From an uncultured delta proteobacterium (GTDB lineage: Bacteria > Desulfobacterota > Desulfobacteria > Desulfobacterales > JAHEIW01), in the NCBI GenBank assembly GCA_963706575.1, contig CAVPNL010000021.1, forward strand, positions 1-33,001: a stretch of 33,001 bases of DNA, read 5' to 3'. A model generated the notes under the pieces. That model made no database searches, was not told where the DNA came from, and saw only the letters and a program-made list of their open reading frames with translations. How positions within the stretch are numbered: position 1 is the stretch's first letter; every line of letters begins with the position of its first letter. Position numbers and translations under genes: made by a program. This document shows positions 1 through 33,001 of this stretch, one piece after another.

Positions 1-184
1 AATTCTCATTTTTTATATATATCGGTTGCAAATCTGAAATAAATTACCTACCCCAAAAGTGTGGATATCATAATCAAGTATACGTCAGGATAATTGATTT
101 TATGTTTTAGCCCGTTCGTAACTTTTCCTAACCCTCTTATTTAGCTTGAGAAATAGGGTTGAATAAAAGTTCTTACAATTGTAC

Positions 185-198
185 GTCCTGGGGAGCCA
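185..198 (+). repeat. tRNA-Asn-like 3' end fragment (GTCCTGGGGAGCCA), possible att site, copy 1
   Basis: Acceptor-stem 3' half, discriminator G and CCA as in bacterial tRNA-Asn; directly followed by a terminator hairpin; no tRNA 5' half upstream. Confidence 0.6.
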
Positions 199-204
199 AA
201 TTTT

Positions 205-232
205 AAAGGCCCAATCGTTTGATTGGGCCTTT
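205..232 (+). terminator. Intrinsic terminator hairpin
   Basis: AAAGGCCCAATC-GTTT-GATTGGGCCTTT perfect 12-bp stem. Confidence 0.75.
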
Positions 233-247
233 CTCATTTGTTTGTTC

Positions 248-436
248 ATGAAATATTGGGTTTACATCATCCAGAGCCAATCAACAGGCAGATATTATTG
301 TGGATACAGCGATAATGTAGAATGCCGTGTAAACCAACATAACGATCCTGAATACCGTGGGAGCCGGATTACCACCGGCTCCGCGGTTTCGGCCTGCGGC
401 CGACTGGGGAGCCAATTTTACGAGGCTCAATCGTAG
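248..436 (+). pseudogene. Truncated small GIY-YIG nuclease
   Basis: MKYWVYIIQS...GRYYCGYSDNVECRVNQHN matches the GIY-YIG N-terminal motifs; the C-terminal half with the catalytic Glu is missing and the frame runs into the tRNA-like repeat. Confidence 0.75.
404..414 (+). repeat. tRNA-Asn-like 3' end fragment (CTGGGGAGCCA), copy 2
   Basis: Direct repeat of 188-198, again followed by a terminator. Confidence 0.6.
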
Positions 437-452
437 TCGATTGAGCCTTTTT
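423..452 (+). terminator. Intrinsic terminator, related to the hairpin at 205-232
   Basis: AGGCTCAATCG-TAGT-CGATTGAGCCT followed by a T-tract. Confidence 0.75.
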
Positions 453-720
453 CATTAAACACAAAAGGGGTCAAAGCGGGACCCTTGATGCACACCTTAA
501 TTTGTTAAAATCAAGACGTGTAATCCCGCGTTCAAGCGGGAAACCTGATCTGAGGTTTTGAAACCACTTCTAATCACTGGAAAAGGGCCGACCTAACAAA
601 GGTCTTCCTTCAAGAGGAAAATTATTTCTAATTCAGTCAACTTGTAATTTTACCACGCCTGGGTTATTTTGATCCTGTTATTTTGCCCTAAAAAAGTGAT
701 TTATTTCTGTGAGAAATCAT

Positions 721-1443
721 ATGTCAAAAAAGATCCTCATAATTGAAGATAACCGGGATCTCGCCCATCTTCTTGAAAGTCACCTTCGGGATTTGGCATT
801 TCAGGTGGATTTGTCGTTTGACGGAATCGCAGGCCTTGCCAAGGCGGATTCCGATAATTACGATTTAGTTATTCTTGACCTGACGCTTCCGGGTCTTGAT
901 GGCATAGAAATTTGTCAGCGTCTGCGTCGTAAGTCTTCCTATGTACCGATTTTGATGCTCACGGCAAAGTCTTCGGAAATGGACCGCGTGGTGGGCCTGG
1001 AGGTCGGAGCGGACGACTACGTTACGAAACCCTTTTCTATCCGGGAACTTCTTGCCAGGGTAAAGGCCATCTTTCGGCGGGTAGATGAATTAACGGATGG
1101 GGCCAAAGAGGATTTGCCGGCCGTCATTCGGAGCGGAGACCTGGTTATTGATCCGATAAAAAGAAGTGCTCATATCGCGGGCCGCACGGTTGATCTAACA
1201 GCAAAGGAATTTGACCTGCTGCTGCATTTTGCGCGTAATCCCGGAAAAGTGTACACGCGATCCCAGTTGTTGGACATCGTGTGGGGGTACGGGCATGAAG
1301 GATACGAACACACTGTCAATTCGCATATTAATCGACTACGCGCTAAGATCGAAGAAGATCCCGCCCGCCCTGCATACGTACTAACCGTATGGGGGGTAGG
1401 TTACAAGTTTATTGATATCGAAATTTCGCAAGTACTTCACTGA
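721..1443 (+). CDS. OmpR/PhoB-family response regulator
   Basis: Receiver domain (IIEDN, LVILDLTLPG, KPF) plus winged-helix C-terminus (TVNSHINRLRAKIE, TVWGVGYKF); ATG at 721, alternative GTG at 709. Confidence 0.95.
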   Translation: MSKKILIIEDNRDLAHLLESHLRDLAFQVDLSFDGIAGLAKADSDNYDLVILDLTLPGLDGIEICQRLRRKSSYVPILMLTAKSSEMDRVVGLEVGADDYVTKPFSIRELLARVKAIFRRVDELTDGAKEDLPAVIRSGDLVIDPIKRSAHIAGRTVDLTAKEFDLLLHFARNPGKVYTRSQLLDIVWGYGHEGYEHTVNSHINRLRAKIEEDPARPAYVLTVWGVGYKFIDIEISQVLH

Positions 1444-2924
1444 TGGTTAAATCACTATACACAAAACTTGCAATCGTATTGCTCCTGCTGTTTTGTTTGC
1501 TGGGGGTAACCATATTGATTGTAACCCAGTTTGCCTCGGACATGTATCAGCAGGAGGTTGTCCAGAAACTTAACAGGGATTTGGCCAAACAAATCGTCGC
1601 TCAAAAGATCCTGATGGAGGATAATCGAATTAGCGAGAAAGGGCTTAAAGATGTCTTTTACATGCTAATGGTGGTCAATCCCAGCATTGAAATTTATCTC
1701 CTCAATCCTGCCGGTAAAATTTTGGCTTTTTCAGCACCACCCGGCAAAGTGAAATTGGATCGTGTTGATTTAGTGCCGATAAAAAAATGGTTTGAAGACG
1801 ACATTGTATACCCGTTAACCGGTGATGACCCCCGCAACCCCGCAAGAAAAAAAGTTTTCTCCGTAGCCCGCATTCCCGAACAGGGGCAACTTCAGGCATA
1901 TCTCTACATTATTTTAGGCGGAGAGATTTTCGACAGCATCGCCCAGAAACTAAGAGGCAGCTACATAATGCAGTTGAGCGCCTGGTGGATCATGGCAAGC
2001 TTACTCTTTGCCCTGATAACGGGATTGCTTTTGTTTGCCTACCTGACCCGCAGGCTTAAACGCCTGGCCATTGCCATGGATTCATTTGACATGACGCAGA
2101 CGACTTCCCGATTGCAATCAATTCATAGACAGGACCGGCAGCACGGCGACGAAATTGACCGTTTGGCTTTTACTTTTAAACAGTTAGTTGATCGTATTCA
2201 AATTCAGATGGAAAATTTAAAACAAGCCGACAGCATGCGTCGAGAACTTGTTGCCAATGTGTCCCATGATCTGCGAACACCGCTGGCGACACTGCAGGGA
2301 TACATTGAAACGCTTTTGCTAAAAAATAAGCACCTGAGCGAGAAAGATCGACAACATCATCTTGAAATTGCCATACAACATTGTCAGCGGCTCAGCAATC
2401 TGGTCGATGAGCTATTTGAACTGGCAAAGCTGGACTCGCGTGAGATTCAGGTCCAGTGTGAGCCGTTTAATATCAGCGAACTGGCTCATGATGTGGTGCA
2501 AAAGTTTAATTTATCCGCTGAAGAGAGGCAAATCACCATTCAAATCGACCATAATCAACATCTTCCGTTTGCAAATGCCGACATCGCCATGATTGAGAGA
2601 GTTATCGAAAACCTCTTGGATAATGCTGTGCGTCACACCTCTCCAGGTGGATCGATTCGACTTTCATTCGGTGCCCAAAATGGTGATATATCAGTCTGTA
2701 TCCGTGATACCGGCTGCGGTATCCCCGCGGAAGATTTGCCTCATATTTTTGACCGTTTTTATCATAGCGATAGAACTCGTGAAAGCAAAGCGGGTTATTC
2801 CGGGCTCGGATTGGCTATTGCCAAGCGTATACTCGAATTACATAACAAATCCATAATGGTCGAAAGTAAAGCCGGATCCGGGACAACATTTACATTTTTC
2901 TTGCCTGTCTATCACCCTGCCTAG
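1443..2924 (+). CDS. HAMP-domain sensor histidine kinase
   Basis: Two TM segments, periplasmic domain, HAMP, H-box SHDLRTPL, N-box NLLDNA, G-boxes DTGCGI and GLGLAI; overlaps the regulator stop (TGATG). Confidence 0.95.
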   Translation: MVKSLYTKLAIVLLLLFCLLGVTILIVTQFASDMYQQEVVQKLNRDLAKQIVAQKILMEDNRISEKGLKDVFYMLMVVNPSIEIYLLNPAGKILAFSAPPGKVKLDRVDLVPIKKWFEDDIVYPLTGDDPRNPARKKVFSVARIPEQGQLQAYLYIILGGEIFDSIAQKLRGSYIMQLSAWWIMASLLFALITGLLLFAYLTRRLKRLAIAMDSFDMTQTTSRLQSIHRQDRQHGDEIDRLAFTFKQLVDRIQIQMENLKQADSMRRELVANVSHDLRTPLATLQGYIETLLLKNKHLSEKDRQHHLEIAIQHCQRLSNLVDELFELAKLDSREIQVQCEPFNISELAHDVVQKFNLSAEERQITIQIDHNQHLPFANADIAMIERVIENLLDNAVRHTSPGGSIRLSFGAQNGDISVCIRDTGCGIPAEDLPHIFDRFYHSDRTRESKAGYSGLGLAIAKRILELHNKSIMVESKAGSGTTFTFFLPVYHPA

Positions 2925-2958
2925 AAGGTATTTCAAAACCCCATCTCTATTAAATTTT

Positions 2959-3017
2959 GTTACAAAAAAGTTATATTTTCGTGATGACCTCGTGATTCAC
3001 TCCAATTACCTTATAAT
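2959..3017 (+). promoter_or_regulatory. Putative OmpR-type operator (four direct repeats, 11-bp period) plus -10 box
   Basis: GTTAC 2959, GTTAT 2970, GTGAT 2981, GTGAT 2992; perfect TATAAT at 3012-3017 with no consensus -35. Confidence 0.6.
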
Positions 3018-3088
3018 TCACCGGACGGCGGATAAGGACTAAATATAATCACTTCTAAACAAAACCACTTTCAGAGAAAGGCACTGCT

Positions 3089-3745
3089 GTGAAAACGCGA
3101 CGTCAATTCATCAAACTTATATTGGGTTTTTCAAGCGGCATGGGGATGGTATTCAGTCCAATTGCCAATGGGATCCAAGTTGTTTTCGCGAAAGCAAAAA
3201 AGATGATCCTGCCGAAAGGGACTCGCATGGACAGCCTTGTCGGTAAAAACCCCGCCAACCTGGACACCCGGAATTTGGACCTGACTCCGGTGCAAGCGTT
3301 TGAGACCATGGGTTTAGACGATCACGAGGTCAATTTTAAAAAGTGGCAGCTTGAAATAGACGGTCAGGTTCAGCGCTCCCTGAGACTCACTTATGATCAA
3401 ATAGTAGAAATGCCATCGATTGAAAGAAATGTTCTTTTGATCTGCCCGGGGTTTTTCGCTTATCACGCGCGTTGGAAGGGTATTTCCGTGGCCAAATTAT
3501 TAGAAACAGCCGGGGTGGGCCCTGGTGTAACCGATGTTACCTTCAGCGGCCCGAATGGAAGGTATGAAAAAACCGGGCGATTCCCCATAGAGGACATCAT
3601 CGCAGACAAAGTGTTTTTGGCATACCGTGTAAATGACAGCGTATTGCCCAAAAAGCACGGATTTCCCCTGCGGGTTGTGGCGGAGGACTATTATGGGGGG
3701 GACTGGGTGAAATATGTATATAAAGTCACTGCTAATAAATCATAA
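3089..3745 (+). CDS. Molybdopterin-dependent oxidoreductase (sulfite oxidase/MsrP-like) with Tat signal
   Basis: TRRQFIK twin-arginine motif; WQLEIDGQV, LLICPG (Mo-ligand Cys), ARWKGIS, LPKKHGFPLRVV, WVKYV motifs. Confidence 0.85.
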   Translation: MKTRRQFIKLILGFSSGMGMVFSPIANGIQVVFAKAKKMILPKGTRMDSLVGKNPANLDTRNLDLTPVQAFETMGLDDHEVNFKKWQLEIDGQVQRSLRLTYDQIVEMPSIERNVLLICPGFFAYHARWKGISVAKLLETAGVGPGVTDVTFSGPNGRYEKTGRFPIEDIIADKVFLAYRVNDSVLPKKHGFPLRVVAEDYYGGDWVKYVYKVTANKS

Positions 3746-3791
3746 CTGTTTGTTATTACTAATTTAAATTCATTTTAAGGAGAAAATTACA

Positions 3792-4100
3792 ATGAACACC
3801 ATTGAAAAATTCTGCGTCGGTTTAGTGCCGATACTTTTCCTGATCACTTTGCCTCTGGTTGACGGTTATCGGCCGGCTCATGCTGAGAGTCCGGAACTAT
3901 CCACTGCTGTCTTTTATGTTCAGTGATACGATGTCGGCGAGACAGCCCTGGAGGGGTTGGAAGGGATTAAACGGATTGAAAAAGGATTTCACAACTCCAA
4001 AGAGATCAACACCGTCTATTATGAGGCCTCAAAAATTACGATTGAAGAAATGGAGGACGCTCTCAAGAAAGCGGAAACCTACCAGGGAACCGTAAAATAG
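3792..4100 (+). CDS. Putative exported selenoprotein, mini-MsrA/HMA-like (102 aa, UGA at codon 45)
   Basis: RBS AAGGAG before ATG 3792; signal peptide ending AHA; in-frame TGA 3924-3926 in TAVFYVQ-U-YDVGE; frame stays open to TAG 4098-4100; SECIS-like hairpin follows. Confidence 0.75.
3943..3959 (+). promoter_or_regulatory. Candidate bacterial SECIS element
   Basis: CAGCCCT-GGA-GGGGTTG stem-loop beginning 16 nt after the UGA, with G at the start of the apical loop. Confidence 0.55.
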
Positions 4101-4126
4101 GATGATACCCAAACAGGTTAAAAGAA

Positions 4127-4705
4127 ATGAATAATAAGGCTAAAACTTCCTCGAATGCAGTCAATCCCCGGATTTGGCTTGAAGAATATCATGAATCTCT
4201 TTTTAAATATGCGCTTGCCCGGCTGCGGGATGCTGATCTTGCTGAAGAGAGCATCCAGGAAACTTTCTTGGCTGCCCTTCAATCGCAGAAAGGGTTTCAG
4301 GGTCTGGCATCTGAAAAAACATGGTTAATTAGTATTCTAAAAAGAAAGATTTACGATCATTTCCGAAGAATAGGCCGAGACAAGCAAATTAAAATGAGCT
4401 TTCCTATGGAGCGCTTAAGGAATGATGTCTTTGATAGCGGCAGAATACCTGCTGTCAGATCTCGTATTTGGTTTTCCGATCCTTCAATGGTTTACGAGCA
4501 AAAAGAATTCCTGAAAATTATTAAGCATGCTTTATCGGAATTACCCGACCGCACGGCGCAGGCTTTTATTCTTCGCGAAGTAGTAGAGTTGAGCAGCCAG
4601 GAAATATGTGAATTCATGGATATCAGCATTTACAATCTTTATGTGATGGTGCACCGCGCCCGGAAGCATCTAAGAGACGACTTGCAACTGAAATGGCTTC
4701 ATTAA
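4127..4705 (+). CDS. ECF RNA polymerase sigma factor
   Basis: Region 2 (LAEESIQETFLAA, FQGLASEKTWLISIL) and region 4 (ALSELP, AFILRE, SSQEIC, HRARKHLR). Confidence 0.9.
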   Translation: MNNKAKTSSNAVNPRIWLEEYHESLFKYALARLRDADLAEESIQETFLAALQSQKGFQGLASEKTWLISILKRKIYDHFRRIGRDKQIKMSFPMERLRNDVFDSGRIPAVRSRIWFSDPSMVYEQKEFLKIIKHALSELPDRTAQAFILREVVELSSQEICEFMDISIYNLYVMVHRARKHLRDDLQLKWLH

Positions 4706-4757
4706 ATTGAAAAATCCAACCACTAAAAAATGATAATTACCCAAGAAAGGAGCAGTC

Positions 4758-5099
4758 ATGAAAAAATCATCTATGAAATACATAAAAGGATCCGTGTTTG
4801 TAATATTCGCTATTTATGCCGTTATGATCTCTAGTGGCTTTGCTATTGCTGGAGACTATTCAATGCAGAAAAACCTGACTGATATCGCCGACCTCATGTC
4901 GAAATGGTCAAAGCAATTAAGCACTGGAAAATTGGACTCCAATACCCAGGAAAAATTAGGCGAGATCATGTCCCAGACAAGCGAGGTACTACGTGATATG
5001 ACCATGCAAGGTCAAGGCGACATGCATATGGAGTATCACAATAAAATAATGGAAATGGAAAAGGCATGGGATCCATTCGATACTTCAGATAAGATGTGA
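4758..5099 (+). CDS. Secreted methionine-rich helical hypothetical protein
   Basis: RBS AAGGAG; signal peptide ending AIA; 10 Met in the 82-aa mature part. Confidence 0.75.
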   Translation: MKKSSMKYIKGSVFVIFAIYAVMISSGFAIAGDYSMQKNLTDIADLMSKWSKQLSTGKLDSNTQEKLGEIMSQTSEVLRDMTMQGQGDMHMEYHNKIMEMEKAWDPFDTSDKM

Positions 5100-5181
5100 T
5101 CAATTCAGAAATATCAAGTTGTAATCGGGAGAGGTAGGTTTTGGTCCGTATTGCAGCCCCGATGAGAAACCGAAAAAATTG

Positions 5182-5213
5182 AAGGCCCAATCAATCCTGA
5201 TTGGGCCTTTTTT
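5182..5213. terminator. Terminator between the accessory operon and convergent aspS
   Basis: AAGGCCCAATCA-ATCC-TGATTGGGCCTT plus T-tract; same stem as 205-232. Confidence 0.8.
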
Positions 5214-5239
5214 ATAATCGGACAGTAGCTAATAAACCA

Positions 5240-7027
5240 TCATTTCGTGATGGGCTTCAGCTTGAGATAGAGTTCATCCAGCTGGATTTTGCTGGTTTCC
5301 GACGGCGCCCGGGTGAGCAGACAGGCCGCCTTTTGGGTTTTTGGAAAAGCAATCACATCCCGAATGGATGATTCACCGCACATCAGCATCACCAGACGGT
5401 CATAGCCAATGGCGATGCCGCCATGGGGCGGCGCGCCGGAATCCAGCGCTTCAAGTAAGAATCCGAACTTGCCTTTATAGGTCTTACGGTCCATATTCAG
5501 GGCCTCAAATATTTTTTCCTGAATGCTGCGATGATGGATCCGGATGCTGCCGCCGCCGATTTCAAAACCGTTCAAAACCAGATCGTAGGCCCTGCTTTTT
5601 ACGGCAAGCGGTTCATCTTTGAGACGCTCGTAATCCTCCTCCAGAGGGGACGTAAACGGATGATGCAGCGCCTGCAGCCGCTTTTCGGTTTCATCATATT
5701 CAAACATTGGAAACCGTGTCACCCACAAAAAATGATATTCTTTTTCATCGATCAGACCCAGGGTCTTGCCCAGGTGATTTCGAAGATGGCCCAGGGCCTC
5801 ATTGACCACCTTGGGCTGATCGGCGACAAAAAATATCAGGTCCCCCGGTTCCATATCGATGCGTTCGGCCAGTGCTTGTTTTTCCTCATCCGAAAAGAAT
5901 TTTACGATCGGAGATTGCCATTCATTTTCTTTGACCTTTATCCAGGCCATCCCTTTTGCTCGGTAAACAGCTACAAAATCTGTCAAATCATCAATTTCCT
6001 TGCGCGAAAAATTAATGCAGCCCTTTGCATTTAAGGCTTTGACAATGCCTCCTTTTTTCACCGCATTGGCAAATACCTTAAAATTTGAACCGGCAACGAT
6101 GTCGGAAATATCTTTGAGCTCAAGGCCGAAACGGGTATCGGGTTTATCCAAACCATAACGCCCGACGGATTCGTCATAGGTCAGCTGTGCAAAAGGCCGC
6201 TTGAGTTTTATTCCGAGAATGCGCTTAAAAAGCTGGGTCATCATGCCCTCGGCAAGGCTCATGACATCGTCTTCCCCCACAAAAGACATTTCAATATCGA
6301 TCTGGGTAAATTCCGGCTGACGATCCGCCCGCAGGTCCTCATCCCGAAAGCAACGCACAATTTGATAATAGCGGTCAAATCCGGATATCATAAAAAGCTG
6401 TTTGAATATTTGCGGCGATTGCGGCAGGGCATAAAACTCGCCCGGATTCACGCGGCTGGGAACCAGATAGTCCCTGGCCCCCTCGGGAGTGCTGCGGGTT
6501 AAAAACGGCGTTTCCAGATCGAGAAAACCGTTTTTGTTGAGATATTCTCTAACCGCAGCCGTAACCTGATGTCGCAGAATGAGATTATTCTGCATTTCGG
6601 ATCGACGCAGATCCAGATGACGGTATTTGAGCCGGACCGTTTCGGAGGCATCGATCTCATCTTCGATGAGAAAAGGCGGTGTTTTGGCCGCGTTTAAAAT
6701 CTTGAGTTCCGTTACCGTAACTTCAATCTCGCCGGTCTTTAGCTTGGGATTCACCATATCGGCCGGGCGGGGATCGACTTTGCCGCGCACGGCCAGCACA
6801 TATTCATTGCGGATCGCATGCGCTTTGGCATGGATTTTTTTGTCTACAAGTGGATTAAATACGACCTGGGTGATGCCTTCCCGGTCGCGAAGATCTACGA
6901 ATATGACACCGCCATGATCCCTGCGCCGATGGACCCAGCCCATCAAAACCACTTCCGTGTCGACGTCATCTGCACCAAGCTCCCAGCAATGATGCGTTCT
7001 GCGCATGTTACCTAGTTGATCGGGCAA
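5240..7027 (-). CDS. aspS: Aspartate--tRNA ligase (probably non-discriminating Asp/Asn)
   Basis: RRRDHGG, STPEGARDYLVPSR, LPQSPQ, FRDEDLRADRQPEFTQ, GGGSIRIH, PPHGGIA; TTG start with AAGGAG RBS. Confidence 0.97.
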   Translation of the reverse strand: MPDQLGNMRRTHHCWELGADDVDTEVVLMGWVHRRRDHGGVIFVDLRDREGITQVVFNPLVDKKIHAKAHAIRNEYVLAVRGKVDPRPADMVNPKLKTGEIEVTVTELKILNAAKTPPFLIEDEIDASETVRLKYRHLDLRRSEMQNNLILRHQVTAAVREYLNKNGFLDLETPFLTRSTPEGARDYLVPSRVNPGEFYALPQSPQIFKQLFMISGFDRYYQIVRCFRDEDLRADRQPEFTQIDIEMSFVGEDDVMSLAEGMMTQLFKRILGIKLKRPFAQLTYDESVGRYGLDKPDTRFGLELKDISDIVAGSNFKVFANAVKKGGIVKALNAKGCINFSRKEIDDLTDFVAVYRAKGMAWIKVKENEWQSPIVKFFSDEEKQALAERIDMEPGDLIFFVADQPKVVNEALGHLRNHLGKTLGLIDEKEYHFLWVTRFPMFEYDETEKRLQALHHPFTSPLEEDYERLKDEPLAVKSRAYDLVLNGFEIGGGSIRIHHRSIQEKIFEALNMDRKTYKGKFGFLLEALDSGAPPHGGIAIGYDRLVMLMCGESSIRDVIAFPKTQKAACLLTRAPSETSKIQLDELYLKLKPITK

Positions 7028-7068
7028 TATAAGCTCCTTGTTTTATTAGCTCTATCGGTTTATGAAGT

Positions 7069-7239
7069 TTGATAATCTCGTAAAAAGTCAGAAAAGCATC
7101 CTTTTTCCAAGTGTGTTTTGTATTTGGTGTTTAGTGTTTAGTATTCTAACATACCGATATAGCATCATATACTTCATTCTAAACACAAAACACCAGACAC
7201 CAAACACTTGATGAATTCGACTTTTTACGAATTCATCAA
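7069..7239. mobile_element. MITE-like element with ~21-bp terminal inverted repeats and an internal heptamer palindrome
   Basis: TTGATAATCTCGTAAAAAGTC (7069-7089) versus GACTTTTTACGAATTCATCAA (7219-7239); inner TGTTTAG units versus C(T/C)AAACA units. Confidence 0.65.
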
Positions 7240-7258
7240 TTTTGGCCAACAAATCAAA

Positions 7259-8518
7259 CTATTCCGTTATTATTTTTTCTTTAATTGCTTCAACAAGGCC
7301 ATCGAAGGGAACGGAAACCTGGTCCTTGGTCCCCATATTTCGCAGAATGGCCTCACCTTTTTCAAGTTCGTCGTCACCGACAATCAGAACATGACCGGCC
7401 TCAAGCCGGTCGGCTCGCTTCATCTGGCTCTTTAAACTTTTACCGGCAAAATCCATTTCAGCCAGAATGCCTTCATCGCCGAATGTGCAAATCCATTCAA
7501 ATGCCAGTAAACGGCTTTTGTCGCCCAATGCCGCTACAAAGATATCCGGCTTCCGGTAAAATTGGCTGGAATTAAAACCGGTCAATTCAGTGAGTCTGTC
7601 AAAACCAATCGCAAAGCCGGTTGCCGGGATGTCCGGCCCTCCCAGCTCTCCGACCAGCCCATCGTATCGGCCGCCGCCGGCAACCGCGTTCTGGGCTCCC
7701 AGGGACTCGGTTTGAATCTCAAAGGTTGTGCGTGCATAATAATCCAGCCCGCGAACTAAATTTTTATCGATGACAAAAGGCACGCCCAGTTTTTGCAGCA
7801 TCGATTTGACTTCAGCAAAATCCGCTTTGCATTCAGAACAGAGGTCATCCAGAATTGACGGCGCTTCAGCCATCGCATCGCGGCAGGCAGGCACCTTGCA
7901 ATCCAGCACTCGCAGCGGATTGCGATCCTTGCGTCGCCTGCAATCGGCGCACAGCTTATCACTGACGGCTGCTAAAAATTCAGCTAAGGCAGCCTTAAAT
8001 TTCGGCCGGCATTTCGGGCAGCCTAAAGAGTTGATATGCGCCTTAATATCAGGCACTTGCAGCCGCGAAAACAGGGTCACCAGCAAAAAAATAAGCTGGA
8101 CGTCGGCCAGCCCGGACGGCACACCAAAGATCTCGGCATTAATCTGATAAAACTGCCGGTATCTTCCCTTCTGGGGGCGCTCCCGGCGAAACATGGGACC
8201 GATGGTGTAAAATTTTTGGACCGGATCCGTGGCATACAATCGATGCTGAATATAGGCCCGCACAATCGAAGCCGTGGCTTCAGGACGCAGGGTAATCAGG
8301 TCCCCTTTGCGATCCGGAAAGGTGTACATCTCCTTTTCGACAATGTCCGTATCTTCACCGATGCTGCGGGCAAAGAGTTCGGTACGCTCCATAACGGGGA
8401 TGCGGATCTCTTTGAAGCCGAAATCCTCCAGAAGCTCGCGGGCAACTTTTTCGACTGCCTGCCAGAGCTCGACTTCGCCGGGAAGAATATCTTTAAATCC
8501 TCTGATTAACTGGATCAT
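7259..8518 (-). CDS. hisS: Histidine--tRNA ligase
   Basis: RGFKD, KEMYTF, LRPEATA, FRRERPQKGRYRQF, VRGLDYY, GGGRYDGL. Confidence 0.97.
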   Translation of the reverse strand: MIQLIRGFKDILPGEVELWQAVEKVARELLEDFGFKEIRIPVMERTELFARSIGEDTDIVEKEMYTFPDRKGDLITLRPEATASIVRAYIQHRLYATDPVQKFYTIGPMFRRERPQKGRYRQFYQINAEIFGVPSGLADVQLIFLLVTLFSRLQVPDIKAHINSLGCPKCRPKFKAALAEFLAAVSDKLCADCRRRKDRNPLRVLDCKVPACRDAMAEAPSILDDLCSECKADFAEVKSMLQKLGVPFVIDKNLVRGLDYYARTTFEIQTESLGAQNAVAGGGRYDGLVGELGGPDIPATGFAIGFDRLTELTGFNSSQFYRKPDIFVAALGDKSRLLAFEWICTFGDEGILAEMDFAGKSLKSQMKRADRLEAGHVLIVGDDELEKGEAILRNMGTKDQVSVPFDGLVEAIKEKIITE

Positions 8519-8740
8519 CGAATTTTATGTCCTTATATAAATCTCTTATCTAAAACTGGTTTCGAGTAAACTTGATTTTTTATCTCAGTATTCATATTTT
8601 AGTCAACCTTAATATTGCTATTTGTTACTTGACACCTCACAGGTTATTGCTTAATTGGATAGCTTTTGGTTATAAAGAAAGATTCGATCATCGTAATTGG
8701 CTGAACATTAATGTGAAGGTTTTGGCTCAAAGGAGTTGGT

Positions 8741-9745
8741 TTGCAAACGACCGGGAAGCATAATGCTTTAACAGATGTGGATGGTATTCTGGTGGGTCAT
8801 TACACCGATACATCCGCCGCCAGCGGTGTCACCGTGGTTATCTGCCCGCAAGGTGCGGTTGTCGGCGTTGACGTGCGCGGGTCAGCTCCCTGCACTCGCG
8901 AAACTGACTTGCTGGCACCGGCAAACCTGGTGGAAAATGCCCAGGCGGTGGTTCTTTCCGGCGGCTCGGTATTCGGCCTGGCTGCCGCAGACGGTGTCGT
9001 GCGCTGGCTGGCAGAAAAGGGCTTCGGCTTTCCGCTGGACAAGGGATTTGTGGCTCCGATCGTACCGGCTGCCGCTTTATATGATCTGGATCGCGGAGCT
9101 GAATTTGTCCCGCCCATCAGCGCAGAATGGGGCCAAAAAGCCTGCCGGGCAGCCGACAGCGGTTCGGTGGTCTCCGGTTGCGTGGGTGCCGGAACCGGCG
9201 CATGGGCCGGCAGCATTAAAGGGGGGCTGGGAACCGCCAGCCAAATTCTGGATTCAGGCATCACCACCGCCGCTGTGGTGGCGGTCAATCCGGACGGCGA
9301 GGTAATTAATCCCACCACGGGACGCCCCTGGGAAATCAGCCTGGAGATCGAAAGCGAGTTCGGCCGGCAGGGAAAACGCGCCGTTATACTCCCGCCGCGG
9401 CCCGAAAGTGCACCGGCCACAAACACGACCATCGGAGTGGTCGCAACCGACGCCACCCTGACCAAGGCGCAGGCTCACAAAGTCGCCCAGATGACGCATG
9501 ACGGCATGGCGCGCGCCATTCGACCGGCCCATACCCTGTTCGAAGGTGACACGATCTTCTGCATGGCCACCGGCAAGCGAAAATTACCGGAGGTTCCCGG
9601 ATATTACGGCCCGGTTCACGCCCGAGCGGTCAGCGACATCGGTCATGCCGCCGCAGAATGCATGTCAAGAGCGATTATAAATGCAATCCTGACTGCCAAA
9701 AGCATGGCCGGTATGACGGCGTTCTGTGACCTTGAAGATCGATAA
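8741..9745 (+). CDS. P1/S58 (DmpA-like) peptidase
   Basis: LTDVDGILVGH, VDVRGSAP, LSGGSVFGL, NTTIGVVATDA autoproteolysis motif, PAHTLFEGD; TTG start with AGGAG RBS. Confidence 0.9.
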   Translation: MQTTGKHNALTDVDGILVGHYTDTSAASGVTVVICPQGAVVGVDVRGSAPCTRETDLLAPANLVENAQAVVLSGGSVFGLAAADGVVRWLAEKGFGFPLDKGFVAPIVPAAALYDLDRGAEFVPPISAEWGQKACRAADSGSVVSGCVGAGTGAWAGSIKGGLGTASQILDSGITTAAVVAVNPDGEVINPTTGRPWEISLEIESEFGRQGKRAVILPPRPESAPATNTTIGVVATDATLTKAQAHKVAQMTHDGMARAIRPAHTLFEGDTIFCMATGKRKLPEVPGYYGPVHARAVSDIGHAAAECMSRAIINAILTAKSMAGMTAFCDLEDR

Positions 9746-9826
9746 AACGATATGCAATTAGCCAATATTCAACCGAATCGGCAAATATTCTAACATTTTC
9801 ACATAAACCAACCAGAAGGAGGAATC

Positions 9827-11323
9827 ATGAGGAAATTGTTTTTTATCTTTTTTATATTGGCTTTTATACTCCCGTTGAACCAAGCTTTTGCTGCGACCCC
9901 GACAAAAGGCGGGAGCATGGTTCTGTGCGTGGGGGATGAGCCACCGGGACTTGATCCTACAGCGAGTGCCTCCGCCGCTATCGATCGGGTCGTTTACGCC
10001 AACATTATGGAGGGGCTGATCAAGGTTGACCGCAATGGCAAATTTGTGCCCGGCCTGGCCACCAATTGGGAAGTTTCACCCGACGGTAAAGTTTACACCT
10101 TCCAGCTGCGCCAGGGTGTCACCTTTCACAACGGCGAACCTTTCAACGCCCGGGTAGCCAAGTGGAACCTTGAACGCGGCGCGGCGGAAGGCACCAAAAA
10201 TGCTCACCCTGAATTTTTCCGCATCATCGAAAAAATAGAGACACCCGCTGACCAAACACTGAATGTGACCCTCAAAGATGTGGACGCCCTGTTTATCGTA
10301 CACATGGCTGAGGGCGACGCAGTTATGCTGCCGATGAAAGGCTATGAAAATATGGCGGCCGCACCGATCGGAACCGGACCGTTCAAATTCGCCAAGTGGA
10401 CCCGGGGCGACAGCGTGGAGATGGTCAGAAACGAGAAATACTGGAACCCCACCCTACCCTATCTGGACAAGGTGACCTATCGGTTTATTAAAGACCCCAG
10501 TGCCCAGATTGCGGCTTTAAAAGCCGGGGACGTCGATATCATCGGTTGGCTCTTCGCTCCTGAGTTGGCAGCGGACATTGCCAAAGACAAGCGCTTTAAG
10601 GTCCTCGCGGGTGCTTCCACCTCCGAAGTCATCATGTCCACCAACAACAAGGTCAAGCCCTTTGACAACAAGCTTGTGCGCCAGGCTATCGCCTATGCCA
10701 TCGACCGCCAGACCGTCATCGACCTGGTCATGGCCGGTTACGGCACCGTGATCGGATCTCACTGGCCGCCCGTCACCCCTTACTACAAAGATATGACCGG
10801 CCGGTTCCCCTACAACCCGCAAAAAGCTAAAAAGCTGCTCGCCGATGCCGGCTACCCCAACGGTTTTACGGCGACCATTAAACTGCCGGCCATTTATCCC
10901 TATTCCCAGCGCGCCGGTGAAGTGATCGCCGACATGCTGGGCCAGGTCGGAATAAAGCTCAAAATCGAGATTGTCGAATGGGGCTTCTGGTTGGACCGCA
11001 TTTTCAAGCAGAAAGACTTTGAACTGACCATGATCGGCCATGCAGAGGCCTGGGATATCGGGATATACGCCAATCCGAAATACTACTTCCAGTACGACTC
11101 TCCGGAGTTCCGGGATGCCTATGCCAAAGCACTGAAGGCTCCCAACGAAACCGAAAAAGCCAGGTGGTTCGGGCGCTGCCAGGAAATCGTTGCCGAGGAT
11201 GCCGTCAACGGCTTTCTATTCCTCTCACCCGCGCTTTCGGCAATGAAGGTCGAACTGATGGACTGGTGGAAAAATTATCCCACCATTGCGCTCGATTGCA
11301 CCGAAGTGTGGTGGAAAAAGTAA
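9827..11323 (+). CDS. Peptide/nickel ABC transporter substrate-binding protein (family 5)
   Basis: Signal peptide; LDP, PGLATNW, TFQLRQGVTFHNG, PIGTGPFKF, VRQAIAYAIDR. Confidence 0.93.
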   Translation: MRKLFFIFFILAFILPLNQAFAATPTKGGSMVLCVGDEPPGLDPTASASAAIDRVVYANIMEGLIKVDRNGKFVPGLATNWEVSPDGKVYTFQLRQGVTFHNGEPFNARVAKWNLERGAAEGTKNAHPEFFRIIEKIETPADQTLNVTLKDVDALFIVHMAEGDAVMLPMKGYENMAAAPIGTGPFKFAKWTRGDSVEMVRNEKYWNPTLPYLDKVTYRFIKDPSAQIAALKAGDVDIIGWLFAPELAADIAKDKRFKVLAGASTSEVIMSTNNKVKPFDNKLVRQAIAYAIDRQTVIDLVMAGYGTVIGSHWPPVTPYYKDMTGRFPYNPQKAKKLLADAGYPNGFTATIKLPAIYPYSQRAGEVIADMLGQVGIKLKIEIVEWGFWLDRIFKQKDFELTMIGHAEAWDIGIYANPKYYFQYDSPEFRDAYAKALKAPNETEKARWFGRCQEIVAEDAVNGFLFLSPALSAMKVELMDWWKNYPTIALDCTEVWWKK

Positions 11324-11340
11324 ATCATATCCAATGATAT

Positions 11341-11479
11341 TGGAGTAATGGAGTGTTGGTGTAAAATTAATTGCGGATTTTAGATTGCGGATTGCGGATT
11401 GAAATATCCAACAGATCGCACATTCAAAATCCGAAATCCGCAATCTGCATTCCGAAATCTTGAATACTCCAACTCTCCA
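11341..11479. repeat. Nested tandem-unit palindrome (outer TGGAGTAA 8-mers, inner ATTGCGG 7-mers)
   Basis: ATTGCGG-type units at 11370-11400 mirrored by AATCCG(C/A) units at 11428-11458; outer arms TGGAGT / ACTCCA. Confidence 0.8.
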
Positions 11480-11495
11480 GGCATTTTGGTGAATC

Positions 11496-12440
11496 ATGAC
11501 CCGCTATCTGATCAAAAAGCTGATAACTCTATTGATCCTGCTTTTGCTTGTCTCCATCACGGTATTCGCGGTTCTTTTCGTTCTTCCCGGCGACCCGGCC
11601 CAGATTATACTCGGGATCAACGCGACCCCGGAGTCGCTGGCGAATCTGCGCGCCGATCTGGGTTTAGACCAATCTTTTATGGGGCAATACACGCACTGGA
11701 TCGGAAACCTCTTACTCGGCCGGAGCCATCAGTCCATCCATTACAAGATGCCGGTTTATGAGTTGATTCGGGACAGCCTGGCGGTGACCGGCCCGCTGGC
11801 CCTTTTTGCTATGGCGTTTGCCCTGGCTATTTCGCTGCCTTTCGGCATCTACGCCGCCCGGCATCAGAACCAGCCCGGCGATGTCGTGGTCATGTTTGGA
11901 ACCCAGCTGGGGCTGGCCACGCCTGAATTCTGGCTCGGGATCCTGCTTACCCTGTTGTTTTCGGTTCAGCTGGGCTGGTTTTCCGCAGGCGGCTTCCCGG
12001 GCTGGGGCGTTGATTTCTGGGGATCGCTCAAAGCACTGTTATTACCGTCCTTCGCCCTGGGCATCATCCGCGCTTCCATCCTGACACGATTGACCCGCTC
12101 CTCCATGCTGGAAGTTCTGCGAGAGGATTACGTGCGCACGGCGCGGGCCAAAGGTCTCAAAGAACGGACGGTGGTTTATGGGCATGCGTTGCGCAACGCA
12201 CTCGTTCCGATTCTGACGATCATGGGGCTCCAATTGGGACAGCTTCTGGCGGGGGCAATTATCATTGAAAACGTCTATTTTCTGCCCGGTCTGGGACGGC
12301 TCGTGTTCAATGCCATCGGCATGCGCGATTTACCGGTCGTCAGAGATATCGTGTTGTTTATGGCGGCGGCTGTCGTGGTGGTCAATTTTATTGTCGATAT
12401 GGCCTACGCCTTTATTGATCCAAGAATACGGTTAGAGTAA
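11496..12440 (+). CDS. ABC transporter permease (DppB/OppB-like)
   Basis: PGDPA, LGLDQ, RSSMLEVLREDYVRTARAKGL, HALRNAL, DPRIR. Confidence 0.93.
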   Translation: MTRYLIKKLITLLILLLLVSITVFAVLFVLPGDPAQIILGINATPESLANLRADLGLDQSFMGQYTHWIGNLLLGRSHQSIHYKMPVYELIRDSLAVTGPLALFAMAFALAISLPFGIYAARHQNQPGDVVVMFGTQLGLATPEFWLGILLTLLFSVQLGWFSAGGFPGWGVDFWGSLKALLLPSFALGIIRASILTRLTRSSMLEVLREDYVRTARAKGLKERTVVYGHALRNALVPILTIMGLQLGQLLAGAIIIENVYFLPGLGRLVFNAIGMRDLPVVRDIVLFMAAAVVVVNFIVDMAYAFIDPRIRLE

Positions 12441-12502
12441 AAACAAATAGGGGATAGATATTAGACGCCATCTCAAAAATAGGATTTTGGAATAACGTTT
12501 CG

Positions 12503-13327
12503 ATGACACATTTTTTTAGAAATAAAAACTTTACCGTTGGATTTATTCTGTCGTCGATCGTGGTCATCGCGGCTGTCGCCAGTCTGATCTGGACTCCCTA
12601 TGATGCCAACAGGATGAATGCCAAGGTTCGTCTGCAGGGTCCGTCCTGGCAGCACCCGCTGGGCACGGACCAGTACGGCAGAGACACGCTCTCGCGGGTG
12701 ATGGTGGGCGCCGTGAATTCGATCATCGTCGGGCTCATGACGGTGGCGATCGGTTTGAGTGTCGGGGTGCTATTGGGGCTGGCATCTGCGTATTACAGCA
12801 GATGGGTAGACGAGATAATTATGCGCTTTTCAGATTTTTTATTCGGATTTCCGGCCGTTTTGACCGCTATTTTGATAACCTCGATTCTGGGGCCCTCCAT
12901 GATCAACGCCATGCTGGCGATCGGCATTTTCTATATTCCGGTGTTCGCCCGGTTGACGCGGGCGGTGGCCATGATCGTGTGGGAAAGGGAGTTTATCGTG
13001 GCGGCCCGAGCGGCCGGCATCAGCGAGTGGTCCATTGCCGGGCGCCATGTGCTGCCCAATATTCTTTCACCGTTGCTGATCCAGGGCACGATTCAGTTCG
13101 CCGTGGCGATCCTGGCCGAGGCCGGGCTCAGCTACCTGGGGCTGGGAACACAGCCGCCACATGCCTCCTGGGGCCGAATGTTGAACGAGGCGCAAACCTA
13201 TATGTCACTATCTCCCTGGATCGCGATTTTTCCCGGATTGGCCATCGCCTGGGCCGTGCTGGGCTTTAACCTGCTGGGCGACGGACTCAGAGATACGCTG
13301 GATCCTAAGATGGTCCGAATAAGGTAA
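12503..13327 (+). CDS. ABC transporter permease (DppC/OppC-like)
   Basis: HPLGTDQYGRD, EFIVAARAAG, RHVLPN, LSYLGLG, NLLGDGLRDTLDP. Confidence 0.93.
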   Translation: MTHFFRNKNFTVGFILSSIVVIAAVASLIWTPYDANRMNAKVRLQGPSWQHPLGTDQYGRDTLSRVMVGAVNSIIVGLMTVAIGLSVGVLLGLASAYYSRWVDEIIMRFSDFLFGFPAVLTAILITSILGPSMINAMLAIGIFYIPVFARLTRAVAMIVWEREFIVAARAAGISEWSIAGRHVLPNILSPLLIQGTIQFAVAILAEAGLSYLGLGTQPPHASWGRMLNEAQTYMSLSPWIAIFPGLAIAWAVLGFNLLGDGLRDTLDPKMVRIR

Positions 13328-13368
13328 ACGAATTTGAATCGCAGAAAAAGAAATTTAGACATACTAAA

Positions 13369-14652
13369 ATGATCCCCCATAAAATCATCAATAGCGTATT
13401 AAAAGAAATCGATCCCGACGAATTGATTGCGCTAACGGCCGATCTGGTGCGGATCAATTCAGTGTGGGATCCGGTGGCCGGGACCAGCGAACAGGCGGTG
13501 GCGGAGAAAGTCGCGGGCTGGGCCCAATCGCAGGGTTTCGCGGTGCAAATCGATCAGGTCACCCCCGCCAGACCGAATATCATCATCAGCGGGCCGGTCG
13601 GATCGCAAAACCGCACGCTCATGTTTGAAGGCCATACCGATGTTGTCACGCCGGGGGATGTTTCGGCCTGGCAATATGACCCCTTTGGCGCTAAAATTGT
13701 CGGCCGCCGGATGTATGGCCGCGGGACCAATGACACCAAAGGCAACCTGGCTGCCATGCTGATCGCGATGAAAGCCCTAAAAACAGCAGCAATTAAACTT
13801 TCCGGCTCGGTGATCGGCGGTGTGTTGTGCGACGAGGAAGACCAGATGCTCGGGGTTCGCGATTTTATCAAAAAAGGCCATGCCGATCAGGTAACAGCGG
13901 CGGTAATCTGCGAGCCGCAAGACGGCATGATCTGTACCTCTCAGAAAGGTGCTGTTCGCGCCAGCTATCTGATCACCGGCCGCATGAGTCACGGCGCCAT
14001 GCCGCTTTCCGGTATGAACTGCGCGCCGGCTATTGCACGGCTCATTGACGGCCTGCACCAGTTGGAAAAGGAGGCAACAACCGCTGTCGGAAGCGATCAA
14101 TTTTTAGGCTGGCCCAGCTTCACACCCACCGTGATCCAGGCGCCGGCGGCCGGTGCGCCCCAGCTCAATGTGATGCCCAGAGAGGCCAGGGTGCTCGTGG
14201 ACATCCGCACAACCCCCCAACAGTCACACCAAAAGATCATCAAGGATCTAAAGGCCCTGGCACAAAACGTCGCTCAAAGGGTTCGGGAAAATTACAGACA
14301 ATACGACCGTCTGCTTGATTTGCAGCGCAGCCATGATCTGGCGGTTCAGGTTGACATATTAACCGACAGGCCCTGTACCCTGACAGACCCGGCTGAGCCC
14401 ATCGTTAAAGCGGCCGATTGGGCAACCCGATCGATCACGGCCAAGACGCCGGTTTACGCTGGTGTGCCCGGCGCAACGGATGGGACCTTTCTGTGGGCCG
14501 ATAAGAACATACCCATTGTCACCATGGGCGCGGGCGACCGTCAGGTTCCCCATCAAATCGACGAGTGGGTCGATCTGGATCAGTTGATTGAAACAGCCAA
14601 AGTTTATGCCTTGACGGCCCTTCATTATTTGTACCAGCCGTCTGACGGATAA
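13369..14652 (+). CDS. M20 family metallo-hydrolase (ArgE/DapE-like)
   Basis: GHTDVV, YGRGTNDTKG, DEE, ICEP, GATDG and H in PHQIDE metal ligands. Confidence 0.9.
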   Translation: MIPHKIINSVLKEIDPDELIALTADLVRINSVWDPVAGTSEQAVAEKVAGWAQSQGFAVQIDQVTPARPNIIISGPVGSQNRTLMFEGHTDVVTPGDVSAWQYDPFGAKIVGRRMYGRGTNDTKGNLAAMLIAMKALKTAAIKLSGSVIGGVLCDEEDQMLGVRDFIKKGHADQVTAAVICEPQDGMICTSQKGAVRASYLITGRMSHGAMPLSGMNCAPAIARLIDGLHQLEKEATTAVGSDQFLGWPSFTPTVIQAPAAGAPQLNVMPREARVLVDIRTTPQQSHQKIIKDLKALAQNVAQRVRENYRQYDRLLDLQRSHDLAVQVDILTDRPCTLTDPAEPIVKAADWATRSITAKTPVYAGVPGATDGTFLWADKNIPIVTMGAGDRQVPHQIDEWVDLDQLIETAKVYALTALHYLYQPSDG

Positions 14653-14655
14653 ACT

Positions 14656-14805
14656 GTTTCAGGTGTCAGTATTTAGAGAGAACATTGGAAAATATCCGAG
14701 GACGAGTACGAGGACGACGACGAGGACGAGTAAAAGAGGAGAATAAAACATCGTCCTCGTACTCGCACTCGTCCTCGTACTCGAGAACAGACTGAACACT
14801 GAAAC
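14656..14805. repeat. Nested tandem-unit palindrome (GACGAG hexamers inside TTCAG/CTGAA arms)
   Basis: (G/T)ACGAG array at 14697-14730 mirrored by CTCGT(C/A) array at 14751-14783. Confidence 0.8.
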
Positions 14806-14841
14806 CAAAAATGGGGAATTCACCCAAATAGTTGATAAGAA

Positions 14842-15849
14842 ATGAATGATAAACTACTGGACATTGAAGAGCTCAGGGTGAACTTCCAGCTTCCCGAAGG
14901 GAATGCCCGGGCGGTGGATGGAATCAGCTTTGATCTGGCGGCCGGTGAAACATTAGGACTGGTGGGGGAATCCGGTTGCGGCAAAAGCGTTACCGCTTTA
15001 AGTATTTTAGGACTGGTGCCGTCTCCGCCGGGCCGAGTGGAAGCCGGCCGTATCCGGTTCGAAGGTCAGAATTTACTGCGCCTGGACTCCGAACGGTTGC
15101 GCCAAATTCGAGGCCGGGACATCGCAATGATCTTTCAGGAACCCATGACGTCTCTAAATCCGGTGCTGACCATTGGTCGACAGGTGGCCGAACCGCTGAT
15201 GATCCACAAAGCACTTTCAAGATCTGAGGCAATGGCGGAGGCGGCCGCATGGCTGGATCGTGTTAAAATCCCGGCTGCCCGCAAACGACTCGGCGATTAC
15301 CCCCATCAGCTTTCGGGCGGTATGCGGCAACGGGTGATGATTGCCATGGCCATGGTGTGCCGGCCGAAATTTCTGATCGCCGATGAGCCCACCACCGCGC
15401 TGGATGTGACCATCCAGGCCCAAATCCTGTCCCTCATGCTGGAGCTCAAGTCGGAGTTGAACATGTCTCTATTGCTGATTACGCACGATCTGGGGGTTGT
15501 GGCTCAGATGGCTTCGCGGGTAGTGGTGATGTATGCCGGCCAGATCGTCGAAGCGGCGTGTATGACGGATATCTTTGATCGATCGTTTCATCCCTATACC
15601 CGCGGTCTTCTCAAATCCATGCCTCGATTGGGTGATCGACGTGGCAGGCAATCGCACCGGCTCCAGGAAATTCCCGGAACCGTTCCATCATTGACCGAAA
15701 CCGCCATCGGATGCAAATTTGCCGACCGCTGCCCTCACATGTTTGATGTCTGCCGCAACCAGCAACCCGCGCTTCTTAAAATTGGTGACGGTCATCATGC
15801 GCGCTGTTGGCTCAAACACTATCCGGATCGGAGGAAAGAACTTGACTGA
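14842..15849 (+). CDS. Peptide ABC transporter ATP-binding protein (DppD/OppD-like)
   Basis: [27 protein letters not shown]-terminal Cys motif. Confidence 0.95.
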
Positions 15850-16825
15850 AGTCCCTCTGTTAAAGGTTAACAATCTGGTCAAAGCATTTCCGCTGGGCGG
15901 AGGATTGTTTTCAAAATCCGAAGCCCGGGTCCGGGCCGTTGACGGCGTTTCCTTCACGCTAGCACGCGGTGAAACCTTTGGCCTGGTGGGGGAATCCGGT
16001 TGCGGTAAAACAACACTGGGGCGCTTGATTCTGCGATTAATCGAACCCACCAGCGGGGAAGTCGAATTTGAAGGACAAAATCTACTGGCTTTAGGCAGTA
16101 AAGAGATGCGCTTACTGCGCCGCCGCATGCAAATCATTTTTCAGGACCCATATGCCAGCCTGGATCCACGCATGAAAGTGGATGCCATTGTTACCGAACC
16201 CCTGCAAGCAGGCCAAAATTTTACCAAAGCCGAACGACAAAAAATTGCCGCCTCGCTTCTCGAAAAAGTCGGATTGCGGGCAGCCGATTTGGACAAATAT
16301 CCGCATGAATTTTCAGGGGGACAACGTCAGAGAGTCAGCATTGCCCGGGCGCTGTGTGTGCGGCCGGATTTAATCGTCGCCGACGAGCCGGTCAGCGCAC
16401 TGGACGTTTCCATTCAGGCCCAGGTCATCAATTTAATGGCCGATCTTAAAAAAGAGTTCCACCTGGCCTATGTATTTATTTCTCATGATTTGAGTGTGGT
16501 CGAACACATCAGTGACCGCATCGCTGTCATGTATCTCGGGGCCATCGTGGAATTGGCGCCGGCCGAAAGCTTCAGTATCTCACCGCGTCATCCTTATACG
16601 GCGGCGCTATTGCGGGCCGTACCCCTGCCGGATCCACACCATAAAACCGAACCGTTTCCCATGCAAGGCGATGTCCCCAGCCCGATCGACCCGCCAGCGG
16701 GTTGCGCCTTTCATCCCCGCTGTCCGCATGCGTTTGAGCGCTGCCGGACCGAAAGGCCGTCACTGGTAGCGGCGGCACCGCAACATTTGGTGGCCTGCTG
16801 GCTAAATGATGGCATAGGCCTATAG
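15842..16825 (+). CDS. Peptide ABC transporter ATP-binding protein (DppF/OppF-like)
   Basis: [34 protein letters not shown]; start moved to TTG 15842 behind GGAGG. Confidence 0.93.
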
Positions 16826-16857
16826 ATCTTTAATATGGATTTTGTGATAAAAATGTT

Positions 16858-16939
16858 AATCACGAAAACACGAAATCTGAAAAAGCACGAAATTTTCTTT
16901 TTACCTTTCGCGTTTTCGTCTTTTCGTGTTTTCGTGGTT
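16858..16939. repeat. Tandem-unit palindrome (CACGAAA / TTTCGTG)
   Basis: Three CACGAAA units followed by four TTTCG(T/C) units. Confidence 0.8.
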
Positions 16940-16986
16940 GTTTTTTTCCTGTTTGCTATCGGCCTGTCCGGTTAAGGAGGAAAGAC

Positions 16987-17910
16987 ATGAAAATTGCTGT
17001 GATTGGCGCCGGTGCGATGGGCAGCCTGTTCGGTGCACTTCTGGCCGAAGGCGGCCATGAGGTGTGGCTATGTGATATCCGGCAGGACCACATTAAGGCG
17101 CTGAAGCAAAGCGGGCTCAAGATTGAATGGGAGGGGAAAACCCGCATCGTCAGACTGAATGCCACCAGCGACCTACGGCAAATCGGGGCATCCGAGCTGG
17201 TCTTGATTTTTGTAAAATCAACTCAAACCAAATCAGCGGCTGAATCAGCCGCCCTTCTGGCGGACCGAAACGGGTGGGTGCTGACACTTCAAAACGGTAT
17301 GGGCAACGCCGAAACCATCGCGGAGCACATTTCCCCCAACCGTATCCTGGCCGGCACAACGGCCCATGGCGCCACCATGCTCGATGCCGGATCGATCCGA
17401 CACGCCGGCGCCGGGCCCACGACCGTCGGGATGTGGGTCGGTGGTGGAAAAGAATTTCAAATCGCGCGACAAATCGCTGATGTATTTACACAGGCTGCAA
17501 TCGAATCCGCTGCGGTTGAAGCCGTCCGTCCCGTAATCTGGGATAAACTGCTCGTCAATGTCGGAATTAATGCCATCACGGCTTTGACCGGCATAAAAAA
17601 CGGTCAGATCCTGGACCTTGAATCGACCCGGGAACTTAGCCGCGCCGCAGTTGAGGAAGCGGCTTCAGTTGCCAAAGCCCAGGGGATAGAGATTCGCAAA
17701 GATCCGGCCGACCATGTTTTTCAGGTGGCTGCTGCAACTGCGGCCAACCGATCTTCCATGGGCCAGGATGTGGATCATCGTCGGCCGACCGAAATTAAGG
17801 CCATAAATGGTTTTGTGGTGCGTGAAGCCGAAGGCATGGGGATCGCCGCTCCGGTCAATCAGGCGCTGACGGCTCTGGTGGAGACGATGGAGGCGCACTA
17901 CAGTCAGTAA
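16987..17910 (+). CDS. panE: 2-dehydropantoate 2-reductase
   Basis: GAGAMG, LIFVKS, LQNGMG, WDKLLVN, SSMGQD, TEIKAING. Confidence 0.92.
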   Translation: MKIAVIGAGAMGSLFGALLAEGGHEVWLCDIRQDHIKALKQSGLKIEWEGKTRIVRLNATSDLRQIGASELVLIFVKSTQTKSAAESAALLADRNGWVLTLQNGMGNAETIAEHISPNRILAGTTAHGATMLDAGSIRHAGAGPTTVGMWVGGGKEFQIARQIADVFTQAAIESAAVEAVRPVIWDKLLVNVGINAITALTGIKNGQILDLESTRELSRAAVEEAASVAKAQGIEIRKDPADHVFQVAAATAANRSSMGQDVDHRRPTEIKAINGFVVREAEGMGIAAPVNQALTALVETMEAHYSQ

Positions 17911-17938
17911 TTTTTCAGGTATCAGATGTCAGTCATTT

Positions 17939-18068
17939 GGTTCAAAGGTTCAGTGCACAAGGATTAGTTAAATTAGTTTTATTAGTTTCATTGGTTGAAT
18001 TAGTTTGTTTAAACCGAACCAATTAAACGAATAAAACCAATATAACGTTTGCGTTACACTTGAACCTT
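17939..18068. repeat. 9-mer (ATTGGTTTA-like) tandem palindrome upstream of panB
   Basis: ATT(A/G)GTT units mirrored by AACCAAT units; outer GGTTCAA / TTGAACC. Confidence 0.75.
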
Positions 18069-18118
18069 CTCAGGCGGAACACATGCAACCAATAATTAAT
18101 GGAAAGGAAACTTGAAGA

Positions 18119-18970
18119 ATGGGCAATAAGCAAATTACGATTTTAGACATCCAGCAGGCCAAGGCCGAGGGCCGTAAATTGGTGATGGTCACCGCTTATG
18201 ATTACCCGTTCGGTTTGCTGGCTGATCAGGCTGAAGTCGACATGGTACTGGTGGGAGACTCGCTGGGTATGGTCGTTATGGGCCTCGACGGTACCGTTGA
18301 AGTCACCATGGAAGACATGATCCACCATATCAAGGCGGTTATGCGCGGCTGCAAAGGCCCGCTGGTTATCGGTGACATGCCCTTTATGAGCTACAACACC
18401 TCAATCCGGGAGGCGATCCACAATGCCGGTCGGCTGATGAAAGCAGGCGGTTGTGATGCCATCAAACTTGAAGGCGGCCTTGATTTCGCTCCCACCATCG
18501 CGGCAATCGTAAAAGCCGGCATACCGGTACAGGGCCACATCGGCCTCACCCCCCAGACCGCCAGCGCGCTGGGGGGCTTCAAAATGCAGGGCAAAGATGC
18601 GGTGGCAGCCAAACAAATTATTGATGACGCCAGAAGTCTGCAAAGCGCCGGCGTGTTTTCAATTGTTTTAGAAGCGGTTCCAGCCCCCCTGGGCAAACTG
18701 GTCTCAGAGGCGGTTGAGGTTCCGATCATCGGCATCGGCGCCGGCCCGGATGTGGATGGCCAGGTACTGGTCACCCATGACATGCTCGGGCTGTTTGATA
18801 AATTTGTGCCCAAGTTCGTTAAGCAATTCACTCAAATTCGAACCATTATCCTTGACGCCATGAAGGCATATAAAAAGGAAGTGCAGGAGGTGACTTTTCC
18901 GGGGCCGGAGCATTCGTTTAAAATGCCCGAAGAGACGCTTGCTCAACTTAAAGAGATGATAGAAGATTAA
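18119..18970 (+). CDS. panB: 3-methyl-2-oxobutanoate hydroxymethyltransferase
   Basis: MVTAYD, LVGDSLGM, DMPFMSY, KLEGG, GHIGLTPQ, IGIGAG, DGQVLV. Confidence 0.97.
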   Translation: MGNKQITILDIQQAKAEGRKLVMVTAYDYPFGLLADQAEVDMVLVGDSLGMVVMGLDGTVEVTMEDMIHHIKAVMRGCKGPLVIGDMPFMSYNTSIREAIHNAGRLMKAGGCDAIKLEGGLDFAPTIAAIVKAGIPVQGHIGLTPQTASALGGFKMQGKDAVAAKQIIDDARSLQSAGVFSIVLEAVPAPLGKLVSEAVEVPIIGIGAGPDVDGQVLVTHDMLGLFDKFVPKFVKQFTQIRTIILDAMKAYKKEVQEVTFPGPEHSFKMPEETLAQLKEMIED

Positions 18971-19011
18971 ATAAAAGGTGTCAGTGTTCAGTTGTCAGGC
19001 GTAGCATCTGT

Positions 19012-19111
19012 TTAATTGGTTTAATTTGTTCAATTGGTTCGGGTTAATCCAACCAATTCAACCAATGAAACTAATAAAACTAATCCAACAGGTGCTTGAA
19101 CCCCTTAAACC
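19012..19111. repeat. 9-mer tandem palindrome downstream of panB, inverted copy of the upstream element
   Basis: 19055-19084 is the exact reverse complement of 17972-18001. Confidence 0.8.
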
Positions 19112-19122
19112 TTATTGGAAAT

Positions 19123-22113
19123 TCAGATCTGATAAAGCTTGAGGGGCTTATCAGCCAGCACCTGATTGGCTTCTTTTAGTTTTTTTTCATTGGAAATGAC
19201 GGCAACCGCCCGCTGCTCAGCCTGGATGTTAAAATATTTTGTTGCCGCCTGTCTGACGTCGTCGCGGTTCAGAGACAGCAATCGGGTTTTAAACTGGCTG
19301 CGAATTTCATCCGAAAGCGAAACAATCTTGCGGTAAAATGCCTTGCGCGCGGCCGGGCCGGGCGGATCCGGTTTGTCAATTTCGGAACACACCTGCAATA
19401 TCGCTTCCTTAACATCTTCCTCGGAATAGTTGCCGGAACGCGCAAATTCCGCTGCAGCGGTATACACGTTCAATGTGGCGACAATGTGAGGATCCCTGTA
19501 AGACCCAAAACAAAATAGCCCATCTTCGGGGCTGTAAATCGCAAACCCCCCGTAGGCGCCGCCTTTTTCACGAATTTCACGATGCAGATACATCGACCGC
19601 AGAATTTTGCTGATTACCGCCAGAGCCGGGGCGTCTGCGTGGGTCATGCGGACGGTTTCAAACGCAAGGGCCACAAACGATACCGCCGTAGACGTGCTCC
19701 AGCCCTCTCGCAGGATTTCATCATCCATTCGGATTTGGGGCGGGCCGAATCCATCGGATTGATTATCTGCGAGCTGTTCGAAAATTGCGCCAGCCGAGGT
19801 GCGGGCTTGCGGCAGTGCTTCTTCCTCGCCGACGAGCGCCATCTGAAAATTGTTGCGTGCAAAAAGATGAGTGCCAATGGTGCTGAGGTCTTTGGATAAA
19901 GCAGTCATTTTTTTGTCGGTGAGTTTATCGGTTATGCGCTTGATCGTTTTCAATTGATGGATACCGCTCCAGGATTCACTCAGGGCACGGGCGGGTGAAA
20001 AATTTCTGGAAGCGGCCGAGATGGCCAAGCGGTGGCCGTTGTGCACGATCATGGATTGAAGACCTGCACGATATTCATTCAGCAGATTTTTTAAGCGCGG
20101 ATGGTCGCCGAAGTCAAAGTGGGCGATCAGTTCCTGAATAATTTCAAACATTCTCTCCTGATTGCGGACCAGACATTTGCCGCCAAAGGAAATGAAGGGC
20201 AAACAGCTCCCGCCGTCATCATATCGGGTGCGGGCGTGTGTTGCCAAACCGATGCCGCCGGTGTAAGCATCGATCCGCCGCGCCATCTCGGTATAATCAT
20301 GTATCGAAGTCCCTGAACGCGTCACGGCATAACAAAAAAACGGGGCCAGGGAAATCAGTTCCCGGGGAAGAACGCCGGTGCCGGCTGAAGCCGCGAAATA
20401 AAAAATCCCGGAAGTCGGCTGACTGTACAATGTGGCGGATGACTTGCGGTCATATTCTGTTTCTCTGACAATCGGCACGGAGGAAGGAATATCTTTTCTT
20501 GCCAGAGTGGGCAGACAGGATACATCATCCGGGGTTTCCTGGCGAAGTTGAAGGGCTTTGGAATTCTGCTGAATTTCTTTGAGTCTGGACAGGGACAGGC
20601 TTTTTTTGATTTTCTCCAATTCAGCCTGCACGCGCCCCGCTTCATTGTGCTCCATTTGCTCATCCGGAACCATGGTGAGCCGGCTCCGATGGGAATTGGT
20701 CAGCAGCCATTTTTTAATCAGGTTTTCAAAAAAAGGCTTCTGTTTCATCGATTCGCGCAGCTTTTTTAAATCGTCATCAAAATTTAAAATCCTTACGGGG
20801 TCTCCGCCGTGCAACCAGGGGCCGGCAAAGGCCATCAACAGTTTAATCCCATATGGATACGGCGTGTTGGTTATCTCCTTGCGGTGGAATTCGATCTGGT
20901 GAATGGCAGACTCAATCAATTGTTTGTCAATGCCCTTATCGACAAGATCGCTCAGCGTTTCAAATATAAGGGTCTCGATTTTCTCAGCAGCGCCTTTTTC
21001 AACATCCTTTAATCCGAAGACAAATAATGTATCACGATTATCGGCATCAAAACCGCAGCCATCACACAGCGCCGAGCCAAGACCTGATTCGATGAGGGCT
21101 TTGCGAAGCGGTGATGCGGAATTTCCCAGCAGAATCTGTTCTAGCAACGTAAGCGCCAGAATATCAAAAGTGTCTCTAATATCCGCGGTAAGCCAGGCGA
21201 CGCAAACCTGACATTTTTTAGATGGATCCTCGTTGGCCTGGAACGGATAAGAGAATACCCCCACCCGGGGCTTGCGCCAGCGGGGCTGTGAGGCAACATC
21301 CGTATCGGGCGTTGTGCGGCTGAATTTATTTAAAACCGTATCTTCGATAACTGCCAGACTTTCTGCCAGGGGCAAATTCCCGTAAGTATAGAAAAACGCG
21401 TTGCTGGGATGATAATGGTGCCGGTGGAATTCTTTTAACTGTTTGTAGCTCAGCGATGGAATTTCGGCCGGATCACCACCGGAATTGTAATGATAGGTAG
21501 TGGAAGGATACAGTTCTTTTTGAATCGTACGAACCATGACCTGGTCCGGTGAAGACATGGCCCCTTTCATTTCATTGTAGACAACCCCTTTATAGCTGAG
21601 CCGGAACCGATCTGGATCATCAACATTGAGATCACCCTCAATTTCCAGACGATGGCCCTCTTGCTTAAAACTCAGTTCTTCTAATTTGGGAAAGAAAGCG
21701 GCGTCCAGATATACGTCCATGAGGTTGAAATAATCCTTTTGATTCTGAGTAGAAAAGGGATACATGGTCCAATCGGAAGCCGTAAAGGCGTTCATGAAGG
21801 TACTCAAACTTCTTTTGAGCATGGAAAAGAAGGGGTCGCGAACCGGATACCGGTTGGAGCCGCACAGTACGGTATGCTCAAGAATATGGGCAACGCCGGT
21901 AGAGTCAAGCGGTACGGTTTTAAAGGCAACACTGAATGTGTTTTCAGCATCTTTATTGCTGATATGAATATGGCGCGCCCCGGTTTTTGAATGCTCGAGT
22001 TCATAAAAAAAAGAACGAATCCCTTCAAGGGGTACGACCCGCTTAACCAAATGATTACGAATATGATCGCCCTCACGAAGGTCTAGCTGGTTGGGATCTT
22101 CAAATTTGCTCAT
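19123..22113 (-). CDS. Insulinase-family (M16C, presequence protease-like) metallopeptidase
   Basis: GVAHILEHTVLCGS (HXXEH), MNAFT, GVVYNEMKG, IREKGGAYG, SYRDP; ATG 22113 behind AAAGGA. Confidence 0.93.
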   Translation of the reverse strand: MSKFEDPNQLDLREGDHIRNHLVKRVVPLEGIRSFFYELEHSKTGARHIHISNKDAENTFSVAFKTVPLDSTGVAHILEHTVLCGSNRYPVRDPFFSMLKRSLSTFMNAFTASDWTMYPFSTQNQKDYFNLMDVYLDAAFFPKLEELSFKQEGHRLEIEGDLNVDDPDRFRLSYKGVVYNEMKGAMSSPDQVMVRTIQKELYPSTTYHYNSGGDPAEIPSLSYKQLKEFHRHHYHPSNAFFYTYGNLPLAESLAVIEDTVLNKFSRTTPDTDVASQPRWRKPRVGVFSYPFQANEDPSKKCQVCVAWLTADIRDTFDILALTLLEQILLGNSASPLRKALIESGLGSALCDGCGFDADNRDTLFVFGLKDVEKGAAEKIETLIFETLSDLVDKGIDKQLIESAIHQIEFHRKEITNTPYPYGIKLLMAFAGPWLHGGDPVRILNFDDDLKKLRESMKQKPFFENLIKKWLLTNSHRSRLTMVPDEQMEHNEAGRVQAELEKIKKSLSLSRLKEIQQNSKALQLRQETPDDVSCLPTLARKDIPSSVPIVRETEYDRKSSATLYSQPTSGIFYFAASAGTGVLPRELISLAPFFCYAVTRSGTSIHDYTEMARRIDAYTGGIGLATHARTRYDDGGSCLPFISFGGKCLVRNQERMFEIIQELIAHFDFGDHPRLKNLLNEYRAGLQSMIVHNGHRLAISAASRNFSPARALSESWSGIHQLKTIKRITDKLTDKKMTALSKDLSTIGTHLFARNNFQMALVGEEEALPQARTSAGAIFEQLADNQSDGFGPPQIRMDDEILREGWSTSTAVSFVALAFETVRMTHADAPALAVISKILRSMYLHREIREKGGAYGGFAIYSPEDGLFCFGSYRDPHIVATLNVYTAAAEFARSGNYSEEDVKEAILQVCSEIDKPDPPGPAARKAFYRKIVSLSDEIRSQFKTRLLSLNRDDVRQAATKYFNIQAEQRAVAVISNEKKLKEANQVLADKPLKLYQI

Positions 22114-22130
22114 AGTCGTTCCTTTAATCC

Positions 22131-22393
22131 TAGAGGCCATCTCAATTCGATGGTAAATTTTACTCCTAAAAAGGTGGCTTCAACAGCAAATGAGCTAAAA
22201 TTAAAAATGATCTAAAATGCCTAAAATTATGGTCTCGCTGCGCTCCATCTTTTATTATAAATATGACAGAATTCCTCAACTTTAGGCATTTTAGCTCATT
22301 TTAGGCATTTTAGGCATTTCTTACTTTAGAGCACCTTTGGAGCTTATTTTCTCGGTACTCTATGATGAGCTGCAATTTTTGAGATAGCTTCCA
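22131..22393. mobile_element. MITE-like long imperfect palindrome
   Basis: Ends TAGAGGCCATCTCAA / TTGAGATAGCTTCCA (12/15 match); inner AAAATGCCT units versus TTTTAGGCA units. Confidence 0.6.
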
Positions 22394-22396
22394 GCT

Positions 22397-22768
22397 TCAT
22401 GAAGCCACATAGATACCGCGGCTTTTGCGCTTAATTTTACCGATTTTATTTAATCGAAAGATGATATTGCGAATTTTTTTATCCCCAAATCCTGTTTTGG
22501 CCTGAATTTCAGCAAAGCCCAACCCTTTAGGGGACCGTTTGATGACATCAAAAACCATATCCACTGCGGTAACGGCGGTTTTGCGTGTTCCCGCCGGTCC
22601 TTTCAGCGGATATCTGCCGCTTGCCGTGGCAGCATGAAGCATGCTTTCCAGCCGATCCAATTTTGCCATCAATCGATCGACATCTTTTTTAGTCGGAATA
22701 TTGTAATTCTGCATAAAAAATTTTACCATGGCATCGAAACTGACGGCTTTTCCTTTTCTTTTTTGCAT
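22397..22768 (-). CDS. Hypothetical protein: N-terminal coiled coil plus C-terminal winged-helix-like domain
   Basis: AAGGAGG RBS before ATG 22768; NIPTKKDVDRLMAKLDRLE; FAEIQAKTGFGDKKIRNIIFRLNKIGKIKRKSRGIY. Confidence 0.8.
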   Translation of the reverse strand: MQKRKGKAVSFDAMVKFFMQNYNIPTKKDVDRLMAKLDRLESMLHAATASGRYPLKGPAGTRKTAVTAVDMVFDVIKRSPKGLGFAEIQAKTGFGDKKIRNIIFRLNKIGKIKRKSRGIYVAS

Positions 22769-22866
22769 GGTGTCCTCCTTGAATGAAGGGGTCAGAATGC
22801 CTTGATCGTTGATAATGCCTAATCGTGGTTGCAAAACCCCGTCTGAGGTTATGAAATTTGATGTAA

Positions 22867-22895
22867 AAGCTAATGATAAAACAAAAAAAAGTCAA
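22867..22895 (-). promoter_or_regulatory. Possible sigma70 promoter for the hypothetical gene
   Basis: TTGACT-17 bp-TAGCTT on the minus strand. Confidence 0.3.
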
Positions 22896-22919
22896 GATAA
22901 TGCCAAACCGATTGATTAA

Positions 22920-23002
22920 ACCACAAAGGCACAAAGCACACAAAGAAAAACATTAGAAGAGATATTTTTTTCACTTCTTTGTGCTCTTGGTGCCTTTGTG
23001 GT
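22920..23002. repeat. Tandem-unit palindrome (CACAAAG / CTTTGTG)
   Basis: ACCACAAAGGCACAAAGCACACAAAG versus CTTTGTGCTCTTGGTGCCTTTGTGGT. Confidence 0.8.
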
Positions 23003-23042
23003 GAAAATTGTTTTGCCTAAAATAAACACGAACCGAACTATT

Positions 23043-23906
23043 ATGACATCTCCCAAAGTATTGCTGAACGCCTGGAATTTACGGCCCAAAAAAAAGCTGG
23101 GTCAACATTTTTTGACTGATCCCTCTACGGCCGAAATGATTGTTCGGCGTTCCCGGATTACATCAAAGGACACGGTTATGGAAATCGGTGCCGGTCTGGG
23201 AGCACTGACGATTCCGGCTGCAAAGATCGCCGGATGTGTTTATGCGGTTGAAACGGATCCCCAATTGGTTCAGTTACTGAAGACCGAATTGCTTGTTCAC
23301 AAACTGACGAATGTTGAAATCATCGAAAAAAATATACTTCGCCTCGATATCCATACACTGGCAAAAAAATTGGATCACCGCTTAATTGTGATGGGGAATC
23401 TGCCCTATAACATCTCTTCACAGGTCCTGGTCCAGCTCATCGAAACCAGAGATCATGTAAACCGGGCAATTTTAATGTTTCAAAAGGAGCTGGCCCGGCG
23501 AATTACGGCCAGCCCCGGTAACAAGGATTACGGAAGATTGACCGTCATGCTGTCGTATTGCGCCGAAATAAAATCCATCGCAGCGATCGCATCTTCTCTT
23601 TTTTATCCGGCACCCAAAATCGACTCCGAAGTCGTGGAGGTCAATTTCAATATTTCACGCGCGTATCCGCCACATGATGAGACCATGCTTTTTCAGGTGA
23701 TCAAGGCGGCATTTGGCAACCGGCGTAAAACGCTTAAAAATGCGCTGTCGGCCAGTGGTCTCCACATTGATCCGCAGTATGCCCAACAGGCATTGGCAGC
23801 AGCAGGCATCGATCCGGGACGGCGTGCTGAAACCCTCGACGCGGCTGAATTCGTGGCCCTTCAAATAAGTTTGGCGCAGGTTATTAATTCTCTAAATGTT
23901 ACTTGA
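23043..23906 (+). CDS. rsmA: 16S rRNA adenine dimethyltransferase KsgA
   Basis: KKLGQHFL, EIGAGLGALT, GNLPYNIS, MFQKE, PAPKIDS, RRKTL, RAETL. Confidence 0.95.
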   Translation: MTSPKVLLNAWNLRPKKKLGQHFLTDPSTAEMIVRRSRITSKDTVMEIGAGLGALTIPAAKIAGCVYAVETDPQLVQLLKTELLVHKLTNVEIIEKNILRLDIHTLAKKLDHRLIVMGNLPYNISSQVLVQLIETRDHVNRAILMFQKELARRITASPGNKDYGRLTVMLSYCAEIKSIAAIASSLFYPAPKIDSEVVEVNFNISRAYPPHDETMLFQVIKAAFGNRRKTLKNALSASGLHIDPQYAQQALAAAGIDPGRRAETLDAAEFVALQISLAQVINSLNVT

Positions 23907-23982
23907 CCCGGTGGCGCAGTAATATTATGTTTTAAAGCGAACAAAAATAGCTTAATCCGTCTATCCTAAAAGGGAGGACCCA

Positions 23983-24279
23983 ATGGCAGTTAAAATATTG
24001 ATTCGGCGAAACGTGCCTGAAGACAAGGCAAGAAAAATGATCCCGCTGTTCCGCAAGATGCGCACGCTTGCAAATGAACAGCCCGGTTATATTACCGGAG
24101 AAACAATGCGAAATCTTGAAAAGCCGGGCGAATTCCTGGTGATCAGCACATGGGAAACATCGGATGACTGGAAACGATGGGTGCAAAGCAGTGATCGCCA
24201 ACAGATTCAAGGCCAGATCGATGCCCTGCTGGGCGGCCAAACAGATTACGAGATCTTTCATTACGGATTTGCGGAATAA
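23983..24279 (+). CDS. Antibiotic biosynthesis monooxygenase (ABM) family protein
   Basis: GGAGG RBS; QPGYITGET, LVISTWET..DW..W pattern. Confidence 0.85.
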   Translation: MAVKILIRRNVPEDKARKMIPLFRKMRTLANEQPGYITGETMRNLEKPGEFLVISTWETSDDWKRWVQSSDRQQIQGQIDALLGGQTDYEIFHYGFAE

Positions 24280-24353
24280 CGGTTCAAACCGTTCACTCTG
24301 TCGGCCCAATGAGTGGCTGTTCAGGTCGTTTAACTCAGAAGCCACAAGATGCC

Positions 24354-24488
24354 GGAGTGATGGAGAAAATAAATTGCGGATTTTAGATTGCGGATTGCAG
24401 ATTGTAATATCAGGCATTCTGCGCAGTTAAATCCGAAATCTGCAATCTGCAATCCGAAATATTATATGCTCCAGCACTCCATTACTCC
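24354..24488. repeat. Nested tandem-unit palindrome, same family as 11341-11479
   Basis: ATTGCGGATTTTAGATTGCGGATTGC shared with 11370-11395; outer GGAGTGATGGAG / CTCCATTACTCC. Confidence 0.8.
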
Positions 24489-24559
24489 TGATTGTAATGG
24501 TTAATCTCCCCAATCGGTCCGCTCGGGTGACTGAAAGGGATATTCTTCAGATAGCCCCC

Positions 24560-25822
24560 CTACATATCCTCTGCAATGGATACCGTACGATCCCCCAGCA
24601 TATTCACATAACTTCCCATTTCATTATCATACCAGCCATAGATAACGGCCTGGGTGACCGGCACCCGGATAATTGACTGATGGAGATTGGCCATAGCTTC
24701 CTTTTCCAGACCTGGTACTTTTTTCAGATCAATCGTGGCCTCTGCCGTCCGAGTGTGGGTTTCGTGCCCTTCAATTGTAGCGGCAACCCGCGGAATGCCG
24801 ATAATATCGCAGGAAACATTCTGTTTGTTCGTAAAGTAAAGGTAGCCATGGGCGTTCTCTGCAGCCGCCTGCTCAAATATGGCATTGATGTCATCCCGGG
24901 TGATAAATGGGCCACTCGGCTCTTCCTGAAGGTTAATCACCAGGATGATCAATGATCCGGTCTGAACCGGGATTCGGACGGATTCAGCAATGAAGGCGAT
25001 TTCTTCCATTTCCGGAATTACCAATCTCAATGTATTGGCGGCGCCGGTGGTGGTTAGAATGATATTGTTCAAAATGCTTCTGTTTTTTCGAAGATCGACT
25101 TTTCCGGTTTTCGGAAGCCGATCCAGCACCTCTTGCGACCCGGTGGCAGCATGAACGGTGGCCATGGATGCCGACATGATCTTTTTAGGACCGAAGGCAT
25201 TAATCAAGGGTTTCACCATATGCGCCAGACAGGTTGTCGTGCAAGAAGCATTTGAAATGACTTTATGACGCCTGGCGTCATAGTCGGTTTCATTAATTCC
25301 CATCACGGTGGTCACCGCATCTTCGGGCACAGCCGTGCCCTTGTCTTTAAACTTAAACGGGGCAGAAACAATTACTTTTTCAGCACCGGCCTCTAAATGA
25401 CCCCTGAGGGCGCCCCCGGTTTGAGTCGGTTCGAGCGTCGGATCCAGAAACTGACCGGTGGTATCGACGACCAGCTGAACGCCCTGATCGCCCCATCCAA
25501 TTTCAGCCGGATTCCGCTGTGATCGCAGAAAGCTCACCTTGACGCCATCAATAACCATCGATCCGTTTTCCTCATCCAGATCGCTGATCACCGGTTCAGC
25601 TGTATGTCCGTGAAGATAACCGTGCAGCCAACCGTAAGTTGAATCCCGTTCAACATAATGGGCAATGTCTTCGAGGCATGATCCCGGCTGTCGTCCGATA
25701 TTGACAATTATTTCATCGAAATATTTGCGTCCGACATGGTGCCAGAGTGTCAGTTTGCCAATCCGGCCAAACCCGTTTACACCCAACCTGTTACCGTCTG
25801 AATGTAACCTGTCTTTGCCCAT
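24560..25822 (-). CDS. gap: Glyceraldehyde-3-phosphate dehydrogenase family protein (long, divergent)
   Basis: GVNGFGRIG, DSTYG, VIVSAP, SNASCTTTCLA, GWYDNE. Confidence 0.88.
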   Translation of the reverse strand: MGKDRLHSDGNRLGVNGFGRIGKLTLWHHVGRKYFDEIIVNIGRQPGSCLEDIAHYVERDSTYGWLHGYLHGHTAEPVISDLDEENGSMVIDGVKVSFLRSQRNPAEIGWGDQGVQLVVDTTGQFLDPTLEPTQTGGALRGHLEAGAEKVIVSAPFKFKDKGTAVPEDAVTTVMGINETDYDARRHKVISNASCTTTCLAHMVKPLINAFGPKKIMSASMATVHAATGSQEVLDRLPKTGKVDLRKNRSILNNIILTTTGAANTLRLVIPEMEEIAFIAESVRIPVQTGSLIILVINLQEEPSGPFITRDDINAIFEQAAAENAHGYLYFTNKQNVSCDIIGIPRVAATIEGHETHTRTAEATIDLKKVPGLEKEAMANLHQSIIRVPVTQAVIYGWYDNEMGSYVNMLGDRTVSIAEDM

Positions 25823-25824
25823 GC

Positions 25825-28800
25825 CTATTTTGCTCCTTTCCTGGTTTCTGTAACTTTGGTCAAACCCTGATAAACCGAACCCTCGTGGCCGTCGATGCTG
25901 ATGTGCTCCCCGGATCTAATTCTTAATTGATTAAATTCGCAATACTTTTCCTTTTCATTGCAATCCAAATTGGTACAGTTCACCACACAGGTTTTTCCCA
26001 GCCGATGCGCAATAACCGCTGCATGAGAGGTGAGCCCGCCCCGGGCGGTCAATAACCCATCGGCGGCATGAATTTCCTGAATATCATCCGGTACGGTGTC
26101 GTTGCGGGCCAGAATCAAATGCGTACCGGGATCCATGAGGCGCCATTCTTCGATCTCTTCAAGGGTAAATACCAGACGACCGCTCATGGCACCGCCACTG
26201 ACGCCGACACCGTGTCCCAGATACAAGGCCTGGGGATCTTCCTCAAAATCGAAGGTCAGCACCGCTTTGCGTTCCCGAATGGCCATATCGCGTGTTTGGA
26301 GCAAATACAAATCATCACGTGAGGGCCCTTCGAAGGTAAACTCAATTTCCTGCGGACTCCACCCCCTTCCATCAATCAGCTCATGAGCCCAATCTTTTAA
26401 GGCCCGATAAATCTCCGGAAAATGGGTCTCCAAGGTGACGTCGGTTTCCCGCATTTCAATTTCTTGCTGGAAAATCGAAATCGGCATGGTACTTACCAAT
26501 CCGGAGACAACATCTTCTCCCTGGTTGCCGATGGTAAAATCCCCCCAGAGTTTAAGGGTATCGCCGGACCACCGAGGGTTGTGCGTAAAGACAACACCGC
26601 TGCCTGACTGCTGGGATATATTGCCATAGACCATAGACTGAACGGTAACGGCCGTGCCCCAGTCCTCTGATATTCCCATAATCCGACGATATGCCATGGC
26701 CCTTGGTGATTCCCAGGAGGTCAGAACCGCCTTGATGGCCAGGTGCAGCTGCTCATAGGGGCTTTCAGCCACCTCGATGCCGGCATCGTGAATCAGGTCT
26801 TTATAGGTCAGCGCAACCTCGCGCATTTGATCTCCGGTAAATTCTTTTTTCAGCGGGATTCCCAGCCGTTGTTTGGACTCACTGATAATCGCATCGAAAT
26901 CATCGCGCTTCAAGCCAAAAGCCATCCCGTAACATTGCAAAAACCGGCGGTAATTGTCCCAGGCAAACCAGGCATTGCCCGTTTGTTTGGCGATGCCTTC
27001 TGTAATTTCTTCATTGTTACCGACGTCCAGCAGGGTATCCATCATCCCGGGCTGGGATATAGCGGAGCCGCTGCGCACCGAAAGCAGTAACGGGTTTTGG
27101 CTGTCACCGAAAACTTTACCGGTGGCTTTTTCCAGTGTCGAAATATTTTGTAAAATTTTTCCCCTAAAATTTTGCTCGGCCGGCGGGTAGCTTTGAATGA
27201 TTTCCCGACAGCGAAACACTTCGGTGGTGATGATAAAACCCGGCGGCACCGGATACCCGAAACTTTTCAGCCGCACCATGTTGAGCCCTTTATTGCCCAG
27301 GTATATGATTCCGGTTAAGCGCGCTAAGGATGAGTCAATCGGCGTTATGGCATTCTGCGGATCATAAAGAAGCAGCCGCTGGAGCTTGTCTTTGGGTAAT
27401 TTGTAGGACTGTTGAAAAAGGGTGCTTAAAATCCGACTTAAGAACAAATCGAGCTGTTGCAGCCCCAGGCTCAGCGCAATGCGGTCGCGGAAAAAGATCT
27501 CCGAAACCCGATGCTGCTGTTTTTCGCTGTCAATGGCTTCCTCACTCGTCAAAAATTTCGGCTGCAGCGCATCGGGCGGCGTCTGGGCTAAAATCCGGGT
27601 CAGGTTCTGCCCATGAATGTTATTAAAATAATCATTGACGATGTTCTTAACGGCCTGGGCAAATCCTTTAAAAATATCCAGGTATTGGGTTAACGTGAAG
27701 CCTTTGACTTCCAGAGAATGGGCCAGGAATTTGAGCTGACGTTCGAATTCCTTCGATGACATGTGCGTCCAGTTTCAATGCCCTGTCAAAAAGCCTCAGC
27801 AAACTGTAAATTTGGTGAAAAGTGGCTTTGGTGATGAGGCTGAGATCAATATTCTCAATCAGCTCCTCAAAATGAACATTGACCAGGAGACTCGATTCGA
27901 AAGGAAGCCCCAGCAGTCAAACTTCATTTCATGATAACTGCCGTACATCGACGGTATATCGATGGTAATATGTCTTTTTTTATAAATATCCTGTCGGATT
28001 TCAAAGAATCCATCCAGACAGAATAACCGCTTGTAGTTTTCCATATACTTCAAGACGGCCGAAAAAGTCGATTATGCAATTCAGGTTCAGCAAACGCGTG
28101 CTCCAAACGGTTCGAATCGGGCAATGCCCCGGTTCTGAGCTGGGCCAGGGAAGCATACCAGCTCAATTAAATCGAAATTATATTTCTCGTTTCAAAATCT
28201 TGTAAAAGACAGCCGCCAGCTCAACGCGCTGAACATCCGAGTCGGGCACACCCTTAATGTTCGCCAGCCATTGTTTGACGTTTTTTTCGCTAACCGCAAG
28301 TAGATCATTCGGATCGCGAATGCCCTCTTTGCATTAAGTTGTGCCATAATTTGAAAAACGCCCGTCGATGTAAGGTCCTTGCGTTCGATCTGATCATAAA
28401 TCACCGGCGGAATTGGGGCCGGGAAAGGCGGGTCTTATCTCGTGTTGCCGAAATAAAGGACCGCCGCCATCAGATCGATGATGCGGTTGCTGCTTTTCCA
28501 CGTGGCTTTGCTTTCTTAAAAAATGGATTAGAATATCGTGGCGCTGGGTGATCTCATCAATGCGCGTGGATATATCCCGCAGCTTGCCCTCGGCACCGAT
28601 ATTGCGTTTGAATGCACCGGAAACAGTCATGTTTCAACTGTTTGGCAAGGTTGAATACGGGACTGATGCCCACTGTTTAAAAATTGGGTAATGTCACGCG
28701 GAGAAAGATCAGATATCCTTGATAAACACACCGTATAGGGACGAGATGAATAGAAATGCCGGGCTGATGGCGGGCGGGTCGACCATTTTGGGTCTAATCG

Positions 28801-30042
28801 ATCGACTCCGACCAGGTCCGAATATTTAAGATGTGGGTTTTGTTCACCTGTATCTGCCAGTTATTGTCCACACCTCAAATATGGGCGCGGCAAAACCCCA
28901 ATCAATGACCGAATCGATAAAATAATTAATGAGGTCGATATCATCGGTTTTATAAACACCTTGCCCATATTCAGCACACAATTAAGGGCCGTGGCCGGGT
29001 ACATACTGGCGCGCTCTTTAGAAATAACATAGAAAATGTCTTCTGGATCAGGTTTTGGATGTGGCGGTAATTTTCATTTTCAATGATCCAGCCCAGGGTC
29101 TGGTTAATCTCCCTTAGGGTTTCCTCGTGGATCAGCGAAAGCCCGGCAACATTCATGATTTGAAACAGGAAAATGAGCTTCAGATGCCGTCCGCGACCAT
29201 TTTCGTTCCCGCTTTTTAGCAGACCGGCAGGGATCCCGGGCAGTCGCATACTACAATCTGGCTATATCCGGGAAGCACCAGGTGGTCAGGCCAGTACTTT
29301 GTCGGATTTTTGCTTTTTTGCGTTTGCAATACAATACCAGCTGGTGCTTCCAGTTTTGCAGCTGCGAATGGGAAATGAACTTAAAAAACTCCCCGTATTC
29401 GTTTTGCGACTTAATTTCAGAAACTTCCGCTTCAAACCATGCTTGGGGATCACTTTCTGCCAGCCAATAATCATAGGTAAAGTTATAAAATTTCATTAGC
29501 AGCCGGTTGATGGCATTAAAAACACCATCGGTTTTAGGCGCGCAGTTTAGAAAGGTCTCAGCCAGCCGATTGATTTGATAATAGCTGCGGGTAAAGAGGG
29601 CAAAATGATCGTGGGCAAATTGGCAATTCGCAAAAGGGCACTGTTGATAAACGGTAAAAATGTCTCCAGATTTGAGTCGGATTCCTTTACGACTTTCTGC
29701 AAAAACAGCTGCAGGTTATCAATGGCATCGACCTTCACAGCCATTTCAACATGCAACTGCACGCATCAAAGAATATACCGCTAAAAAGATTTGCCGCGGT
29801 CGGTCCTTTGGGATGGTTTTAATCAGATGAAAATATTCGAGAGAATATTTCCGGGTTTCCGTCACAATAAAGCGCCAATTTTTATAGGGATGGGAGAGCT
29901 CTTTCAGGAAGGTGTTCAACCCTTCCATCAGGCCGTAATATTTAGACATCACTTCCTGAAGGATGGCATATTTTTCATCTATGTCGACATCAACATGATA
30001 GTCGGCCAGATTGATTTCAAGGGCTTTGGATTTAACCGTCAC
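25825..30042 (-). CDS. Large PPDK-like protein (~1400 aa); 5' half frameshifted
   Basis: Intact C-terminal ORF with GNKG, VPPGF, SVRSG, PGMMDT, QGEDVVSG, LLQTR, GGLTSHAA; upstream ORF fragments continue to a GTG at 30042 behind GAAGGA. Confidence 0.75.
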
Positions 30043-30120
30043 AGTCTGTTTTCCTTCGATGATAGGGATCTCCAAGTGCAAGTTGCCAGGTACAGAGTCC
30101 AGTTTAAGTTTCAAACGTTA

Positions 30121-30158
30121 CATCGGTTTAATTGGTTCGATTGGTTTAATTCGTTAAC
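30121..30158. repeat. Half of a 9-mer (ATTGGTTTA) array
   Basis: ATCGGTTTA ATTGGTTCG ATTGGTTTA ATTCGTTAA; same unit as the panB-flanking elements. Confidence 0.6.
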
Positions 30159-30257
30159 CTGAATGATAGAATAGTCATCAGTAATCCTGCGCCTGTCAAG
30201 ACCTTCAGCGTATCAAAGATCACGTCCGATTTTGAGGAATACAAGGGTTCGAGGATT

Positions 30258-30333
30258 GGGCATAGCGCATGGGGCATAGCGCAAAGGGTTGCGGGTTGTC
30301 AAAACGCTATGCGCCATGCGCTATGCTCTCTGC
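30258..30333. repeat. Heptamer tandem palindrome (CATAGCG / CGCTATG)
   Basis: CATAGCG CATGGGG CATAGCG versus CGCTATG CGCCATG CGCTATG. Confidence 0.8.
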
Positions 30334-30407
30334 CGATGGGCTCACGTTTCACAGCTTTATTGGAGAAAGCACACAACAACTATTGACCTGAATCTGCCTG
30401 TAAAAAG

Positions 30408-30442
30408 AAAAAAACCCCTCCCATGCCGGGAGAGGCTTTTTT
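30408..30442 (-). terminator. Intrinsic terminator after acsE
   Basis: Minus strand CCTCTCCC-GGCAT-GGGAGGGG followed by a T-tract. Confidence 0.65.
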
Positions 30443-30475
30443 GAAATTTAGTTCGATGGATAATGGACGTGGCTT

Positions 30476-31358
30476 TTAAAGCTCAAGCCATGAATCCGAA
30501 TACAGTGTCTTTCCAAGGATCACGTTAACGGTCTTGGCGTAATTTTGCATTTCCTCGGAAAGCGCGCCCATATCGGGTTCGTTGCCGTCCGCATCCCGTA
30601 TATCAGATCAACAATGTCCTGGCGTTTCCTTTGGCAATATCGATCAGGGTGTCATCCAACGGGTCTGCAATAACGGAATACATGCCATATTTTTCAAGCA
30701 TGACCATGTGGTGTGATTGAGGATGGGTCGCAGATGGTCCGGCGGTCCATTGGAAATGTTCGACAGCCCGCAGGTACATAGCGCCTGGGGTGTATTTTCA
30801 GGCATCATTCCTGAAAGTTCATCAGACTCATACACTGCGGCTGTTGAATGTTGACGGGGGTAACGATACCGTCTACCCAGTTTTTCTCATTCGGGATACC
30901 AGCTTCATTGGCTGCATAGATCAGCTCAACGCCAAGAGCCGCCCGTTCGTTCTCATCTCGTGGTAGACCTTCCGGCCCCCACATCAGGGCAACGAAGTCC
31001 GCATCGTGCTCTGCGGCCATCGGCACCATGCGTCGTAACGCTCGGGACGGACCATGATCGAGTTAATCAGTGGCGGCAGGGGCGTTTCTTTATCCACCTT
31101 CAGCGCGCCTCGATAGCCTGGATGTTTGACGTGTCGAATGCCAGCGGCACATCCGGTACTACTTCCTGCACGGTCTGCACCACCCAGGGCATAATTCGTG
31201 GCCGTCTTTTTTGGCCGGACCGAGATTGATGTCGATGTAATCCATCCCCTTTTCTTCTGCACAAGGGCTTCTTCCTGGATCGGCTTTGGATCCCGTTCCT
31301 TGTATGCGGTACCGATCTTTTTGGATATGACATTCAAGCTTTCTCCTATTAAATACAT
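30476..31358 (-). CDS. acsE: Methyltetrahydrofolate:corrinoid Fe-S protein methyltransferase (frameshifted)
   Basis: Fragments MYLIGESLNV, MDYIDINLGPA, VPLAFDTSN, LINSI, GLPRDENER, TCGLSNISNG, LYSDSWLEL in shifting frames; downstream of acsC. Confidence 0.85.
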
Positions 31359-31370
31359 ACACCCTCCCTC

Positions 31371-31547
31371 CCACAGTTGGGGGCTTCGCCCCAATTGGAA
31401 TAATGGAATTGTGAGATCATGGAAAAATGGGTTTTACGCAAATGAGTTGCTTGTATTAAACAGGCAAAAACATACACGATTTTAAAGCAAGTAATCTTCC
31501 GTTTCTTATTACCCCATATTCCATTGTTCCAGTATTCCAATATTCCG
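31371..31547. repeat. Octamer tandem palindrome (TGGAATAA / TATTCCA) with a GC hairpin at one end
   Basis: TTGGGGGC-TTC-GCCCCAA hairpin; TGGAATAATGGAAT versus TATTCCATTGTTCCAGTATTCCA. Confidence 0.75.
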
Positions 31548-31554
31548 TGTGATT

Positions 31555-32894
31555 TTACCTGGCTTTAGATGCAGGAATATGCGCTGCTTCCCTGGGTCCG
31601 ACCGTAATCGTCCAGCCGGGCAATTACTTCCTCAACCTCTCCGGCAATGGCTGCGGCATAGCCCGGAATGATGAGTTCCTGATGCTTGACCTTGTCAGCG
31701 ATGCCAGATTTCTTCACAAACATGCCGACTTCATCACCGGCAAATTTGCCGGCGGCCCAGGCCGTCATTACCGAAAGCCCCTCGGAATCCTTGATCAGCA
31801 AATAAGACGGAACCCGGCTGCCTTCTATTCACCGGAAACGATAAAATAGGTCAGTGCAAAGTTGGTGGTGACCAGTACCGGTGAGTTTTCATCCGGATTA
31901 TTGATTTCATAAATGCCCTCGGTTACCGTCATGGGCCGCTGGGGATCGGTATAAATGTTCAAGCGTTCCAGCAGGAGCGGAAACAGGCCTTCACCGGCAA
32001 AATCCGAAAGAACGACAATGCCGCCGTATTTGGCGACAAATGTCCCGGCAATCAAGGTCTCCATGTCCAGATTGGAGGCCATCTCGCACGGAAAGGTGAT
32101 GGTCGGATAGCCCACCGAACGGTTCAGGTCTTTTAAGGCCGCCCGGCGGATCGCCACCTGATCCTGATGGGCCTGCTTGATTTCCCTGGAACCCGGGTCC
32201 AGAACAATGTCCTTGACACCATCCCGTCAAGCTTTTCGGTCAGCGGAACCAGGCCTTCCGCCGAATCAGCCCGCACCGCCAGGGGTAAATTCTGTTCTTT
32301 GGCGATCACCCCCAGGTCATTCACATTATTGTCGGTGGCGGCATACATCAACGGTCGCTTGAACCCACAGACATCGACGGCCGCCTTCATTACGCCCGGA
32401 TCTTCGGTCATCAGCACCAGGTTGAACTCAGAGGTTTCGGCAATTTTCTTGGCGGTGCTGGCAAATGCATCCTTGTCGCCGTTGACATCTTTAAGGGCCA
32501 CCAGTTCCGGCCGCAGATTCAATCCGACCCGTTCATACTGTAATGCGTTCCAGGCCTTCAGTTTCGTTTCAAGATCCGATTCGGCAATGTCGGATGCGAC
32601 TGTCGCTGCGAGCGGTTTAGGTTGTCAAAAGGTTTTTTCATGACGATACTGAACGGTTTCCCCCCCCGTGGTGGCGGCACGAACGCCCTTTCCAACGGCA
32701 ACCGGGCGGATGGGCGGTGCTGAAGCCTCAGCCAGTTGCTCCCGGGCCTCATCAGAGACATCTACGGGCAGCTGTCCAGTTCCGCCTTGCCCGAAGCCAG
32801 ATTCATGGCGAATGCCAGGCAGGTTGGAACACCGCATTACCTTTCAGTCGGTTTTCGGCAGTAATTTAAAAATCTGAATACCGGTTAATGCCAT
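31555..32894 (-). CDS. acsC: Corrinoid Fe-S protein large subunit (CODH/ACS gamma), frameshifted
   Basis: MALTGIQIFKLLPKT start; ASAPPIRPV, GGETV, IYTDPQRP, SPVLVTTNFALTYF, GLSVMTAWAAGKF, LIIPG, GPREA. Confidence 0.9.
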
Positions 32895-32910
32895 CTTTAT
32901 CTCCTTCTCT

Positions 32911-33001
32911 ACGAGTTGCGTGTTGCGAGTTGCGTGTTGCGGGTTAAGATTACGGATTGCGTATTCGGTTATTAAACACGCAACCCGTAACCCGTATACC
33001 C
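32911..33001. repeat. Heptamer tandem palindrome (GTTGCGN / CGCAACC), probably cut by the window edge
   Basis: GTTGCGT GTTGCGA GTTGCGT GTTGCGG versus CACGCAACCCGTAACCCG. Confidence 0.75.

What the first reader, a model, noticed from the sequence alone, without database searches (positions are those of the whole stretch)
3792..4100. Hidden exported selenoprotein: a minimal MsrA/HMA-like domain with UGA at the catalytic position
Seen: strong RBS, ATG 3792, a signal peptide, in-frame TGA 3924-3926, and an open frame to TAG 4100. Reading through the TGA gives MNTIEKFCVGLVPILFLITLPLVDGYRPAHA|ESPELSTAVFYVQ-U-YDVGETALEGLEGIKRIEKGFHNSKEINTVYYEASKITIEEMEDALKKAETYQGTVK. Known: MsrA has the pattern TAVF-xGG-C-FW-xxE...LxGV...GY...E.V.V.YD...I..EE, and Sec-containing MsrAs exist. 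Inference: the UGA aligns by eye with the MsrA catalytic Cys, but GCFW is replaced by QUYD, the internal loop and C-terminal half are absent, and the mature protein has no Cys. It also resembles a ferredoxin-like HMA fold. The ORF track misses it, and this part of the window shows no sequencing frameshifts.
Basis: partly seen in the sequence, partly recalled or inferred. Interest (0 to 1): 0.9.

Follow-up and report, generated by a model that had tools for sequence, protein, structure and literature searches.

The report
Exported mini MsrA/HMA-like selenoprotein family
A small exported protein that gene callers miss because it has selenocysteine at an in-frame UGA belongs to a conserved, apparently undescribed family that looks like the catalytic core of methionine sulfoxide reductase A and sits beside genes that repair oxidised proteins in the cell envelope.

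Summary
ATG 3792, in-frame TGA 3924-3926 and TAG 4098-4100 give a 102-codon frame with a signal peptide.

- **Real selenoprotein gene.** TGA stands at the same codon in 73 of 75 distinct homologous stretches from Desulfobacterota, Nitrospirota and one Planctomycetota MAG. Protein conservation runs on both sides, at 34-84% identity.
- **SECIS-like hairpin.** A hairpin (3943-3959, GGA loop) lies 23 nt after UGA. It meets the published bacterial SECIS rules and shows strong synonymous-codon constraint.
- **Sec machinery and Cys forms.** The genome has selA, selB, selD and tRNA-Sec. Natural Cys-containing homologues exist (F-x-V-x-C-Y-D-V-G).
- **Fold.** The mature 71-residue domain folds with high confidence as a beta-alpha-beta-beta-alpha-beta sandwich.
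- **Homology.** Profile comparison links it about equally to the N-terminal half of MsrA and to HMA domains. Against MsrA, Sec45 aligns to the catalytic Cys and invariant Glu71 to the catalytic Glu. Against HMA, Sec45 aligns to the second Cys of CxxC. It passes neither family's threshold.
- **Context.** 47 of 74 distinct loci carry exported MsrA/MsrB, Tat-exported molybdoenzymes or cytochrome b561 within 3.5 kb. In the window the gene lies between such a molybdoenzyme and an ECF sigma factor.

The most likely role is a periplasmic selenol redox protein in methionine-sulfoxide repair. Metal binding is the main rival. No matching family was found among the 119 tabulated in a 2026 review.

The parts
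3777..3782 (+). Shine-Dalgarno AAGGAG, 9 nt before the start codon
   Evidence: read from the sequence. The same AAGGAG-type site precedes the start in close homologues.
3792..4100 (+). selenoprotein gene: 102 codons plus TAG, with UGA = Sec at codon 45
   Evidence: Found at the same place in the own genome with 1 TGA inside. Family alignment A1 has 27 sequences.
3792..3884 (+). signal peptide (residues 1-31, ...RPAHA|E), read by eye
   Evidence: hydrophobic N-terminus in all 27 aligned members. AlphaFold pLDDT is under 50 for residues 4-32. No predictor was run.
3924..3926 (+). UGA read as selenocysteine (U45), directly after strand 1 at the N-terminus of helix 1
   Evidence: TGA in 73 of 75 distinct stretches. 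Cys in natural homologues. Aligns to the MsrA catalytic Cys and to the second Cys of the HMA CxxC.
3943..3959 (+). SECIS-like hairpin CAGCCCU-GGA-GGGGUUG: 7 pairs, GGA loop, 23 nt after UGA. It is encoded by the conserved A-L-E-G-L codons.
   Evidence: RNAalifold finds only this hairpin in 73 sequences, 95.9% of cells paired, 3 compensatory cells. Energy is -9.6 kcal/mol. Synonymous-codon constraint is shown. The rules are taken from PMC13188914.
3885..4097 (+). mature domain (residues 32-102): beta1 37-43, alpha1 46-54, beta2 59-67, beta3 70-77, alpha2 84-93, beta4 97-100
   Evidence: AlphaFold2 on A1, with 10-residue block means of pLDDT 95-98 over residues 41-100. Foldseek and VIA matches are to HMA domains.
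3089..3745 (+). upstream gene: 218-aa Tat-exported molybdopterin oxidoreductase (Oxidored_molyb; sulfite-oxidase/MsrP type)
   Evidence: PF00174 E 2.7e-30. Weak matches to SorA, SoxC and MsrP, all below cut-off. Twin-arginine motif KTRRQFIK. This is the immediate upstream same-strand neighbour in 17 of 74 distinct loci.
709..2924 (+). two-component system (OmpR-type response regulator 709-1443, histidine kinase 1443-2924) at the head of the putative operon
   Evidence: Pfam and NCBIfam. A two-component system lies within 3.5 kb in 29 of 74 loci.
4127..5099 (+). downstream ECF sigma factor (4127-4705) and a 113-aa ORF with no family (4758-5099; possible anti-sigma, inferred)
   Evidence: The pair is seen only in the closest relatives, 4 of 74 loci.
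5181..5210 (.). bidirectional terminator-like hairpin closing the putative operon. A second one at 422-449 lies before it.

Best explanation
Window 3792-4100 encodes a real exported selenoprotein. SelB and tRNA-Sec read UGA-45 as selenocysteine, directed by a hairpin 23 nt downstream that lies inside the coding sequence for A-L-E-G-L.

After signal-peptide removal the 71-residue product is a single ferredoxin-like (beta-alpha-beta-beta-alpha-beta) domain. Its only redox-active residue, Sec45, sits at the N-terminus of helix 1. An invariant Glu71 lies on strand 3.

The domain is a stripped-down relative of the N-terminal catalytic half of MsrA. Sec replaces the catalytic Cys and the catalytic Glu is kept. 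The Tyr-bearing loop, the Trp pocket, the C-terminal half and any recycling Cys are lost. It is also related to HMA domains.

I infer that it acts in the periplasm as a selenol-based redox protein of the methionine-sulfoxide and oxidised-protein repair system. It is co-expressed with a Tat-exported molybdoenzyme under a two-component system. It would either attack sulfoxide or sulfenate substrates itself, forming a selenenic acid or a Se-S intermediate that a partner resolves, or relay reducing equivalents to or from the neighbouring Msr-type enzymes.

Shown here: gene, recoding signals, family, fold, homology and gene neighbourhood. Inferred: export, Sec insertion in vivo and the redox role.
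For: **Recoding**
- TGA is at the same codon in 73 of 75 distinct stretches. Protein conservation runs on both sides (A1: 27 sequences, 32-85% identity to the window's protein, U column invariant).
- Natural Cys homologues exist. At the U column of 220 database proteins the residues are W 91, C 59, gap 77, others 4. Ten of the 59 C are in multi-domain HMA proteins.
- The hairpin is the only consensus structure RNAalifold finds: 95.9% paired, 3 compensatory cells.
- The hairpin codons are nearly fixed: Ala52 GCC 62 of 64, Leu53 CTG 72 of 72, Gly55 GGG 64 of 72. The invariant Gly58 uses four codons about evenly.
- The published bSECIS constraints (passage read in PMC13188914) are met in the window: loop GGA, 7-bp stem, 23-nt spacing, -9.6 kcal/mol. 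In 67 of 73 sequences the 42 nt after UGA fold at -7.5 kcal/mol or lower.
- Sec machinery scores: selB 376.5 bits, tRNA-Sec 75.2, selA 604.8, selD 380.3, all over their cut-offs.
- TGA is an ordinary stop in 6 of 21 long ORFs of the window.

**Fold and homology**
- AlphaFold block-mean pLDDT is 95-98 over residues 41-100.
- hhalign against MsrA gives 96.5%, E 7.5e-10. U45 aligns to the Cys of GCFWC, E71 to the Glu of GHAE, and Y77 to the YDP Tyr, with one 17-residue deletion.
- NF041383's region 139-205 matches the protein at E 1.6e-8. The same profile region (139-231) is also matched by the genome's own MsrAB.
- A 170-aa database relative with HCFWTGE bridges to PMSR.

**Context** (74 distinct loci)
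- Exported MsrA/MsrB in 28.
- Oxidored_molyb in 26.
- Cytochrome b561 in 5.
- Any of these three in 47.
- The immediate upstream same-strand gene is the molybdoenzyme in 17 and MsrA/B in 10.
- All 36 MsrA/B neighbour ORFs listed except one truncated at a contig end (L096) begin with a hydrophobic N-terminal stretch (read by eye).
- 25 of the 26 molybdoenzyme ORFs listed show an RR motif near the N-terminus; the 539-aa L097 ORF does not within the 60 residues printed.

**Weak support for expression**
- A contig of an RNA library (X16) spans 3760-4038.
Against: - No experiment shows Sec insertion, export or any activity.
- The protein fails PF01625 and PF00403 (no hit at E 0.1 or below) and every NCBIfam cut-off.
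- Several MsrA substrate-binding elements are absent: the GCFWG Phe/Trp pocket (here U-Y-D-V), the loop that my MsrA alignment shows as GGxKxNPTYxxVS, and the whole C-terminal half. A classical MsrA mechanism is therefore doubtful.
- A single Sec with no second Cys cannot complete a two-electron cycle alone. No thioredoxin-like, DsbD or CcdA gene recurs among the neighbours examined (68 further neighbour ORFs scanned).
- By structure the closest matches are metal-binding HMA proteins, not MsrA. MerP has Z 10.4, while MsrA is only rank 31 in Foldseek and is not among the 50 rows VIA shows.
- 27 of 74 loci have no Msr-type neighbour. Two paralogue groups sit in other contexts: ABC_tran+GGDEF with a histone-deacetylase-like gene, and Trypco2.
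- Covariation in the hairpin is modest (3 cells), and the stem overlaps a conserved peptide.
- The RNA-library contig does not prove transcription.
Confidence: 0.6

Rival explanations
1. It is a periplasmic metallochaperone or metal-scavenging protein of the MerP/CopZ kind. Sec45 acts as a soft-metal ligand for Cu(I), Hg(II) or Ag(I), perhaps completed by a second copy or a partner. It would be induced together with oxidised-protein repair genes during metal stress.
For: - The best structural matches are all HMA metal binders: MerP 1osd Z 10.4, rmsd 1.8 over 66 residues; Foldseek ranks 1-30 are nearly all HMA.
- hhalign against four HMA domains of the own genome gives 96.3%, E 2e-9, with U45 on the second Cys of CxxC.
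- A PDB profile search puts HMA domains first (E 2.4e-4), against MsrA at E 0.27 or worse.
- There are weak matches to the UxxU metal-binding selenoprotein and to CopZ.
- Like MerP, it is exported.
- YHS-domain proteins lie within 3.5 kb in 12 of 74 loci. DUF364/DUF4213 'heavy-metal chelation' genes occur in 2 loci.
Against: - Only one candidate ligand is conserved. The GMxCxxC loop is absent, and no second Cys, His or Met is invariant.
- The spacing from strand 1 to the Sec (F-x-x-x-U) is that of MsrA, not of HMA.
- The invariant Glu71 aligns to the MsrA catalytic Glu, and the HMA alignment has a two-residue gap beside it.
- No P-type ATPase or mer/cop operon recurs beside it. There is one ATPase fragment in L075.
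- The dominant neighbours are Msr-type enzymes.
Confidence: 0.2
2. It is a periplasmic redox sensor. Oxidation of Sec45 by hypochlorite-like oxidants, oxygen or copper would be sensed by the adjacent histidine kinase or by the ECF sigma/anti-sigma pair, so the protein regulates rather than repairs.
For: - Two-component systems lie within 3.5 kb in 29 of 74 loci.
- In the window the gene lies between a kinase/regulator pair and an ECF sigma factor followed by a 113-aa ORF with no family.
- Terminator-like hairpins bound the six genes as one unit.
Against: - The ECF sigma pair is present in only 4 of 74 loci.
- Many loci have no regulator nearby.
- A two-component system next to its regulon is common and does not imply that a regulon member is the sensor.
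Confidence: 0.1
3. It is not a selenoprotein. UGA-45 either terminates translation, leaving a 44-residue peptide and an untranslated or separately started remnant, or is read as Trp or another standard residue, as the 'W' in public protein catalogues would suggest.
For: - Table 11 gives two short ORFs.
- 91 catalogue proteins print W at this position.
- The 73-nt fold around the site is no more stable than shuffles (z -0.26).
- One homologue has CGA (L059).
Against: - The frame is conserved on both sides of TGA across 34-84% identity.
- No TGG occurs at the codon in any of the 75 distinct stretches.
- Cys stands there in natural homologues.
- TGA ends 6 of 21 long ORFs in the window.
- The full Sec machinery is present.
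- Synonymous positions of the hairpin are nearly fixed.
- The W-bearing entries whose contig lengths I saw come from contigs of at most 2.6 kb, where callers may choose table 4 (inference; their DNA could not be fetched).
Confidence: 0.04

Closest known systems
Peptide methionine sulfoxide reductase A (MsrA, PF01625), including the Sec-containing MsrA forms (motif GUFWG/H; PMC13188914, passages read)
   Same: - Profile-level homology over strand 1 to helix 2 (hhalign 96.5%).
- The nucleophile is at the same place: F-x-x-x-C/U at the N-terminus of helix 1.
- The Glu of GHxE and the Tyr of YDP are kept and invariant.
- Sec/Cys interchange occurs at the catalytic position.
- It is genomically linked to MsrA, MsrB and Msr-type molybdoenzymes.
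   Different: - The mature protein has only 71 residues, against a PMSR profile of about 150 positions.
- A 17-residue loop is deleted and the whole C-terminal half is absent.
- U-Y-D-V replaces C-F-W-G/C.
- There is no recycling Cys.
- It is below the Pfam and NCBIfam thresholds.
- It is always exported.
HMA domain proteins (PF00403): MerP, CopZ, Atx1 and the N-terminal domains of Cu-ATPases
   Same: - Same compact beta-alpha-beta-beta-alpha-beta fold over the whole mature domain (Z 8-10, rmsd about 1.8-2.0 over 61-67 residues).
- hhalign 96.3%.
- The reactive residue sits at the start of helix 1.
- Like MerP, it is a small exported stand-alone domain.
   Different: - One Sec replaces GMxCxxC, and the metal-binding loop is about three residues shorter.
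- The Glu on strand 3 is invariant.
- It is below the PF00403 threshold.
- The neighbours are Msr-type genes, not metal pumps.
C-terminal domain of NF041383, 'VPGUxxT family thioredoxin-like (seleno)protein, type 2' (listed as OS_HP5 in PMC13188914, Table 1)
   Same: This is the best single model match (E 1.6e-8 for the window's protein, down to 6.8e-12 for Cys homologues). The match is to profile positions about 139-208, a divergent MsrA-like module.
   Different: - That family has an N-terminal thioredoxin-like domain carrying the VPGU Sec, and a longer C-terminal domain (to position about 280).
- Here there is no Trx domain and no VPGU motif. The Sec is in the MsrA-like module itself.
- The score is 34.6 bits against a cut-off of 275.
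UxxU metal-binding (seleno)protein NF041115 (an HMA-type selenoprotein; the own genome has one candidate with two in-frame TGA)
   Same: A small HMA-like selenoprotein, with a weak profile match (E 8.4e-4).
   Different: - That family has two Sec in a UxxU chelating motif; this one has a single Sec.
- The score is 19.4 bits against a cut-off of 95.

Membership tests
Bacterial selenoprotein (UGA recoded by SelB/SECIS) | In-frame UGA conserved among homologues, with coding conservation on both sides | tested here: met
   73 of 75 distinct stretches have TGA. A1 is conserved on both sides.
Bacterial selenoprotein (UGA recoded by SelB/SECIS) | Cys-containing homologues with Cys at the Sec position | tested here: met
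   59 C at the U column among 220 database proteins; about 49 of them are small family-like proteins.
Bacterial selenoprotein (UGA recoded by SelB/SECIS) | bSECIS hairpin: 3-9 nt loop with G in its first two positions, stem of 4-16 bp, 16-37 nt from UGA, MFE -7.5 kcal/mol or lower (PMC13188914, Fig. 2 legend) | tested here: met
   Loop GGA, 7 bp, 23 nt, -9.6 kcal/mol. Synonymous constraint is shown.
Bacterial selenoprotein (UGA recoded by SelB/SECIS) | selA, selB, selD and tRNA-Sec in the genome | tested here: met
   All are over their curated cut-offs.
Bacterial selenoprotein (UGA recoded by SelB/SECIS) | Selenium actually incorporated into the protein | not testable with these tools
   Needs 75Se labelling or mass spectrometry.
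MsrA / PMSR (PF01625, TIGR00401) | Match to the family model above its gathering score | tested here: not met
   No PF01625 hit at E 0.1 or below for the window's protein. The own-genome scan with PF01625 at E 1 or below finds only the MsrAB gene. Cys homologues give E 0.0079-0.084, below the cut-off.
MsrA / PMSR (PF01625, TIGR00401) | Catalytic Cys/Sec at the N-terminus of helix 1, and the catalytic Glu of GHxE | tested here: met
   hhalign pairs U45 with the Cys of GCFWC and E71 with the Glu of GHAE. Both are invariant in A1. The catalytic role of the Glu is recalled from the MsrA literature, not read here.
MsrA / PMSR (PF01625, TIGR00401) | GCFWG/C pocket, the Tyr-bearing loop, the C-terminal half of the domain and a recycling Cys | tested here: not met
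   U-Y-D-V replaces C-F-W-C. There is a 17-residue deletion, and the alignment ends at MsrA position about 116 of 222 columns. The mature protein has no Cys.
MsrA / PMSR (PF01625, TIGR00401) | Methionine-S-sulfoxide reductase activity | not testable with these tools
   Needs an enzyme assay.
HMA domain (PF00403) | Match to the family model above its gathering score | tested here: not met
   No hit for the window's protein. The own-genome PF00403 scan lists 5 other places, not this gene.
HMA domain (PF00403) | beta-alpha-beta-beta-alpha-beta fold | tested here: met
   AlphaFold model. MerP Z 10.4, with many HMA domains at Z 8-9.
HMA domain (PF00403) | GMxCxxC two-thiol metal site | tested here: not met
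   There is a single U/C. No second conserved Cys, His or Met.
NF041383 VPGUxxT thioredoxin-like (seleno)protein, type 2 | Full-length match above 275 bits, with the thioredoxin-like VPGU domain | tested here: not met
   34.6 bits, covering only profile positions 139-205. There is no Trx-like part.

The most novel reading that the evidence does not exclude
This would be a free-standing 8-kDa periplasmic selenoenzyme, the minimal catalytic core of MsrA reduced to a nucleophile (Sec) and an acid (Glu) on a ferredoxin-like scaffold. It would reduce sulfoxides or sulfenates on envelope proteins and be recycled not by thioredoxin but by the adjacent Tat-exported molybdoenzyme or another Msr-type partner. 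That would be a selenium-based repair relay for anaerobes exposed to oxidants. It would also be an evolutionary bridge showing that MsrA and HMA domains share one ancestor.
Probability: 0.22. Interest if true: 0.82.

Novelty: new variant of a known kind. Interest (0 to 1): 0.64.

Why it matters
**For annotation.** The gene is invisible to standard annotation. Public catalogues hold it only as fragments or with a false Trp. The finding therefore adds a selenoprotein family, with Cys counterparts, that I could not match to any model or to any of the 119 families tabulated in the 2026 review (PMC13188914).

**For function.** Its homology and its neighbours tie selenium use to extracytoplasmic methionine-sulfoxide repair in sulfate-reducing and related anaerobes of sediments. 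It offers a 71-residue model for asking what minimum of the MsrA active site is needed for chemistry.

**For evolution.** It sits at about equal profile distance from MsrA and from HMA domains. This makes the long-suspected relationship of these two ferredoxin-like families testable.

Tried and rejected
**Searches that gave little or needed repeating**
- Pfam on the read-through protein: nothing at E 0.1 or below.
- A 73-nt RNA fold around the UGA was no better than shuffles (z -0.26). The signal appears only in the comparative analysis.
- The search for related loci with the 27-sequence alignment failed for lack of a conserved stretch. It worked with the 11 closest sequences.
- Foldseek alone gave no match at E 0.001 or below (best 1.2e-3). 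VIA re-alignment clarified the HMA fold.
- The search of earlier findings by sequence: nothing.

**Looking for a partner or electron donor**
- I searched for a recurring thioredoxin, DsbD or CcdA-type donor among 68 further same-strand neighbour ORFs (of 70 listed). None recurs.
- The rest of the window is housekeeping: peptide ABC transporter, pantothenate genes, peptidases, aspS and hisS.
- A complex prediction of the protein with the upstream molybdoenzyme could not be run, so binding is untested.

**Other attempts**
- The atlas look-up of a natural Cys homologue gave only unnamed clusters, plus a 0.79-score cluster with PMSR on 13% of members. That is a lead only.
- selB presence does not discriminate. 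It is found in 52 of 61 relatives and in 16 of the 21 that have the family. The other five are 68-85% complete.
- Laid contigs: parts of the gene are uncovered in X2, X3 and X15, which says nothing. Of the differences found, 35 were not shown, so I cannot state that every contig keeps TGA.

**Readings rejected**
- UGA as Trp or code 4, and a two-peptide or pseudogene reading (see rivals).

**Literature**
- Searches for a described 'MsrA-like' bacterial selenoprotein (0 papers) and for selenoprotein + periplasmic + MsrP (3 unrelated papers) found no description.
- The figures of PMC1976440 that show its OS_HP families could not be seen, so identity with one of its unassigned TGA sequences cannot be excluded.
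Full report
**1. The observation**

The sequence shows AAGGAG at 3777-3782, ATG at 3792, TGA at 3924-3926 in frame, and TAG at 4098-4100. Under table 11 the frame falls into a 44-aa and a 47-aa ORF, which is why it is missed. The N-terminus is hydrophobic and ends in AHA|E. This was read by eye; no predictor was run.

**2. Is the UGA a selenocysteine codon?**

*Homologues keep the TGA.*
- A six-frame search of 61 related genomes found the protein in 21. Of the 29 matches, 27 had exactly one in-frame TGA, one had a TAA, and one covered only the C-terminal half.
- A scan of one genome per species found 56 more loci. They lie in MAGs labelled Desulfobacterales, Desulfatiglandaceae, Syntrophales, 'delta proteobacterium', Nitrospirota/Thermodesulfovibrionales, and one Planctomycetota.
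- Over all loci the codon at position 45 is TGA in 81 rows, CGA in one (L059) and TCC in one (L044, a degenerate copy). As distinct 90-nt stretches that is 73 of 75. No Cys codon and no TGG occurs there in these loci.
- The 27-sequence alignment A1 is 32-85% identical to the window's protein. F41, V43, U45, V48, G55, L56, G58, E71, Y77, A90 and L91 are invariant.

*Cys forms exist.*
- A profile search of 1.84 billion representative proteins gave 300 hits at E 0.001 or below.
- Aligning the 220 proteins then in hand to the family profile gives, at the U column, W 91, C 59, gap 77, and V, G, R, S once each.
- Ten of the 59 C belong to multi-domain true HMA proteins. The rest are small proteins, and those whose sequences I read have signal-peptide-like N-termini, mostly the motif F-x-V-x-C-Y-D-V-G, the Glu and Y-D-P.
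- So genuine Cys forms exist. The W entries are most likely TGA read under table 4 on short contigs. This is an inference, because their DNA could not be fetched.

*A SECIS-like hairpin follows the UGA.*
- On 73 distinct sequences RNAalifold predicts a single hairpin, columns 36-40 with 46-50. Of its cells, 95.9% are paired, against 17-61% for partners slid by one to three columns. Three cells are compensatory: GUC...GAC in L025 and L035, and CUC...GAG in L086.
- The stem is written in the codons for A-L-E-G-L, and their synonymous positions are nearly fixed: GCC 62 of 64 Ala, CTG 72 of 72 Leu, GGG 64 of 72 Gly. The invariant Gly58 uses GGT 22, GGA 20, GGG 18 and GGC 13.
- In the window the hairpin is 3943-3959: 7 pairs, loop GGA, -9.6 kcal/mol, 23 nt after UGA.
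- This meets the four constraints quoted in the Fig. 2 legend of PMC13188914 (passage read). In 67 of 73 sequences the 42 nt after UGA fold at -7.5 kcal/mol or lower.

*The genome can make selenoproteins.*
- It has selB (376.5 bits), tRNA-Sec (75.2), selA (604.8) and selD (380.3, itself with a TGA), all above cut-off.
- TGA ends 6 of 21 long ORFs in the window, so the codon is not reassigned.
- selB is found in 52 of 61 relatives and in 16 of the 21 that carry the family. The other five are 68-85% complete.

**3. What the protein is**

*Family scans.* Pfam gives nothing. NCBIfam gives only sub-threshold matches: NF041383 at E 1.6e-8 (residues 30-96 against profile positions 139-205), NF041115 at 8.4e-4, and CopZ at 0.01.

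*Fold.*
- AlphaFold2 on A1 gives 10-residue block means of pLDDT 95-98 over residues 41-100. The elements are beta1 37-43, alpha1 46-54, beta2 59-67, beta3 70-77, alpha2 84-93 and beta4 97-100. U45 sits at the start of helix 1.
- Foldseek's best matches are MerP, ATP7B, CopZ and Atx1 (E from 1.2e-3). MsrA appears at rank 31.
- VIA re-alignment gives MerP 1osd Z 10.4 (rmsd 1.8, 66 residues) and many HMA domains at Z 8-9.
- A PDB profile search puts HMA domains at E 2.4e-4 and MsrA at E 0.27 or worse.

*The link to MsrA.*
- The NF041383 profile region 139-231 that overlaps our match is also hit by the genome's own MsrAB fusion. That region is therefore an MsrA-like module.
- hhalign of A1 against 12 MsrA sequences taken from the loci and the genome gives 96.5%, E 7.5e-10. 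AVFYVQ-U aligns on ATFAGG-C, E71 on the Glu of GHAE, Y77 on the Tyr of YDP, and there is one 17-residue deletion.
- hhalign of A1 against four HMA domains of the genome gives 96.3%, E 2e-9, starting at U45 on the second Cys of CxxC.
- A 170-aa database relative (P0206, H-C-F-W-T-G-E) hits NF041383 positions 135-279 at 108 bits and PMSR positions 1-34 at E 1.7e-4. It links the family to MsrA.

*Conclusion on identity.* The family is a compact ferredoxin-like domain at about equal profile distance from MsrA and HMA. It has the strand-to-nucleophile spacing of MsrA and keeps its Glu. It meets neither family's threshold and lacks their defining motifs.

**4. Surroundings**

*In the window.*
- A response regulator (709-1443), a histidine kinase (1443-2924) and a 218-aa Oxidored_molyb protein (3089-3745) precede the gene.
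- An ECF sigma factor (4127-4705) and a 113-aa ORF with no family (4758-5099) follow it.
- The molybdoenzyme starts with KTRRQFIK, a twin-arginine motif.
- Terminator-like hairpins at 422-449 and 5181-5210 bracket the six genes.

*Across relatives.* I took ORFs of 80 aa or more within 3.5 kb, clustered them by blastp and named them by Pfam on representatives. The 84 loci collapse to 74 distinct ones; L044, L101 and L103 were dropped. One search gives these counts:

| Neighbour type | Loci of 74 |
|---|---|
| Two-component genes | 29 |
| MsrA, MsrB or MsrAB | 28 |
| Oxidored_molyb | 26 |
| YHS-domain proteins | 12 |
| Cytochrome b561 | 5 |
| At least one of MsrA/B, Oxidored_molyb, cytochrome b561 | 47 |

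- The immediate upstream same-strand gene is the molybdoenzyme in 17 loci and MsrA/B in 10.
- All the MsrA/B neighbour ORFs except one truncated at a contig end (L096) begin with a hydrophobic N-terminal stretch, read by eye. 25 of the 26 molybdoenzyme ORFs listed show an RR motif near the N-terminus.
- For scale, the own genome of 5.67 Mb has a single PMSR match.
- Against the association: 27 loci have none of these neighbours. Two paralogue groups have other neighbours, ABC_tran+GGDEF with Hist_deacetyl, and Trypco2.
- Among 68 further neighbour ORFs no thioredoxin-like, DsbD or CcdA gene recurs.

**5. How it most likely works**

*Shown:* a conserved exported Sec/Cys protein with an MsrA-like nucleophile and acid, encoded among extracytoplasmic Met-O repair genes.

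*Inferred:*
- Sec45, activated at the helix N-terminus, is the redox centre.
- It either attacks sulfoxide or sulfenate groups directly, or exchanges with the Msr-type enzymes.
- A partner resolves its oxidised form, because the protein has no second thiol.

The review notes that Sec-containing MsrA exists (passage read). Its reference list carries titles on a selenoprotein glutaredoxin reducing Sec-MsrA and on dimerisation-mediated catalysis (titles only seen). These are precedents for single-Sec recycling by a partner or by dimerisation.

I put the selenoprotein claim at about 0.93 and the redox-repair role at about 0.5-0.6. The main rival is metal binding (0.2), which is favoured by the structural matches and the YHS neighbours. 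It is disfavoured by the single ligand and the invariant Glu.

**6. Known or new**

- Table 1 of PMC13188914 (section 7, parts 1 and 2 read) lists 119 prokaryotic selenoprotein families, nearly all with a Pfam, NCBIfam or other model accession. None of the models in the Pfam and NCBIfam libraries scanned here reaches its cut-off on this protein.
- The Olavius symbiont paper PMC1976440 (section 12 read) names six new families and mentions 15 unassigned TGA sequences. Its figures could not be seen. One locus here (L063) is from an Olavius-associated Delta 1 MAG, so an earlier sighting cannot be excluded.
- Two literature searches found no description.
- I class it as a new variant of a known kind.

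**7. Occurrence and expression**

- The 1.8-kb stretch is held at a word share of 0.40-0.68 by 14 DNA runs from 11 studies. The runs are labelled sediment, estuary or marine-sediment metagenomes.
- Two DNA runs and two RNA-labelled runs were laid. A 279-nt contig of RNA library X16, with 13 differences, spans 3760-4038 and so crosses the start codon, the TGA and the hairpin.
- Contigs of X2 and X16 from other organisms match only 3924-3964, the TGA-to-hairpin segment.
- This is weak support for expression. DNA carry-over is possible, and 35 differences were not listed.

Noticed in passing
L021:1837-2127 and onward (also L022, L050); Cys forms in L057, L058, L068, L073, L075, L077, L087: The gene just downstream of the selenoprotein in related loci is an exported YHS-domain protein. 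It carries an in-frame TGA (YGGYUAYAV) in three Desulfobacterales loci and Cys (YGGYCAYAV) in Nitrospirota loci. This fits the known YHS-domain selenoprotein family (NF041384 in PMC13188914, Table 1).
   Followed up: partly
own genome G000:C6:245679-245858 (L108): An HMA-domain ORF has two in-frame TGA at the CxxC positions (GMT-U-MG-U when read through). This looks like the UxxU metal-binding selenoprotein type.
   Followed up: partly
own genome G000:C5:349796-350719 (L111) and C3:438965-439886 (L112): selD itself carries an in-frame TGA. A second selD-like copy on C3 also has a TGA and appears in two adjacent pieces.
   Followed up: no
public protein catalogues (P0002-P0065 and others): Full-length entries of this family in metagenome protein collections print Trp at the Sec position. 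The entries whose contig lengths I saw come from contigs of at most 2.6 kb. Other entries are N- or C-terminal fragments. This is probably table-4 gene calling on short contigs.
   Followed up: partly
window 3924-3964, laid contigs (records 10 and 14): Contigs from other organisms in two runs match the window only over the 41 nt from the TGA to the end of the hairpin and diverge on both sides. Nucleotide-level conservation of the recoding unit therefore exceeds that of the rest of the gene.
   Followed up: no
L059:4076-4165: One homologue has CGA (Arg) instead of TGA, together with D47G and A52V. It may be a decaying or repurposed copy.
   Followed up: no
L044:2033-2284: This is a degenerate copy. 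Only the C-terminal half is recognisable, and it is preceded by a TAA in frame.
   Followed up: no
window 4758-5099: A 113-aa ORF after the ECF sigma factor has no Pfam or NCBIfam family, apart from a weak BAR-domain match (E 0.0046) that is probably chance. It is conserved with the sigma factor in the closest relatives (cluster c12). It may be an anti-sigma factor.
   Followed up: no
related loci L055, L067, L069, L071, L073, L078: Some Nitrospirota-type loci also carry a VTT/DedA protein, a pyridine nucleotide-disulphide oxidoreductase and a GH15 glycosidase next to the MsrA/MsrB genes.
   Followed up: no
window 179-436: A short ORF has a partial GIY-YIG nuclease domain (E 3.4e-8, profile positions 1-41 of 78). 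It is followed by a terminator-like hairpin at 422-449.
   Followed up: no
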